Numbered from the stretch's first letter, positions 1-64,000 are shown. The stretch is 64,000 bases of DNA from a candidate division WOR-3 bacterium (GCA_039802605.1 JBDRWW010000002.1:192001-256000); one strand, 5' to 3'. Made by a program: numbers and translations. The notes: generated by a model not told the origin, from the letters alone.

Positions 1-2
1 TG

Positions 3-1433
3 GTAGAAGGGATACCCAAATTCGCAAATGTTAAAAAAAACGGAAGCATATCAAGGGTATATGTTGGGGAGGTTGAGGAAGGGGATATAGTGATAGTTAG
101 AAGTGGTGAAAGGGTTCCCGTTGATGGAGTGGTTATAGATGGAAGGGCGGAGGTATCATTGGCGGTTTTAACGGGGGAAACTAGGCCTGTAAGCATTTCA
201 AAGGGCGATAAAATTTATGCGGGGGCGGTTTTGATAAACGGGTTTTTGGAAGTTAAGGTGGAAGGGGTTGGGAGTGATACTTTCATAGGTAGGTTAAAGG
301 AATTGGCTTTAAAATCACAAGAGGAAAAGAATAGGGTTCAGAGGTTGGCGGATAAGATTTCCGCATATTTTACCGTTGCGGTTTTAACAATAGCCCTAAT
401 AACATTCTTGGGTTGGGCGCTTTCGGGGAATATAAACAAGGGTATATTATCCGCAATTTCGGTTATGGTTGTTGCATGCCCTTGTGCCCTAGGAATAGCA
501 ACCCCCGTCGCAATAGCCGTAGCCTTTTCAAGGTCAATAAAGAGGGGAATACTTATAAAGCACCCAGAGGTATTAGAAAGGGCAAAAAATATAAATGTTG
601 TTGCCTTTGACAAAACCGGAACATTAACGGAGGGGAAACCCAAGGTAGTGGGTTTTGAGGGGGATGAAAGGACTTTGCCTTATATATCATCTTTGGCATC
701 AAAGAGTTCCCACCCCTATTCAAGGGCCATTTATGAGTTCTTAAACGGGGAAAGTTTAAAGGTTGAGGAGTTTAGGGATGTACCGGGTTCCGGAATTGAA
801 GGGATTGTTGAGGGTAAAAGGGTTAAGGTTGGGAAGGGGGACTTTGTGGGCGTTAAGGATGAAGGGCTTTTCGGATGCGTTGAGGGTATGGGATGCGTTA
901 AGTTTTTGGTTGATGATAGGGTTAAGGAGGCGGCCCTTAAATGCGTTGAAGATTTAAGGAATATGGGTTTAAAGGTTTTTATTATAAGCGGGGATAACGA
1001 GGAAAATACGAGAAAAGTAGCGGAAACCCTAGATGTTGATGGATATTTTTCAAATATTTTACCGGATGAAAAGGTTAAAATGGTGGAACTTTTAAGGGAA
1101 AAATTCGGAAAGGTTGCTTTTGTGGGCGATGGGATAAACGACGCCCCGGTTTTGGCATCTTCGGATATGGGTATAGCTGTGGGAAATGCAACGGATTTGG
1201 CGGCATTATCCGGCGATATTATTATAATAAGGGGGGATATAGACAGGGTTCCGGAAGTTATAAGGATTTCAAGAAAAGCATACCGCAGGATTTTGCAAAA
1301 CCTATTTTGGGCTTTCTTTTATAATTCCCTACTAATACCTCTTGCCTCCTTTGGGTTTGTCCCACCCGAGTTATCCGCGATGGCCATGAGCCTTAGTTCC
1401 ATTACCGTAGTGTTTAACTCCCTTAGACAATAA
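3..1433 (+). CDS. copA: P1B-type heavy-metal (probably Cu+) translocating ATPase, 5'-partial
   Basis: TGE, CPC, DKTGT, HP and GDGIND motifs; YN and MxxSS in the last helices indicate the P1B-1 Cu+ class; frame is open from position 3. Confidence 0.85.
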   Translation, partial: VEGIPKFANVKKNGSISRVYVGEVEEGDIVIVRSGERVPVDGVVIDGRAEVSLAVLTGETRPVSISKGDKIYAGAVLINGFLEVKVEGVGSDTFIGRLKELALKSQEEKNRVQRLADKISAYFTVAVLTIALITFLGWALSGNINKGILSAISVMVVACPCALGIATPVAIAVAFSRSIKRGILIKHPEVLERAKNINVVAFDKTGTLTEGKPKVVGFEGDERTLPYISSLASKSSHPYSRAIYEFLNGESLKVEEFRDVPGSGIEGIVEGKRVKVGKGDFVGVKDEGLFGCVEGMGCVKFLVDDRVKEAALKCVEDLRNMGLKVFIISGDNEENTRKVAETLDVDGYFSNILPDEKVKMVELLREKFGKVAFVGDGINDAPVLASSDMGIAVGNATDLAALSGDIIIIRGDIDRVPEVIRISRKAYRRILQNLFWAFFYNSLLIPLASFGFVPPELSAMAMSLSSITVVFNSLRQ

Positions 1434-2752
1434 TGTGCGGGATAGTCGGGGTTATAAGCGAAAAAGGGGTTAAACTTAGCGATTTTTTAACGGTTTTGCA
1501 CGGATTACAACACAGGGGCCAGGAATCTGCGGGGTTTGTGGGATACACAAAGGATGGGGAACTTATAACATTTAAAACCTTCGGTTTGGTATCCCAAATC
1601 CTTGAAAAATTCGGTGAAAACCCAACGGTTAAAATCCTCATAGGACATACGAGGTATTCAACGACGGGTGAAAGTTGGAGGCTCGAAAACATTCAACCAT
1701 TCTTTGTTTTAAGGGAAGATGGGATTACGGCAATTGTGCATAACGGGAATATAAGGAATTATAACGAGATAAAGGAGGGTTTATCCTCAAAGGGTGTATT
1801 TTTCCGCTCCACATCGGATACGGAAGCCATATTAAACCTTTATATAACCCTAAAAGGGGAGGCGGAGGATAGGTTTAGGGAAATGGCGGAGGTTTTAAGG
1901 GGGGCTTGGACGGTTTTGTTAATAGAAGGTAAAAACCTTTTTGCGGTCAGGGACCCATACGGTTTTAGGCCATTATGGATGGGAAGGAGGAATGGGGAGG
2001 TTTGGTTTGCATCGGAGGATTCGGCCCTTATATCGGCGGGAGTTGTGCCGATAAAAGAAATAGATAGGGGTATGGGCGTTAAGGCTTCGTTTTCGGGAAT
2101 ATCCGAATTTACAGTTGGTGAAAAAACCCCTCTACCCTGTTCCTTTGAACTCGTTTATTTTGCAAGGCCTGATAGCAATATATTCGGAAAATCGGTTTAT
2201 AAATGGAGATATTTTGCGGGAGAAAAGTTGGCGGAGGTTGAGGATGTTGATGCGGATATAGTGGTACCCGTCCCGGATTCTGGAAACATTTACGCCTTGG
2301 GCTTCTCAAAAAAGCTAGGAAAACCCCTACATTTTGGGCTTATAAGAAGCCATTACGCCGGGAGGAGTTTCATACAGCCAACGCAAGAAAAGAGGAAAAG
2401 CACGGTTAAGATGAAACTTTTTCCCGTTATTTCGGTCTTAAAGGGTAGAAGCATATACCTGATAGACGACTCAATAGTCAGGGGAACCACCATGAGGGAA
2501 ATAGTTCGTATGATAAGGGAGGCCGGAGCGAGGGAGGTTCATGTAAGGATAGGTTCCCCGCCCGTGATAGGACCCTGTTATTACGGCATAGATACACCCA
2601 ACAGGAAAGAGTTAATAGCAAACCAGATGGATGTTGAAGGTATAAGAAAGTTCATAGAAGCAGACACTTTGAAATATTTACCTCTGGAAGTTTTCCGCGA
2701 TTTCTTACGGAACTTTTGCATATCCTGTTTTTCGGGAAATTATGAGGTTTAA
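1433..2752 (+). CDS. purF: Amidophosphoribosyltransferase
   Basis: N-terminal MCGI Ntn nucleophile, QHRGQE, HNG, PRPP-binding LIDDSIVRGTT, CYYGID. Confidence 0.97.
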   Translation: MCGIVGVISEKGVKLSDFLTVLHGLQHRGQESAGFVGYTKDGELITFKTFGLVSQILEKFGENPTVKILIGHTRYSTTGESWRLENIQPFFVLREDGITAIVHNGNIRNYNEIKEGLSSKGVFFRSTSDTEAILNLYITLKGEAEDRFREMAEVLRGAWTVLLIEGKNLFAVRDPYGFRPLWMGRRNGEVWFASEDSALISAGVVPIKEIDRGMGVKASFSGISEFTVGEKTPLPCSFELVYFARPDSNIFGKSVYKWRYFAGEKLAEVEDVDADIVVPVPDSGNIYALGFSKKLGKPLHFGLIRSHYAGRSFIQPTQEKRKSTVKMKLFPVISVLKGRSIYLIDDSIVRGTTMREIVRMIREAGAREVHVRIGSPPVIGPCYYGIDTPNRKELIANQMDVEGIRKFIEADTLKYLPLEVFRDFLRNFCISCFSGNYEV

Positions 2753-3836
2753 ACTCATAACCGGATCATTGTTACACAGACCTTTAAGGTTCCTTTTGGT
2801 TATACTTGCCCTATCAATATCCTTAGCCTTCATGTCCTTTTTGCTTTCATTCGGTGAAGGTTTAAGGGCTTATGTTAGGAACATAGCGAAGGATTTTCAA
2901 CCCTTTGCCATAATCCAACCCAAAAACTTCATATCCCTTACCCCGAGCATACCGATAAGTTTGGTGGATAGTTTAAAAGATCTCGGATTTTATGATATAA
3001 GGCCCGTTATAATTTTTCCCGTTGTGAATCCCTTACAGGTAAACAAGCAATATTTTATCGTGGGTTTACCCGTGGGAAAAAGCCCAATAAAGTATAAGGT
3101 TTTGGAAGGTAGGGACTTAAAGGATAACAATAGGGAGGCGTTGATAGGGGATAGGTTGAAGGAAATTTTAAGAAAGAATTTGGGGGATTCCGTTTTTGTC
3201 GGTAGTGGTATTTATAAAGTTGTGGGGGTTATACGCTCGGAGGATTTCAGGCTTAACTCCGCCATAATCGTCCCGATAAACGAGGCATTAGAGGATTTCA
3301 ACATTGATAAGGTTAATCTTATAGCGGTAAATATAAACGGCAATAAAGAGAAACTTAAACTTTTGAGAAGGAAGTTAAACCGATACGATGTTCTTACGGC
3401 GGAAGAGATTTTGGGTTTTATAAACACCATTATAAACCTTTCGGATGCCGTTAGGTTTTCCTTATCCTTGGTTTCAATATTCGTAAGCATTATATTCCTA
3501 TTTGCAATTATGATGATAACGGTTCATGAGAGGAATTGGGAATTTGCCCTTTTCAGGGCTTTGGGTATGGGGAACTTTGAGGTTTTCCGGATTGTAATAA
3601 TGCAAAGTCTGACTTTGGGAATCGTATCTTGGGTTTTATCCATACCCATTTCCCTAATTATGATATTCGCATCAAACGAACTTTTGAATAGGTTTTTCGG
3701 TATGAAAATAGGCCTTTATACCCCAAAAATCGCCCTTATATCGTTATTTATTGCAATAATAGCGCCCATAATTGGGGGAATATTACCCGCAAGGAATGCG
3801 ATGAGGGTTAATATAAGGGAATCTTTGGGGAAATGA
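2742..3836 (+). CDS. ABC transporter permease, MacB/FtsX family
   Basis: N-terminal TM, large periplasmic domain, ERxxEFALFRALG motif, three C-terminal TMs. Confidence 0.85.
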   Translation: MRFKLITGSLLHRPLRFLLVILALSISLAFMSFLLSFGEGLRAYVRNIAKDFQPFAIIQPKNFISLTPSIPISLVDSLKDLGFYDIRPVIIFPVVNPLQVNKQYFIVGLPVGKSPIKYKVLEGRDLKDNNREALIGDRLKEILRKNLGDSVFVGSGIYKVVGVIRSEDFRLNSAIIVPINEALEDFNIDKVNLIAVNINGNKEKLKLLRRKLNRYDVLTAEEILGFINTIINLSDAVRFSLSLVSIFVSIIFLFAIMMITVHERNWEFALFRALGMGNFEVFRIVIMQSLTLGIVSWVLSIPISLIMIFASNELLNRFFGMKIGLYTPKIALISLFIAIIAPIIGGILPARNAMRVNIRESLGK

Positions 3837-4492
3837 TTGAGGCGCTTGAAATACAAAAATCCTATGGGTTAAAGGTAAAAACAAAGGCTTTGGACGGCTT
3901 TTCTTATAGGTTTGAAGAAGGAAGGGTTTATGGGGTTGTGGGTCCATCGGGAAGCGGAAAAACCACGCTTTTATATGTCCTTTCGGGTATAGAGGTGCCG
4001 GATAGGGGAGAAGTAATCTTTATGGGTAAAGGGTTGTTTTCAATAAATGAGAAGGAAAGGCGGGATATAAGGAAAAGGTATTTTGGATTTGTTTTCCAGC
4101 ATTTCTACCTTATACCCTATTTAAACGCGGCTGAAAATGTGATGTTGGGTCAATACATAAAGGCGGGCAAAACGGATAAAGCGGAAGCCTTAAAAATCCT
4201 TGAAAGTTTGGGTATAAACGACCCCTATAAAAAACCCTACGAGTACTCCGGCGGGGAGCAACAGAGGATAGCAATTGCGAGGGCATTGGCCGGAAATCCA
4301 AAGGTAATATTTGCGGATGAACCCACAGGAAATTTGGATACAGAAAATTCCAAGAGGGTTTTCTCCGTACTATACGATTTGGCAAAAGATGGTAGGGTTG
4401 TTATACTCGCAACACACGATGTCGAAAACTTAAAGGCCGATGTCGTTATAAGGTTAAGGGATGGTAAAATACTGGAAACCTATCAACCTTAA
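3833..4492 (+). CDS. ABC transporter ATP-binding protein (LolD/MacB-like)
   Basis: [26 protein letters not shown]-loop; ATGA-coupled to the permease. Confidence 0.92.
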
Positions 4493-4503
4493 AATTTTCG
4501 GAA

Positions 4504-4923
4504 ATGAAAGAGAGGCCGATGAAGATACTTATAGCAAAGGTGGGTTTGGATGGACACGATAGGGGTGCCAAGGTAATCGTAAGGGCGTTAAGGGATGCGG
4601 GCTTTGAGGTGGTTTATACCGGCTTACACCAAACCGCCGAAAATGTGGTTAATATGGCCTTACAGGAGGATGTTGATGCAATAGGTATATCAATCCTCTC
4701 AGGTGCCCATATGACCTATTTCCCAAAAATTCTGAAACTTATGAAGGAAAAGGGTTTGGACGATGTTTTGCTTTTCGGAGGAGGGATAATTCCGGATGAG
4801 GATGCAAAGGTTTTGGAAGGTATGGGGGTTGGTAGGATTTTCGGTCCCGGAACACCCATAAGCGAAATAATAGACTACTTAAAGGATTGGTACGAAAGGA
4901 ATAGGATAAAGAAATCGGCATGA
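4504..4923 (+). CDS. Cobalamin-binding subunit of methylmalonyl-CoA/acyl-CoA mutase
   Basis: [10 protein letters not shown] (DxHxxG), SILSGAH, GGIIP. Confidence 0.92.
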
Positions 4924-5495
4924 AAACAACCTTTAAAGGTATATTAAAGTTCGGAGTATATTTTGCGGTATGGGTTGTTATATGGCTTTTGTTTTTTGAT
5001 TTTTTTCTGAGTTTGATAATCCCGATATTTCAAGGTAGGTATAACACAACCGTTGTCCCAAATTTAAACTTTAAAACCGTAGAGGAGGCAAAGGCCGAAG
5101 CAAAAAAGTTTGGTTTAAACTTGGTTGTTGATACTATTATTCCAACCATTGAACACCCAAAGGGTGTTATAATAGGTCAGGAACCACCACCAAATACAAA
5201 GGTTAAAAGGGGAAGGAGGGTTTTCGTCACGGTATCGGGAGGGGCGCATTTCAAGAAGGTGCCGGACATAGTGGGGATGTCCCTTGATTTGGCGGTAAGA
5301 TCCCTGCAAGATCAGGGTTTTACGGTAAGGGTTGAACCCATATATACAATAGACGAAGAACCCGGGTATGTTATAAGGATAAATCCGTCACCGGGAACGG
5401 ATGTACCCATAGGTAGCACCATAACACTTTATTACACGGAGGAACCACCCGATACATCACAAACCGATACCGCGCCCGATCTCCAACAACGGTGA
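4920..5495 (+). CDS. Membrane-anchored PASTA domain protein (two PASTA domains)
   Basis: N-terminal TM, then two VP(N/D)xxG...QxP.P G..V units. Confidence 0.85.
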
Positions 5496-5577
5496 TAAGG
5501 GGTTATGGTGCGAAGTTCACAAGCGAGCCTATAACGCTTTTATCGGGCCGTTTTAATTACCCCTATAAAATACCCAC

Positions 5578-6321
5578 TTGTACTTTTTGTTTCCCCTTAT
5601 CGGATTGTTTGCGGGTTTTACGGGTTCCCTTTTGGGTTTGGGAGGAGGAATAATAGTTGTGCCTTCGCTAACAATGCTGGGCCTAAATGTCAAAACCGCC
5701 GTTGCGATAAGTATATTTTCAACGATAGCAACCTGGGCATCCGCTTCTGAAAAATACATAAGGTCTAACCTTGTTGATTTTAAAATAGCGTTTTTTTTGG
5801 GTTCAGCAACGACTATTGGGGCGTTTATAGGTTCAAGGGTGTTGTTTATTTTTCCCGAAAAGGTAATAATCTTTATCTTCGTTTTTATAACCCTATTGGT
5901 TTTGTATTCAAACATACTGGGGTTATCTTCGGATAACAAAACGGAGAAATTTACACCTATTAGACTCATCTTTTCCTACGCTTTTATGCTTTTTGCGGGT
6001 TTTATCTCCGCAATTCTGGGTATAGGGGCGGGTGTTTTTAAGGTTTTTGCAATGGATAAGATCCTTAATATGCCTTATAGGGTTTCAACCGCAACGAGCA
6101 TGTTCCTAATAGGGATAACGGCATCTTCAAGTGCGGTTTATTACGCCTTCAATAAGGATTTGGATCCCTTCCATACATCCATAGTGTCCATAGGTGCTAT
6201 AATAGGGGGTCTCTTGGGTTCAAGGGTTATGGTAATACTTCCGGTAAAGGTTTTGAGGGTTATATTTTCCATCGTTGTAATTGCCTTAATCGGGAGCCTA
6301 GTTTTTAAAACGCTTATATGA
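5578..6321 (+). CDS. Sulfite exporter TauE/SafE family membrane protein
   Basis: GLGGG and GIGAG half-repeats, ATS motif, about 8 TMs. Confidence 0.88.
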   Translation: MYFLFPLIGLFAGFTGSLLGLGGGIIVVPSLTMLGLNVKTAVAISIFSTIATWASASEKYIRSNLVDFKIAFFLGSATTIGAFIGSRVLFIFPEKVIIFIFVFITLLVLYSNILGLSSDNKTEKFTPIRLIFSYAFMLFAGFISAILGIGAGVFKVFAMDKILNMPYRVSTATSMFLIGITASSSAVYYAFNKDLDPFHTSIVSIGAIIGGLLGSRVMVILPVKVLRVIFSIVVIALIGSLVFKTLI

Positions 6322-7223
6322 GAAAATCCGCAATTTTTATTTTGGTCTTTCTTTCAATGGTATCGGAAATTTTTGTGGGTAGGGTTTTTGGTTATGAAAT
6401 ATTGGTTTTGAGGATTTTAAGGTTATTCCTTGGGATTTCGGCGGGTTTGGGTCTGGGGGTTGTGGGTGCGGTTTTACAAAGGGTTTATAGGAATCCCTTG
6501 GCGGACGGTTATATACTGGGTATATCCGGAGGGGCAATTTTCGGGGTGGCAATTTCAGAATATTTAAAACTACCTATGCCCTTTTATACCACATCGCTAA
6601 TATTCTCCCTATTGGTTTCGCTTATAATAATTCTTGTAAGTCCTAAGGTTCACGAGTGGATGCTACCGGTAATAGGAATAGGTATGGGGATGTTTTTTTC
6701 ATCTGTGGCTATAATGTTTTTTATCATGGCCGGAGCTGAATCCACAAGAACCCTTTATGCCCTTTGGGGTTCTTTGGGTAGATTTTTCTCCATAAGCGAC
6801 ATTGCAATAGTTATAACCGTTTTCATATTTACCCTTGCCTTATCCCTTTTACTCATTTTAAAAAATAGGGAATTTGATGCCACATCACTGGGGAATTTGG
6901 AGGCTTTATGTTTGGGTTATGATCCAAAGTTAATAACCGTTTATGCAACCCTTTTATCATCCCTTATAGTTGCGGTTTTAACATCTTATGCCGGTATTAT
7001 AGGGTTTGTGGGTATAATGGCTCCCCACATGGTTAGGATATTGGGCTATAGGGAGGGTTGGCAGTTTTATGCCTTTTCGGGTATGTTGGGAATAGCCTTC
7101 GTACTCCTTGGGGATTCCTTGGGAAGGTTGATTTTTGGTATAGACCCCCCAATTGGGGTTATTATGGGTATAATAGGTTCCCCATTCTTCATTTACTTAG
7201 TATTGAAAGAGGGAAAGGGTTAA
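6318..7223 (+). CDS. FecCD/BtuC family iron/B12 ABC permease
   Basis: RNPLADGYILGISGGA, EAxx[23 protein letters not shown]. Confidence 0.88.
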   Translation: MRKSAIFILVFLSMVSEIFVGRVFGYEILVLRILRLFLGISAGLGLGVVGAVLQRVYRNPLADGYILGISGGAIFGVAISEYLKLPMPFYTTSLIFSLLVSLIIILVSPKVHEWMLPVIGIGMGMFFSSVAIMFFIMAGAESTRTLYALWGSLGRFFSISDIAIVITVFIFTLALSLLLILKNREFDATSLGNLEALCLGYDPKLITVYATLLSSLIVAVLTSYAGIIGFVGIMAPHMVRILGYREGWQFYAFSGMLGIAFVLLGDSLGRLIFGIDPPIGVIMGIIGSPFFIYLVLKEGKG

Positions 7224-7706
7224 ATCTTCAAACACCTTATTGCGGTTTTCAACGGTAAGGTATACAACCTCAAAGTTTTCCTTAATTTTCCTTATCAATG
7301 GATGCACATTTTTCAGGGGAATGGTGGCTAGAATATCAAGGTCCTTTAAAAATATAAGCCTTTCAACGGTTTCAACAAAACCTTTGGAAAACATCTCCAT
7401 CTTCCCTATCTCATCCAAGATGAGGATTTTATCCATTAGGGGGTTTTTTATCTTTGGTAAAACGAGTTTCTCAAACCCCGAAACATCAACGGCGTATTTC
7501 CCAACCCTATAATGCGAATTGAGTTTTATATGCGCCAGTACCCCACTCTCCCCCCAGGTGGTTATAACCTTAAAACCAACCCTTTTACCACCTTCCATTA
7601 TCTCTTCCGTCCAAAATCCGTAAAACCTTTGTGGATTTTTAAGGAAAAGCCTTTTTATCAATGTTGTCTTACCCACACCCGGGGAACCGGATATAAAGAT
7701 TTTCAA
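7197..7706 (-). CDS. Nucleoside-triphosphatase (NTPase_1/THEP1 family)
   Basis: [28 protein letters not shown]. Confidence 0.92.
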
Positions 7707-7966
7707 GGCAAATCAATGCCCCCCTTTGAAAAGGGATTACACCTCAAAACCCTCCAAACCGCCTTAAACAAGCCTTTGAACAGTCCATATTTCCTTAAGG
7801 ATAAAACAGCATATTCGGAACATGTTGGATAAAACCTGCAAGTGGCGGGTTTTAAAGGGGAAATGTATTTTCTATATGCGTTAATCAGGAAAATCAGGGA
7901 TTCTGTTATTGGGCTTTTGCCCTTGCCCTCGGATGATTCGGGTCTATTTGTAATATCTGTTGCCAT
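7703..7966 (-). CDS. yidD: Membrane protein insertion efficiency factor
   Basis: [22 protein letters not shown] signature. Confidence 0.95.
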
Positions 7967-8685
7967 GCCCTCTTTGCACCCTCCATATCTCCTTGGGCTT
8001 CTAAGGACAAAGCGGTTTTTTCAAGTTTGATTATACGCATATATTTCTTTGCAACTTCATCGTTTGGGTTCTTGCTTAAAGCATCCCTAACCATCTGCTC
8101 TGCCTTTGATATATTCCCCTGATCGTAATAAACCTTTTTAATATCTTCCTCCTTCAATGTTTCTATGTTCAAAGATAAACCTCCCGAAAGCGAGGGGGTT
8201 ATGTCCGGCATTTTTGTTGTGGGTGTGGAAGGTTTGCTTAAACTAACATTTCCGCTTAGGTTTGAGGAACCCAAATCTATCGTTGGAGCCTTTATATCGG
8301 GAATACCCGTCGTTTGGGTCGGTTGTTTTTGTTCCTTTAAAACCAATTGACCCTGGGTATTTTGTGGTTGTTGGTTTTCGGGGATAATTAGGGCATTGGA
8401 CGATGTATCGGGCTTCTGGGTTTCAACCTTCAAAACCCCTGTGGTTTCCTGTTGTTGAACGGTCTTTGGTTTGTTTTCTTTACGAACTTCACTTTTAACT
8501 TCGGATATGACTTTACTTAAAATGGTGTCTTTAAGGTTGGCCGAGCTTTGTAATGTGTCCGGTGATTCAACTTCCGCCTTTTGGAGGTTTTTATTTAAAA
8601 AATAATACGCAACGCCGACCCCTACACCTCCCCCTATTGCGGCCGCTATAATAACCAAAAATACGATTAATATTATCCTCCTCAA
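7906..8685 (-). CDS. Membrane-anchored protein with low-complexity linker and C-terminal TPR-like module
   Basis: N-terminal TM, Q/T/P/S-rich linker, TPR-like helices ending in DPNHPRA. Confidence 0.7.
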
Positions 8686-8761
8686 CGCCGATATTCTAAG
8701 GTTGTATTAGAAATTTTTCAACAGAGATTTCTCAAAACGGAACGGGTGTATAATATCCGTA

Positions 8762-8857
8762 ATGTCTGTTGATGCCTTGGTGGTTATGCTAACCGCTTGG
8801 GGTATAATCATAGCACTATTCGTTTGGAGTATGTATAGGATTTTGAGGGAAAAGTAG
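8762..8857 (+). CDS. 31-aa single-TM small protein (MSVDALVVMLTAWGIIIALFVWSMYRILREK); resembles MetS-type transporter small subunits
   Basis: Not in the ORF track; ATG 8762 lies 7 nt after TATAAT (8749-8754); stop 2 nt before the topA ATG; hydrophobic core with basic C-terminus. Confidence 0.7.
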   Translation: MSVDALVVMLTAWGIIIALFVWSMYRILREK

Positions 8858-8859
8858 TT

Positions 8860-10521
8860 ATGGCGAAGAGGGGAAAGGTATTACTTATAGTGGAATCGCC
8901 TACAAAGGCCAAGACTTTAAAGGGTTATCTCAAAGGCGATTTTTTGGTTGTGGCGAGTAAAGGGCATATTAAGGATTTACCGGTGAACGAGTTGGGTGTG
9001 GATTTAAAAACTTTCTCGCCAAAGTATCAGGTAATAAAGGGGAAACTCGGGGTAATAAGGTTTATCAAAAAACTCGCAAAAAACGCCGATATAATCCTAA
9101 TAGGTAGCGACCCCGATAGGGAGGGTGAGGCGATAGCATTCCATATATACGAAGAATTAAAGGGTTTGAGGAAGAAGATTAAAAGGGTTTTGTTTTATGA
9201 AATCACACCGGAGGCTATAACCGAAGCCGTAGAAAATCCCACGGATATAGACGAAAACAAGGTGGAATCCCAGAAGGCCAGAAGGGTTCTTGATAGACTC
9301 GTTGGTTATTTGATAAGTCCAATACTCTGGAAGAAACTTAGATGGGGCTTATCGGCGGGGAGGGTTCAAACGGCCGCTTTAAGGCTTGTAGTTGATAGGG
9401 AAAGGGAAATAGAAAGTTTTATACCCCAAAAGTTTTGGTATTTTGAGGCAATCTTTGAGAAGAACGGCAAGACCTTTAAGGCGAGATCTGAAAAAAACTA
9501 TTTTGATGAAGGGGAAGCAAAAAAACTTTATCAAACGCTCAAAGGTGAAACCTTTATAGTTGAGGAATTCAAGAAGGAGATAAAAAAGCAGAACCCACCG
9601 CCACCCTTAAAGACCTCAACATTGCAACAAGAAGCCAATAAGATATTCGGTTTTTCGGCGGGTAAAACCATGCAGATAGCCCAAAGTCTATACGAAGGGA
9701 TAGAAATAGAAGGAAAGAGGGTGGGTTTGATAACATACCATAGGACGGATTCCACTAGGTTATCAAACAAGGGTATAAACCTTTTGAGAAAGACAATAAA
9801 GGATTTGTTTCCGGGTAAATACCTTCCAAAGCATGGTAAAAATTATGGAAATGATAAGGGGAATGTTCAGGGGGCGCACGAGGCGATAAGGCCCACATAC
9901 CCAGATATAAAACCCGAGGATTTGAAAGGTAAGGTTGATGAGGATACCCTGAGGATATACGAAATCATTTGGAGAAGGGCAATAGCATCCCAGATGGGCC
10001 CCGTTGAGTATGAGTATAAGAAGGCGGTAATAAAGGCGGGGAATGTTAAATTCTTAGCGGAGGGGAGGGAAATGGTTTTCGATGGGTGGTCAAGGGTATG
10101 GCCTTACAATTTAAAGGAGGGTTATATACCGGATTTGGAAAGGGGTGAGGTTTTAAAGGTTAAGAAAATCCAACTAAAAGAGGATAAGACCAAACCAAAA
10201 CCGAGATATACGGAGGCAACACTCGTAGAAGAACTGGAAAAGTTGGGCATAGGAAGGCCTTCAACATATGCAACGATTTTAAAAACCCTGTTTGTTAGAA
10301 AATATGTGATAAAGAAGGGGAAATCTTTGATGCCCACAGAACTCGGTAAGAAGGTTTTGGATGAACTTTTAAGGTTTTTCCCGGATATATTTGACTATAA
10401 ATTTACCGCAAAGATGGAGGAAGAGTTGGATAAAATTGAGGAAGGTAAGGAGACATATCAAAATGTTGTTAAAACATTTTATAAAGGCTTGGAACGGAAA
10501 CTTGAAGAAGCCGGTAAATGA
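8860..10521 (+). CDS. topA: DNA topoisomerase I (type IA, no C-terminal Zn ribbons)
   Basis: IVESPTKA, DPDREGE, SAGRVQ, ITYHRTDS catalytic Tyr, GIGRPSTY. Confidence 0.96.
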   Translation: MAKRGKVLLIVESPTKAKTLKGYLKGDFLVVASKGHIKDLPVNELGVDLKTFSPKYQVIKGKLGVIRFIKKLAKNADIILIGSDPDREGEAIAFHIYEELKGLRKKIKRVLFYEITPEAITEAVENPTDIDENKVESQKARRVLDRLVGYLISPILWKKLRWGLSAGRVQTAALRLVVDREREIESFIPQKFWYFEAIFEKNGKTFKARSEKNYFDEGEAKKLYQTLKGETFIVEEFKKEIKKQNPPPPLKTSTLQQEANKIFGFSAGKTMQIAQSLYEGIEIEGKRVGLITYHRTDSTRLSNKGINLLRKTIKDLFPGKYLPKHGKNYGNDKGNVQGAHEAIRPTYPDIKPEDLKGKVDEDTLRIYEIIWRRAIASQMGPVEYEYKKAVIKAGNVKFLAEGREMVFDGWSRVWPYNLKEGYIPDLERGEVLKVKKIQLKEDKTKPKPRYTEATLVEELEKLGIGRPSTYATILKTLFVRKYVIKKGKSLMPTELGKKVLDELLRFFPDIFDYKFTAKMEEELDKIEEGKETYQNVVKTFYKGLERKLEEAGK

Positions 10522-11603
10522 GGATATCCATTGTAATGCCCTATTTCTTTAAGGAGGTTAGCGGGGGAGCGGAGAAGCAGGCCTATTTATTGGCAAAGTA
10601 TTTGGCAAAAGAGGGGTGTGATGTTTATTATTTGACATCGGGGAAGGGGGATGAGATGGTTGAAGGTATTAAAGTTTTAAGGGTTTTAAGGCTCCCCCAT
10701 ATTTTCCAATACCTTGAATATCCCAAAATCCTTATGCACCTGTTTGACCTGAACCCCGATATGGTTATAACCCGTATAAGGCATTATTATTTTCCCGTTT
10801 CCCTTTACGGTTTTTTATCCTTCAAACCTTCTATAATATTCATACCCGAAGATCGCATACCTCATCCCCTTTATGAAACCGAGAAGGTTTTTAAGAAAAG
10901 AATGAGCTTATTCAAGAAAATCTTGGCGGTTGCCAACTCACTTTTATTAGACCTTTTCGCTTATATCGGGATACTCATAAGTAAAAAGGTTGTGATCCAA
11001 AACGAAAAGCAGAGGGGGTTGATAAAGAAAATCTACGGAAAGGAATCCATAAAGATGCCTTCAATTTTTGAACCGGTTGAGTTAAAAGTGGAAGAAAAAA
11101 GGGGCGTATGTTGGGTTGGGAATCTAAGGGAGGAAAAGAGGCCGGAAATCTTCGTGCAGTTGGCGAAACTATTACCCGATGAGGTGTTCTATATGGTTGG
11201 AAGGATTTCGGAAAGGTATAAGGGTTCTTTCGGGAATCCAAAAAACTTAAAAATCCTTGGGGAATTGGAATACACGGAAGCCATTAAAGTAATGGCAAAA
11301 TCAAAGGTTTATGTGAATACATCTGTAAATGAAGGATTTCCCAATACCTTCTTGGAAAGTTGGTATTACAAAACCCTAATTATCGCTTTTGATGCAGACC
11401 CCGATGGGGTTATAGCGAAGGGTTTGGGGATAAAGGTTAAAACCTTGGATGAGGCCACAAGCGTAATAAAGGACTTCAACAAAAATCCGCAAAGGTATGA
11501 AAAAATTATCCAAAGGGCTTATAACTATGTTTTAGAAAACCATTTGCCCCAAAAGGTTATAGGGGTTTTTAAGGAAAGGGTTATGGGGCGAAATTGTAGG
11601 TAA
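10518..11603 (+). CDS. Glycosyltransferase family 4
   Basis: GGAE N-terminal motif; EGFPNTFLE (EX7E). Confidence 0.88.
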   Translation: MRISIVMPYFFKEVSGGAEKQAYLLAKYLAKEGCDVYYLTSGKGDEMVEGIKVLRVLRLPHIFQYLEYPKILMHLFDLNPDMVITRIRHYYFPVSLYGFLSFKPSIIFIPEDRIPHPLYETEKVFKKRMSLFKKILAVANSLLLDLFAYIGILISKKVVIQNEKQRGLIKKIYGKESIKMPSIFEPVELKVEEKRGVCWVGNLREEKRPEIFVQLAKLLPDEVFYMVGRISERYKGSFGNPKNLKILGELEYTEAIKVMAKSKVYVNTSVNEGFPNTFLESWYYKTLIIAFDADPDGVIAKGLGIKVKTLDEATSVIKDFNKNPQRYEKIIQRAYNYVLENHLPQKVIGVFKERVMGRNCR

Positions 11604-12891
11604 TTAGAATGTTTAAAATTAAGGCTATAATGTTCATAAATACCCCCATTCTCATCATATCCCTTAACCCAACGAGTTTAAAGGAATATACGAGCATATT
11701 GGGTGGGGTTGCGATGGGTAGGATAAAGGCCCCGGAAGCCGAAATGGCAACAACGGCGGCCAAAGCGGGGGCATCAAGGCCCATCCCTTGGGCAAAGGAA
11801 TAAGACAAAGGAAGGAGTATTGCGGATATGGAAGTGTTGGAAGCGAATTCCGTTAGGATTAGCACAAAAGCACTCCAAACCGCCACAAAAAACAAAGGGG
11901 GGAAACCTTTCAAACCGGAAAGGTAATTGAGTATAAGATCCGATAGTTTTCCCTTAACGATCATATCCGAAAGTGCAAAACCCCCTCCAAACAGCAGCAA
12001 AGCATCCCAAGGTATATCCTTTATATCATCCCAACCCATAAAACCCAAAACGAATAACAAAACACCGGAAAATATGGCAATCGTGGAATCGTCTGCCTTT
12101 AATCCAAAGGTTTTTTCCCATAAGGGCAAAGTTATCCACAAAATAGCCGTAATGATAAAGATAAACAGAACAGCCTTCCCCTTGGAATCCAAGGCAATGT
12201 CGTATGTTTTTACATCCACTTTTCGTATTGATAGTTTAAATACAAAGGATGAGAAAACTAAGAAAGCCGTTTCCAATAGCAATGAATAGGGTAATCCAAA
12301 CTTTAACCAATCCAAAAATGTTATCTCCAAACCGAAGTTTCGCAAAGTACCGGCGTATATTATGTTTGGAGGTGTTCCAACCAATGTGGCCATACCACCT
12401 ATGCTCGATGAATACGCCGCGGTAAAGGCTAGAGCCTTCAAAAGTGAGCCTACTTGTAATGACAAAATAAGGGGTATCATTATCATTGTGGTTGATGTGT
12501 TGCTTATCCACATTGATAAAAAGTATGTTGCCAAAGAAATACCGATAAATATTCCGAGTTCCGATTTTCCAAAAAGCCTTATGATGTTAGCAGCTAAAAA
12601 CCTATGTATGTTGTACTTTTCTATAGCCCTAGCGAGGATAAAGCCTCCCAAGAAAAGGAATATTGGGGACTTTGCATAGTTTAAAGATATTTCATTAGCG
12701 GGGGCTATACCAAACAATGGGGCAATTATTAAAGGCAAAAGGGCGGTTATTCCAAGGGGTATAACTTCGCTTATCCACCAAGATGCCATCCAAAAAATGG
12801 TTCCAATAACAACCGCCGCACTTCTATCCAAGGGTAATATTAAACATATTAAGAATGCCAAAGGCCCAAAAACGAATAACGGTTTGCGCAT
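11581..12891 (-). CDS. SLC13/DASS family Na+/dicarboxylate-sulfate symporter
   Basis: Two SNT motifs, GTPPN and ATPPN, about 12 TMs. Confidence 0.92.
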   Translation of the reverse strand: MRKPLFVFGPLAFLICLILPLDRSAAVVIGTIFWMASWWISEVIPLGITALLPLIIAPLFGIAPANEISLNYAKSPIFLFLGGFILARAIEKYNIHRFLAANIIRLFGKSELGIFIGISLATYFLSMWISNTSTTMIMIPLILSLQVGSLLKALAFTAAYSSSIGGMATLVGTPPNIIYAGTLRNFGLEITFLDWLKFGLPYSLLLETAFLVFSSFVFKLSIRKVDVKTYDIALDSKGKAVLFIFIITAILWITLPLWEKTFGLKADDSTIAIFSGVLLFVLGFMGWDDIKDIPWDALLLFGGGFALSDMIVKGKLSDLILNYLSGLKGFPPLFFVAVWSAFVLILTEFASNTSISAILLPLSYSFAQGMGLDAPALAAVVAISASGAFILPIATPPNMLVYSFKLVGLRDMMRMGVFMNIIALILNILITYNFAP

Positions 12892-13901
12892 TATTTTCTC
12901 AAATAAACCGTGCGAATTGGGAAAGGTATTTCTATACCTTCTTCTTTAAACCTTTCGTATATTTTATTTCTTATCTCCGTGGCACATTCCCTCCAAGAGA
13001 GCCTATCCTTTGCGCCAAACCTAACGGTAAATATAAGGGCAAAGTCCGCAAAATCGTCAAACCAAACCTTCGGTTCAAAGGTTTTATCAAACCCTTCAAA
13101 GTTTTCCATATCCTTTAATATTCCGTACAATATATCGCGAACCCTCCTCGGATCGCTTTCATAAGATACGCCTATTTTTATATCCCCAATGTATGCGGGT
13201 GTGGGTTTGTTAAAGTTCAAAAAAATCGAATTTATTATCTGCGTGTTCGGAATGTATATGAGGTTGTTGTTATAATCCCGTATAACTGTGGAATAAACCC
13301 CTATATCCACAACCTCACCGGTATATCCGCCAACACTTATAACATCCCCAACCTCCACCCTCTTTGAAGATGTTATATATATTCCAGAAAATAGGTTTGA
13401 TAAAAGAGGCTGTAATGCCAGGGCTACCGCCAAACCACCTATCCCCAAGGCGGTTAGCAATGGAGCGATTTGAACACCAATAGAGTTTAGACCAAACAAT
13501 AATCCGAGAAGAAATATGCCCCATTTTGCGGTTATATCTATTATCGTTGATTTAACTTGAATTTGGTATTCAATGAATAAACTTAACAAATTTCCAGCCG
13601 TGTAAGATATGGACGAGATTAAAAGTAAAATAAAAGCCTTTTGCAGGAAAACATTAAAGCTATGCCCCAAATATTCCCCAAACAGCCTCATGGATATGTA
13701 TATTCCCAAAACCACAAACCATAAAACTACGGATAACCTAAGGGCTCTATACACATTGTAAAACAGGTTTTCTTTACCTTTTAAAGCCTTTAAAAGTATA
13801 TACCTTACCCCAATGGAAACAAAAATGCCAAGGATTAGGAAGGATATAATTATGATTGCGGATATTACAAGGGGATGTTTTACAAGTGCCATATCAACCA
13901 T
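12891..13901 (-). CDS. Small-conductance mechanosensitive channel (MscS family)
   Basis: GIGGLAVALALQ..LSN..SG, VGD, IPN, GIEIPFP. Confidence 0.92.
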   Translation of the reverse strand: MVDMALVKHPLVISAIIIISFLILGIFVSIGVRYILLKALKGKENLFYNVYRALRLSVVLWFVVLGIYISMRLFGEYLGHSFNVFLQKAFILLLISSISYTAGNLLSLFIEYQIQVKSTIIDITAKWGIFLLGLLFGLNSIGVQIAPLLTALGIGGLAVALALQPLLSNLFSGIYITSSKRVEVGDVISVGGYTGEVVDIGVYSTVIRDYNNNLIYIPNTQIINSIFLNFNKPTPAYIGDIKIGVSYESDPRRVRDILYGILKDMENFEGFDKTFEPKVWFDDFADFALIFTVRFGAKDRLSWRECATEIRNKIYERFKEEGIEIPFPIRTVYLRK

Positions 13902-14320
13902 CCCAAAATACCTCCTAGCAATGCCCCGGTTAGGACCTCAAGGGGTGTATGCCCCAAAAGTTCCTTTAATCTTATATCCGATACCGGATGACCGCGAAGG
14001 AGTTCGTCAAGGATTATGTTTAAAATCTTGGCCTGCTCCCCAGCCGCCCTCCTAACACCCGCGGCGTCGTACATAACAATTATGCTGAAAAAGGCGACAA
14101 CTCCAAACATTATGCTGTCAAAACCCTCGGATAAGCCAACCATAATACTCAATGCCGAAACCGATGCGGCATGGGAAGAGGGTAATCCGCCCATATCCAC
14201 GAGCCTTTTTATATCAAGTTTTTTGTATTTTACAACGGATACCAAAACTTTTAAAACTTGGGTAATGAACGCAACGGTTATAGGCCCCCATAGAAATTTA
14301 TTGGCTAAGAGGGCCTTCAC
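13880..14320 (-). CDS. Divergent PAP2 family protein (DUF212)
   Basis: GGLPSSH, VMYDAAGVRR, LGHTPLEV. Confidence 0.93.
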   Translation of the reverse strand: MKALLANKFLWGPITVAFITQVLKVLVSVVKYKKLDIKRLVDMGGLPSSHAASVSALSIMVGLSEGFDSIMFGVVAFFSIIVMYDAAGVRRAAGEQAKILNIILDELLRGHPVSDIRLKELLGHTPLEVLTGALLGGILGWLIWHL

Positions 14321-14843
14321 TTCCCCTTGAAAGTATATACGATATTACCGCTAACGCGGTAAAGAATACAATTACGGCAATTATACCGAAAGAGGAAACG
14401 AATGTCATTACAAAGCCGGCCGTTATAACCCCTAGGGTAATGGCAAATAGGGAATGTTTGAAATCCATGTTAAATACTTCCGCCACCAAGGAACCCGTCC
14501 AAGCCCCAGTTCCGGGTAAGGGAATGGCCACAAAGAGGTACAATCCCAAGAGTTTTAACCTCGCAATGGAAACCCCTTTTCTCCTCGCCCTATCGTATAA
14601 GAATTCAAAGAATTTCTTGGTTATTCTCCACCTACCCGTGAATATCGCTATGGGTCTTAACAGGATTAACAAGAAGGGTACGGGTAGTAAGTTGCCCAGT
14701 ATGCCCAAAACCAGGGTTTTCCATAGGGGTAAGTTGTAGTGTAAAATACCAAGGGGTATGGCACCCCTTAATTCAAAAATTGGTAAGGATGCCACCAAAA
14801 AGACGACGAGTTCCGGAGGGAGGTTTTTAAAAACCTCAACCAA
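14298..14843 (-). CDS. Small multi-drug export family protein (COG2426)
   Basis: PIFELRGAIP, FVAIPLPGTGAWTG. Confidence 0.9.
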   Translation of the reverse strand: MVEVFKNLPPELVVFLVASLPIFELRGAIPLGILHYNLPLWKTLVLGILGNLLPVPFLLILLRPIAIFTGRWRITKKFFEFLYDRARRKGVSIARLKLLGLYLFVAIPLPGTGAWTGSLVAEVFNMDFKHSLFAITLGVITAGFVMTFVSSFGIIAVIVFFTALAVISYILSRGSEGPLSQ

Positions 14844-15123
14844 TCTCCTCTACCCTTGCTACGGTATATTTCTGCGTATGGAAGTACATCCTGCGGTAGT
14901 TGTTTTTCCTTTTCATTTTAAAGACTATAAGGTTTTCTTCCTTTTCCCCCAAAACCTTTAGCTTAGCCTTTTTCCTCTCAAAGGAAACCTTATCACCCTC
15001 CACGCTCATAATAACATCCGCCTCAAAAACTTCCCCCTCCTTCAAACCCAAATTCGGCACGATAACCTTTTGCCCCCTTTTAACCGGTATTTGAAAGCCT
15101 TTAACCTTTATTACCGCCTCCAT
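14836..15123 (-). CDS. rplU: 50S ribosomal protein L21 (divergent)
   Basis: AVIKVKGFQ..V, VFKMKRKNNYRR..HTQKYT; SD AGGAGG upstream. Confidence 0.85.
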   Translation of the reverse strand: MEAVIKVKGFQIPVKRGQKVIVPNLGLKEGEVFEADVIMSVEGDKVSFERKKAKLKVLGEKEENLIVFKMKRKNNYRRMYFHTQKYTVARVEEIG

Positions 15124-15137
15124 CTTTTACCTCCTTT

Positions 15138-16865
15138 TTACTGCTTTAACCTTGCAACCGCCTTTAAAGCCCTAGGATTGTTTTTATCGTATTTTAAAAC
15201 CATTTCCCAAGTTTCAAGAGCCTTTTGCCTATCACCGGCATTTTCATAAGACATGGCTTTCCTTTCAAGTTGTGCCAACTGTTGGTACCTCTTTGCTGTA
15301 TAATCCTTAGGATTTTCGGAAATTATTTCCGTCGCAAGTCTTAAAGTTGTGGTTAAATCCCCGTTCTTATAGGCCTCTATCATCTGCGTCCTCTTGTCAA
15401 TGGTCCCCGTATTTAAACTTATTGTGGGTTGGGGTTGATCTAAGGATATATCAAGTTTTGGCAGGTTTATGGATACTTCCGAAGAAAGCTTTGGCCCCTC
15501 GGATAATTTTATGGATGTGGTTGTGGGAGACTTTACGGTTTCTTCCTTGGTTTCTTGTGTTTTCGTTTCTTCCTTCTGTTTCTTTATTTCCATAACCTTT
15601 GTTTGATATATTTTCTTAACGGTCTCTACCTTAACCGGCGCTTTTCTACTGGACAAGCCTTCAATGGTGGTTTTTAATGCTAGCAATTCTTCATTCTCCG
15701 GATCGCTTTCAAGGGCAGACTCTATTAAAACCAGCGCCTTCTTATACTCCCCCTGTTGTATCAAAGCCTTTGCGATTTCAACATTTTGTATAGCAGAAAG
15801 CCTATTGGTTATAGGCGCATATATTTCGTTAAACAAAAGCCTATCCCCCAAAATCGGCCTTACTTTATCCAGCTTTTCTACGGCTCCCTCCAACTTACCC
15901 TCTTTCGCAAGTTTTTGGGCATCAACCACCTCCTTCCAAGCTTTTGCAAGGCTGTCGGCCTTCTTTATATAATCTTCCGCCTGCTTAATGGATTTGTCCA
16001 AACTCAAAGCCTTTTGGGCATAGGTTTTTACGAGGGTGTAATTCTCATATATCTTTTTCGGATCACTTTCGTTTTCCGCTGCCGTAAATGTCGATATGGC
16101 CAAACTCAAAGAACTCTGGGCCTCGTTTTTGCGCTGGTTTATGTAGAGGAAAGTAGATGTCCCAATTATTACAAGGAGTATAACCCCCACGGCGGCAAAG
16201 ATCCACCTCGTAGGGGCCTGTTTAACCATTAGTTCCGTTTCGGGTTTTTCGGCCGGATTTACATACAAAAGCGTCATCCTGCCGACTTTTAATATATCCC
16301 CACTCTTCAACCTCGTCCTTTCCTTTAAAACCTTTCCGTTTAAAAGCGTGGGATTTGTTTGGCTTAGGTTTTCAACCTCAACTATATCGCCCAAGAAATG
16401 TATCATAAGGTGTTTTCTGGATGTATGGGGGTCTTCTACCTTATATTCAACTCCTTCTTCCCTGCCGAGGATTCCCGACGAGAATATCTCTATTACGCTC
16501 CCGGCGCCAGGTCCGCTTATTATCTTAAAATACGGGGGTTCTTCGGCTTCAAGGAATTGGGTGGGTTGGCTTGTGGTCGTGGGCTGAGGCGCCTCCAAAA
16601 CCTCCAACTTCATCTTACCGGCTATATCCAATTCCAAACCGGGTACGAGTTCTATTTCCTTTATATCCTTTAAATCTCTTGTAGAAATCCCATGCCCCAA
16701 AGCCTTTAGAACAATTGCATCCCCGCGCTTGTCTATAACCGCATACTCCGTAGGTAATCCTATTATGAAAAGGTCGCTTTTTACAGAACCCCCTATCACA
16801 AAGGGAAACTTGTTTATGGTAATAACCTTCTCCCTATTACCAATTAAAACCCTTATCCTTATCAT
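15138..16865 (-). CDS. FHA-domain membrane protein with extracytoplasmic TPR repeats
   Basis: Degenerate N-terminal FHA-like region, then canonical FHA (GR...SRKH...N.T.LNG), TM helix, TPR-like helices. Confidence 0.82.
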   Translation of the reverse strand: MIRIRVLIGNREKVITINKFPFVIGGSVKSDLFIIGLPTEYAVIDKRGDAIVLKALGHGISTRDLKDIKEIELVPGLELDIAGKMKLEVLEAPQPTTTSQPTQFLEAEEPPYFKIISGPGAGSVIEIFSSGILGREEGVEYKVEDPHTSRKHLMIHFLGDIVEVENLSQTNPTLLNGKVLKERTRLKSGDILKVGRMTLLYVNPAEKPETELMVKQAPTRWIFAAVGVILLVIIGTSTFLYINQRKNEAQSSLSLAISTFTAAENESDPKKIYENYTLVKTYAQKALSLDKSIKQAEDYIKKADSLAKAWKEVVDAQKLAKEGKLEGAVEKLDKVRPILGDRLLFNEIYAPITNRLSAIQNVEIAKALIQQGEYKKALVLIESALESDPENEELLALKTTIEGLSSRKAPVKVETVKKIYQTKVMEIKKQKEETKTQETKEETVKSPTTTSIKLSEGPKLSSEVSINLPKLDISLDQPQPTISLNTGTIDKRTQMIEAYKNGDLTTTLRLATEIISENPKDYTAKRYQQLAQLERKAMSYENAGDRQKALETWEMVLKYDKNNPRALKAVARLKQ

Positions 16866-16867
16866 TC

Positions 16868-17473
16868 TTAAATTGTGCCCGCAAATTCCTCAATTTTTTT
16901 GGCAAGCGATAGTATTTCACCCCTGACACGAACCTTTATTTCCTCCAACTTGGATAGTATCTCATCCCTCTGCCTTTCCACCTCTTGCAAATTCTTCTTA
17001 GCATCCTCAACCTCTCTCTTTATTTCTTCCAATTCTTTCTTGGCATTCCTCAAAATTTCCTCGGCTTCCCTTTTCTTTTCCTCTATCATCCTATCACCCG
17101 CATCTTTTGCCGCTTTTAATATTTCCGTCGCCAAAATTTCCTCGGGTATATCCTCCCACTTTAATCCCCCCTTATCACCTTTGGATTTCTTTAATTCTTC
17201 GTTTTCCCTTTTAAGCCTCTCCAATTCTTCCCTTAACCTCTGATTTTCCTCGCTTAACTGTTCTATTTGTACTTCCAGCATCGTGGTATCTCCGGTGGTT
17301 TCCGACCCGGCACTTTCCAATTTCTTCTCCAACTCCTCCACATATTTCGCCACCTGATTTAAAAAATCCCTAACCTCATCCGGGTCATAACCCTTTTTAC
17401 CCAAACCCCCCACAAATGTAAATTCCTGTAATCTTATCGACGATGCGGATAACTTTTTATTTTTCTGGGTCAT
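16868..17473 (-). CDS. DivIVA domain coiled-coil protein
   Basis: F....KGYDPDEVRDFL DivIVA motif followed by a long coiled coil. Confidence 0.88.
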   Translation of the reverse strand: MTQKNKKLSASSIRLQEFTFVGGLGKKGYDPDEVRDFLNQVAKYVEELEKKLESAGSETTGDTTMLEVQIEQLSEENQRLREELERLKRENEELKKSKGDKGGLKWEDIPEEILATEILKAAKDAGDRMIEEKKREAEEILRNAKKELEEIKREVEDAKKNLQEVERQRDEILSKLEEIKVRVRGEILSLAKKIEEFAGTI

Positions 17474-17545
17474 TATGCGGGTATTATAAGGTTGAAAGAA
17501 AACTTTTGTATGGACAAATTAAACATCCTTAGAATACTAACTTCT

Positions 17546-17986
17546 ATGAAAAGGGGCATATTTTTTATTCCCTTGCTTTTAACTTTTGTTTTTTGTGGGG
17601 ATAAGAAGGAAGAAGGTAAATCCCAAACAAAGGAGGAAAAGCCCACGCAAACCGCTCAGGTTAATGTTGAATTTCCCGAGGAGTGGCCTCAGTTAAAACC
17701 GGATTTGGCCGCAAAAGGTGAGAAGTTATTTCTCCAAAAGGGTTGCAATGCCTGCCATACCATAGGCAAAGGTAAATTGGTGGGTCCGGATTTAAAGGGT
17801 TTAAACCAACGGGTTAGTTTTAAATGGGCCGCGCATATGATCTTAAATCCCGATTCTATGCTTAAATACGACCAAAGGGCAAAGCAACTTTTGAAAGAGC
17901 ACGGGACACCTATGACAAACCAAAATGTAAAACCGGATGAGGCGGTGGCTATATTGCATTATATTTTAAGGGAAAGCCAGAAATAA
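17546..17986 (+). CDS. Monoheme class I cytochrome c, probable lipoprotein
   Basis: CNACH, VGPDL, distal Met (PMTNQ); start revised to ATG 17546 (MKRGIFF signal peptide). Confidence 0.88.
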   Translation: MKRGIFFIPLLLTFVFCGDKKEEGKSQTKEEKPTQTAQVNVEFPEEWPQLKPDLAAKGEKLFLQKGCNACHTIGKGKLVGPDLKGLNQRVSFKWAAHMILNPDSMLKYDQRAKQLLKEHGTPMTNQNVKPDEAVAILHYILRESQK

Positions 17987-18019
17987 GTAATAAACACAAC
18001 GGGTATATAATATCCAGTT

Positions 18020-18274
18020 ATGGCGAGCAAGAAAGCCGGCGGTTCCACAAAAAACGGAAGGGATAGCAACCCAAAATACCTGGGTGTTAAGAGGTTTGGG
18101 GGTCAGTTGGTACAAAAGGGTGAGGTTATAATCAGGCAGAGGGGGACAAAAATACACCCAGGTTATGGTGTAGGTATGGGTTCGGATTTTACGATATACG
18201 CGCTAATAGACGGGGTTGTCAAGTTCCACGAGAAAAAGGGGAGGAAATTTGTATCCGTTGTACCCATAGATTAG
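18020..18274 (+). CDS. rpmA: 50S ribosomal protein L27
   Basis: [29 protein letters not shown]. Confidence 0.98.
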
Positions 18275-18780
18275 TAGTATTAGCGTTATTACTTACGGGC
18301 TGCAAGAACATATTTTTACCAAAAACCGTAGATGTAAATGGTTTGTATTACGAACCTATAACCCCAGAGTATGTTGTAAAAAACCTTGAAACGGCCTATA
18401 AATTGGAAGATATTGAAAAATACAAAGAGTGCCTTGATAAAGACAGCTTCAAATTCTATTTTGACCCATCCCAAAGCGATATAAAGGATATTTTAAGGGA
18501 TAGGTGGGGAATAGACAGCCTTTCTTGGGGATACAACGAAGAAATAACATCCGCTCAAAGGATATTTGATTATGCGTCTAACATCGTTTTAAACATAATA
18601 AACGGTTCCCCAATATACAAATCCGAGAGTTTGGAGGTTTGGATATGGGATTATTACCTAAAAATTGAACCCCCATTTGAAGGGCAGGGAGAAGCCATAG
18701 GCAAAGCGGTATTTACATTTGTAAAGAGGGGAGATTACTGGTATATAAGGCTATGGCAGGATTACAAATCCGGAATGTAG
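18253..18780 (+). CDS. Hypothetical lipoprotein (possible NTF2-like fold), probable non-canonical start
   Basis: Frame of ORF 18343-18780 extends upstream through a lipobox ([12 protein letters not shown]); best-placed start is ATC 18253, 8 nt after GGAGG. Confidence 0.6.
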
Positions 18781-19757
18781 GTATTATAGGGGGAGGGGCT
18801 TGGGGTTTAACATTGGCAAACCTTTTGAGTGATAACGGATTAAATGTTTTGGTTTGGGATAGGAATCTCCAAAGGGTGAAAACGTTAAAGGAACAACATC
18901 TTGACCCAGAAAGGCTTCCCGGAATAGTTTTAAACAAGGGTATAGATTTTACCAACAACTTAGCGGAACTCTCGGGTTTTGATATACACATACTAGCCGT
19001 AAAATCGGAAGCGGTTGGGGAAATGACGGAAAAGTTGAAGGATTTGGATATAAAAATATTAATAAGTGCTATAAAGGGCTTTGTGGGAAACGGAATAAAA
19101 ACTATAACCGAGCATTTGAAGGAAAATTTAAAAGGCGTCGAAATATTTGCCCTCGGTGGGCCATCAATAGCCTTGGAGGTATGCAAAAAAATCCCAACAT
19201 CCGTGGTTTTGGCGGGAGAAAACGAAAATATAATGGAGGAAATTCAGAAAAAGTTTTCAAACGATTATTTTAGGGTTTATAGAAATACGGATATAATAGG
19301 GGTGGAATTTGCCGGGGCTTTAAAGAATATAATAGCAATTGCGGCCGGAATATGCGATGGTTTGGGTTTGGGGGAAAACTCAAAGGGAGCTTTATTAACG
19401 AGGGGGATATACGAGATGGCCAGGTTTGGTATAAAGTTCGGTGCAAGGATGGAAACATTTTTCGGATTGGCGGGTCTTGGAGATGTTATAACCACGAGTT
19501 TTTCAAAGAATTCAAGGAATAGGTATGTGGGGGAAATGTTGGGTAAGGGTTATACGATTGAGGAGATATTAAAAGGTATGGTTATGGTTGCAGAGGGGGT
19601 TAGAACGGCCTTTCTGGTTAGGGAGGAGGCCGATAAATTGGGGATAGAAATGCCTATAACGGAGGGGGTTTGTAGGGTTATAGAGGGTAAGAATAAACCA
19701 AACGAAATAATATACAAACTCATGACGAGGGAATTGAAGAGGGAGTTTTATGTATGA
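18753..19757 (+). CDS. gpsA: NAD(P)H-dependent glycerol-3-phosphate dehydrogenase
   Basis: GGGAWG, GGPS.A.EV, GALKN, GLAGLGD, SRNR, AEG. Confidence 0.96.
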   Translation: MAGLQIRNVGIIGGGAWGLTLANLLSDNGLNVLVWDRNLQRVKTLKEQHLDPERLPGIVLNKGIDFTNNLAELSGFDIHILAVKSEAVGEMTEKLKDLDIKILISAIKGFVGNGIKTITEHLKENLKGVEIFALGGPSIALEVCKKIPTSVVLAGENENIMEEIQKKFSNDYFRVYRNTDIIGVEFAGALKNIIAIAAGICDGLGLGENSKGALLTRGIYEMARFGIKFGARMETFFGLAGLGDVITTSFSKNSRNRYVGEMLGKGYTIEEILKGMVMVAEGVRTAFLVREEADKLGIEMPITEGVCRVIEGKNKPNEIIYKLMTRELKREFYV

Positions 19758-20740
19758 GCAACAGCGTTATAGAGGCAAAGAACCTTACGAAGGTTTATAG
19801 GGTATCGATTAAAGAAGGTGGATTTTTGGAAAGCTTAAAAAGGGTTTTCAAAAGGGAATATAGGGATATAGTTGCGGTTAATGGGGTATCTTTTAGCATA
19901 AATGAGGGGGAAATTGTGGGGTTTTTGGGGCCAAACGGTGCCGGAAAAACCACAACATTAAAAATGCTAACCGGATTGATTTACCCAACATCGGGATATA
20001 TCAATGTTTTGGGGTTTAAACCCTTTGAAAGGAAGAAGGAGTTCTTGAAAAGTATTACCCTTGTTATGGGGCAAAAGCAACAGCTAATCTGGGACTTACC
20101 CCCTATGGATACGTTTGAGATAAACGCCGCCATATACGATATACCGAAGGAAGTTTTTAAAAAGCGGGTTTATGAACTTTCGGAAATGCTTTCGATAACG
20201 CATATACTAAACCAACCCGTAAGAAAACTCTCCTTGGGTGAAAGGATGAAGGCCGAGCTTGTGGCCGCCTTAATACACTCACCCAAAATATTATTCCTTG
20301 ACGAACCCACCATTGGGCTTGATGTAAATGCTCAGGTTTCCATAAGGGAGTTTTTAAGGGAGTACAACGAAAGGTTTAAGGCTACAATAATTTTAACGAG
20401 TCATTACATGGCGGACATAGAAGCCTTATGCGATAGGGTAATGGTAATCCATAGGGGAAATCTTATATTTGACGGGGATTTATACGACCTTCTTGAAAGG
20501 GTTGACCCGCACAAGGAGATAACCGTTGAACTGAAAAGGCATGTACCATTGTATGAGTTAAAGAAGTTTGGGGAGATAAGGGAGATTGAGGGCCTTGAGG
20601 TTAAGTTCATAGTGAATAGGGATGAGGTTTTTAAAAAGATTGGCGAAATAATTATGAATTTACCCGTTAGCGATTTGAGTATTACGGATCCACCCATTGA
20701 AAATGTAATATCCAAGGTGTTTTTAAACCCCGATGTTTAA
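19754..20740 (+). CDS. ABC-2 type exporter ATP-binding protein (COG4586-like)
   Basis: GPNGAGKTT, LSLGERMK, LDEPTIGLD. Confidence 0.9.
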   Translation: MSNSVIEAKNLTKVYRVSIKEGGFLESLKRVFKREYRDIVAVNGVSFSINEGEIVGFLGPNGAGKTTTLKMLTGLIYPTSGYINVLGFKPFERKKEFLKSITLVMGQKQQLIWDLPPMDTFEINAAIYDIPKEVFKKRVYELSEMLSITHILNQPVRKLSLGERMKAELVAALIHSPKILFLDEPTIGLDVNAQVSIREFLREYNERFKATIILTSHYMADIEALCDRVMVIHRGNLIFDGDLYDLLERVDPHKEITVELKRHVPLYELKKFGEIREIEGLEVKFIVNRDEVFKKIGEIIMNLPVSDLSITDPPIENVISKVFLNPDV

Positions 20741-20763
20741 ACTTCCACTTTAAAATATCCGCT

Positions 20764-21567
20764 ATGGAATTGAAAATCGACAATGGGAAGAATTGGGCTT
20801 TAATTCTCGGTTCTTCAAGCGGATTTGGAGCCGCAACGGCAATAAAACTGGCGGAATGCGGTTTAAACATTTTTGGTGTGCATTTGGATAGGAGGGAAAC
20901 ATTGCCGAATGCCCAAAAGGTTGTTGAAGAGATAAAAAAATTCGGTGTAAAGGTTTATTTCTTCAACACAAACGCAGCGGACGATAGGAAAAGGGAAGAG
21001 GTTATAAAAAGCATAAAGGAGATTACACAAAACGAAGGGGGAAAGATAAAGGTATTATTACACTCATTGGCATTCGGAACATTGAAGCCTTATATAGGCC
21101 CGGATCCCGAAAGCGATATAAACCGCCAAAACCTTGAAATGACCATAGACATTATGGGGAATTCCTTGGTTTATTGGGTTAGGGATATTTACAGAAACGG
21201 GCTATTTGATGGGGATAGCCGCGTTTTCGCCATGACGAGTGCGGGCTCACATAGGGTTTATCCTTCTTATGGTCCGGTTTCCGCCGCAAAGGCCGTTTTG
21301 GAAGCCCATATAAGGCAATTGGCCTTTGAGTTGGCAAAGGAGGGGATAAGGGTCATAGGTATTCAGGCGGGAATTACGGATACGCCCGCATTGAGGAAGA
21401 TCCCCGGGCACGATAAAATGATAGAATGGGCCAAAGAAAATAATCCCTCGGGAAGGCTAACGACTCCGGAAGATGTGGCAAATGTAATAGCATTACTTTC
21501 AAGACCGGAAGCTTATTGGATAACGGGAACAATAATAAGGGTTGACGGTGGAGAGGATTTGATATAA
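20764..21567 (+). CDS. SDR oxidoreductase, enoyl-ACP reductase (FabL/FabI-like)
   Basis: GSSSGFG, Y..V..AK catalytic motif, TDTPAL, VDGG. Confidence 0.8.
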   Translation: MELKIDNGKNWALILGSSSGFGAATAIKLAECGLNIFGVHLDRRETLPNAQKVVEEIKKFGVKVYFFNTNAADDRKREEVIKSIKEITQNEGGKIKVLLHSLAFGTLKPYIGPDPESDINRQNLEMTIDIMGNSLVYWVRDIYRNGLFDGDSRVFAMTSAGSHRVYPSYGPVSAAKAVLEAHIRQLAFELAKEGIRVIGIQAGITDTPALRKIPGHDKMIEWAKENNPSGRLTTPEDVANVIALLSRPEAYWITGTIIRVDGGEDLI

Positions 21568-22466
21568 TGAAGGGGGAATTGGTCCCCGCCTCCGAATTAA
21601 TTAATTACGCCGAGGAAAGGAACACCGCAATAGCATCCTTAAACTTCAACAATTACGAGTTTTTAAACGCCATATGCAAAGCAGCCGCAGAACTTGAAGT
21701 TCCGGTTATACTGGCGACATCCGAAGGCGCCATAAAATACATGGGCATAGATGTTATATCCGCAATGGTTCCACAGGTGGTTAAAAGATATGGGATAAAG
21801 GCCTCTTTGCATCTGGATCATGGGAGGTCTTTTGAAACCGTGATGCTGGCAATAAGGTATGGATACACATCGGTAATGATAGACGCATCCGACAAGCCTT
21901 ATGAGGAGAATGTAAGGATAACATCCGAAGTTGTAAGGGTTTGTAAGCCTTTGGGTATAACAGTTGAGGCCGAGTTGGGGGTCCTGGCGGGGGTTGAAGA
22001 TGAAATTTCGGCCGAGAGGGGTATATACACTGACCCACAACAGGCAAAGGATTTTGTTGAAAAAACGGGTGTGGATATGTTGGCCGTTGCGGTTGGAACA
22101 TCGCATGGGGCATATAAATTCAAGGGAGAACCCCATATAGACATTGATAGGGTTAAGAAAATTAGGGAATTAACCAAAAAACCGTTGGTTTTACACGGGG
22201 CATCCGGAGTTTATGGGGAGTTTGTGGAAGAGTTGGGTTTGGAAGGCGCAAAGGGTTTAAGCGACGATTTACTTATAAAGGCTATAAAGTCGGGAATAAG
22301 GAAGGTTAATACGGATACGGATTTGAGGATGGCCTTTATGTTGGGTTTAAAGAGGTCTTTAAACAAAAACCCAAAGGAAATAGACCCCAGAAAACACTTA
22401 ATTCCGGCTATGGAAGAGGTTTATAAAATGGCTTTAAGGAGGCTTATGGTTATCACAAAATCCTAA
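21567..22466 (+). CDS. fba: Class II fructose-bisphosphate aldolase
   Basis: HLDHG, SVMIDAS, EAELG, GTSHG, LVLHGASG, KVNTDTD. Confidence 0.95.
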   Translation: MKGELVPASELINYAEERNTAIASLNFNNYEFLNAICKAAAELEVPVILATSEGAIKYMGIDVISAMVPQVVKRYGIKASLHLDHGRSFETVMLAIRYGYTSVMIDASDKPYEENVRITSEVVRVCKPLGITVEAELGVLAGVEDEISAERGIYTDPQQAKDFVEKTGVDMLAVAVGTSHGAYKFKGEPHIDIDRVKKIRELTKKPLVLHGASGVYGEFVEELGLEGAKGLSDDLLIKAIKSGIRKVNTDTDLRMAFMLGLKRSLNKNPKEIDPRKHLIPAMEEVYKMALRRLMVITKS

Positions 22467-23760
22467 ACTTTGTACCCTCCGGGGTGTCCATAAGTTCAAC
22501 TCCGGCGAGTTTCAGTATTTCACGGATTTTGTCCGCCAAATCGTAATTCTTCTCCCTTCTCGCCAAATCCCTTATTTCTATAAGCCTTCTCAAAACCAGG
22601 TCTTCCCCGGTTTCTTCGAATACAAACCCCAGATTTTCCAAAAACTCCCTAAGGGTGAATAGGATGTTTTTATTTTTACTTTCAAGGTTTTTAAATACCG
22701 TGGCAAAGAATTCCGGGGTATTAAAATCATCCTTTAAAATTTCCACGAGTTCATCCCATAAAGCCTTATCCCTTTCACCCCCGACATCCTTTAAAGCTTC
22801 ATAAAGGTTTGCGTGTGATTTTGAAAATTCCTTTAACTTTTCCGGATAGAACTCCAAGTCGTTCCTATAATGGGCGGATAACAGCAATAGCCTTATGGCG
22901 GATGGGTGGAAATCTTTTAAGGCCTCCTTGGCTAAGAAATAGTTTTTTAAAGATTTTGACATCTTTTCACCGCTTATTGTTAATAGGCCGACATGGATCC
23001 AAAACCTTGCAAATTCCTTACCCGTAGCACCCTTTGTTTGGGCTATCTCATCCTCGTGATGGGGAAATATCAGATCCCTACCACCCCCGTGAATATCAAA
23101 GGGTAATCCCAAATGCTTACCTGACATTGCGGAGCATTCTATATGCCAACCGGGTCTCCCATCACCCCAAGGGCTTGGCCAATAGGGTTCCCCTTCCTTT
23201 TTCGCCTTCCAAAGGGCAAAGTCCAAGGGGTCCCTTTTGGTGGGGTCGGGTTCAACCCTTGCACCCGCCAACATATCGTCCAAAGACATCTTTGAAAGAA
23301 CACCATAACCGTAATCTTCCGCAAACTTTCTAACGGAAAACCAAACATTTCCACCGCTAACATAGGCATACCCGTTTTCTATAATCTTTTGTATCATTTC
23401 AACGATTTCTTGGATGTGTTGGGTAGCCCTTGGGTGGAATACGGGTAAAAAGTTCATAAGTTTCGCAACTTCCCTGTATTCGCTTTCATACCTATCGGCT
23501 ATAACCCTCCAATCAACCCCCTCATCCTTTGCCTTCTGTATTATTTTGTCGTCAATATCCGTGAAATTTTGGATGGCCCTAACCTCCCAATTTAAAACCT
23601 TAAAAAACCTATAAAGGGTATCAAAGACTGTGAAAACCCTTAGATGCCCCAGATGTGGGCTATCCTGAACCGTCATACCGCACACATAAACCCTTACGGT
23701 TTTCCCATCCAAAGGCTGAAAATCTTCTTTTTTACCCGTTAAAGTGTTATAGAGTTTCAT
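22453..23760 (-). CDS. cysS: Cysteine--tRNA ligase
   Basis: HLGH and KMSKS motifs, GRPGWHIEC, DIHGGG.DL.FPHH. Confidence 0.97.
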   Translation of the reverse strand: MKLYNTLTGKKEDFQPLDGKTVRVYVCGMTVQDSPHLGHLRVFTVFDTLYRFFKVLNWEVRAIQNFTDIDDKIIQKAKDEGVDWRVIADRYESEYREVAKLMNFLPVFHPRATQHIQEIVEMIQKIIENGYAYVSGGNVWFSVRKFAEDYGYGVLSKMSLDDMLAGARVEPDPTKRDPLDFALWKAKKEGEPYWPSPWGDGRPGWHIECSAMSGKHLGLPFDIHGGGRDLIFPHHEDEIAQTKGATGKEFARFWIHVGLLTISGEKMSKSLKNYFLAKEALKDFHPSAIRLLLLSAHYRNDLEFYPEKLKEFSKSHANLYEALKDVGGERDKALWDELVEILKDDFNTPEFFATVFKNLESKNKNILFTLREFLENLGFVFEETGEDLVLRRLIEIRDLARREKNYDLADKIREILKLAGVELMDTPEGTKFRIL

Positions 23761-25250
23761 TCCCTCTTGGGCCTTAAAGTGGGCAAAGGTATAACATCCC
23801 TTATGTTTTGCGAATCCGTTAGGAGCATAAATATCCTATCCAAACCCAAACCCAGACCCCCCGTAGGTGGCATACCGTATTCAAGGGCCAATATAAAATC
23901 CTCGTCTATATCCTCTGGTAATTCCTCATCCTTTGTCCGTTTCCTCAATTCCACCTCTTCTTCAAGCCTTTTTTTCTGCTCTACGGCGTCATTCAATTCG
24001 CTGAAAGCATTTGCAACCTCCATTCCGCAAACAAAAAGTTCAAACCTCTCAACAAGCCTTTCATCCTCCCTATGCCTTTTGGCCAATGGGGTTAATTCAA
24101 GGGGGTGGTCTATTACAAATGTGGGTTCTTTTATCTTTGATGCTACGAAGTGATCAAAGAGCTTATCGTACAACTTTGCCCTTGTTGGATATTTAACCTT
24201 TATTCCGGATTTTTCGGCTATTCTCATAAGTTCCTCAATAGGTGCGTTTAGTACATCTATCCCCAAACTTTCGTTTAAACTATCAACGAATTTTATCCTT
24301 TTAAAAGGCCTTTCAACCCTTATGGTTTCACCGTTATACACAAACCCGTTTTTTCCGCTGAGGAATAAAACCATATTGTAAAAGTATTCCTCCGTTAATT
24401 CCATAACATCGTTGTAATCCCAATATGCCGCATACGCTTCAAGGGCTGTGAATTCGGGATAATGCGTAGCATCTATCCCCTCATTCCTAAAATTTTTTCC
24501 TATCTCATAAACCCTTTCAAACCCACCAACTATGAGCTTTTTAAGGGATATTTCCGTAGCAATCCTGAGATACAATTCCGTATCGAGGGCATTGGAATAG
24601 GTTTTAAAGGGCCTTGCAGTTGCACCCCCATAAACGGTTTGAAGTATTGGCGTTTCCAACTCTATAAAACCCTTATCCTCAAAAAACTTCCTGGTTTCTT
24701 TTAAAAACAAAAACCTCCTTTTAAAATGTTCCCTTGCCTCCTTACTTGAAATTAAATGTAAAAACCTGTACCTGTATTTTAACTCTGGGTCTTGTAATCC
24801 GTGCCACTTTTCCGGTAGTGGGTGTAGGGATTTTACCAATAAGGTTAATCTTTTAACCAAAACGGTAGGCTCTCCGGTTTTTGTGTAAAATGTCCTTCCC
24901 TCAATCCCTATTATATCCCCGATGTCTATAAACTTTTCATAAACCTTTGCCGGGTTTTTGTTTTCCAATTTGTTAATATCAAGGCCCTCAAAGAAATCTT
25001 CGGGCGTCTCTCCCTTTCTTATCATTATCTGTATCTTATCCCCCTCACCCATTATATCCGAAAATATCATTTTTCCAAAGGGCCTTCTTGTTAAAACCCT
25101 CCCCGCAATCCTAACATTTAAGCCTTCTTGGAAGTTTCCCTTCAATTCTTCAATTTTGTGTGTCCTTTCAAACCTATAAGGGAAAGGATTTACACCGAGT
25201 TCCCTTAGGGCATTTATTTTTCCAAGCCTTATTTCATACTCTGAATGCAT
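23757..25250 (-). CDS. lysS: Lysine--tRNA ligase (class II)
   Basis: OB-fold, LPEKWHGL, YGGATARPF, FRNEG, GMPPTGGLGLGLDR. Confidence 0.97.
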   Translation of the reverse strand: MHSEYEIRLGKINALRELGVNPFPYRFERTHKIEELKGNFQEGLNVRIAGRVLTRRPFGKMIFSDIMGEGDKIQIMIRKGETPEDFFEGLDINKLENKNPAKVYEKFIDIGDIIGIEGRTFYTKTGEPTVLVKRLTLLVKSLHPLPEKWHGLQDPELKYRYRFLHLISSKEAREHFKRRFLFLKETRKFFEDKGFIELETPILQTVYGGATARPFKTYSNALDTELYLRIATEISLKKLIVGGFERVYEIGKNFRNEGIDATHYPEFTALEAYAAYWDYNDVMELTEEYFYNMVLFLSGKNGFVYNGETIRVERPFKRIKFVDSLNESLGIDVLNAPIEELMRIAEKSGIKVKYPTRAKLYDKLFDHFVASKIKEPTFVIDHPLELTPLAKRHREDERLVERFELFVCGMEVANAFSELNDAVEQKKRLEEEVELRKRTKDEELPEDIDEDFILALEYGMPPTGGLGLGLDRIFMLLTDSQNIRDVIPLPTLRPKRE

Positions 25251-25281
25251 AGTTGTGTATTCTACCCCCGATGAATACGGT

Positions 25282-27039
25282 TTATTGTGCCATAAACTTC
25301 TTTATAACCCTCCCATTCTTTAACCTTATGAAGTATATTCCCCTTTTGATTTCATAAGCCCTTTTACCGTCAACGGTATAAACCCCGTAATAATCCGGGG
25401 AATTGCCCTTAACATTTTCCGAAACGCTTAGTTCATCGTCTCCCCCAAGGGGGTCGTAATCAAACCTAACATAATCAATTATTGGGCTTTTTGTCTGATC
25501 GCTTGATGCGTAGAGTTCCAACCTATACTGCAAATACCTATAATTTATAGTTGTGAAAGGTGAGGGCAAAGGTAGTGTTGATGTAGCGGTATAATCCCCG
25601 ACAAATACCCAAGGCGTCCAACTTACCAAGTCTTTTGAAGCCCTAACATAGAGTTTAACCAAAACGCCACTCATAGAACATAATGAAAACCCAAATGAAA
25701 ACCCAACGGTTGCCGAAAGCCACCTCCTCTGAACCCCGGCATCGTAAATTGAGGATTCAAGCCAACCATTTGGAGAATACTGTAATATGGTTTCATACCA
25801 CCATAGGCCCTGCTTTGTGGAAGTTGTACCAGCCCTAACCAATATATCCGGATCCGCATCCCCATCGAGGTCCCCTATGCCAACACCGAAATAATCCCTG
25901 TTGGTTATCGTAGGCGTTCTCCTTACAAATGTTAATGCACCCGTTTGTTCATAAACATAAATAATCCTGTTTCCATATGACGCAACGGCTATATCCAAAT
26001 CGCCATCCGGTTCAAAATCCGCAATCTGAACCCCCATAGGTCCATTCGCGTTGTTATCCACGGTGCGCTTGGTAAATGTTAGGCCGCCATTGTTTATGTA
26101 TAAATACACATATCCGGTTCCTCCCCTGTCGGTTAAGACCAAGTCAAGCCTGCCATCTCCGTTAATATCACCGGCGGTCAAACCGTATCCGTTGCTAAGC
26201 GTGTTGTCTATTATTACGGGTGTCCATACAAGGGGGGAACCCCCATCGTTTCTAAAAATATAGAGCCTACAGGCGGTTGCAAGGGCTATATCCCTTCTCC
26301 CATCGTTGTTGAAATCACCTATTACCACATCCCAAGCCGCACAACCTATGGAGTTTGTTATCATCCTCTTAGTCCATCCCGAACCCGTGTTCTCATACCA
26401 CCATAGGCCACCGGCAAGCCATGAAACCGCAACATCAACATCTCCATCGTTATCAAGGTCACCGGCATCTATACCTTCGGCTTCGGAGGAACCACCCATA
26501 TTGGGATCTATAACAACCGTTGTAAAGGACATACCCCCATTGTTCCTATAAAGTACAACATCCTTTCCGCTTGTTGGATGGGATGCGGCAAAGACATCCA
26601 TATCTCCATCGTTTTGGTAATCTATGGCAACCACTTCATCAACGCTCGCAATGTTTGGGTCTATTGTGTATCTCGTAAAGGAACCGCAACCCGAGTTTCT
26701 ATACCAATAAACAACATTTGGCCCGCTCTCATCCGAAACCAGCAGGTCATTTGCCCCATCAAGGTTTAAATCAACTATGTCGGGGTCGTTATCCCAACCG
26801 CCGATGGTATTATCAACCAAATGCTCCCTCAAATCCCTGTAAATACCGGCAAGCCTCAAATAGTTTGGAAATAGATAAAACATTGATGGAGAAGCATTAC
26901 AAAAGGTTGAACCAAAAGAAGGTACGGTTCCGCAAACACCGCTTCCACCCGTCCAATCCGTTTGAACTACCTGAGAATAAATGGGTATAAATACCCCCAT
27001 CCCCAAGGCGGCTAATAAGATTTTAAAAGTTTTCATCAC
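25282..27039 (-). CDS. Secreted FG-GAP/VCBS repeat protein with T9SS-like C-terminal domain
   Basis: Signal peptide, about 7 DxDxDGDxD repeats, C-terminal YTVDGK...GIYFI...KK. Confidence 0.85.
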   Translation of the reverse strand: MMKTFKILLAALGMGVFIPIYSQVVQTDWTGGSGVCGTVPSFGSTFCNASPSMFYLFPNYLRLAGIYRDLREHLVDNTIGGWDNDPDIVDLNLDGANDLLVSDESGPNVVYWYRNSGCGSFTRYTIDPNIASVDEVVAIDYQNDGDMDVFAASHPTSGKDVVLYRNNGGMSFTTVVIDPNMGGSSEAEGIDAGDLDNDGDVDVAVSWLAGGLWWYENTGSGWTKRMITNSIGCAAWDVVIGDFNNDGRRDIALATACRLYIFRNDGGSPLVWTPVIIDNTLSNGYGLTAGDINGDGRLDLVLTDRGGTGYVYLYINNGGLTFTKRTVDNNANGPMGVQIADFEPDGDLDIAVASYGNRIIYVYEQTGALTFVRRTPTITNRDYFGVGIGDLDGDADPDILVRAGTTSTKQGLWWYETILQYSPNGWLESSIYDAGVQRRWLSATVGFSFGFSLCSMSGVLVKLYVRASKDLVSWTPWVFVGDYTATSTLPLPSPFTTINYRYLQYRLELYASSDQTKSPIIDYVRFDYDPLGGDDELSVSENVKGNSPDYYGVYTVDGKRAYEIKRGIYFIRLKNGRVIKKFMAQ

Positions 27040-27103
27040 AAGCTATTTTAAGGTTGATATTGATAGTTTTCAAGCGGGTGTATCCCTTTATAATTCCCAC
27101 CCT

Positions 27104-28630
27104 ATGGTTGCGAAGGCTTTTTCGGCCATACATTGGGGTGTTGATGCCATAAAAATTGAGGTTGAGGTTGATTACGCAAAGGGTGTTCCCCAATTCATAA
27201 TAGTGGGACTACCGGATACTGAGGTTAAAGAGAGTAGGGAGAGAATCCATTCGGCGATAAAAAACTCGGGTTTCCCATTTCCACCCGGAAGGGTTAGGGT
27301 TAATTTAGCACCCGCAAGCATTAAAAAGGAGGGTTCCCTTTTGGATTTGCCAATAGCCCTTGCGGTTTTATCTTCCTTTGGATATATACCACCGGAAAAA
27401 CTTTTAAACTATTTGATTATGGGCGAATTGTCCCTTGAAGGGGTATTAAGGAAGGTTCCGGGTGTTTTACCGGCCGGTATTTTGGCGAGGAAGGAGGGTT
27501 TGAGTTTAATAGTTCCCTCTCAAAACGCAGCGGAGGGGGCCGTTTTAAAGGATTTAAAGGTTTTTGGGCTAAATACTTTGAAAGAGGTGGTTGATTTTAT
27601 TCTCGGAAATTTGGATGTAGAACCCGCAAAATATGAGAATACGGAAACCGTAGCGGATTACGATGTTGATATGGAGGATGTTAGGGGGATGGATTATGTT
27701 AAAAGGGCTTGCGAGGTTGCCGCCGCGGGTTCCCATAATATCCTAATGATAGGTCCTCCGGGTTCGGGCAAAACCATGATAGCAAGGAGAATACCAACAA
27801 TATTGCCGGAAATGTCCGAAGAGGAGGCCATAGAGACTACAAAAATATATTCCGTTGCCGGATTACTCCCATCGGGCTCGGGACTTATGAGGATTAGGCC
27901 TTTTAGGGCACCACATCATACGGTTTCGGAAGTGGCTTTAATCGGTGGGGGAAGCGTTCCAAAACCAGGTGAGGTTAGTTTGGCGCATAACGGCGTATTA
28001 TTCTTAGACGAATTACCGGAGTTTAGCAGGCAATCCCTGGAGGCTTTAAGGCAACCCATGGAGGACGGTATAGTTAGGATAAGCAGGGCTAAGGGTAGTG
28101 CCCAATTCCCCGCAAACTTTATGTTGGTGGCCGCTATGAACCCCTGTCCATGCGGACATTTCGGGGATAAAAACAAACAATGCACATGCACCGTTTCGGC
28201 GATAAACAGGTATCAGGGAAAGGTTTCCGGCCCATTACTTGATAGGATTGACATATTTATAAGCGTTCAGCCTTTGAGTTATGAGGAGTTTAGGGGGAAG
28301 AAGGGGGAAAAATCAAAAGATATAAGGGAGAGGGTTGAAAGGGCAAGGGAAATTCAGAGAAAAAGATTTAAGGATTATAAGATATACACGAATAGCAGGA
28401 TGACGCCGAGAATGATAAAGGAGTTTTGTAAATTATCAACCGAGGCGGAGAATATATTAAAGATGGCGACGGAAAGGATGGGGATATCCGCAAGGGGAAT
28501 TACGAGGATTTTAAAGGTTGCAAGAACCATTGCAGACCTTGAAGGGGTGAAGGATATACAAGTTCATCATATAGCGGAGGCTATACAGTATAGGCAAAAT
28601 GTAGGCGAGTATTGGATGGGGAGTATTTAA
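27104..28630 (+). CDS. comM: YifB/ComM family Mg-chelatase-like AAA+ ATPase
   Basis: VGLPD..VKES, GPPGSGKT, RPFRAPHH, GEVSLAHNGVLFLDE, NPCPCG; start revised to ATG 27104. Confidence 0.93.
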   Translation: MVAKAFSAIHWGVDAIKIEVEVDYAKGVPQFIIVGLPDTEVKESRERIHSAIKNSGFPFPPGRVRVNLAPASIKKEGSLLDLPIALAVLSSFGYIPPEKLLNYLIMGELSLEGVLRKVPGVLPAGILARKEGLSLIVPSQNAAEGAVLKDLKVFGLNTLKEVVDFILGNLDVEPAKYENTETVADYDVDMEDVRGMDYVKRACEVAAAGSHNILMIGPPGSGKTMIARRIPTILPEMSEEEAIETTKIYSVAGLLPSGSGLMRIRPFRAPHHTVSEVALIGGGSVPKPGEVSLAHNGVLFLDELPEFSRQSLEALRQPMEDGIVRISRAKGSAQFPANFMLVAAMNPCPCGHFGDKNKQCTCTVSAINRYQGKVSGPLLDRIDIFISVQPLSYEEFRGKKGEKSKDIRERVERAREIQRKRFKDYKIYTNSRMTPRMIKEFCKLSTEAENILKMATERMGISARGITRILKVARTIADLEGVKDIQVHHIAEAIQYRQNVGEYWMGSI

Positions 28631-28669
28631 ATTTACATTAAGCCCCTAACTTTCCTTTCAAAATTGTGT

Positions 28670-28684
28670 TGCAAATCATTTGCA
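28670..28684. promoter_or_regulatory. Perfect 7-1-7 palindrome TGCAAAT-C-ATTTGCA, candidate operator of the nos operon
   Basis: Read directly; a near-identical box lies upstream of coxB. Confidence 0.65.
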
Positions 28685-28709
28685 GGAAAGTCCCTTTTTA
28701 ACAAAAGCC

Positions 28710-28724
28710 TTACCACTTTATAAT
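28710..28724 (+). promoter_or_regulatory. Promoter core TTACCACTTTATAAT (-10 TATAAT) of the nos operon
   Basis: TATAAT 8 nt before ATG 28733; identical 15-mer upstream of coxB. Confidence 0.7.
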
Positions 28725-28732
28725 GTTGGCTT

Positions 28733-29221
28733 ATGAAAAGAGTACTTAATCAAATTATCATAAATCCCGTGCTAGTACTCCTCCTGATAACCGGTTGTGG
28801 GGGTTCAAAGGGTTCGGAGGAAAAGGCGGAAAACACCCAACAAAGGGAAACCGTACAGCAAACCCAAGAGATAGATCCGATGAAAAATAAAGGTATCGGG
28901 CCCATAAAGGAGGTAAAAATGACACCACAAATAGACAAAGAACTGGCCAAGAAAGGTGAGGAAATTTTCAAAACCAAGTGTTCCGCCTGCCATAAGTTGG
29001 ACGAAAGGTATGTGGGGCCCGCACTAAAAGGGGTTACCAAAAGGAGAACACCCGAGTGGATTATGAATATGATTTTAAATCCAGAGGAGATGACGAAAAA
29101 TGACCCAATAGCGAAGAAGCTTTTAGAGGAGTATTTAACGCAGATGACTTTCCAAAATGTTAGCGAAGATGAGGCAAGGGCCATACTTGAATATTTTAGG
29201 CTTGTGGATTCACAAGAATGA
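28733..29221 (+). CDS. Monoheme cytochrome c lipoprotein of clade II nos cluster (NosC-like)
   Basis: Lipobox ITGC, CSACH, VGP, distal Met; directly upstream of nosZ. Confidence 0.88.
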   Translation: MKRVLNQIIINPVLVLLLITGCGGSKGSEEKAENTQQRETVQQTQEIDPMKNKGIGPIKEVKMTPQIDKELAKKGEEIFKTKCSACHKLDERYVGPALKGVTKRRTPEWIMNMILNPEEMTKNDPIAKKLLEEYLTQMTFQNVSEDEARAILEYFRLVDSQE

Positions 29222-29237
29222 AAACATGGAGGGAATT

Positions 29238-31229
29238 ATGAAAAGGGCCATTTTCATAGGTGGAGCACTGGCGATAGTGGGCACGGGCATCCTGTTTTTG
29301 GGGTGCCCACCCAAGGAGAAGACCGCGGCAGGTATGGAAGATGCGGCAAAAGCCGTATATGTACCACCCGGACAGTATGACGAGTTTTACGCTTTCCTCT
29401 CCGGCGGGTTTGAAGGACAACTCGCGGTACACGGGCTTCCATCCGGTAGGCTCTTAAAGATAATACCCGTATTCTCACAGTTCCCGAGGAACGGATATGG
29501 GTATTCCGAGGAAACAAAAGCCTTTCTCATGACCTCCCACGGGTTTATACCATGGGGTGATGCGCATCACCCCCAACTTTCGCAAACCGACGGTGTTCCG
29601 GATGGAAGGTGGGTATTCATAAACGAGAACAACACCCCGAGAATTGCGAGGATAGACCTCAGGAAGTTTGAAACGGTTGAAATACTTGAAATACCGAATA
29701 ACGGTGGCGCACACTCATCACCCTTTATAACACAGAATACGGAATATATCGTTACGGGGACGAGGTTTTCCGTACCCTTTGATATAAAAACCGGAAAACT
29801 CCTTGATGTACCCATATCCTCTTATGCGGAAAACTTCAAGGGTACTATAACATTTGTGAAGGTTAATAACGACCCCAATTACAAGGGTGAGGATAGGATG
29901 TCCATAGCATTCCAGATTTTAGTTCCCGGATATGATTACGATCTGGCCCATTGCGGTAAGGGTCCGTCTCATGGTTGGTGCTTCTTCACATCTTATAATA
30001 CGGAAAAGGCGCATACCCTATTAGAGGCTAACGCTTCCCAAAAGGATAAAGACTATATTTTGGCCGTGAACTGGAAGAGGGCGGAGGAATGCTTAGCGCA
30101 GGGTAAGGGCCACAAATATCAGGCAACCTACTATCACAACTATTACGACGAAAAGAAGCATATGGCGGTTTCAAGGGTAGAAAAGGAAGTAACGGTTTTG
30201 ATTCCCGAAGAGTGCCCGGGTCTGGCTTATTTCCTACCGACACCAAAATCCCCCCATGGCGTTGATGTTGATCCCACCGGTGAATACATAGTTGCAGGTG
30301 GAAAACTCTCCGCAGATTTGCCAATACACTCTTTCAGCAAGATGATAAAGGCAATTGAAAACAGGGAATTTGAGGGGGAGGATTTCGGTATCCCCGTAAT
30401 AAAGTTTGAAGCGGTAAATCATTGCCTTGTGCCCAAGGCCTGCTTGGGTCCTCTACATACGGAGTTTGATGGGAAGGGATACGGTTATACATCCTGCTTC
30501 GTAAGTTCGGAGATTATAAAGACAGACCTGAAAGAGTGTAAGGTCGTTGATAGGATACCCACTTACTACGCAATAGGGCACCTAATGATTCCCGGAGGCG
30601 GTTCGAGGAAGCCGTGGCCAAAGTTCGTACTAGCAATGAACAAGATAACAAAGGATAGGTATCTTCCCACCGGTCCGGAACTCAACCAATCCGCACAATT
30701 AATAGATATAACGGGTGAGAAGATGAGGATGCTACTTGACTTCCCAACCGTCGGGGAGCCGCATTATGCCCAAGCAATTCCCGCAGAACTCGTAAAGGAT
30801 AAGTCTTTAAAGGTTTACAACTTGAACGAAAACGAGCACCCCTATGCCGTTAAAAGCGAGGCGGAAACCAAGGTGGTAAGGCAAGGTAATGTCGTCCATG
30901 TGTATATGATTGCCATAAGAAGCCACTTTACACCGGATAACATAGAGGGTATAAAGGTTGGAGACACCGTCTATTTCCATGTGACAAATCTTGAGCAGGA
31001 TTGGGATATACCCCATGGCTTTGCGGTTATGGGTGCGGAAAGCCCGAACATACTCGTAATGCCCGGCGAGACGAGAACCCTAAGGTGGGTACCCAAAGAA
31101 CCCGGAGTGTATCCTTTCTATTGCACGGACTTCTGCTCGGCCTTACATCAAGAAATGCAGGGATATGTTAGGGTATCGCCCGCAAACGCCAAGGTTGAGT
31201 TAAAGTGGGGAACGAATAAGCAATTGTAA
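29238..31229 (+). CDS. nosZ: Nitrous-oxide reductase, clade II (Sec-dependent, probable lipoprotein)
   Basis: DAHH, PHG, PLH, GH, EPH CuZ His ligands; CuA HG...CTDFCSALHQEM; no twin-Arg; start revised to ATG 29238 after GGAGG. Confidence 0.96.
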   Translation: MKRAIFIGGALAIVGTGILFLGCPPKEKTAAGMEDAAKAVYVPPGQYDEFYAFLSGGFEGQLAVHGLPSGRLLKIIPVFSQFPRNGYGYSEETKAFLMTSHGFIPWGDAHHPQLSQTDGVPDGRWVFINENNTPRIARIDLRKFETVEILEIPNNGGAHSSPFITQNTEYIVTGTRFSVPFDIKTGKLLDVPISSYAENFKGTITFVKVNNDPNYKGEDRMSIAFQILVPGYDYDLAHCGKGPSHGWCFFTSYNTEKAHTLLEANASQKDKDYILAVNWKRAEECLAQGKGHKYQATYYHNYYDEKKHMAVSRVEKEVTVLIPEECPGLAYFLPTPKSPHGVDVDPTGEYIVAGGKLSADLPIHSFSKMIKAIENREFEGEDFGIPVIKFEAVNHCLVPKACLGPLHTEFDGKGYGYTSCFVSSEIIKTDLKECKVVDRIPTYYAIGHLMIPGGGSRKPWPKFVLAMNKITKDRYLPTGPELNQSAQLIDITGEKMRMLLDFPTVGEPHYAQAIPAELVKDKSLKVYNLNENEHPYAVKSEAETKVVRQGNVVHVYMIAIRSHFTPDNIEGIKVGDTVYFHVTNLEQDWDIPHGFAVMGAESPNILVMPGETRTLRWVPKEPGVYPFYCTDFCSALHQEMQGYVRVSPANAKVELKWGTNKQL

Positions 31230-31235
31230 AACCTT

Positions 31236-31262
31236 GGGGGGGTCAATCCCCCCCGATTTTTT
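31236..31262 (+). terminator. GC hairpin (G7-TCAAT-C7) plus T-tract between nosZ and nosB
   Basis: GGGGGGG TCAAT CCCCCCC GATTTTTT read directly. Confidence 0.75.
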
Positions 31263-31277
31263 ATAAGGAGGTGTGAT

Positions 31278-31847
31278 ATGACGGTAAAATGCAATATGGG
31301 TTGCCGTATATTCGTAGGGTTGGCGGCCCTAATTCTATTTATTGCCCTTGTATTCCCGATATGGTCTTACTACATAACGGCACCCCAATACCCCGAAGGC
31401 TTATACCTACACATATACGCCAACAAATTAACGGGAAATCTTGACAACATAAACACATTAAACCACTATGTGGGTATGAAACGCATACACCCGGATTCCT
31501 TCCCGGAATTAAAAATTATACCTTTTATAATAATCGGCTTGGCGATCCTTGGTATATTGGTATCGGTTATAGGCAATAGGGTTTTAGCCGCACTCTGGTT
31601 AATAATATTTGGAATTTTGGGAATTGTCGGGTTGGCGGACTTTTATAAGTGGTTATACCATTACGGCCACGATTTGGATCCAAATGCCCCCTTAAAACTC
31701 GGAACGGATTATACACCACCAATAATAGGTATTAAGAAGATGCTGAATATAACGATCTATGCCTATCCTCATATAGGTGGCTTAGCCGTATTCCTATCCG
31801 CGTTTCTGGGTTTCTTAGGGATTTTATGGGCATATCGCAAAAAATGA
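31278..31847 (+). CDS. nosB: Clade II nos membrane protein (NosB-like)
   Basis: APQYPEGL, INTLNHYVGM, YGHDLDP..P; 4 TMs; follows nosZ. Confidence 0.85.
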   Translation: MTVKCNMGCRIFVGLAALILFIALVFPIWSYYITAPQYPEGLYLHIYANKLTGNLDNINTLNHYVGMKRIHPDSFPELKIIPFIIIGLAILGILVSVIGNRVLAALWLIIFGILGIVGLADFYKWLYHYGHDLDPNAPLKLGTDYTPPIIGIKKMLNITIYAYPHIGGLAVFLSAFLGFLGILWAYRKK

Positions 31848-32284
31848 AAAGGCTTTTATTACTTTTATCTCTAACGCTTTCCTGTTCCCCCAAACCCCAA
31901 CCGATAAACTATGGGAAAGATGCCTGCGATTATTGCCGTATGATAATATCCGACAAGAGGTTTGGAGGGGAAATAGTTTTAAAAACCGGGAAGGTTTATA
32001 AGTTTGACGATGTAGGATGCTTAATAAACTTCTTTTGGGAGAACAACATCGCGGAAAAGGATATTGCGATGTTTTTGGTGGTGGATTACAAAACCGGGGA
32101 TTTAATAGATGCCACCAGGGCTTTTTACATACAAAGCGATAAAATACATTCACCCATGGCCTACGATATAGCCGCTTTCAAAAATCCCGAAGATGCCGAA
32201 GAATTCTTAAATAAAAACGGTGGGAATTTAATGAACTGGGCCCAAATAAACGACTTAATCAGGAGGCAAAGTAAAGTGAGATGA
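31844..32284 (+). CDS. nosL: Copper chaperone lipoprotein NosL
   Basis: Lipobox LSC, CDYCRM, FDDVGC, SPM; start revised to ATG 31844. Confidence 0.92.
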   Translation: MKRLLLLLSLTLSCSPKPQPINYGKDACDYCRMIISDKRFGGEIVLKTGKVYKFDDVGCLINFFWENNIAEKDIAMFLVVDYKTGDLIDATRAFYIQSDKIHSPMAYDIAAFKNPEDAEEFLNKNGGNLMNWAQINDLIRRQSKVR

Positions 32285-33495
32285 TATTCCTTTTAACCTT
32301 TATACGGATATGTGAGAATTGCAATTTAGAAGATGTTGTATCAAACACCAAACCCTATGATACCGTTGTGGTTAAAAAAGGTGTTTATTTTGTTAAAAAC
32401 CTCGTTATTGATAAGCCTTTAACCTTAATAGGGGAAAATTGGCCGATTTTGGATGGAAGAAAGGAGGGTGAGATTCTAATAATTACGGGCGATAGCGTGA
32501 TAGTTAAGGGATTTGTTTTTAAAAATACGAGGTTTGGATTCATCAAGGATTTTTCCGCTCTAAGGGTGAAAAACTGCAAGGGCTGTGTGGTTGAGGGGAA
32601 TAAGTTTCTAAACAACATGTGGGCTATGTATTGGGAAAATTCGGAAGGGGGTGTTATAAGGAATAACTATATAAACGGGGGTGAGGTGAAAGGTTTAGGT
32701 ACATATTCGGGAAACGGTATACACCTTTGGCACTGCAAAAAAATATTAATAGAGAACAACACCGTAACGGGACACAGAGACGGAATATATTTTGAATTCG
32801 TTGATAGTTCAACCATTAGGGGCAATATAAGTTTTAAAAACGCGAGATACGGCTTGCATTTTATGTATTCAAACGGGAACGAGTTTTACGATAACGGTTT
32901 CTATGAAAACGGTGCGGTTGCGGTTATGTACTCAAAGGGTTTCAAAATATTCCACAATAAATTTGAAAAACATTGGGGAGGTACGGGTTATGGGATATTT
33001 TTAAAGGATGTCTATTACGGGGAAATATTTGAAAACACATTTTACAAAAACACCGTAGGGATGCTATTTGATAACGCAAACGGCATAAAAGTCATAAACA
33101 ATGTGTTTTTAAACAACGGCTACGCGTTAAAAATTTGGGCGAGCTCCGGCAACGACACAATAATGCACAACGACTTTATAGGAAATTCCTTTGTTGTTTC
33201 GGTAAATAACAGGTTTGTGGAAGTTTTATTTGAAAAAAACTACTACGATACGTATGACGGGTATGACATAGATAGGGACGGATTTGGAGATGTGCCGCAT
33301 AGGTTGGTTAGGTTGTTTTCGGTGATAATGGATATAGTTCCGGCAACATCAATACTTTTAAAAAGCCCATTACAGCAGGTTTTGGAAAATATTGAAAAAT
33401 TTTTCCCCACTATAATCCCTTCCCTTGTGGAGGATAAAAGGCCATTTATGGAGGTTATAAACTATGGAAATAATAAAGGTAGAAAATCTAAATAA
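32281..33495 (+). CDS. nosD: N2O reductase maturation protein (CASH beta-helix)
   Basis: GNGIHLW, RDGIY, RYGLHFMYS, GYDIDRDGFGDVP. Confidence 0.95.
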   Translation: MIFLLTFIRICENCNLEDVVSNTKPYDTVVVKKGVYFVKNLVIDKPLTLIGENWPILDGRKEGEILIITGDSVIVKGFVFKNTRFGFIKDFSALRVKNCKGCVVEGNKFLNNMWAMYWENSEGGVIRNNYINGGEVKGLGTYSGNGIHLWHCKKILIENNTVTGHRDGIYFEFVDSSTIRGNISFKNARYGLHFMYSNGNEFYDNGFYENGAVAVMYSKGFKIFHNKFEKHWGGTGYGIFLKDVYYGEIFENTFYKNTVGMLFDNANGIKVINNVFLNNGYALKIWASSGNDTIMHNDFIGNSFVVSVNNRFVEVLFEKNYYDTYDGYDIDRDGFGDVPHRLVRLFSVIMDIVPATSILLKSPLQQVLENIEKFFPTIIPSLVEDKRPFMEVINYGNNKGRKSK

Positions 33496-34183
33496 GTTTT
33501 ACGGAAAGAAACGGGTTCTAAAAAATATAAACTTGGTTTTCCGAAGGGGTGAAATTAGTGTAATAGTGGGGCCTAACGCTTCGGGAAAAACAACCTTTAT
33601 GAAATGCCTTTTGGGTTTAGTCGTTCCTTCTTCCGGTAAAATACTTTTTTGGGGTGAGAATATCGTAGGCAAAAGCGGGTATAGGAGAAAAATCGGCTAT
33701 ATGCCACAAATACCAAACCTTCCGGAAAACTTAACGCCAAAGGACCTTTTTAACCTATTGGTTGATATATACGGTAAGGATATGGTTGAAAAACCGGAGA
33801 GATATATAGAAATGTTTTCTTTACAAGACTTTTGGAACAGTCCTATAAAAACCCTCTCGGGTGGAACGAGACAAAAGGTAAGCGCAACATTATGCCTGAG
33901 TATAAAGGCGGATGTTTATGTTCTGGACGAACCCACTGCATCCCTTGATCCAAAATCTTCCATAGTATTAAAGGAGGAAATAATTTCTAAAAAGGAAAAA
34001 GGAGCCGCGGTTATACTAACAACACATATAATCCCAACGGTTGAGGATATTTCGGATAACATAACATATATCTTCGAAGGTGAGGTTAAATATAGTGGGG
34101 ATGTCCGCAGGTTGAAGGGAATCACAGGCGAAAAAACGCTTGAAAGGGCGGTTACGAGGTTAAACGATGTTAAAAATATTTAA
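33464..34183 (+). CDS. nosF: ABC ATP-binding subunit of NosDFY
   Basis: GPNASGKTT, LSGGTRQK, LDEPT; lies between nosD and nosY. Confidence 0.9.
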   Translation: MEIIKVENLNKFYGKKRVLKNINLVFRRGEISVIVGPNASGKTTFMKCLLGLVVPSSGKILFWGENIVGKSGYRRKIGYMPQIPNLPENLTPKDLFNLLVDIYGKDMVEKPERYIEMFSLQDFWNSPIKTLSGGTRQKVSATLCLSIKADVYVLDEPTASLDPKSSIVLKEEIISKKEKGAAVILTTHIIPTVEDISDNITYIFEGEVKYSGDVRRLKGITGEKTLERAVTRLNDVKNI

Positions 34184-34937
34184 ATACGAGGTTTTAAATC
34201 TCATCCAAGGTTTTACAATTTGGGTATATACCCTTTTCGTTTTCCTTTTAACTTTCGGTTTTGCCTTTTTCACAGGAGACCCTTCAAAAACGGTTTCCGC
34301 AGTTTTGAGTCTCGTGGTGTTCCTATTGCCCATAATCGTCATGATTTTAACCATTATGGATTACTATAACAGCAGGGAGTTTATAGAGATGCTCCTATCC
34401 TACCCTGTGAGTAGGGCGAGTGTGTTTTTAGGGAAGTTCTTGACAATGTTTTTTGTTTTGACGGTTTCCTGGACAATTGGTTATCTTTTACCAATTATTG
34501 TAAGGGGATGGACATACGATTATGCCATATGGTTATACATTTCCGGTTTAATCGTTGTTTGGGTGTGTATCCCATTAGCGTTGTTATTTGGCATTTTAAA
34601 CGACGATAAGGTTGCGGGTGTTGGTTTGGTAATAGGGGTGTGGCTTCTTTTCACATTGATATACGATGCCCTAATCCTTATAATATCCCTCTCATTTCGG
34701 AATTATCCGGTTGAAAAGATGATTATACTTTTAACCCTTTTAAACCCTATAGACCTTGCGAGAATATTGGTTGTTAGAACCATGGACATTGCAATACTAA
34801 TGGGTTATACCGGTGCGCTGTTTGAGACATTTTTAAGGGGAAAAGTCGGGATAGTTCTGGCATTTTTGTCAATATCTTTATGGATAGCTATTCCAACAAT
34901 TTTGGCAAAGGTAATTTTCAACAGAAAGGATTGGTAA
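34167..34937 (+). CDS. nosY: ABC permease subunit of NosDFY
   Basis: LLSYPVSR, LLNPIDLAR, GYTGA; 6 TMs. Confidence 0.9.
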   Translation: MLKIFKYEVLNLIQGFTIWVYTLFVFLLTFGFAFFTGDPSKTVSAVLSLVVFLLPIIVMILTIMDYYNSREFIEMLLSYPVSRASVFLGKFLTMFFVLTVSWTIGYLLPIIVRGWTYDYAIWLYISGLIVVWVCIPLALLFGILNDDKVAGVGLVIGVWLLFTLIYDALILIISLSFRNYPVEKMIILLTLLNPIDLARILVVRTMDIAILMGYTGALFETFLRGKVGIVLAFLSISLWIAIPTILAKVIFNRKDW

Positions 34938-34938
34938 T

Positions 34939-35337
34939 TTATTGGCTTTCCCCTAACAATTGTTTAAATGTCTCAACACAACCCAATCCTTTCCTTTCAA
35001 TTTCCAACCCGAATTTGGTAAGATTTTTATCCCCTATCCCTTTACCGTCTGGATTATGACACTTGGAGCACCCGTTTTCTATAAAAACCTTACGGGCATC
35101 ACCCAAAAGGGCGTGCTTTTTGGCCAATGTTTGTAAGGAGATGCATCCATAACCCTTTTTTAACATCTCCCTTCCGTAATCCGTATAATCGGTAGGAGGT
35201 AAGGTGTGGCAGTTTTTACACCCGTAATTGTTGAAAACCTCTAAGGCATTTTTTGGAACCTCGTGAAATCCGTTATCAGATTTCGTACCCTTTAAAGAAC
35301 ACCCATAAAACAAAAGCACAAAAAATAATAGTTTCAT
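34939..35337 (-). CDS. Diheme cytochrome c lipoprotein built from two internal repeats
   Basis: Lipobox FYGC; CKNCH and CSKCH, each followed by KG(Y/L)GC. Confidence 0.75.
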   Translation of the reverse strand: MKLLFFVLLFYGCSLKGTKSDNGFHEVPKNALEVFNNYGCKNCHTLPPTDYTDYGREMLKKGYGCISLQTLAKKHALLGDARKVFIENGCSKCHNPDGKGIGDKNLTKFGLEIERKGLGCVETFKQLLGESQ

Positions 35338-35341
35338 AATT

Positions 35342-35366
35342 GGGGGAGGGGAACCCCCCCACCCCC
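35342..35366. terminator. GC-rich intergenic hairpin
   Basis: GGGGG-A-GGGG / CCCC-A-CCCCC stem; no clear U-tract on the minus strand. Confidence 0.5.
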
Positions 35367-35369
35367 GAT

Positions 35370-37487
35370 TTACCTTATCACCACGGTTCCCGTCCTTACA
35401 TTACCGCTTGGTAGTAAAACCTTTACGACAAACACACCCTTTTTATTAAATTCAATTGTGAAATCGTTTGAACCCCTCTTTACAACATATTCCCTCCCAT
35501 AAACCTTCCTTCCCGATGTCTCATAAATCAACACCTTTGCCTTACCCGGATTCAAAGAGGTTAGGTGTAGGTTTATATACCCCTTTCCACCGCTTATACC
35601 CACAAAATCCGGTATGGAAATCTCGTATATACCCGTAAAGTGACCAAAGGATAACACCAAAAATCCGGCTGACAAATCAGCCGTGAATATAATGTTCGAT
35701 GGATTCACATATACGGATTGCGATGACCAAGGGGTATCGTAATATCCGATTTCTGTAATCGTTGGAAGTAGTGACATATCAAGCACCCTTAAACCACCTA
35801 TACCATCGGCGACAAAGATGTAATTACCCCGTACAAACACATCCTTTGCCTCTCCGGGTGTAGTATAGTTTGCCACCTCAAAGGGTGCATAAGGGTTTGA
35901 AATGTTTATAACCCTTATACCGCTTAAACTCCCATCTGCTATGAAAGCATAGGGATACAAAACATATATACCCATGGCATTACCCGGGGTGTCGTAATAC
36001 GATATTTCAACAGGCGATAGGGGATCGGAAATATCCACAATTCTTAACCCCATAGTACCGTCGGCCACAAACATCAAATTCCCCTCTACAAACACCTTAT
36101 GGGCTACTCCCGGAGAATCGTAATATGATACCTCTATGGGATTTGTGGGATCGCTTATGTCTATTATTCTAACACCATAAAGCCCATCCGCCACAAAGGC
36201 GTAATTTCCGGAAACAAAAACCCCTTTCGCGCTTCCGGGGGTATCGTAATAACCCACAAGGCTTAATGATGATGTGTCATATATCATAAGACCACCTGTT
36301 GTGCCGGATGCAACGAATATGTATCCGTTATACGGGAAAACCTCAAGGGCATAGCCACCGGCTCTCTCATTTATCTTATTTATATTGGGTATTGAAATGG
36401 TAAAGGATTTCACACCTTTACTACCCGCAGCCGCAAAAATCTTACCGTTGTATTCCCTAACATCGTAAAAGCATCCCTCTGCGGAAATGAAGCCGTACAA
36501 AGTGGGATTTATGGGATCTGATATATCAAAAATTTCAAGTCCTGCTATATCTTCCGCCACCAACGCATAATTGCCTTTTATGGAAATCTTATAGGCTACG
36601 CCATAAGTGGATACCGAATTTAAAAGGGATAAGGATGAAGGATCCCTAATCTCCAATCCACCCGTCATTCCGGCGAGGTATAGATAACCGTTTTCCTTGG
36701 TATCCGTGTAGTTGTATGTGGTTGAAGCAGTTGAAACCAAAGAAGGTGTAGTTGGATCCGATATATCATAAACCTTAACACCGGATGTCCCCAATGCCAG
36801 ATGTAGGTTATTCCCCGAGACTTCCAGCGCCCTAACATTCCCTATACCCGTTATCTCGCTAACCTTTACGGGTGATGATATGTTGCTTATATCAAATATC
36901 TCAACGCCTATGGTTCCTTCACCGACTATTAGGTATCCGGAATAAACATCCACATCCGTTGCATCCCCCGTTGTAGGTATCATACCTACAAGGATGGGCG
37001 AAGACGGTGTTGAAATATCAAACACCTTTACACCAAATTCGCCATCGGCCAAGAAGAGGTAAATACCGGAAATTTTTAGAGACTTGGCGTATCCGGGTGA
37101 ATCATAATGGTAAATCAAATTGGGCGAAGTTGGTGTGGATATATCGTATATGAGCAATCCCTCCAAGCCATTGGCCACAAAAAGATAATTTCCCAAGATT
37201 TGGAGATCTAACACCACTCCATTGGTTTTGATTTCGGATATTAGTGATAGGGTTGAGAAATCATATATCCGGATTCCTCCACCCACACCCATTACCAAGG
37301 TTGATGAGGATACATCCAGGTCTGCCGTTAGGTTTGCCCCGAATGGATATTTGGCGAGAGATACGATATTTGAGGAATCGAGATTGATTCTGTAAGAGGA
37401 ACCGCAGCAGTCCTTACGGGCACCAAAGGGGCTTAAAACCCCTATGTCCCCACATGCCTCTATAACACCCATTATACCCATTATCAT
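35370..37487 (-). CDS. LVIVD-repeat beta-propeller protein with T9SS-like C-terminal domain
   Basis: About 13 YxFVADG..GL.I.DISxP..P repeats; C-terminal IYETSGRKV...KGVFVV. Confidence 0.88.
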   Translation of the reverse strand: MIMGIMGVIEACGDIGVLSPFGARKDCCGSSYRINLDSSNIVSLAKYPFGANLTADLDVSSSTLVMGVGGGIRIYDFSTLSLISEIKTNGVVLDLQILGNYLFVANGLEGLLIYDISTPTSPNLIYHYDSPGYAKSLKISGIYLFLADGEFGVKVFDISTPSSPILVGMIPTTGDATDVDVYSGYLIVGEGTIGVEIFDISNISSPVKVSEITGIGNVRALEVSGNNLHLALGTSGVKVYDISDPTTPSLVSTASTTYNYTDTKENGYLYLAGMTGGLEIRDPSSLSLLNSVSTYGVAYKISIKGNYALVAEDIAGLEIFDISDPINPTLYGFISAEGCFYDVREYNGKIFAAAGSKGVKSFTISIPNINKINERAGGYALEVFPYNGYIFVASGTTGGLMIYDTSSLSLVGYYDTPGSAKGVFVSGNYAFVADGLYGVRIIDISDPTNPIEVSYYDSPGVAHKVFVEGNLMFVADGTMGLRIVDISDPLSPVEISYYDTPGNAMGIYVLYPYAFIADGSLSGIRVINISNPYAPFEVANYTTPGEAKDVFVRGNYIFVADGIGGLRVLDMSLLPTITEIGYYDTPWSSQSVYVNPSNIIFTADLSAGFLVLSFGHFTGIYEISIPDFVGISGGKGYINLHLTSLNPGKAKVLIYETSGRKVYGREYVVKRGSNDFTIEFNKKGVFVVKVLLPSGNVRTGTVVIR

Positions 37488-37491
37488 AGCC

Positions 37492-38694
37492 TTACCTCCT
37501 TTTCACAAACCTTATAACCCTTTTTTCACCTCCCCTTTCCAAAAATACTATATAAACCCCCTTGGGGAGGTTTGATAGGTTAATGTTTCCGAAAGACTCA
37601 CCTTTTAGCATTTCCCTACCCGTGGAACTGTACACTTTAAACGAGAATTTACCCCTCCAATCTATCACCCCCCTCTCCTCAACTACAATAGGGTCATCGT
37701 ATGAAAGCGGACCACAATATGTCGCAAACACAACCGTCCTATAAGGGGGCATATGATCCGCCGAAGAGGTTGTACCAGAAGCCGTATGATTGTGCCCATG
37801 CGGTAAATGGCTTGATACGGCGCCACCAGTCCAAACATCGGGACCGTAATATGTTGATGTGGTAAAACTGTATGTATGTGTATGCGTAGATGAACCTCCG
37901 TTTAAGCCCGTTGTGGTATTGGCCATCGGAATCCTACCGTCAAAGTTCGGGTCTATGGAAAAATAAGGACACGAGGGTAATGTATCAAACATAAATATAA
38001 CCACACACGATTCCACCCTCGCAGGCTCGGAAATTGCCTTCCAAAACCTCACAGTCCTATAAGGGGGTATATGGTTTGCCGAGGAAGTTGTACCCGAAAA
38101 AGTATGGGAATGGGGTTGGCTATAAGGGGTGTCGTATGTAGATCCATAATCCGCTATATCGGAAGAGGAAGAAGTATTAGTAGATGTTGTTCCAGAAAAT
38201 GTATGAGTGTGAGATGTGGTTCCACCGGTCAAACCGGGTGTGGTAGTGTTTCCCATAGGAAACCTATCAACCATAGATGATGTTATATCACTCCATTCGG
38301 GTCGCGTGGGAGCGTTATACGATAAAACCACGGCATTTTGTGGTAAATATGTAAAGTCAACTAGGGCTTTTGCAAATATAAAGGTTCTGTAAGGGGGTAT
38401 ATGATTTGCGGAACTCGTAGTTGTTGAATATGTGTGAGTATGGGGATCCATAGGGGTAATAGACCAGGAAGTTCCCCCACAGTTGGGAATAGTGGTACCC
38501 GAGGATGTTGTGCCGCTTATCGTGTGGGTATGGCTTGTGGTTCCACCAAGGGTACCACCGTATGTTGTCGTTCCAAGGGGAAATCTGTCTTGAAAATCCG
38601 TTAATACTTGCCAACCCGCAGGGGGTGGCCCATCAAACATTACAATTGTTCCCGCGGGAACAGGAGCACATTGCGATATGACAACCACCATCAT
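37492..38694 (-). CDS. Secreted protein with three tail-collar/tail-fibre-like HxH repeats and T9SS-like C-terminal domain
   Basis: Three units ending H(I/M)PPYRT; C-terminal VYSSTGR...LPKGVYIV...RFVK; start revised to ATG 38694. Confidence 0.75.
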   Translation of the reverse strand: MMVVVISQCAPVPAGTIVMFDGPPPAGWQVLTDFQDRFPLGTTTYGGTLGGTTSHTHTISGTTSSGTTIPNCGGTSWSITPMDPHTHTYSTTTSSANHIPPYRTFIFAKALVDFTYLPQNAVVLSYNAPTRPEWSDITSSMVDRFPMGNTTTPGLTGGTTSHTHTFSGTTSTNTSSSSDIADYGSTYDTPYSQPHSHTFSGTTSSANHIPPYRTVRFWKAISEPARVESCVVIFMFDTLPSCPYFSIDPNFDGRIPMANTTTGLNGGSSTHTHTYSFTTSTYYGPDVWTGGAVSSHLPHGHNHTASGTTSSADHMPPYRTVVFATYCGPLSYDDPIVVEERGVIDWRGKFSFKVYSSTGREMLKGESFGNINLSNLPKGVYIVFLERGGEKRVIRFVKRR

Positions 38695-38703
38695 AATATG
38701 TAA

Positions 38704-38733
38704 ATTGTACAGCTGAAAATCGTTACCCGTCAA
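38704..38733 (-). promoter_or_regulatory. sigma70-type promoter TTGACG-N18-TACAAT
   Basis: -35 at 38728-38733, -10 at 38704-38709, 9 nt before ATG 38694. Confidence 0.6.
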
Positions 38734-38783
38734 GCAAGATAATAGAATAAAATAATAATCTTATATTTTTGTATTATTTTGCT
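38733..38783. repeat. AT-rich 51-bp imperfect inverted repeat in a divergent intergenic region
   Basis: Arms AGCAAGATAATAGAATAAAATAA / TTATATTTTTGTATTATTTTGCT (19 of 23 paired), 5-nt loop. Confidence 0.6.
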
Positions 38784-38829
38784 AAATACCTGTGGATTTA
38801 TTCGTATTACAACCTTAAAATCTCCGATT

Positions 38830-39372
38830 ATGCGTAGGGTTTTATACTTTACACCTTTTTTAATTCTCCTTTCATGCGCTTCGGTGGAGGATAAGGTTCG
38901 TTCATCATCCGTAGATTACACCATATCACCGATGATGACATTTGATACAATAAAAACCATAGCGGTATTCGCAAAAGAGCAGGTATTATACGACGAAGCG
39001 GTTCTAAACCTTTTGAAGACCGGAAAATTTGATGTAATTGACAGGCAGAAAATTGACGAGATTTTGGAAGAGCAGGAGTTTTCCCATTCGGGATTTGTGG
39101 ATCAGGAAACCGCGGTTAAGGTTGGAAAACTCCTCGGCGCAAACCTCATAGCATTCGTTGAGAAGGTATCCTCCGGTAAAGATTTTGACGCTTATACATC
39201 AAAGGTTAGTGTAAAAATTATAGATGTTCAAACGGGCAGGATTATGTATGTGGCTACGGCATACGGGCAATCTTACGAGGATGGAGATGACGCTTTAAAA
39301 GAGGGTTGTAAAAATGCCTTTTATCCCCTGGTTAAAAAATTCGCAACCAATGGGGAAGGTGATAACCGTTAG
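38830..39372 (+). CDS. CsgG/HfaB-like lipoprotein
   Basis: Lipobox LLSC; FDVIDRQKIDEILEEQ...G...GKLLGA...DVQTGRI; start revised to ATG 38830. Confidence 0.8.
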   Translation: MRRVLYFTPFLILLSCASVEDKVRSSSVDYTISPMMTFDTIKTIAVFAKEQVLYDEAVLNLLKTGKFDVIDRQKIDEILEEQEFSHSGFVDQETAVKVGKLLGANLIAFVEKVSSGKDFDAYTSKVSVKIIDVQTGRIMYVATAYGQSYEDGDDALKEGCKNAFYPLVKKFATNGEGDNR

Positions 39373-40721
39373 AAACTCGTAGGTGAAGAAAAGTTAAAGT
39401 CCTTTATCTTTACGGTTGGTAAAATTGTTCCCCTTGGGAAGTGTGTATCGTACCATGTACTTTCACCTATCAATTCCTCTTCCCTTGAAACATCCAAAAC
39501 ATTATTGAGGGCGTTAAAGAGGCTCTCGTTGAATCTCATATTTTTCATACTACCCACAATTTTTCCGTTTTCCACTACAAATACGCCATCCCTTGTCATC
39601 CCCGTAAATGTTAAACTTTGAACATCAACGAGATTAACATACCAAAACCTCGTGATAATTAAGCCCCTTTCCGTATTACCCACAATCCTCTTGTAATCCA
39701 TATCACCACCCCTGAGGTACATGTTCGTAAATAATGGGTAGTTTGTAAATGGTAATGCGCAGGCGTTTGAATCCACACCCATTTTCCTTGCGGTTATACT
39801 GTCATGGGCGAAGTTCTTAAATACCCCCTTTTCTATTATAGGTGTCAAACCCTTTCTCTTACCCTCAAAATCAAAAGGCATTATAAACCCCCTCGGGTTT
39901 AAGGGGTCATCCAATAGGGTTATCTTTTCCGAAAAGATTTTCTGTCCCAATTTGTCCTTTAAAGGGGATTTACCTTCAACTGCCGATTTTCCGGACAAAG
40001 CCACCCAGTTCATATACGATATCAGCTCCTCAAGGGCCAATGGTTCAAGTATCACCGTCCATTTTCCCGGCTTTGCATCAACGGGATTTAAAATAAACCT
40101 TAACCTCTCCTCCGCCCTTTCCATAACATCATATACTCGCAATTCCTTAAACGATTTTGCGGACTTTTGAACGATATAACTAAAAGTTTCATAAATGGGG
40201 TTGTACTTTATATGGGCATCCGTTAAATAGTTGTATCCTATGAAACCCGATGATGTTAAAAACACATATTCCGTACTTCCGCCAGAAACCACACCAAAGG
40301 CTTCAAAGGGTTTTGGCGTATTCTTTATTAGATCGTGCGCAATACCGAGTATATCCCCTGCGGTTATGTTTGCCGTATCCTCATCAAAATAATCCAAGGA
40401 TGCTTCAACGGAAATGCCTTCTGGTAATTCGGGAAGGTCGGGGTTTTCGGGCGATAGTTTTGCTATGTTTTCGGCTTTTTTTACGGCCTCCACCAAATCC
40501 CTCCTCTCACCCTTAAATGAAAAACTAACAACGGCGCTTTTCTTCCCAAACCTAACCCTTATCATGACCCTTATATCCTCAACATTTGTAGTTTGATGTA
40601 TCCGGGATTTTGCAAACCTTATCAAACTGCTCCTTTCACCGAAAACCATCACCTCAGTACCGTCATTTTCCGCTACCTTTAATACATCTTCACCTATGGA
40701 AAAGAGTTTATCTTTAAGCAT
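39369..40721 (-). CDS. TldD/PmbA family protein
   Basis: RFAKSRIHQ, VILEP, FDFEG, TGMTRDG..VENGKI, RFNES. Confidence 0.9.
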   Translation of the reverse strand: MLKDKLFSIGEDVLKVAENDGTEVMVFGERSSLIRFAKSRIHQTTNVEDIRVMIRVRFGKKSAVVSFSFKGERRDLVEAVKKAENIAKLSPENPDLPELPEGISVEASLDYFDEDTANITAGDILGIAHDLIKNTPKPFEAFGVVSGGSTEYVFLTSSGFIGYNYLTDAHIKYNPIYETFSYIVQKSAKSFKELRVYDVMERAEERLRFILNPVDAKPGKWTVILEPLALEELISYMNWVALSGKSAVEGKSPLKDKLGQKIFSEKITLLDDPLNPRGFIMPFDFEGKRKGLTPIIEKGVFKNFAHDSITARKMGVDSNACALPFTNYPLFTNMYLRGGDMDYKRIVGNTERGLIITRFWYVNLVDVQSLTFTGMTRDGVFVVENGKIVGSMKNMRFNESLFNALNNVLDVSREEELIGESTWYDTHFPRGTILPTVKIKDFNFSSPTSF

Positions 40722-40742
40722 AGTGGGTATTCTAATGGGGAA

Positions 40743-41810
40743 CTACCAAGGCGATAATACAAAAACCAATGCCACAAATTCCCAAAACTTCCTTGCGGGT
40801 AATTGGCCGTAATTTTTACGGGTCTTTTCCCACGAATATATAAAAATTATTGTAAGTATTAACAAAAAACCTCCCAAAACTAAACCCCCTTCCCAAGATT
40901 GATATCCGTAATAATACCTTAGGGGATTTGTAAAAGGAGAACCGTAAACTATCGCATTGTGAAAAGCGTAAGACATAAGGGAATTCCTTCCCAACATGGC
41001 CAAAAGTGGAAATTTATATCCGACATCTTTGGCGTATTTAAGAATGTATAAAATTATCAAAATAACACCCGTTTTCAACAGTATATATGGTAGGTAAGAT
41101 TCCTCTCTCGGAAAGTGAAAGAAAACATTAAGGAAAACGAAGGATATGGGTATTAATGTGATTAAAAAGAAAACCCTTTTATCCATAAGGTATGCCGAAG
41201 CCATAGCGCTACCAAAGAACATATAACCCCAATATGGGAATATGGGAAAAAGGGAGTATTTAAAGGTAAAATAAGGGGCTATAAACATCGGTAAATTTTC
41301 ACCGTATTTGTTTATTATCGGGCTTAATACCCATACCAAAAAGGCCAAGGTTAAAAACACCATAAGCCTTTTAAAATTGTCCTCTACAAAATAAAGGATC
41401 AATGTAATGGCTATTGCGCCAAGGCCTATACATATTAAAATTTCAACCCTTTGAAATATTTTTAAAGACTGCTCAAAAAATTCGGGGGATTTGCCGAGAA
41501 TATAAAGGTACATGTGTTCAAGGGTTTTTGTAAGGGATTTAAACGGTAACTGCATGGCGTAACCAAAGGCCATGAGTTCAATTCCCCTCCTAAGTCTACT
41601 AAAAAACTTATCCCTTTTAAAAGTGTATAACGCTAAAAATCCCGAGGATACCAGAAATGCAGGGGCAACCAACCCATTGAAAAAAGCTACGGATTGGTAT
41701 AACTCCGTTTTTTTTAAAAAATCGGGAAACAAACCATCAAAAGTATGTGTTGGAACCATCCAAACAACAAATATACCCTTTAACCAATCAATAAATAAAA
41801 GCCTTTCCAA
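40743..41810 (-). CDS. Membrane acyltransferase-like protein (DUF1624 / HGSNAT-domain family)
   Basis: RLLFIDWLKG...M..H, APAFL..SG, FPIFP, LGRNSL..Y..H; multi-TM. Confidence 0.75.
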   Translation of the reverse strand: MERLLFIDWLKGIFVVWMVPTHTFDGLFPDFLKKTELYQSVAFFNGLVAPAFLVSSGFLALYTFKRDKFFSRLRRGIELMAFGYAMQLPFKSLTKTLEHMYLYILGKSPEFFEQSLKIFQRVEILICIGLGAIAITLILYFVEDNFKRLMVFLTLAFLVWVLSPIINKYGENLPMFIAPYFTFKYSLFPIFPYWGYMFFGSAMASAYLMDKRVFFLITLIPISFVFLNVFFHFPREESYLPYILLKTGVILIILYILKYAKDVGYKFPLLAMLGRNSLMSYAFHNAIVYGSPFTNPLRYYYGYQSWEGGLVLGGFLLILTIIFIYSWEKTRKNYGQLPARKFWEFVALVFVLSPW

Positions 41811-41835
41811 AATTCTACTTTAAAAATTACAACTT

Positions 41836-41858
41836 AAAACCCCGTTTTACGGGATTTT
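41836..41858 (-). terminator. Intrinsic terminator after the 41-aa peptide gene
   Basis: Minus strand AAAATCCCGT-AAA-ACGGGGTTTT immediately at/after the TAA. Confidence 0.7.
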
Positions 41859-41983
41859 TAACTGGTTATAAGTATATTTCCCCCTTTGCTCATGCTTCTG
41901 CCGATTATTGCGGGTTTTTCATAGGGCTTTCTCTCGGAAAGCCTTGGCACCCTTCTTTCTTCATTGTTTTGTCTTTTTTCCAT
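41858..41983 (-). CDS. 41-aa peptide MEKRQNNEERRVPRLSERKPYEKPAIIGRSMSKGGNILITS, candidate RiPP precursor
   Basis: Not in the ORF track; TATAAT (42005-42010), AAAGGAGGTGA SD just upstream of the ATG, terminator downstream, KPYEKPAI motif. Confidence 0.75.
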   Translation of the reverse strand: MEKRQNNEERRVPRLSERKPYEKPAIIGRSMSKGGNILITS

Positions 41984-42005
41984 GTTTCACCTCCTTTACC
42001 GTGTA

Positions 42006-42335
42006 TTATAAGGGTGAAATGGAATTTGTGGGAATAATTATCTGATAGGATTTTAATTCCAATAATTTTGCCTTTCCTATGAATATCCAAATACCCGTTG
42101 CAAATCTTTCTTTGTTTTTACGGTAATATTCCCTTAAAAGCCTCTTAATCCTATTTCTCTTAACCGCCTTTCTTACACCCCTTTCAACCGCAAACAAAAC
42201 CCTTTTTTCCCCATAGGGACAAAACCTTAAAACGAGGAAATCATCCCTATAAACGGTTTTACTGTTTTCAAAAGCCCATTTTATGAGCTTTCTGCCCCTC
42301 AATATCTCACCTTTTGGGAGTTTTTGATCACTCAC
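42006..42335 (-). CDS. rnpA: Ribonuclease P protein component
   Basis: KAVKRNRIKRLLRE RNR motif; basic, about 110 aa. Confidence 0.88.
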   Translation of the reverse strand: MSDQKLPKGEILRGRKLIKWAFENSKTVYRDDFLVLRFCPYGEKRVLFAVERGVRKAVKRNRIKRLLREYYRKNKERFATGIWIFIGKAKLLELKSYQIIIPTNSISPL

Positions 42336-42687
42336 AGGGAAACTTAACCCTATCCCCTATTTTTATTCCTCTTTTTTTAAACCAACCCCTATTAACCTCT
42401 AACGCGTACTGAACCCTGTTCTTTGAAATTATAGGCTTTTCGTTTAGGGGCTCCATATCGTATATTTCCAATATCTTCCAATCGCTAGAAATGTACGCTA
42501 TGGAAAGGGGTATATATGTGTTTTTCATCCAAAAGGATAACCTTTGTGGATAGGGGAAGATGAAAAGCATACCTTGATTTTCCGGCAGTGTATCCCTATA
42601 CATCAACCCCCTTTGCAATTCATAAGGTTCATCCGCTATTTCAACATATAGGGTTTCGGCGTTTATACACAAAGCCACTAAATTCAT
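42328..42687 (-). CDS. DUF192 family protein
   Basis: VEIAD...RGLMYR, GMLF, FWMKNT, YALEVN.G. Confidence 0.92.
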   Translation of the reverse strand: MNLVALCINAETLYVEIADEPYELQRGLMYRDTLPENQGMLFIFPYPQRLSFWMKNTYIPLSIAYISSDWKILEIYDMEPLNEKPIISKNRVQYALEVNRGWFKKRGIKIGDRVKFPCE

Positions 42688-43211
42688 TCAACAAACTCCA
42701 CCCTTATCACACCCCTGAAATTGTCAACCGAATAACCTCGGGCCCTATCCTTAGGGTATCTTTTGAGTATTTCCTCCAAAACATTTTTGGGTATGTTTTT
42801 CCCTTCAATGCCATGACAATTTAGGCATAATGGCCTTACGAATAGGGGTTTGTAAAACCTATAAACCGTTTTCCCATCCCTCTTAAAGGTTTGTATGTAA
42901 TACTCGGGTTTTTCCCCTTTTTTCACCTTATTCTCAAAATATTTTAGGGCTTTCGCTTCGTATTTATCGGGTTTGTTTTTGGGGTTTCTATAATTAAAAC
43001 TTGTGCGTTTTATAGAAACATTATAAGCCTTGGATAAGCTGTCCGTTATGGGTAATGCCCTTTCGGAACAATATGATACGGCATTAACCAAGCCTTTTTC
43101 CTTTATGGCGCCTTCAAGTTCGTTTAAAAGGGCCTGCATAAATACCTTTACAATTTCTTCGCCCTTTTCCTTAACAAAACCTTCTTCGATACCAAACAAC
43201 AGGAGCAACAT
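42684..43211 (-). CDS. DUF3365 (Tll0287-like) heme c protein
   Basis: A...C, KRTS..YRNP.N.PD..E, CLNCHG, YP.D.A.GY....RG. Confidence 0.88.
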   Translation of the reverse strand: MLLLLFGIEEGFVKEKGEEIVKVFMQALLNELEGAIKEKGLVNAVSYCSERALPITDSLSKAYNVSIKRTSFNYRNPKNKPDKYEAKALKYFENKVKKGEKPEYYIQTFKRDGKTVYRFYKPLFVRPLCLNCHGIEGKNIPKNVLEEILKRYPKDRARGYSVDNFRGVIRVEFVE

Positions 43212-43234
43212 AGCGAAAATATTCTAAGGCCGTT

Positions 43235-44056
43235 TTAAAAACCGTACCTTTTAAGGATTTCCATTACATATTCCTTTATGGGTACGAAACCGTGGTTAAT
43301 TTCCCTTATCGTTTCCAATTTTAAACTATGCGTTAATGCCTCCCAGGTTTCAAGGTTTAGAACCTCCCAAAACCCAACCTTTTTTATGGGAAAACCCGTT
43401 ATGTCCGACAATAACTCCGCAAAATGTTTTTGCTTCCAGTATTCGGAAAATAGATTATAAATTCCAATTTCACATTTCAAAGCCAATTCCGTACTTAAAA
43501 TGGCGCAATCTTTGAGGGTTATCAGGCTCATTATATTTTCGCCATGGCCGTAAATCGGAACGAAACCATTTCTTAGCATAACATTTAAATAAAACCTCTT
43601 AAACCAAGAACCATCACCCAAAACCCAACCGGGTCTTAAAATTAAGGCATTTTTATATTTTAAAAAAGGCTTTTCTTGAAGAAAATAAAATCTTGCAAAG
43701 CCAACGGGTTTTATGGGTGAGTTTTCATTTGCAACACCCCCTCCATATACAAGGGAACCTGAAAAATAAACGAGTTTTCTCCCCTTTAAAACCCTTACGA
43801 TATCACTATTCAAAAAATACCCCCACAAGGATTTTAAAAACCTACCAATGGTATTACTATGCGAAAACTTTGCCAAATGGAATAAAACATCGTAATCGTT
43901 ATGTTTAATAACCCCCCTTAAACCCCCTTTAACGGTTTTTACACCTTTTATAGGGGTTTTATGCTCATAAGCCAAAACTTCTAAGCCCTTTCCCCTTAGC
44001 GCGTTTATTATTTCCCTACCTATAAAACCGGAACCGCCTATAACGAAAGCCCTCAA
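43235..44056 (-). CDS. NAD-dependent epimerase/dehydratase family protein (atypical SDR)
   Basis: GGSGFIG, SLVYG, LRPGWVLG. Confidence 0.8.
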   Translation of the reverse strand: MRAFVIGGSGFIGREIINALRGKGLEVLAYEHKTPIKGVKTVKGGLRGVIKHNDYDVLFHLAKFSHSNTIGRFLKSLWGYFLNSDIVRVLKGRKLVYFSGSLVYGGGVANENSPIKPVGFARFYFLQEKPFLKYKNALILRPGWVLGDGSWFKRFYLNVMLRNGFVPIYGHGENIMSLITLKDCAILSTELALKCEIGIYNLFSEYWKQKHFAELLSDITGFPIKKVGFWEVLNLETWEALTHSLKLETIREINHGFVPIKEYVMEILKRYGF

Positions 44057-44072
44057 CCTTAAAATTTTAAGG
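44057..44072. promoter_or_regulatory. Perfect 16-bp palindrome CCTTAAAATTTTAAGG, probable symmetric bidirectional -10 promoter
   Basis: Fills the whole gap between two divergent start codons; TAAAAT 7 nt before each start. Confidence 0.75.
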
Positions 44073-44852
44073 ATGGAGGAGTATTACAAAAAAGTTGGCG
44101 AATATTATAGCGAGGATGCTAAGGATTTTGATAAAAGGTATGAAGAAAACTTTGTTTTGAAAAGGCTTAGGAGGGATTTTAGAGAAATAACCTTAAAATT
44201 TTTAAAGGGAGAACCCAAAAGGATCCTTGAAATAGGTTTTGGCACGGGTTTGGACTTGGAGTTTTTTGCAAAAGAGTTTAAAGATGCCGAGATTTGGGGC
44301 ATAGAGGTTGCGGAGGGGATGTTAAAAGAGGCGCAGAAAAGGTTAAAGGGTATAAAAAATGTAAAACTTTTCCTCGGAAGCCTTGAAACCTTAGAAATAA
44401 CTACAAGTTTTGATTTGATATATTCATACTTTGGTGCGGTTAATACGGTGTACGATTTGGAAGGCTTTTGCAAGAGATTATCAAAAATATCGCACAAGGA
44501 TACGGTTTTAGTATTTTCCTGCGTAAACAAGTTTTACCTGTTTGATATATTTTTTAACCTTTTGAGGTTAAGGTTTAAAAAGGCTTTTGAAAGGATTAAG
44601 GGTTGGAAGGGATATTCGCCGTATAAGGATATTGATAGCAAACCGTTATCCTACTGGGATGTGAAAAGATATTTTCGGGATTGGGAGGTGGCCTTTTATA
44701 AGGGTTATTCAATTGCGTACCCCGCATGGTATAGGGCTTATAGGTTTAAGGAGGAAAGGGTTGAGTTCCTTTGGGAAATTGATAAAATTTTGAACAATAC
44801 GCCTTTTAAGTATTTCGGGGAGTATTCCATTTATGTTTTGAGGAGGATTTGA
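44073..44852 (+). CDS. Class I SAM-dependent methyltransferase
   Basis: ILEIGFGTG motif I, FDLIYS.FG..N. Confidence 0.88.
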   Translation: MEEYYKKVGEYYSEDAKDFDKRYEENFVLKRLRRDFREITLKFLKGEPKRILEIGFGTGLDLEFFAKEFKDAEIWGIEVAEGMLKEAQKRLKGIKNVKLFLGSLETLEITTSFDLIYSYFGAVNTVYDLEGFCKRLSKISHKDTVLVFSCVNKFYLFDIFFNLLRLRFKKAFERIKGWKGYSPYKDIDSKPLSYWDVKRYFRDWEVAFYKGYSIAYPAWYRAYRFKEERVEFLWEIDKILNNTPFKYFGEYSIYVLRRI

Positions 44853-45685
44853 ATTTGAAGCGATTGGATTACGAGATTTTAAAGGTTTTGGCCTATTCAT
44901 CGGTTTTTGGATCGGGTTTGGATTTGGGGGAAATAAAAAGGTTTTTGGGGATAAAGGCGGATTACGGTGAGATAATGGAATCTTTAAACGTCCTGTTGGA
45001 AAAAGGGGTAATATTTGAAAAAGATGGGTTTTACGCTTTAAAACCGGAGTATGCGGATAATGCTATTAAAAATCGGGAGGTTTTCAAGCGTTATATTAAG
45101 AAATACAAATGGGCACTCACTTTAATATACGCTTTTCCGTTTGTTAGAGGGGTTTTTATTACGGGAAGTGTGGCTTCGGGATATCCTGCGGAAGGCGATG
45201 ATATTGATGTTTTAATGGTTTGCGGAAAGGGAAGGTTATACACCTGTCGCTTATTCGTTATGTTGTTTGTTAAGTTCTTTCCAAAAATTTGCCCGAATTT
45301 TTTCATAGCGGAAGACAACTTGGAGTTTAAACCCGAAGATTACTACGTTTGTAGGGAGTTAGCCCATATGATACCCGTATCTTCAAAATCCGCTTATAAA
45401 AAGATACTATGCAAAAACTCTTGGATTTTTAAAGTCTTTCCCAACTTTTACCCGAATAAACCGATTGAAGTTTGGGAAAGCAAAGGATTAAAGAGGTTCT
45501 TGGAGGTAATTTTTTCGCCAATGCCCGAGAAATCCCTAATGGAATTGCAAATCAAAAGGTTTATGAAAAAGGGCTTTAAAGGCGAAGATATAAGGTTTAA
45601 TGAAAGGGAATTTAAACCGCATAAAGAACCCCACCGTAAAAGGATTATGGAAAGGTTTTCGGAGGTTATGAGTTCCCTAAGTTGA
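44849..45685 (+). CDS. Nucleotidyltransferase-domain protein with N-terminal winged-helix-like region
   Basis: TGSVASG.....DDIDV Pol-beta-type motif, CPN. Confidence 0.7.
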   Translation: MNLKRLDYEILKVLAYSSVFGSGLDLGEIKRFLGIKADYGEIMESLNVLLEKGVIFEKDGFYALKPEYADNAIKNREVFKRYIKKYKWALTLIYAFPFVRGVFITGSVASGYPAEGDDIDVLMVCGKGRLYTCRLFVMLFVKFFPKICPNFFIAEDNLEFKPEDYYVCRELAHMIPVSSKSAYKKILCKNSWIFKVFPNFYPNKPIEVWESKGLKRFLEVIFSPMPEKSLMELQIKRFMKKGFKGEDIRFNEREFKPHKEPHRKRIMERFSEVMSSLS

Positions 45686-46919
45686 GTTTTAAACTTTTTA
45701 TGGCATTTCTAAAAACTTCGGACCTGTGTTTGTAATCCCTGAACATATCAAAGGATGCGCACGCGGGCGATAGTAAAACGGGTTCCCCGGAGGATATGCT
45801 ATAAGCCTTTTTAACCGCATCGTACATATCACTCGCCTCAACTACATCAACTATGTCGGAAAATGTATCCTTTACGAGCTCTTTACTTTTGCCAATTGCA
45901 ACAATCCCCTTAACCCTTTTCCTTACCTCATCCCTCAAACTCTCAAACCCCAAGCCCTTGTTATCCCCGCCCATAATTAACACAACCCGTTCAAAGTTTT
46001 TAAGGGCGTATAGGGTGGCATGCGGGTTTGTACCCTTTGAATCATCGTAGAATTCAACATCTCCAACCCTATCAACCAACTCAACCCTACCCTTTAAAGG
46101 CCGTAAGTCTTCCAAATTAAACTCTCTAACCCCAATAAGGTATGAGGACAATACCGCAAACATAGTGTCATATATAAGGGGAGGGGTTTGTAAATGTTTA
46201 GGCATTTCTATTCTTCCAAACTCCCCGAATATAAAACCATCATCATAAAAAACATCGGATTTTTTTGAATTTATAGAGACCGTAAGAACCTTACCTTTGG
46301 CGTTCCTTTTGCATACCTCAAAGTATTCGTCATCGGCGTTTAGGATGGAGAAGTCGTTCTCATTCAAATTGTAAAAGATTTTTAGCTTGTCCGTCAAATA
46401 GTTTTCAAATGTTAAATGCCAATCAAGGTGATCCGGGGATATGTTCGTTATAACCGCTATATCCGGCTTAAACTCTTTTGTATAATGTAATTGGAAGCTT
46501 GAAACTTCCAAAACGAATATACCCTCCTTAAATGCAAAATCCGAAACCGGGGTACCCCAATTACCACCTATAAAAGAGCCTTTTATTAGTTTATGCGTAA
46601 AATAAGCCGTCGTCGATTTTCCATTTGTTCCCGTAATTGCTATAACCCTACCCTTTAAGAATTTCCAACCTATTTCCAACTCTGGTATTATTGGTATTTT
46701 GGAATTTTCAACCCTACTCAAAACCCTGTGATGTGGTGGTATTCCCGGCGAAGGCGAAACGATATCGCACATCAATATCCTGTAAGTGTTCTCCCTCTCA
46801 TCCCCTTCATTAATGTCGGATACAAATGTTTTTACACCGATTTTATCCATTAAACTTTTTAAAGATTTCCCACTTTTACCAAACCCCAATATACCCAAAT
46901 ATTTACCCTCTAACCTCAT
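45666..46919 (-). CDS. murD: UDP-N-acetylmuramoylalanine--D-glutamate ligase
   Basis: SPGIP, ITGTNGKST, EVSSFQL, DHLDWH, DDSKGTN, LLSPACASFD. Confidence 0.96.
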   Translation of the reverse strand: MRLEGKYLGILGFGKSGKSLKSLMDKIGVKTFVSDINEGDERENTYRILMCDIVSPSPGIPPHHRVLSRVENSKIPIIPELEIGWKFLKGRVIAITGTNGKSTTAYFTHKLIKGSFIGGNWGTPVSDFAFKEGIFVLEVSSFQLHYTKEFKPDIAVITNISPDHLDWHLTFENYLTDKLKIFYNLNENDFSILNADDEYFEVCKRNAKGKVLTVSINSKKSDVFYDDGFIFGEFGRIEMPKHLQTPPLIYDTMFAVLSSYLIGVREFNLEDLRPLKGRVELVDRVGDVEFYDDSKGTNPHATLYALKNFERVVLIMGGDNKGLGFESLRDEVRKRVKGIVAIGKSKELVKDTFSDIVDVVEASDMYDAVKKAYSISSGEPVLLSPACASFDMFRDYKHRSEVFRNAIKSLKLNLGNS

Positions 46920-47650
46920 ATTGCCGCGTATGTAATCCTCTTCGATTTTGCGGTGGGCTTTTCAAATGACAGGTCGTCAAAAGCCCAAACATTTATAAAT
47001 CCGGCCTTTAAGAGCAAACTTTTAACCTGGTTTAATGTATAACCCTGTTCCGTATAAACCTCCTCTATTTTTCTGTAAAGGTTGTCGCCATAGGGCACGA
47101 AAAGGGTTAATGTCAATTTTGCCCTACCGTTGCCCAAGTACTCACCTTTCCAGATGCTATAAATCCCATCCTTCAAAATCTTCACAAACAACGCCTCATT
47201 CCAAACGGTTTGCATTGCGTAAGTTGTATTTAAATCGCATACGAGAATACCGCCCGGCCTTAGGTGTCTCTTAAAATTTTTAAACGCCATAAACAATTCT
47301 TCGGGTTCTAATATGTTGTTCAAACTGTCGAATGTACTAACAATTGCATCAAAATCCATATCCAAGGAAAAACTCCTCGCATCGCCGACATAAAACTGGA
47401 CATTGGGCAATTTCTTCCTAGCAACCTTTAACATATCCTCAGAAAAGTCTACTCCCACCACATTATACCCCAAATTTTTTAAGTACTTCGTTAAATTACC
47501 CGTGCCACAACCAACCTCCAAAACATCCTTTACCCTCAACCTTGAAAAGGTAAAGATCCTGCTTATATACTGCGCCCAATATTCGTAATCCACATCTTCA
47601 AATAAGTAATCATAATATTTTGCCACCTCCGAAAACGGCTTTATTGACAT
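46916..47650 (-). CDS. Class I SAM-dependent methyltransferase
   Basis: YYD, VLEVGCGTG, GVDFSEDML, DSLN, LRPGG. Confidence 0.9.
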   Translation of the reverse strand: MSIKPFSEVAKYYDYLFEDVDYEYWAQYISRIFTFSRLRVKDVLEVGCGTGNLTKYLKNLGYNVVGVDFSEDMLKVARKKLPNVQFYVGDARSFSLDMDFDAIVSTFDSLNNILEPEELFMAFKNFKRHLRPGGILVCDLNTTYAMQTVWNEALFVKILKDGIYSIWKGEYLGNGRAKLTLTLFVPYGDNLYRKIEEVYTEQGYTLNQVKSLLLKAGFINVWAFDDLSFEKPTAKSKRITYAAI

Positions 47651-47655
47651 ATAGG

Positions 47656-47676
47656 GAATTATACGCTTGAAAAGTC
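47656..47676 (+). repeat. 21-bp direct repeat copy 1 (GAATTATACGCTTGAAAAGTC)
   Basis: Identical to 48458-48478; on the minus strand it holds the nuclease stop codon and TATAAT. Confidence 0.92.
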
Positions 47677-48450
47677 CTTTGGCCTAAAGTTTTTTGGATT
47701 TAAAACCTTAACATCCTTGCCGTCTTTATGCTTTAAAACGATAAAACCCTTCTTACTCGCATACCTATCAACACCCTTCTGTATCCTCATTCCGGCAACG
47801 GCACCATACAACCTAAAACCTTTATACTCATAAAACACCTTTAAAAACTTATTCTTTAATCTTTCCTCAAACTCATCAACATCTCCCTTTTTTAATGTGG
47901 TTTTCACCTCAACGACAATAACATAATCTTTTCCAACGGCCAACGCATCAACTTCCATATCCTTCCTTTTCCTATACTCCTCCAAGTAAAACCCTTTAAA
48001 CCCCAACTCCTTTAAAGCATATTCCAAACCCTCCCTTATCGTTTCTTCCGTATAGTTTTGCCATAAACCGTTTAACTGGGATATTGATGTTGTAGTTTTA
48101 TCAACTCGTATAGCTATTTCCTCTATTTTTTTACTCATAACTTTTATCTGTTCATCCGTTTCAGCCTGTCTCTCAGCAAGTTCTTTTATCTTTTTATCAG
48201 TCTCCTCCTGCCTTTTTGCAAGGCTTTCAACCAGTTTCCTCGTTTCCTTTAACATCTTATCCGTTTCCTTTTGACTCTCAGCAAGTTCTCTTAGTTTTTT
48301 ATCTGTCTCCTCTTGACTCTTTGCCAACCTGTCAAGCCTTTCGCCAACACTATCAAGCCTTCTACCAACATCATCAAGCCTTTTGCCAACATCGTCAAGC
48401 CTTTTTCCCACCTCTTTTAGTATTTCCCATATTTCTTTTGCATTCTCCAT
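47659..48450 (-). CDS. Coiled-coil protein with C-terminal PD-(D/E)XK nuclease-like domain (DUF3782-like)
   Basis: Heptad repeats VGKRLDD x4 and Q.ETD x4; EVD...VEVK motif; start revised to ATG 48450. Confidence 0.8.
   Translation of the reverse strand: MENAKEIWEILKEVGKRLDDVGKRLDDVGRRLDSVGERLDRLAKSQEETDKKLRELAESQKETDKMLKETRKLVESLAKRQEETDKKIKELAERQAETDEQIKVMSKKIEEIAIRVDKTTTSISQLNGLWQNYTEETIREGLEYALKELGFKGFYLEEYRKRKDMEVDALAVGKDYVIVVEVKTTLKKGDVDEFEERLKNKFLKVFYEYKGFRLYGAVAGMRIQKGVDRYASKKGFIVLKHKDGKDVKVLNPKNFRPKDFSSV
48331..48412 (-). repeat. In-frame 21-bp tandem repeats encoding VG(K/R/E)RLD(D/S/R) heptads
   Basis: TCAAGCCTT recurs every 21 bp, four times. Confidence 0.8.
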
Positions 48451-48457
48451 ACAATGT

Positions 48458-48478
48458 GAATTATACGCTTGAAAAGTC
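48458..48478 (+). repeat. 21-bp direct repeat copy 2
   Basis: Identical to 47656-47676; minus-strand TATAAT is 9 nt before ATG 48450. Confidence 0.92.
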
Positions 48479-48554
48479 TCCAAATACCTCATACGCTAAG
48501 AAAGTAGGGCAAGCTCATTAAAAGGTAAGTTCAACCTTATAATATTCCATCTCT

Positions 48555-50147
48555 ATGCTTGAAATTTTACTTGCGGCCAGTAATCAGTATTTAAAAATAT
48601 ATGTTTTGCACTGGAACGATGCCCACGGACATATGGGATATAACGAGGCCTTTTGGCTTGACCCGGATTTCCCACCCTTGTTATCAAACGCCCGAGCCTT
48701 GGCCTATATGGTTAAAAAATACCGTGAAAAGGCTAAGAAAGAGGGTTCTTTGCTTTTGGTATTTGATGCGGCGGATTATTTTCAAGGGGATCCCTTAGGC
48801 GAATTGACTAAGGGCAAACTTTATATTGATATTATGAACTATATAGGATTGACGGCGGGAGCCGTTGGAAATCACGATTTTGATTTTGGCAGGGATATAT
48901 TGGATTCCCTTGCAAAATGGGCAAATTTTCCGCTATTATGCGCCAACCTAACGGATACACTCGGAAACCCACCTTCACTTGCAAAACCGTACATAATTAT
49001 TGACACCATGGGTATAAGAATAGCGGTTTTTGGGTTGATAACCCACTGGCTAAAAGGCATGGTTCCACCCCAAAATATGCCAGACCTTGATGTAAAGTGG
49101 GAATATTCATTCGTTAAGGAATTCGTTCCAAAATTGAGGAAGGAGTACAATCCGGATATAGTAATAGCATTAACGCATACGGGTTTTAGGCATGACCAGA
49201 GGAACGCCGACAGCATTAGGGGAATAGACCTAATAATAGGGGGGCATAGCCATACGGGTCTTTATAAGCCGTACTTTTCTCGGATAAATTCAACGGCCAT
49301 AGTTCAAGCGTTCTCACATATGGCAAACCTCGGAGTTGTAGAAATCCTTTACGATAGGAAAAACAAAACCATAGTTGATATAAAGGGTAAGATAATAACA
49401 TTAAATGCGGAAAGGGTTCCATCAGACCCCTATGTTGATTCCGTATTAACCGTTTACGAGAAAAAGGTGGATAGTATTTACGGGGAAGTGGTGGCTATAA
49501 GCGATGGGGATTTTAACAGGGGTGGGTTTGTTGAAAGTTCTATGGGAAATATTATAACGGATGCTATGAGGTGGTATGTTGAAGAAAGACTCGGAGAAAA
49601 AGACTTCCCCGTTGTTGCCATTTATAACGCCGGAGGTATAAGGGCAAACTTCCGTTATGGAAAGATTACAAAAAGGGATGTTTATAACGCCCTACCCTTC
49701 CCAAATGTCTTAATGTATGGAAAGGTAAAGGGGGAGGACTTATTAAAAATTTTAGGGGTTGGTTTTAACGGCCACCATGCAATATTCAACGTTTCGGGTT
49801 TAAAGTTGGAGTACAACAACGATAAACTTTATTTGGATAGTATAACCGCCGTTATTAGGGATAGCATAACCCTAGACAGCATGGGCGTCAAGACCTATAA
49901 CTTACCCTTAGCAGAAGTAAAAATACTTGAAGTTGGAGGAAGACCTTTTCACCCCGATTCCACATATATATTGGTTTCTAACGATTACCTTATAAACGGA
50001 GGAGGGGAATATGTGGTGTTTAAGACTTTATGGGATATAAAGGATACGGGAAGGAGGATATCGGATATAGTTGAGGAATATTTACGGTTTAAGGGTAGAA
50101 TTAAACCCCAAATAGAGGGGAGGATAAGGAAGATTAAGGGGATATGA
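48555..50147 (+). CDS. 5'-nucleotidase / UDP-sugar hydrolase family metallophosphoesterase
   Basis: HWNDAHG, DAADYFQG, GNHDFD, THTG, GGHSH, C-terminal NAGGIR and LPFPN. Confidence 0.9.
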   Translation: MLEILLAASNQYLKIYVLHWNDAHGHMGYNEAFWLDPDFPPLLSNARALAYMVKKYREKAKKEGSLLLVFDAADYFQGDPLGELTKGKLYIDIMNYIGLTAGAVGNHDFDFGRDILDSLAKWANFPLLCANLTDTLGNPPSLAKPYIIIDTMGIRIAVFGLITHWLKGMVPPQNMPDLDVKWEYSFVKEFVPKLRKEYNPDIVIALTHTGFRHDQRNADSIRGIDLIIGGHSHTGLYKPYFSRINSTAIVQAFSHMANLGVVEILYDRKNKTIVDIKGKIITLNAERVPSDPYVDSVLTVYEKKVDSIYGEVVAISDGDFNRGGFVESSMGNIITDAMRWYVEERLGEKDFPVVAIYNAGGIRANFRYGKITKRDVYNALPFPNVLMYGKVKGEDLLKILGVGFNGHHAIFNVSGLKLEYNNDKLYLDSITAVIRDSITLDSMGVKTYNLPLAEVKILEVGGRPFHPDSTYILVSNDYLINGGGEYVVFKTLWDIKDTGRRISDIVEEYLRFKGRIKPQIEGRIRKIKGI

Positions 50148-50821
50148 GGAAACGGGTTGTTATTCTCCTTGGCATTTTATCGTGCTCGGAGTACGGTATA
50201 TTTAAAGATTGGGAAAAGAGGGCACAAAAAGAACCCATATCGGTACTAAGGGAAATCGGAGATAGTTTGAGATCCCCAAAGTTTAAGAGAAAAATGGCTA
50301 CAACACCCCTTGGCCCCAAGGTTTTGGACCTGGCTATAAAAATTTCAAAGGATCTGGATTATTATAAACTTCCCATAGATTCACTTGTTAAATGCTCAGA
50401 CGGGTTAAAAAGTGTCGTACTATTCGTTTATGATTTTGGGATTTTTGACGAGAGGTGGAGCGATGTTTTATTCGCTTATAGGGAAATTCTAAGGGCTGCC
50501 TTGTATAAAATGGAAAACATAGACGATTTGGATTCCTTGGAAAGGATAACATACGCCTTACAACCCCCTTTAATGGCGGGTATATACAAAAAGGAATATG
50601 AAAAACTTATAGATCTGTATAGGAGTAAATCCGTAGCAAACGGGGAAATAAGGTGGGGCATGGGGGAGGGTGATGTTATTGAAGCTTGGGGAGAACCGGA
50701 TTCGGTTGATACGGTTTATTCAATATCAAACGCATCCTTTGGGAAGATATTGTATTGGAAGGATAGGGGTAAAGGCGTGTTAATATTGGATGGAAGGGTT
50801 GAGGATGTTTTTGAGCAATAG
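50144..50821 (+). CDS. Hypothetical lipoprotein
   Basis: Lipobox ILSC; C-terminal GM...V...WGEP motif (SmpA/OmlA-BLIP-like). Confidence 0.65.
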   Translation: MRKRVVILLGILSCSEYGIFKDWEKRAQKEPISVLREIGDSLRSPKFKRKMATTPLGPKVLDLAIKISKDLDYYKLPIDSLVKCSDGLKSVVLFVYDFGIFDERWSDVLFAYREILRAALYKMENIDDLDSLERITYALQPPLMAGIYKKEYEKLIDLYRSKSVANGEIRWGMGEGDVIEAWGEPDSVDTVYSISNASFGKILYWKDRGKGVLILDGRVEDVFEQ

Positions 50822-51544
50822 TTAGAATAAACCCTCACAAAATTTTAAAATATCCTGCCAAGAGGAGTGAAAAACTCTAAATACCTTTGTGGTTTTTAGC
50901 AGTTTGGCCATTGTATTTAAAACTTTGGGCGTTATAATATCCGGATTTAAGGCGTTTTCCGTAAAATATAAAAGCACTTCATAAGGTTCAACTTCGCGTA
51001 TTTCTGTACTCCTACCTTCGGAGAACTTTATAAGGAATATTGCATATATTTCGGAAGGGGCACCGATTTTATGAACCTTTAAGCTTTTTGTAATGGGTGG
51101 TGTGGGGAAAACCTTTAAACCGTTCAAAGATAGCATTACCATATCTTCACCCAAGTATCCCCAAGAATTTTCACAGAATCCCGAAACCGCCGTTGTTTTA
51201 CCGGATGCATGCCCCCCGAGAAAAAGGACGGCCTTTCCATCCCTTTCAACCGCCCCACCGTGTAAAACCAAAAACCCTTTAACCTTAGGTGCAAAAATGT
51301 TCCTCAAAGCCCTTCCCAAAAAAGCCGTAGTCAGATAAACATCGTCGTCCTCCTTTATCTCAATTATGCCCCTGTTTATGAACAAAATGTTCCTGTCTCC
51401 CGGAATGGCGCACAAATCCCATTCCCTTTGATAATTTTGGTAATACCTTGAAATCCCTTCAAGGATATTAAAGTTTTTAACCAAGGGCTTGGGAGCTCTA
51501 ACCCTTAAAAGGTTTTCGTAGATATTCAAAACGATTCTATTCAA
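50822..51544 (-). CDS. HPr kinase-related P-loop kinase
   Basis: LHGGAV...AVLFLGGHASGKTT...YLGED. Confidence 0.75.
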   Translation of the reverse strand: MNRIVLNIYENLLRVRAPKPLVKNFNILEGISRYYQNYQREWDLCAIPGDRNILFINRGIIEIKEDDDVYLTTAFLGRALRNIFAPKVKGFLVLHGGAVERDGKAVLFLGGHASGKTTAVSGFCENSWGYLGEDMVMLSLNGLKVFPTPPITKSLKVHKIGAPSEIYAIFLIKFSEGRSTEIREVEPYEVLLYFTENALNPDIITPKVLNTMAKLLKTTKVFRVFHSSWQDILKFCEGLF

Positions 51545-51905
51545 GGAAGGAAAGTTTTATAACTATCTCGTTCTTATTCACTATTTCCCCCTCGTTTTTA
51601 AAAATATCCTCAACTATTGCATCCTTTGGGGCGCTCAATATGATTTCCATTTTCATGGCCTCAATCACCGCCAACGCTTGATCCTTTTTCACCTCTTGCC
51701 CCTTTTTAACCTTTAAAGAGACCAACCTACCCGTCATTGGTGCCTTTATCTCATCCTCAACATATTCTTCCATATCCCCCGAAACCTTTAAATCCTTGCG
51801 AATACTATACACCCTACCCTTGTAAAAGACCTCATACCCACCCTTAACCTTAACAAAGTAAAATTTATGCCCGTTATGGATAAACCACCTACCTATCCTT
51901 TTCAT
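51537..51905 (-). CDS. Biotin carboxyl carrier protein
   Basis: APMTG, EAMKME biotinylation motif. Confidence 0.92.
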   Translation of the reverse strand: MKRIGRWFIHNGHKFYFVKVKGGYEVFYKGRVYSIRKDLKVSGDMEEYVEDEIKAPMTGRLVSLKVKKGQEVKKDQALAVIEAMKMEIILSAPKDAIVEDIFKNEGEIVNKNEIVIKLSFLE

Positions 51906-52695
51906 CGCTAGTCATCATATGGTTCATCTGGGCGTCAAGGTTATCAACGAGATGAACTAGTAATGCTTCAAGGGTTTTGGGATATACGGGCGAACCCTTT
52001 GAATACTCCCCGTGATGAGCCAAGATTATATGTACAACCTCATCAATTACATTTCTGGGTATACCAAATTCCTTGCCCTTATCCCTTATATATGTGGCCG
52101 CCAAAAATATATGCCCAAACTTTATATAATACCTGTCGTGTTCAAATTTGGGCATAATGTTGAATTCCCAAACCTTTCCCAAATCGTGAAAGAGCGCCCC
52201 AAGTAATGCTATATCCGTGTTTAAATTGTAGAACTTTGAAAGGTTATAGACTATTTCGCCAACATTTGCGGTGTGTTGTAATAAACCCCCTATGTACGCA
52301 TGGTGGTATTTCTTTGCGGCTACCCCTTTTTTAAACATATCCCACAGGGGTTCAAAAACCGTCTTAACAAAGTCCCTTAACCTGGCGTCCTCAATTTTTT
52401 CAACCAAAGCCCAAAACCTCTTTTCATCCTCCTCTATTGTTGGGGATACGGGTAGAAAATCTTCTGGTTTTGGATTCTCAATTTTCTCAAACCCCTCAAC
52501 AAAAACCACCCCTCCTTTATAAACCCCCCTTATTCTGTAAGCGCATCCCTCTTCCAAATCATTAACGCTTTCAACCCAGATTTCACCCGTTTTATCAAAA
52601 ACCTTATACCTTATCTCGTCCTTCTTGGATAAAACCATAACCTTTAAATCAACACTTTCCCCATCCTTCAAGTTCTTGATTTCCGATATTTTCAT
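51889..52695 (-). CDS. OB-fold + HD domain 3'-5' exonuclease (YhaM/Cbf1 family)
   Basis: AAKKYHHAYIGGLLQHT, HDLGK, GHI, HHG, P.T.EA...H..D. Confidence 0.88.
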   Translation of the reverse strand: MKISEIKNLKDGESVDLKVMVLSKKDEIRYKVFDKTGEIWVESVNDLEEGCAYRIRGVYKGGVVFVEGFEKIENPKPEDFLPVSPTIEEDEKRFWALVEKIEDARLRDFVKTVFEPLWDMFKKGVAAKKYHHAYIGGLLQHTANVGEIVYNLSKFYNLNTDIALLGALFHDLGKVWEFNIMPKFEHDRYYIKFGHIFLAATYIRDKGKEFGIPRNVIDEVVHIILAHHGEYSKGSPVYPKTLEALLVHLVDNLDAQMNHMMTSDEKDR

Positions 52696-52724
52696 AAAGT
52701 CGGGTATTATAAAACGGATAAATT

Positions 52725-53471
52725 TTACCTTATACCCAAATTCCCCTTTGTGATTTTAAACCTTTCGTTCCTTCTCCTCCCCGATATGTCGTACATAACC
52801 CCTTTTGTTTTCCTTAAACGCTTTGCCGATTCCGAAACTCCTATTAAAATTATTTCCTTGCCAGTACCCACTGGGTATGAAATCGTATAACTTGAAGAAC
52901 CGTAATAAACCGTTTGGTATGTGCTATCCCAAATCTCCTTTGTTATTCCAAAAAATGGTTTGTAATAAAATCTGCGGACTTCAACGAACATTATGGAATC
53001 CGGGGAGAAGGCTGAGGTAAAGATTATTAAGTATTTCGGCCTTAAAGAAACCCTAACATTTCCCGTTATAGTTGATACGGTATCGTTTAGAGATTCAACA
53101 CCGGCCAAAGAAGGACTATATATAATGGTGTCCGCCATACCGTCCATATCCGTATCTATAAAGGGGATTTTCGTATTTAAGGGTAAAAGGCAGTCGTTCC
53201 AAGCCTCCCAAGTATCGCCAACGGAAGGGTTGTACCTGGCAAACCTGTAAAAGGGGTTATGGAAGTGATTGTTCCCATACCAAATAAATGTTGAGTCCAA
53301 AAGCGTGTCCCTCTTAATATAAATCTTTGCAATCTTGCCGTATATATCCGTACACGAGCCGTACAATGGTAAATTATATGTTGCCGCAACGCTATCCCTT
53401 TCGTTGTTTCCCCAAGGTATTACCCTATAATCCCAAAAATTGCCTACGCTTAAACCCAAGTAGGATAACAT
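52725..53471 (-). CDS. Hypothetical exported protein with truncated T9SS-like C-terminus
   Basis: L.VGN.W.Y N-terminal motif; C-terminal IGVSE...YDISGRR. Confidence 0.6.
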   Translation of the reverse strand: MLSYLGLSVGNFWDYRVIPWGNNERDSVAATYNLPLYGSCTDIYGKIAKIYIKRDTLLDSTFIWYGNNHFHNPFYRFARYNPSVGDTWEAWNDCLLPLNTKIPFIDTDMDGMADTIIYSPSLAGVESLNDTVSTITGNVRVSLRPKYLIIFTSAFSPDSIMFVEVRRFYYKPFFGITKEIWDSTYQTVYYGSSSYTISYPVGTGKEIILIGVSESAKRLRKTKGVMYDISGRRRNERFKITKGNLGIR

Positions 53472-53507
53472 AATTAAAGAATTTTATGGGTGAAAGGTTT
53501 TAAGGAT

Positions 53508-53744
53508 TTATGCCATACCGTCTATTAACTCCGCAAGTTTCCTGTCCTTATCGGTTATTTTATTTCCCTCGTCATGTGTTGTCGTCCGTATTAAAACCCT
53601 GTTATATTTTATTATAATATCCGGGTGATGTCCGAGTCTTTCCGCCAAGATTCCCACCTTAACGACAAACGCCAAAGCCTCAATAAAATCCTTAAAAACA
53701 AACTCCCTTTCAAGAAAATTTTCCCTCTCCAACCACATATTCAT
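53508..53744 (-). CDS. Pterin-4-alpha-carbinolamine dehydratase
   Basis: F.DF..A..F, AE...HHPD, THD, ITDKD; start revised to ATG 53744 (ATGA overlap). Confidence 0.92.
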   Translation of the reverse strand: MNMWLERENFLEREFVFKDFIEALAFVVKVGILAERLGHHPDIIIKYNRVLIRTTTHDEGNKITDKDRKLAELIDGMA

Positions 53745-54481
53745 TTCCTTATTAAAAAGATATAACCATAAACCGCGAGAATCATAAGGATGCTCAACAC
53801 CCCAACCAGTTTTACCAGCCTCCAAACAACAACCTCATACCTCTTGTTTGCAGAATCATATTCAAAGCAGTATAAGAGAAATTGATATACGAGCTTGTTT
53901 TCCCCTATATTTCCCTTTGAAGCCTCTAAAAGGGATAACCTTACATCCATAGGGTTTATCTCACCCAGATCGTAAATAACTCCGGATGTTTTTCCGTCTG
54001 GGGTTAGCGTGAATATTGCAACCGGATGGGAATACAAGCCGTTTTTTAACATCTTGTATTTATATCCCAACTTTTGGGAGAGTTTTAGGATGTTTAAAGA
54101 ATCCCCTACCGAAAAAATGGCGGCATCTTTGAAGAAGAATTCATAAGTTTTAAACTTTTCAGAAGCATCCTTAACCGTATTTCTGTGGTTGAAGGAATAT
54201 ACGAGAACCCTGTAATCCCTCCCCGGCTTCAAATCCTTTATCTTTGTCAAGGCCTCATATGTTTTTAAAAGCACAGTGGAGCATACTACGGGACAATCGT
54301 AATACATCGGCACGATTAAAACCGGCCTTTTACCATCAAAAATTTCGGCAATATTGAACCTCCTACCGTTTTGATCCGTAAGGAAAACATCATCCACTTT
54401 AACCCCACCTTTAAAATCAACCCCCACGCCCTTAATATCGTTGGGAACATATGTACTAAATTCTGCGATAAAAATTATCAT
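53741..54481 (-). CDS. SCO/SenC family copper chaperone
   Basis: YYDCPVVC, conserved His (YSHP), C-terminal CF.YD and TM; in cox operon. Confidence 0.88.
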   Translation of the reverse strand: MIIFIAEFSTYVPNDIKGVGVDFKGGVKVDDVFLTDQNGRRFNIAEIFDGKRPVLIVPMYYDCPVVCSTVLLKTYEALTKIKDLKPGRDYRVLVYSFNHRNTVKDASEKFKTYEFFFKDAAIFSVGDSLNILKLSQKLGYKYKMLKNGLYSHPVAIFTLTPDGKTSGVIYDLGEINPMDVRLSLLEASKGNIGENKLVYQFLLYCFEYDSANKRYEVVVWRLVKLVGVLSILMILAVYGYIFLIRK

Positions 54482-54789
54482 CGCATACCAAAATACCCCG
54501 CCCTTGTTAGGACATCAATTATGGGTAATGCCAAGAGGATTAACAGAAGTAAAAGGGGTATTGTTATCATAAACCACAGCAGCTTACTCTCGTATTTTAA
54601 ATGCATAAAGAACAATGCCACCAATGACGCCTTTACGGATGCTATTGAAAGGGCTATTATGGTGTTCGTAATTTTACCCAAGTCTATCCCCGCCGCCCAA
54701 ACGGTTATAAAGGTTAGAATGTAAAGGGCTATTGCAACCGCAAGATATACGGGCGGCGTAACTATGTGTTCCTTATGATTATCTTTCAT
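54478..54789 (-). CDS. Cytochrome c oxidase subunit IV (caa3-type)
   Basis: LT..TV, KASLVALFFMHLKYE; start revised to ATG 54789 after GGAGG. Confidence 0.88.
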   Translation of the reverse strand: MKDNHKEHIVTPPVYLAVAIALYILTFITVWAAGIDLGKITNTIIALSIASVKASLVALFFMHLKYESKLLWFMITIPLLLLLILLALPIIDVLTRAGYFGMR

Positions 54790-54800
54790 CCCCCACCTCC

Positions 54801-55439
54801 TTATTTTATCAAATAGAAAAGCGGGAAAAGGTATATCCATATTAAATCCACGAGGTGCCAGTAAAGACCGGAAACTTCAACGGGTCCGTAATATTCGGAT
54901 GAAAACTTCCCCCTTAAAGCCATAATGAGTATCCCAGTAAGGACCAACACACCCACCAACACATGCAATCCGTGTAATCCCGTAAGCATAAAGTATAGGG
55001 AGAAGAATAAGGCTTGACCCTTATGCCCCTCTTGTATGAAATGGTTGAACTCTTTACCTCCGGGGTATAAGCCCTCGTGAAACTTGACGGGCCATTCAAC
55101 CGTCAATTTCACAACCAAGAATGCTACTCCCAAAAGTATTGTCAATAAAAGGAAGAGGTTTAACAGATTCTTCCTGTTGGTTTGGGCGCTCCAAACACCC
55201 ATAGCCATTGTAAAGGAACTCGTTATAAGTACAATGGTATTGATAAAACCTATTGTCCTGTTGAGGTGGTGGTGCGCTATTTCAAAATCCTTGGCATATA
55301 CGGAATGGAAAACGGCATACGCGGCAAACAGGCCACCGAACAGTAATAACTCCGTGAACAGGAAAAGCCACATCCCCATTTTTGCCCCTTCAAGGCCGGC
55401 ATGCCTTTCTTCATGATGTTTTTCAAGGGTTGCCTCCAT
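54801..55439 (-). CDS. coxC: Cytochrome c oxidase subunit III
   Basis: GMWLFL.TE...F, TGLHGLHV, GLYWHLVD..W. Confidence 0.93.
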   Translation of the reverse strand: MEATLEKHHEERHAGLEGAKMGMWLFLFTELLLFGGLFAAYAVFHSVYAKDFEIAHHHLNRTIGFINTIVLITSSFTMAMGVWSAQTNRKNLLNLFLLLTILLGVAFLVVKLTVEWPVKFHEGLYPGGKEFNHFIQEGHKGQALFFSLYFMLTGLHGLHVLVGVLVLTGILIMALRGKFSSEYYGPVEVSGLYWHLVDLIWIYLFPLFYLIK

Positions 55440-55450
55440 ACCTAACCTCC

Positions 55451-57049
55451 TTAGTGTTTTACGAAATCGTAAGGACCCTCTTTAACCACGGGTATTTTTT
55501 CAAAGTTTTCCGTTGGAGGGGGTGAGGGTATTGTCCATTCAAGGGATTTACCACCCCAAGGGTTATCCGGAGCCTTCTTACCCTTCCATATGGCAAAGAG
55601 AAATACGCCGAGGGATATCAATATTCCCGCCGCTATGAAGTAAGAACCTATGGTTGATGTGAAGTGCAAAGGTTGAAATTCTACGGGGTAATCCCAATAC
55701 CTTCTAGGCATACCCCGAATGCCCAAGATAAATTGCGGGAAGAAAGTTAAGTTAAACCCTATGAAATTGAGCAGCCAACCCACCTTCGCCCACTTTTCGT
55801 TATACATCTTTCCAAACATTTTTGGAGTCCAGTGGAAGAGCGCCCCGAAAAAGGCGAAAACCGCCGCGCCAACCATAACGTAGTGAAAGTGCCCAACCAC
55901 AAAATATGTGTCATGCAGGTGTATATCCGTTCCGAGGTTTGCCAAAAATAAACCCGTTAAACCACCTATTAAGAATAGGGATATAAATCCTAAGGCGTAA
56001 AGCATGGGGGTTGTGAAAGAAATTTTACCTTTATACAATGTAGCCGTCCAGTTGAATATCTTTACGGCCGTGGGAACGGCAACAAAATATGTTAAAAATG
56101 AGAAAATTATATCCGCAACCGGGGACATACCCGCAACGAACATGTGGTGCCCCCAAACCAAAAATCCTATAAAGGCTATTGCAAGGGAAGATGCCGCTAT
56201 AAACCAATACCCAAATATGGGCTTCCTGCTATGGACGGATACCAATTCCGAGATAACCCCGAAAGCGGGCAGTATCATTATATAAACGGCCGGGTGGGAA
56301 TAAAACCAGAATAAGTGTTGGAACAAAACCGGATCACCACCCTTCGCAGGATTAAAGAAACCTATACCCAAAATGTTCTCCATGCCCAAGAGTAATAGGG
56401 TTATACCCAAAACGGGTGTGGCTAGCAACTGCACTAAACTTGTGGCATACAATGCCCATACGAACAAAGGTAATTTACCCCATGTTAATCCGGGTGCCCT
56501 TAATTTATGAATCGTAACTATGAAGTTCATACCCGTTAAAATGGAGGACATTCCGAGTGTGAAAATGGCTAAGGAAACGATAAAAACATTAAGTCCCTTG
56601 TTTGCGCTGTAAGGTGTGTAAAATGTCCAACCCGTATCTATTGGTCCAAATAGAAGGGAAGCCAAAAGCATCAAAGCGCCCAAAACGAAGATCCAATAGC
56701 TCAGAAGGTTTATCCTCGGGAACGCAACATCCCTTGCACCGATCATTATGGGTAAAAAGAAGTTTCCCAAACCCGATGGTATTATGGGAATTATCACCAA
56801 AAAGATTAAAATTGCACCGTGTAGGGTGAAGAGTATGTTGTGGGCTTCCGGTGATAAAAATTGCTTTCCGGGAAAGAGTAATTCGGTTCTGAATATTATT
56901 GCAAACAGTCCTCCAACGAGTAGGAATATGAGGCTTGTGAACATATACATTAGGCCTATTCTCTTGTGATCCAGGGTAAAAAGCCACGATTTTAAACCCT
57001 TTGCATCCAAATAGCTATTATGCCTTTCAACCGCTTCCCTTACTTCCAT
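55451..57049 (-). CDS. coxA: Cytochrome c oxidase subunit I, type A2
   Basis: [15 protein letters not shown] (YS motif = A2), [20 protein letters not shown]. Confidence 0.96.
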
Positions 57050-57061
57050 TTTTCACCTCCT

Positions 57062-58150
57062 TTATTTAAGCGTTTTTATAAACTCAACAATGTCCGAAAT
57101 TTGTTCCTCGGTCAATTGCCCCTGAAATGAGGGCATAACCGCCTGATAACCCTTAACTATTTTAGCCTTGGGTTCAAGGATGGATTCCCTTATGTAATTC
57201 TCGTCGGCAACAACCCTTTTTCCATCGGATAACTCCACATCACGGCCGAATAAACCCTTCCAAGTTGGACCTATACCCGGAGAACCATCAAAAGAATGGC
57301 AACTTACACAGAGTTTTTGTGATATTATTTTACCCCTTTCCGCCGGGGATAAAGAGGCTAAGAGTTTTTCCTGTGCCCCGGACCACTCGTTAAACTCCTC
57401 ATCCGAAAGGCTTAATATGGCATAAACGGAGTCTAAGGGCATGTTTGCCAAAGTGTTGTTAAACCTGTCGGCGGGTATGGACTTAAACCTTTCAAACAGT
57501 TTTGGTGGCAATGCAACCACCTTTGCCGGCATCCTTGAATGCCAAGCCCCACAATATTCCGTACAGAAAACCTCGTATTCCCCTGGTTTTTTTGCCTCAA
57601 ACCATATCTTTGTGAACCTGCCGGGAATCGCATCGTATTTTGCCCTAAACTCTGGAACATAAAAACTGTGTATAACATCTTGCGAGGTAAGGATTAACCG
57701 TACGGGTTCCCCCGCGGGTACAAAAATTACGGGTTGAAAATCCTTAGGCGTTATACCCTTATCGTCTTTTATGGTTCCCGTAATAATCTTTTTACCATCG
57801 GGATATTCCGCAGTCCAACCCCATTGCCTTGCGGTTATTCTGATTTCAAGGGAAGGCTGGTTTTCCGGCCATTTAACTTTGGCATAAGCCTTATACCCGA
57901 ACCAGAATATGACAAAAAGTAGGATTGTGGGTATAACCGTCCATACTATTTCCAAAGTGGTATTATGGCTTATGGGTGCTCCCACTCCTTCATCTCCCGG
58001 ACTTCTGCGATACTTTATTATAAAAACCAAGAGCGCTATGTTTATTATTGCAAAGAATACAAACGATAGCCAGAAGGTAATCCAAAATGCGGTATCGGTA
58101 TTTACGGCGTATGTGGATGCCCTTTCCGGCAAAAGTGTAATTATCCACAT
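57062..58150 (-). CDS. coxB: Cytochrome c oxidase subunit II with fused C-terminal cytochrome c (caa3)
   Basis: EIVWT, DVIHSF, CTEYCGAWHSRM CuA site, CVSCH + MP. Confidence 0.95.
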   Translation of the reverse strand: MWIITLLPERASTYAVNTDTAFWITFWLSFVFFAIINIALLVFIIKYRRSPGDEGVGAPISHNTTLEIVWTVIPTILLFVIFWFGYKAYAKVKWPENQPSLEIRITARQWGWTAEYPDGKKIITGTIKDDKGITPKDFQPVIFVPAGEPVRLILTSQDVIHSFYVPEFRAKYDAIPGRFTKIWFEAKKPGEYEVFCTEYCGAWHSRMPAKVVALPPKLFERFKSIPADRFNNTLANMPLDSVYAILSLSDEEFNEWSGAQEKLLASLSPAERGKIISQKLCVSCHSFDGSPGIGPTWKGLFGRDVELSDGKRVVADENYIRESILEPKAKIVKGYQAVMPSFQGQLTEEQISDIVEFIKTLK

Positions 58151-58159
58151 AGACTTGAT

Positions 58160-58192
58160 ATTATAAAGTGGTAAAGTTGCAAATGCATTGCA
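58160..58192 (-). promoter_or_regulatory. cox promoter core TTACCACTTTATAAT plus 7-1-7 box
   Basis: 15-mer at 58160-58174 identical to the nos promoter; TGCAAAT-G-CATTGCA at 58178-58192. Confidence 0.65.
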
Positions 58193-58194
58193 TT

Positions 58195-59166
58195 TTAACC
58201 GAAGAAGTGTTTGGCGTTCAGAAACTCATCCACGCTAACGGTTTTTAATCTACCAACGCAGGCATGCATATCCAAAGTCATAACATCGTATCCGTTGTAC
58301 GCGGTTATATAACCGAATTTTTTGTTTTTTAAAAGCTCATAGGCGAAGTTCCCCATTGTGTGTGCCATAAGTCTATCATAGGCGGATGGGGATCCACCCC
58401 TTAAAACATAACCTATTTCAACAAACCTGGTTTCCAAGTTTAATATACTTGCGAGCTTCCTCTGTATGTGTATTCCAACATTTTGAACCTTTTGGTCGGA
58501 ATATCTAACACCTTCCGCAACCACAACTATACTAAAACTTCTCCCTATCTTCTTCCTATTTTCAATAACTTCCGCTATCTCATCAATTGTTAAAGGATAT
58601 TCGGGAATAACTATTACATCCGCACCTGCCGATATTCCGGAGTAAAGGGCTATCCATCCCGTATGCCTCCCCATAACCTGAACCACAAAAACCCTTTTGT
58701 GGGATTCCGCCGTGGAATGGAGTCTGTCTATAAGGTTTGTTGCGACATTAACGGCGGTATCAAACCCTATGCTTTCCGTTCCCCATATATCGTTATCTAT
58801 GGTTTTCGGAATAAACACAACCCTACCCCAAACCCTCTGAAAGTGGTTTGCAATGTGTAAAGAACCGTTTCCGCCTATAACGATTAAACCATCAATACCT
58901 TCAAGGTTTTCAAGGGCTTTGTTCAAAAAATCCCCATCATCCAAGGGGTTAAACCTTGATGTTCCGAGAATGGTACCCCCTTGATAAATTATCCCGCTAA
59001 CGCTTTCCCTATTCAAGTTTATAAAATCCCCAAATGTCACACCCTTCCAACCATCCCTAAAACCTATAACCTCATCCCCTTCGTTTATAGCCCTTCTAAC
59101 GATAGCCCTTATCGCCGCATTGAGTCCGGGACAATCCCCACCGGAGGTTAGAACCCCCAATCTCAT
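58195..59166 (-). CDS. pfkA: 6-phosphofructokinase (PfkA family, probably ATP-dependent)
   Basis: TSGGDCPGLN, GGTILGTSR, GGNGS, PKTIDND, MGR. Confidence 0.93.
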   Translation of the reverse strand: MRLGVLTSGGDCPGLNAAIRAIVRRAINEGDEVIGFRDGWKGVTFGDFINLNRESVSGIIYQGGTILGTSRFNPLDDGDFLNKALENLEGIDGLIVIGGNGSLHIANHFQRVWGRVVFIPKTIDNDIWGTESIGFDTAVNVATNLIDRLHSTAESHKRVFVVQVMGRHTGWIALYSGISAGADVIVIPEYPLTIDEIAEVIENRKKIGRSFSIVVVAEGVRYSDQKVQNVGIHIQRKLASILNLETRFVEIGYVLRGGSPSAYDRLMAHTMGNFAYELLKNKKFGYITAYNGYDVMTLDMHACVGRLKTVSVDEFLNAKHFFG

Positions 59167-60392
59167 AAATATATTTTAAAGTAAAATTCCTTTTTGGCCT
59201 CCTCAACGAGTTTTTGCAGTTCCCCATCCACCTTTTTGTTTATAACAAGGTTCCTTATTTCCTCATATGTGGGTTCTTTCCCCTCCTTCTTATCCAAAAC
59301 CTTGAAGATGTTTATTGATAAACCGTCTGGGGATTCCACTGGGCCTATGATGTCTCCAACCTTTGCCTTTTTCAAATCCTTTAAAAGATCCGGGGGTAAA
59401 ATCCTTTCATTTACCCAACCTATTTCCCCGTTGTTTTCCCTTGTTGTTGGATCTTCGGAGTACTGTTTAACCAGTTTTGAGAAATCGTATCCCGACTTTG
59501 CCATATTAACTATCCTTTCGGCCCTTTTCATAACGGTGTTTTTTGCGGATGAAGATGGTTTTACCCTTATGAGTATATGGGCCAAAAGGTACGCATCTTC
59601 TTGCTTTCCCAAAACCTTAAAGATATGATAACCCTGAGGCCCCCTCAAAGGTTTTGTTATACCCCCTTCGGGTGTTTTATCCAATTCTTGTATAAAATCG
59701 GGTGGAAAGGCGCTCTTGGGAACTATTCCTATGTTTCCACCGTTTTTGGCACTTTCCCTATCATCCGAGAACTTTTCCGCCAAATTTTCAAAACTCTCCC
59801 CTTTCCTGAGCATATTATAAATGCCTTTTGCCTTCTCGTAGTATTTTTGTTCTTCCGAAGCGGAGGGTTTAACCTGTAAGGATATCACCGCAAGTTTATA
59901 CTCGTCGGGTTCTTTTAAGGAGTCCTTGTAAATCTTGTAAAATTGCATAACCTCATCATCCCCGATTTTTATCTTGGGTTTAATTTTAAACTCCACATAC
60001 TTTTGAACATAAAGGTTCCTTTCTATCATCTTCCTGTAATAATCCCTTAGATAATCCAATGTTAAACCGGCCTCTTTTAACCTCTCTTCAAACTCCTCCC
60101 TGCTCATCTTACCCATAAGGGCCTTTATCTGCTGATCCAAAACGGAGTTTATCTCGTTATCGCTAACGCTTATGGTGGTATCCTCTTTGATTTTTAGGTA
60201 TAACAACTCCATATTTACTAGTTCGTTCAGTACATTTTTGCGAAACTCGTTTAACCTATCCGGTGTTATACCCATGGCACCGCCGTATATTAGGGTTATC
60301 TCATCAACCTCCGACATCCAAAAGGCCCTATCCCCAACTACGGCAACGATTTTGTCAAGCGTATCAAGTTGGGATAATAACATCAAAATCAT
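59163..60392 (-). CDS. SurA-like chaperone / PpiC-type peptidyl-prolyl isomerase
   Basis: DKIVAVVG SurA N-domain; two parvulin domains (FSDD...GG.IG, HILI, YSED). Confidence 0.88.
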   Translation of the reverse strand: MILMLLSQLDTLDKIVAVVGDRAFWMSEVDEITLIYGGAMGITPDRLNEFRKNVLNELVNMELLYLKIKEDTTISVSDNEINSVLDQQIKALMGKMSREEFEERLKEAGLTLDYLRDYYRKMIERNLYVQKYVEFKIKPKIKIGDDEVMQFYKIYKDSLKEPDEYKLAVISLQVKPSASEEQKYYEKAKGIYNMLRKGESFENLAEKFSDDRESAKNGGNIGIVPKSAFPPDFIQELDKTPEGGITKPLRGPQGYHIFKVLGKQEDAYLLAHILIRVKPSSSAKNTVMKRAERIVNMAKSGYDFSKLVKQYSEDPTTRENNGEIGWVNERILPPDLLKDLKKAKVGDIIGPVESPDGLSINIFKVLDKKEGKEPTYEEIRNLVINKKVDGELQKLVEEAKKEFYFKIYL

Positions 60393-61246
60393 CTTTCACC
60401 CCCTTTGTACTTGTTTAAAAGAACCGTAAAAACGGAGTCTTCCACTTGTTTCCTTCTCTGCTCCAAAAGGAACTGATAAACCGTCCCTTTAATCTGCGGA
60501 TCAAGGTCTTTTATATTAACATTCCTTATATCCACAACCTTGGCGAGCACATAGGCATTGGGACCCATAGCAAATGGACCTATAACATCGTCTTTTTTGG
60601 CGTTTTTTAAGGCTTCAAACTCCTTTTCGGATAGTGCAAACCTGCCAAGGCCAACATTTTGATAACCCGATGGTTGAACGCCTATCTTTCCGCTTTTCGC
60701 AAACTCTTCAAGCATGAGGTTTGCGGCATAACTACCGTCTTTTAAGAGTTTCTTTAAAGTATCGGTTAGTTTAACATCGCCATACGCAACGGTTAGCATG
60801 GCTATTTCCTTTGAAAACTCGTCTTTGTGGTTGTTAATAAACCTAATAACTTCGGATGTATCAACATTTATTTTGGGTAGGATATATTTTCTATAAAAGG
60901 CATCTGCCACAACACTCTTTTCCGCCCAATACCTAAGCCTTTTCACAACGCTATCCGTATCCAAACCGAGGTTTTTACCCTCATTGTAAAATAGTGCCAA
61001 TTTTAAAAGTCCCTTTTCAACATCCTCTTGCGATTGACTTAAACCGGGTACAGACTGGGCTATATCAAGATCTAAACGCGTAATATAAACATCACCCACC
61101 TTTTTATAAACATCCTCTTGGGTTTCTTCAACTCTTGCATTGGAAGTTTTACCCGTCTTTTGAAGGTATAACACCCCAAAAGCCCCCACAAAAACACCCA
61201 AAGCCAGTGAAACCAAGGAAAATGCCGCCACCAAGTACTTGTTCAT
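60389..61246 (-). CDS. Membrane-anchored PrsA/SurA-like foldase-related protein
   Basis: N-terminal TM, KVGD..IT, degenerate parvulin region (VIGPF); coupled to the SurA-like gene. Confidence 0.55.
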   Translation of the reverse strand: MNKYLVAAFSLVSLALGVFVGAFGVLYLQKTGKTSNARVEETQEDVYKKVGDVYITRLDLDIAQSVPGLSQSQEDVEKGLLKLALFYNEGKNLGLDTDSVVKRLRYWAEKSVVADAFYRKYILPKINVDTSEVIRFINNHKDEFSKEIAMLTVAYGDVKLTDTLKKLLKDGSYAANLMLEEFAKSGKIGVQPSGYQNVGLGRFALSEKEFEALKNAKKDDVIGPFAMGPNAYVLAKVVDIRNVNIKDLDPQIKGTVYQFLLEQRRKQVEDSVFTVLLNKYKGGER

Positions 61247-61339
61247 AAACCGTTAATACTAAGGGTGAAAACTTTAAATTTTTATTACCCCGATAACATT
61301 TGCAAGTTTTAAAAATTTCCACCTTATAATGCTTGAACT

Positions 61340-61660
61340 ATGACGGCAAAAGATATAAAGGATAAGGCAATATTGGTTCTAATATTAAACCTAATACTCC
61401 CGGGTTTGGGGCACATTATAGCAAAGGAAGAGATAGCGGAAGCCCTTAAAAGGACTGGGAAAAATCCCAACGCGGATGCAAACGATATACAGAGAAATGG
61501 TATAATCCAACTAAGTCTTCTCGCTGTAGGATTTATCACTTGTGGTTTAACATCAGTGGTGGCATGGGTTTGGTCCTTCATAATAGATACCTTGGTTAAT
61601 TACTACCCGGCTATGAGTTCCGTAAAAGATGAAAATGTTGGGCCAATATCCGGAGGGTAA
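61340..61660 (+). CDS. Small membrane protein (TM2-like)
   Basis: LNLILPGLGH motif, 2-3 TMs. Confidence 0.65.
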   Translation: MTAKDIKDKAILVLILNLILPGLGHIIAKEEIAEALKRTGKNPNADANDIQRNGIIQLSLLAVGFITCGLTSVVAWVWSFIIDTLVNYYPAMSSVKDENVGPISGG

Positions 61661-62732
61661 GAGGGAAAAGATAAAAAGAATACTCGCATACATAGAAAAA
61701 GAAAATTATAAGGGCTATGACCCTTATGATGGTTTGTTATCTCCATTTTCTAGGTTGAGTATTCCTTTATACAGGCTTTTGTTTCAACAATTTGTTAAAA
61801 GGCTTGGCCTTTGGACGAGAAAGGTTTTGTTTATCCCCAAGGGACATAACCCGAAAGCCTTAGCCCTGTTTTTATGGTCTTATGCGTTTTTAAGGGATGA
61901 AGGGAAAGCAAAAAATATTTGGGAACTTTTGAAGGTGTATTCAATAAAAACAAATAACGGAATTGCCTTTGGTTATAACTTTCCATGGCAAAGCAGCGTA
62001 TTTTTCGTCCCTTACGGAACACCCAACATAATAGCCACAAGTTTTGTAGTTTTTGCCTTAAATTATGCCAAAAGGGTTTTCAAATGGGATGTGGATTTAA
62101 GGGTATTTCTTCCTTTCTATGAGAAAACTTTAAATATTTTTAGGGATGAAAACGGGTTTTTATGGATAAGTTATACCCCTTATGATAGGTTGAGGATTTT
62201 CAACAGTTCGGTTTTGGGCGCGTTGGCTTATATGATGTGCGGTGGTGATGGTAAATTTGCAAAAGAAATAGCGAAAACCTTGCAGAATTATCAAAGGGAG
62301 GACGGCAGTTGGATATACGGGCTTGACAGGATGACTATGAAATATGTTGATAACATACATACCGCTTATAATCTGTGGGGACTTGTAGGTATAAGAAATA
62401 TGCTAAAAATCGACGATTTTGACGGGGTTATATTGAAGGGATACGAATTTTATAAATATAACCTGTTTGATAGATGGGGTTTCCCCATATCAAAGTTGGG
62501 GAAAAAGGGGTTTGATACCCACGATTTGGCAGCTTCTATCATAACCTTTAAGATTTTTGAGGATATGGATAGGGCAAGAAAACTTGAAGGTTGGGCGGTT
62601 GAGAGGCTCGTGGATAAGGATGGCAGGGTTTATAACGGCTTAAAGGATAAAAGGGTTTTTATAAGGTGGTCGGTCGCATGGCTTTTGTTATCCCTGGTTT
62701 TTGAACCTTATTATCCTTTTAGGTTTTGTTAA
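61629..62732 (+). CDS. Alpha/alpha-toroid protein of a family found in polysaccharide loci (function unknown)
   Basis: GYDPYDGL, GYNFPWQ, PN..AT, Q..DGSW.Y, D..HTAY, RWS.AW. Confidence 0.6.
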   Translation: MKMLGQYPEGKREKIKRILAYIEKENYKGYDPYDGLLSPFSRLSIPLYRLLFQQFVKRLGLWTRKVLFIPKGHNPKALALFLWSYAFLRDEGKAKNIWELLKVYSIKTNNGIAFGYNFPWQSSVFFVPYGTPNIIATSFVVFALNYAKRVFKWDVDLRVFLPFYEKTLNIFRDENGFLWISYTPYDRLRIFNSSVLGALAYMMCGGDGKFAKEIAKTLQNYQREDGSWIYGLDRMTMKYVDNIHTAYNLWGLVGIRNMLKIDDFDGVILKGYEFYKYNLFDRWGFPISKLGKKGFDTHDLAASIITFKIFEDMDRARKLEGWAVERLVDKDGRVYNGLKDKRVFIRWSVAWLLLSLVFEPYYPFRFC

Positions 62733-63652
62733 GTTTCTTTAAGGATTTTTATATAGTGCAAAGTGTGTTTGTGCCAATATTTTTGGGTGTATTTTTCTAT
62801 TCTCTCATCGTTGGAATTCAAAAGGTATAGAGTCATAAGGGTATGATAAACATACCTGTTTTTTGAATAAAAGGCCAGATGTTTCTTAACCCTATCCCTT
62901 TCAAACCCTTTTAACGCCCATCCGTATATTTTAAACCATTCGTACATGTATGCGTTCTTACTGATTTCTGCGGTGTTAATCGCCAATTCAACCAATTGTG
63001 TTGCTTTTCCCCTTAAACCCATAAAAACCATATAAGGTATTAAGGGTTGGAGTAGCCTTAAAGCCGTGTGGTGGTATCCATCTTTTAACCCACTGTCCAA
63101 AACCCTTATAGCCTCTTCAAGTACTTCTCTGGATTCGGCGCCGTTTATTAAACAATACAGGATGCGAACATAAGCCCTCATAATAATTTGCGGGACAACA
63201 TTTAAACCCCCTTCACCTTCGTAGATTTCCAATGAAAAAACCTCATCGTGGGGAACATCCTCACCTTTATAAATTTTAAAATATAAATTCTTCAAAGGCT
63301 TCCAGAACCTTTCAATTTCCGGGCTTTGTATACTTTCCGACAATTCTTTTAGCGAATAATAATAAGCCAAAGGGTTTATACCCAAGTATTCGTATAATAT
63401 CCTTTTGTTTGGGATACTCTTGGCATATCTTTTAGCTTTATCATAGTTCATAACCGATATAGCGTATTTAACCTCCTTAAACCAGTCAAGTTCTTCATTC
63501 CCGAACCTTTCTTTATAAGCCTTCATAAACCAGTTAAGCCTATTAAACCAACCCATATGTGCAATAAAAACTCCCAAATTATAAGTCCTCTCCCTATCCC
63601 CCCTTTTTAGACTTTCCTCTATCTCTTTCAAAAGATAAACCAATCCCGACAT
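62729..63652 (-). CDS. Hypothetical all-helical protein
   Basis: 307-aa ORF; C-terminal half similar to the adjacent ORF. Confidence 0.65.
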   Translation of the reverse strand: MSGLVYLLKEIEESLKRGDRERTYNLGVFIAHMGWFNRLNWFMKAYKERFGNEELDWFKEVKYAISVMNYDKAKRYAKSIPNKRILYEYLGINPLAYYYSLKELSESIQSPEIERFWKPLKNLYFKIYKGEDVPHDEVFSLEIYEGEGGLNVVPQIIMRAYVRILYCLINGAESREVLEEAIRVLDSGLKDGYHHTALRLLQPLIPYMVFMGLRGKATQLVELAINTAEISKNAYMYEWFKIYGWALKGFERDRVKKHLAFYSKNRYVYHTLMTLYLLNSNDERIEKYTQKYWHKHTLHYIKILKET

Positions 63653-64000
63653 TCAAGTTTCCAATCCGAAAAGCTCCAAAACCCTTAAATCATGCTCGTG
63701 GTGGTGTTCCTTAACTATATGGTTTATCCTACGGTGTTGGTTTTTACCCTTATAGTGCAGATACCCCCTTGCTATGAGTTCGTGTATCAGCGCCCATCTA
63801 TCAACATATAAACCGATTTTACTCTCCACATACTCTGGATAGATTTCATCCACAAAACACCTGTATATTTCGAAAAGTTCAAAGAACCACATGTTTGCGG
63901 TTTCGTTCGTGATGTCAAACGCCAATTGTAATAAGGGTTTTGAGGCATCTTTACCTTGCAGGTTGTAAACCAAAGGGATTAAAAACCTGAGAACAAACAT
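63653..64000 (-). CDS. Hypothetical protein, paralog of 62729-63652, probably 5'-partial
   Basis: Runs to the window edge; shares LR.L.PL...L..LA...N...E.F.IY...H.L...H.H.L pattern. Confidence 0.6.
   Translation of the reverse strand: MFVLRFLIPLVYNLQGKDASKPLLQLAFDITNETANMWFFELFEIYRCFVDEIYPEYVESKIGLYVDRWALIHELIARGYLHYKGKNQHRRINHIVKEHHHEHDLRVLELFGLET

Follow-up and report, generated by a model that had tools for sequence, protein, structure and literature searches.

Ends of a coiled-coil PD-(D/E)XK nuclease gene family as candidate promoters of neighbouring genes in a candidate division WOR-3 bacterium

A perfect 21-nt direct repeat encloses a single gene for a coiled-coil PD-(D/E)XK protein in the stretch of candidate division WOR-3 DNA analysed here (64,000 nucleotides, referred to below as the window), and we read this repeat as the end motif of a proliferating, promoter-donating gene family, not as the footprint of one insertion, with a probability of about 0.65. 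The gene is a member of a multicopy family, not a single insertion, and this family is probably both selfish and promoter-donating. Its unit would consist of a promoter motif, a short leader, the nuclease gene and then the same motif again, the second motif being written in the last five codons of the gene and its TAA stop. As the motif has the promoter form of the organism (T-rich, C at -6, TATAAT and a leaderless ATG 7-10 nt further on), the 3' end of the unit would be able to drive the next gene or tRNA. If this is correct, it describes a compact route by which a selfish gene can persist: with a host promoter lying in its last codons, the neighbouring gene or tRNA would come to depend on it, and only those deletions that keep its tail would survive. 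It would also provide a genomic behaviour for a large and functionally blank family of coiled-coil PD-(D/E)XK endonucleases.

The repeat, GAATTATACGCTTGAAAAGTC, is present twice without a mismatch at a spacing of 802 nt (Table 1), and a search of the window allowing up to three mismatches returns these 2 matches, whereas 100 dinucleotide shuffles give 0.00 on average. Read on the minus strand as GAC TTT TCA AGC GTA TAA TTC, the downstream copy terminates the nuclease ORF (...KDFSSV, TAA) and places its TATAAT 7 nt before the ATG of the methyltransferase gene, while in the upstream copy TATAAT stands 9 nt ahead of the nuclease gene's own ATG. A sequence-only reading of the window had described this perfect repeat boxing one nuclease gene, together with both spacings, and all of it was confirmed. 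The ATG at 48450 is the true start of the nuclease gene, because all paralogs align from ATGGAGAATGC and diverge further upstream; a longer ORF from 48492 was ruled out, the paralog homology beginning at ATG 48450. Across the whole genome there are five exact and three near copies of the 21-mer, every one at the end of a paralog or remnant, and the sequence also terminates the paralogs on contigs C7, C21 and C15.

Table 1. Features of the repeat-boxed nuclease gene and its surroundings (window coordinates)
Feature	Position	Strand	Remark
murD	45666-46919		next after the methyltransferase gene
SAM-dependent methyltransferase gene	46916-47650	-	first host gene behind the downstream motif
Downstream 21-mer copy	47656-47676	-	final codons of the nuclease gene (DFSSV) and TAA; -10 box 47658-47663
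Nuclease gene, 263 aa and stop	47659-48450	-	about 10 paralogs in the genome
C-terminal PD-(D/E)XK nuclease domain (predicted), aa 125-263	47662-48078	-	from alignment, weak family matches and predicted structure
Gene core identical to contig-end copies C12, C21 and C23	47888-48162		source of the ambiguity in the assembly path
N-terminal coiled-coil half, aa 1-124	48079-48450	-	matches coiled-coil families only
Upstream 21-mer copy	48458-48478	-	putative own promoter motif of the nuclease gene; -10 box 48460-48465
Divergent 5'-nucleotidase gene	48555-50147	+	own TATAAT at 48538-48543

The motif conforms to a general promoter grammar, which could be read from the window's genome (G000), a 1.65-Mb metagenome-assembled genome (MAG) of 23 contigs and 90% completeness. 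In this genome, occurrences of TATAAT followed by an ATG that opens an ORF of at least 80 codons peak at spacings of 7-10 nt (32, 69, 69 and 32 occurrences, respectively), with counts at other spacings mostly in single digits (range 0-18). These promoter sites are T-rich at -11 to -7, carry C at -6 in 89% of 188 sites, and show the consensus A-C-C-C downstream of TATAAT, the ATG lying 7-10 nt past the hexamer; tRNA genes are preceded by the same promoter form. There are 220 sites of this leaderless type genome-wide, with examples in the window at 47650-47676 and 48538-48557, which implies that leaderless mRNAs are probably widespread. A scan for sigma-70 -35/-10 pairs misses both TATAAT boxes of the window repeat, because this promoter type has no -35. 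The unusual combination of a T-rich stretch, C at -6, TATAAT and a leaderless start is thereby documented for an uncultured WOR-3 lineage.

About 11 of the 21 positions of the repeat are simply this generic consensus. At 18 of the 220 leaderless-type sites, moreover, a long upstream ORF stops inside TATAAT (2 of the 18 belong to the nuclease family and 16 to unrelated genes), and at a further 76 a long upstream ORF ends within 40 nt. Promoters inside the ends of upstream genes are thus common in G000, and therefore the architecture alone is not exceptional; the overlap of stop codon and -10 box, to which the sequence-only reading had drawn attention, is indeed seen in the repeat but is shared with the 16 unrelated genes and is not special.

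In the genus of the window's genome (g1), the family C-terminus KDFSxV/L plus TAA spells the general promoter in copies that lie at unrelated loci. Among 31 3' ends with enough downstream sequence, which are not independent rows and include orthologous pairs of G000 and its same-genus relative G002, a duplicated sequence and a degraded copy that was parsed wrongly, TATAAT spans the stop codon in 17; 15 of these 17 are followed by a co-oriented ATG and ORF in the range of 5-13 nt downstream, the ATG lying at 7-12 nt, and the remaining two precede a tRNA and an SD-led GTG. Such a start follows in 2 of the 14 ends where TATAAT does not span the stop. We infer from these arrangements that the family 3' end probably acts as the promoter of the co-oriented gene or tRNA that follows it. 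Among family members, the stop inside TATAAT is seen in genus g1 only; members from genus g2 and from G017 keep the KDF peptide, not the TATAAT.

The host sides of these junctions point to the same position. For the host gene behind the C7 copy, the nuclease-free G004, G001 and G003 align with the occupied G000 only from TATAAT onward, and for the C11 host gene and the methyltransferase gene the alignment junction likewise falls at the -10 box. The methyltransferase-murD operon of G003 has a generic promoter with the same 7-nt spacing and no nuclease gene. Two observations in G003 may be added here: upstream of this operon (L027, 437-1477) lies a 346-aa ORF, which by eye we take to resemble a CRISPR RAMP protein, and at L107 a nuclease 3' end with its TATAAT lies 9 nt ahead of the start of a tRNA gene, so that a donated promoter would drive the tRNA.

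That the paralogs might have flanking repeats of their own had been proposed from the window, and TATAAT was found at both ends of all G000 copies with an end in view, and of copies in G002 and G003. The upstream motif is conserved about 33 nt before the ATG of each copy and forms the constant 5' boundary of paralog homology. Its surroundings resemble family 3' ends in several places. In G002 (contig C40), a remnant of another copy (aa 211-263) is followed immediately by the leader and then the ATG of a complete one, and tandem copies with the same junction occur on G003 contigs C9 and C86. The copies on C7 and C11 have an upstream motif in common, which can be read as a variant of the family ending, DFAGL-stop; a 3'-end profile matches, over its final 42 positions, the stretch 5' of the C2-end copy, a remnant (E=0.005); and the upstream copy in the window aligns to the final 24 profile positions (nhmmer). 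Because tandem copies and remnants show the same junction, the upstream 21-mer of the window is, judging by these alignments, derived from a family 3' end and not a captured host promoter; it would descend from the 3' end of another member via a head-to-tail origin. The earlier suggestion that the gene had captured the methyltransferase promoter and regenerated it downstream is accordingly abandoned, the upstream copy being family sequence that resembles the 3' end, not a target-site duplication.

The G002 orthologs of both G000 loci with the exact upstream 21-mer (the window and the C2 end) carry the usual family 5' type. The perfect 21/21 identity must be recent, because the G002 ortholog of the window's upstream motif differs at several positions, and it looks like a recent conversion of the upstream motif to the 3'-end type. 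In the proposed explanation, homogenisation of this kind produced the perfect repeat.

A tblastn search for the family in G000 gave 11 rows at 10 places (5 full length), which fall into two subfamilies with about 89-96% DNA identity within and about 80% between them, and 7 of the 46 contig ends of this genome fall within a family copy. Matches were found in 14 of the 41 genomes searched. Within the genus there are 27 matches in G002 and 22 in G003, and none was found in G004 (89% complete) or G001 (57% complete); G003 bears copies beside genes that have no copy in G000. In viral contigs there were 152 pattern matches, none of them confirmed, and a scan of genome contigs yielded only a G002-like MAG. 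Other repeats are also found at the contig ends of G000: at least two further families, with 91-100% identity over 100-440 nt, lie at starts or ends of C3, C7, C9, C15, C18 and C20 and at the ends of C4, C8, C11, C13, C16 and C17, and ORFs near them resemble paralogous surface or secreted proteins, not transposases.

All comparable G000 copies have orthologs in G002 (those with methyltransferase, 5'-nucleotidase, C12, C21, C2-end, C7, C11 and C1 flanks), and no insertion newer than the split of G000 and G002 was found among them. Where the two genomes differ, loss or flank exchange is the best reading. For six G002 copies, the corresponding G000 site lacks the gene; three of these six sites keep a 3'-end remnant directly before the same host ATG, and the other three have rearranged flanks. 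In the first and best case, a pseudogene at the start of G002 contig C8 (where the right flank is only about 45 nt, as the contig starts there) corresponds to a 3'-end remnant of about 40 nt, before the same host ATG, at about 19000 on C12 of G000. The copy on G002 contig C91 corresponds to a 45-nt remnant on G000 C22, which exceeds what a repeat-to-repeat deletion would leave, and the gene on G002 contig C13 to a 3'-end remnant at G000 C2:127348. Behind the C11 and C2-end copies, internally deleted second copies would now supply the host promoter. Copies also mark flank exchanges, as is evident from a G002 contig on which a copy connects the 5'-nucleotidase flank with that of C12.

The sequence-only reading had foreseen that recombination between the two copies would give a clean empty site, with one 21-mer between the methyltransferase and 5'-nucleotidase genes. 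Promoter-keeping remnant alleles are indeed observed at paralogous loci, but no clean one-repeat empty site for the window locus was found in G001-G004, where its flanks lie on different contigs or beside other genes; the methyltransferase and 5'-nucleotidase genes are adjacent in this assembly only. The flanks of the C7 and C11 copies are likewise not adjacent in nuclease-free relatives, a comparison of little power given synteny blocks of only a few kb.

It may be asked whether anything mobile or selfish is needed at all. An ordinary paralogous family could have grown by tandem duplication and genome rearrangement, with the repeat arising from look-alike promoters and short local gene conversion, and this would be compatible with the generic positions of the 21-mer, the unrelated genes with a stop inside the -10 box, the orthology of the G000 copies in G002, the tandem copies and the generally fragmented synteny. 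We nevertheless consider this account rather unlikely, given at least 10 copies in a genome of 1.65 Mb while two others from this genus have no match, the different loci occupied in G003 and G000, the constant 5' boundary of homology ahead of the ATG, and the precision with which the family-specific 3' end coincides with the -10 box, whether an unrelated host gene or a tRNA follows.

The protein encoded by the boxed gene combines the heptad coiled coil and PD-(D/E)XK domain that had been recognised from the sequence. In the C-terminal domain, D44, E57 and K59 (domain-alignment numbering) are invariant among 12 aligned members, i.e. the window protein and 11 relatives with 44-79% identity, and these members have weak matches to the nuclease families NERD (12/12), PDDEXK_10 (6/12) and Hjc (4/12). 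The AF2 model of aa 125-263 has a pLDDT of 86.4, and its best Foldseek matches are NucS/EndoMS (2vld, 5gke), SfsA, Bax1, AF1548 and Hjc, with E as low as 1.9e-5 and TM of about 0.5; the domain profile gave no match under E=0.2 against PDB sequences. By predicted fold and the catalytic D...(D/E)xK motif, the domain is assigned to the PD-(D/E)XK superfamily, and nuclease activity is predicted. Coiled-coil noise, with names such as RmuC, SMC, Rad50, MCP, JetC and DruC, prevailed in whole-protein searches of Pfam, NCBIfam, PADLOC and PDB sequences, and these matches were rejected as indications of function.

Family assignment is close to the thresholds of two Pfam entries. The window protein scores slightly under the curated cut-offs of both DUF3782 (PF12644; 22.3 bits against 24.4) and NERD (PF08378; 20.6 at full length and 21.8 for the C-terminal domain alone, against 22.1), and, as NERD matches all 12 aligned members weakly, it is a relative rather than a scored member; Rpn/YhgA (PF04754) is absent among its Pfam matches at E<=0.01. 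A search with the domain profile found 2751 representative clusters at E<=0.001, mostly proteins of 200-250 aa with the domain at the C-terminus, and PF12644 is carried by some of the close homolog clusters. Hartmann et al. (2016, eLife, PMC4786415) described a coiled-coil PD-(D/E)XK endonuclease family, the stalks of which Pfam files under DUF3782, and the window protein shares the architecture of that family, with a coiled-coil stalk at the N-terminus and a PD-(D/E)XK domain at the C-terminus; their paper deals with protein structure only and, unlike the present analysis, has nothing on copy number, genomic context or a promoter role. The window protein matches, by its sequence features, this known but uncharacterised family, with which it probably belongs. 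Its coiled-coil part also contains four tandem 21-nt units at 48311-48415, of the 7-aa repeat type VGxRLDx, and a 105-nt internal duplication with 74% identity at 48130-48335.

If the family is indeed promoter-donating, recombination between direct copies of the motif, or a deletion that spares the 3' end, would remove the gene and leave the host with a working promoter. Reciprocally, tandem arrays or circles would be formed; the former are observed, and none of the latter was seen in contigs. Copies would be hard to delete cleanly, because the downstream host gene would depend on the end of the element, and this dependence, along with ectopic recombination between copies, would result in their persistence, their position at points of rearrangement and broken assembly; it would explain why MAGs of this genus break at nuclease copies. 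As to the nuclease, a structure-specific role that helps recombination seems to us likelier than one in recognising promoters, because recognition of the general promoter would give it hundreds of targets.

A more ambitious version of the promoter-donating reading makes the unit a transposase-less one-gene element in its own right. Recombination between the motifs would free a circle in which the stop codon of the gene overlaps its own -10 box, and the circle would re-enter leaderless promoters or remnants via homology to TTTTC-N5-TATAAT, aided by its own Hjc/NucS-like, junction-cutting nuclease; having replaced a host promoter, it would be undeletable. This version is speculative and we regard it as doubtful.

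The window locus could also, at least in part, be a product of assembly. Contigs of four runs from four studies were compared over 46900-49300, and no contig among them bridges the nuclease gene: unitigs end at 47714 and resume at 48449, and depth inside the gene, where they break, is 2-15 times the flank depth. The join of the two window flanks through the repeated gene is thus the work of the MAG assembler alone, and is plausible. A chimera would have taken its 5' half from a copy linked to the 5'-nucleotidase gene and its 3' half from a second copy linked to the methyltransferase gene, joined via the identical core shared with C12, C21 and C23; C12 overlaps the window copy exactly over 127 nt at its end, and the G002 contig that ties the 5'-nucleotidase flank to the C12 flank would agree with this. 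We think such a chimera improbable, as the ambiguous core is only about 275 nt and can be reached by read pairs, and the G002 copy in question is a pseudogene that may have undergone rearrangement of its own. Both 21-mers are real in either case, and what they mean for the family is independent of the join. The contigs of the same four runs, which could not show rare forms, contain no circle or excision joint. Other copies have loose ends there, which part from the window sequence precisely at 48478 and 48465.

The reading first given to the locus, a one-gene cassette that inserted into the methyltransferase-murD promoter, duplicated or captured it as a site-specific direct repeat and could be excised as an 802-bp circle, is in our view very unlikely: it would account for the exact repeat, the sharp boundary at which the loose ends diverge, the paralogs likewise boxed by the motif and the nuclease-free G003 operon with its generic promoter at the same spacing, but the upstream motif is conserved in the family, not derived from the site, and is common to the C2-end copy with a G002 ortholog of the usual 5' type, the G003 methyltransferase promoter has a different upstream half, the 5'-nucleotidase gene is never the upstream flank in nuclease-free relatives, contigs show no circle or joint, and the insertion would have to predate the G000/G002 split. 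What stands of the mobile cassette is a gene that is multicopy, patchily distributed and placed differently in relatives; recent insertion does not, the G000 copies being orthologous in G002.

The promoter-donating family shares single traits with several known mobile systems. Insertion sequences of the IS3, IS30 and IS256 types have outward-facing or junction promoters. Like them, the nuclease family is multicopy with differing locations in relatives, breaks assemblies, and lies upstream of host genes that it could drive, and the promoter of the element itself would arise at a circle or tandem junction. The sequence-only reading had seen no transposase or terminal inverted repeat, and this was borne out: the nuclease gene, the sole gene boxed by the repeat, matched no Pfam transposase family, Y1_Tnp and rve had no match in G000 (90% complete), and the only inverted pairs are two weak ones, internal or offset, with none at the unit ends. 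A site-varying target-site duplication is absent too, as the flanking motif is family-conserved across loci. By these tested features, i.e. no transposase, no terminal inverted repeats and no site-varying target duplication, the family departs from insertion sequences, and its promoter, unlike theirs, would lie inside the coding end.

Free-standing homing endonuclease genes of the phage seg/mob type are single nuclease genes between host genes. The family is similar in this respect and in its presence/absence polymorphism among relatives, and as to occupied and empty sites, gene-versus-remnant alleles are present at paralogous loci and no clean empty allele was found for the window locus; it differs in having many copies at unrelated loci per genome, and a nuclease that cut the general promoter would strike hundreds of sites. 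Integron cassettes are promoterless, carry a palindromic attC and require IntI. Single-gene units, recombination-prone 3' sequence, tandem arrays and a proposed circular intermediate are common to both, whereas the end motif of the nuclease family would be a promoter, and no inverted repeat was found at the 3' end of the gene. The family thus resembles a selfish multicopy gene with an outward promoter, and fails the tested defining features of an insertion sequence and of an integron cassette.

Among nucleases, a further comparison is with the Rpn/YhgA-like proteins, PD-(D/E)XK enzymes with several copies per genome that have been linked to RecA-independent recombination or defence (Kingston et al. 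2017, PMC5350276; Zhong et al. 2023 preprint). They share with the window family its multicopy PD-(D/E)XK character, but belong to a different family, as the window protein has no PF04754 match, and the abstracts of these studies mention no coiled-coil stalk or promoter-bearing 3' end. In the literature on DUF3782, on outward-facing promoters, leaderless genes and insertion sequences, and on Rpn, no description of such an arrangement was found.

There are two tyrosine recombinase matches in G000, which we take to be possibly housekeeping Xer recombinases. Contig C19 of this genome (10,895 nt) has identical first and last 127 nt and is probably a circular plasmid or virus; one of its ORFs has a tyrosine-recombinase-like N-terminus, and a 79-nt stretch of the contig has a match in G002, close to a tRNA gene that lies downstream of the ortholog of the C2-end copy. 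Finally, a stretch of about 100-165 nt containing TATCACTTTGTGC lies beside three nuclease copies in G002, at L102 (upstream of the 5'-nucleotidase gene), L094 (end) and L123 (start); it is missing at the G000 orthologs and may be a small non-coding mobile element.
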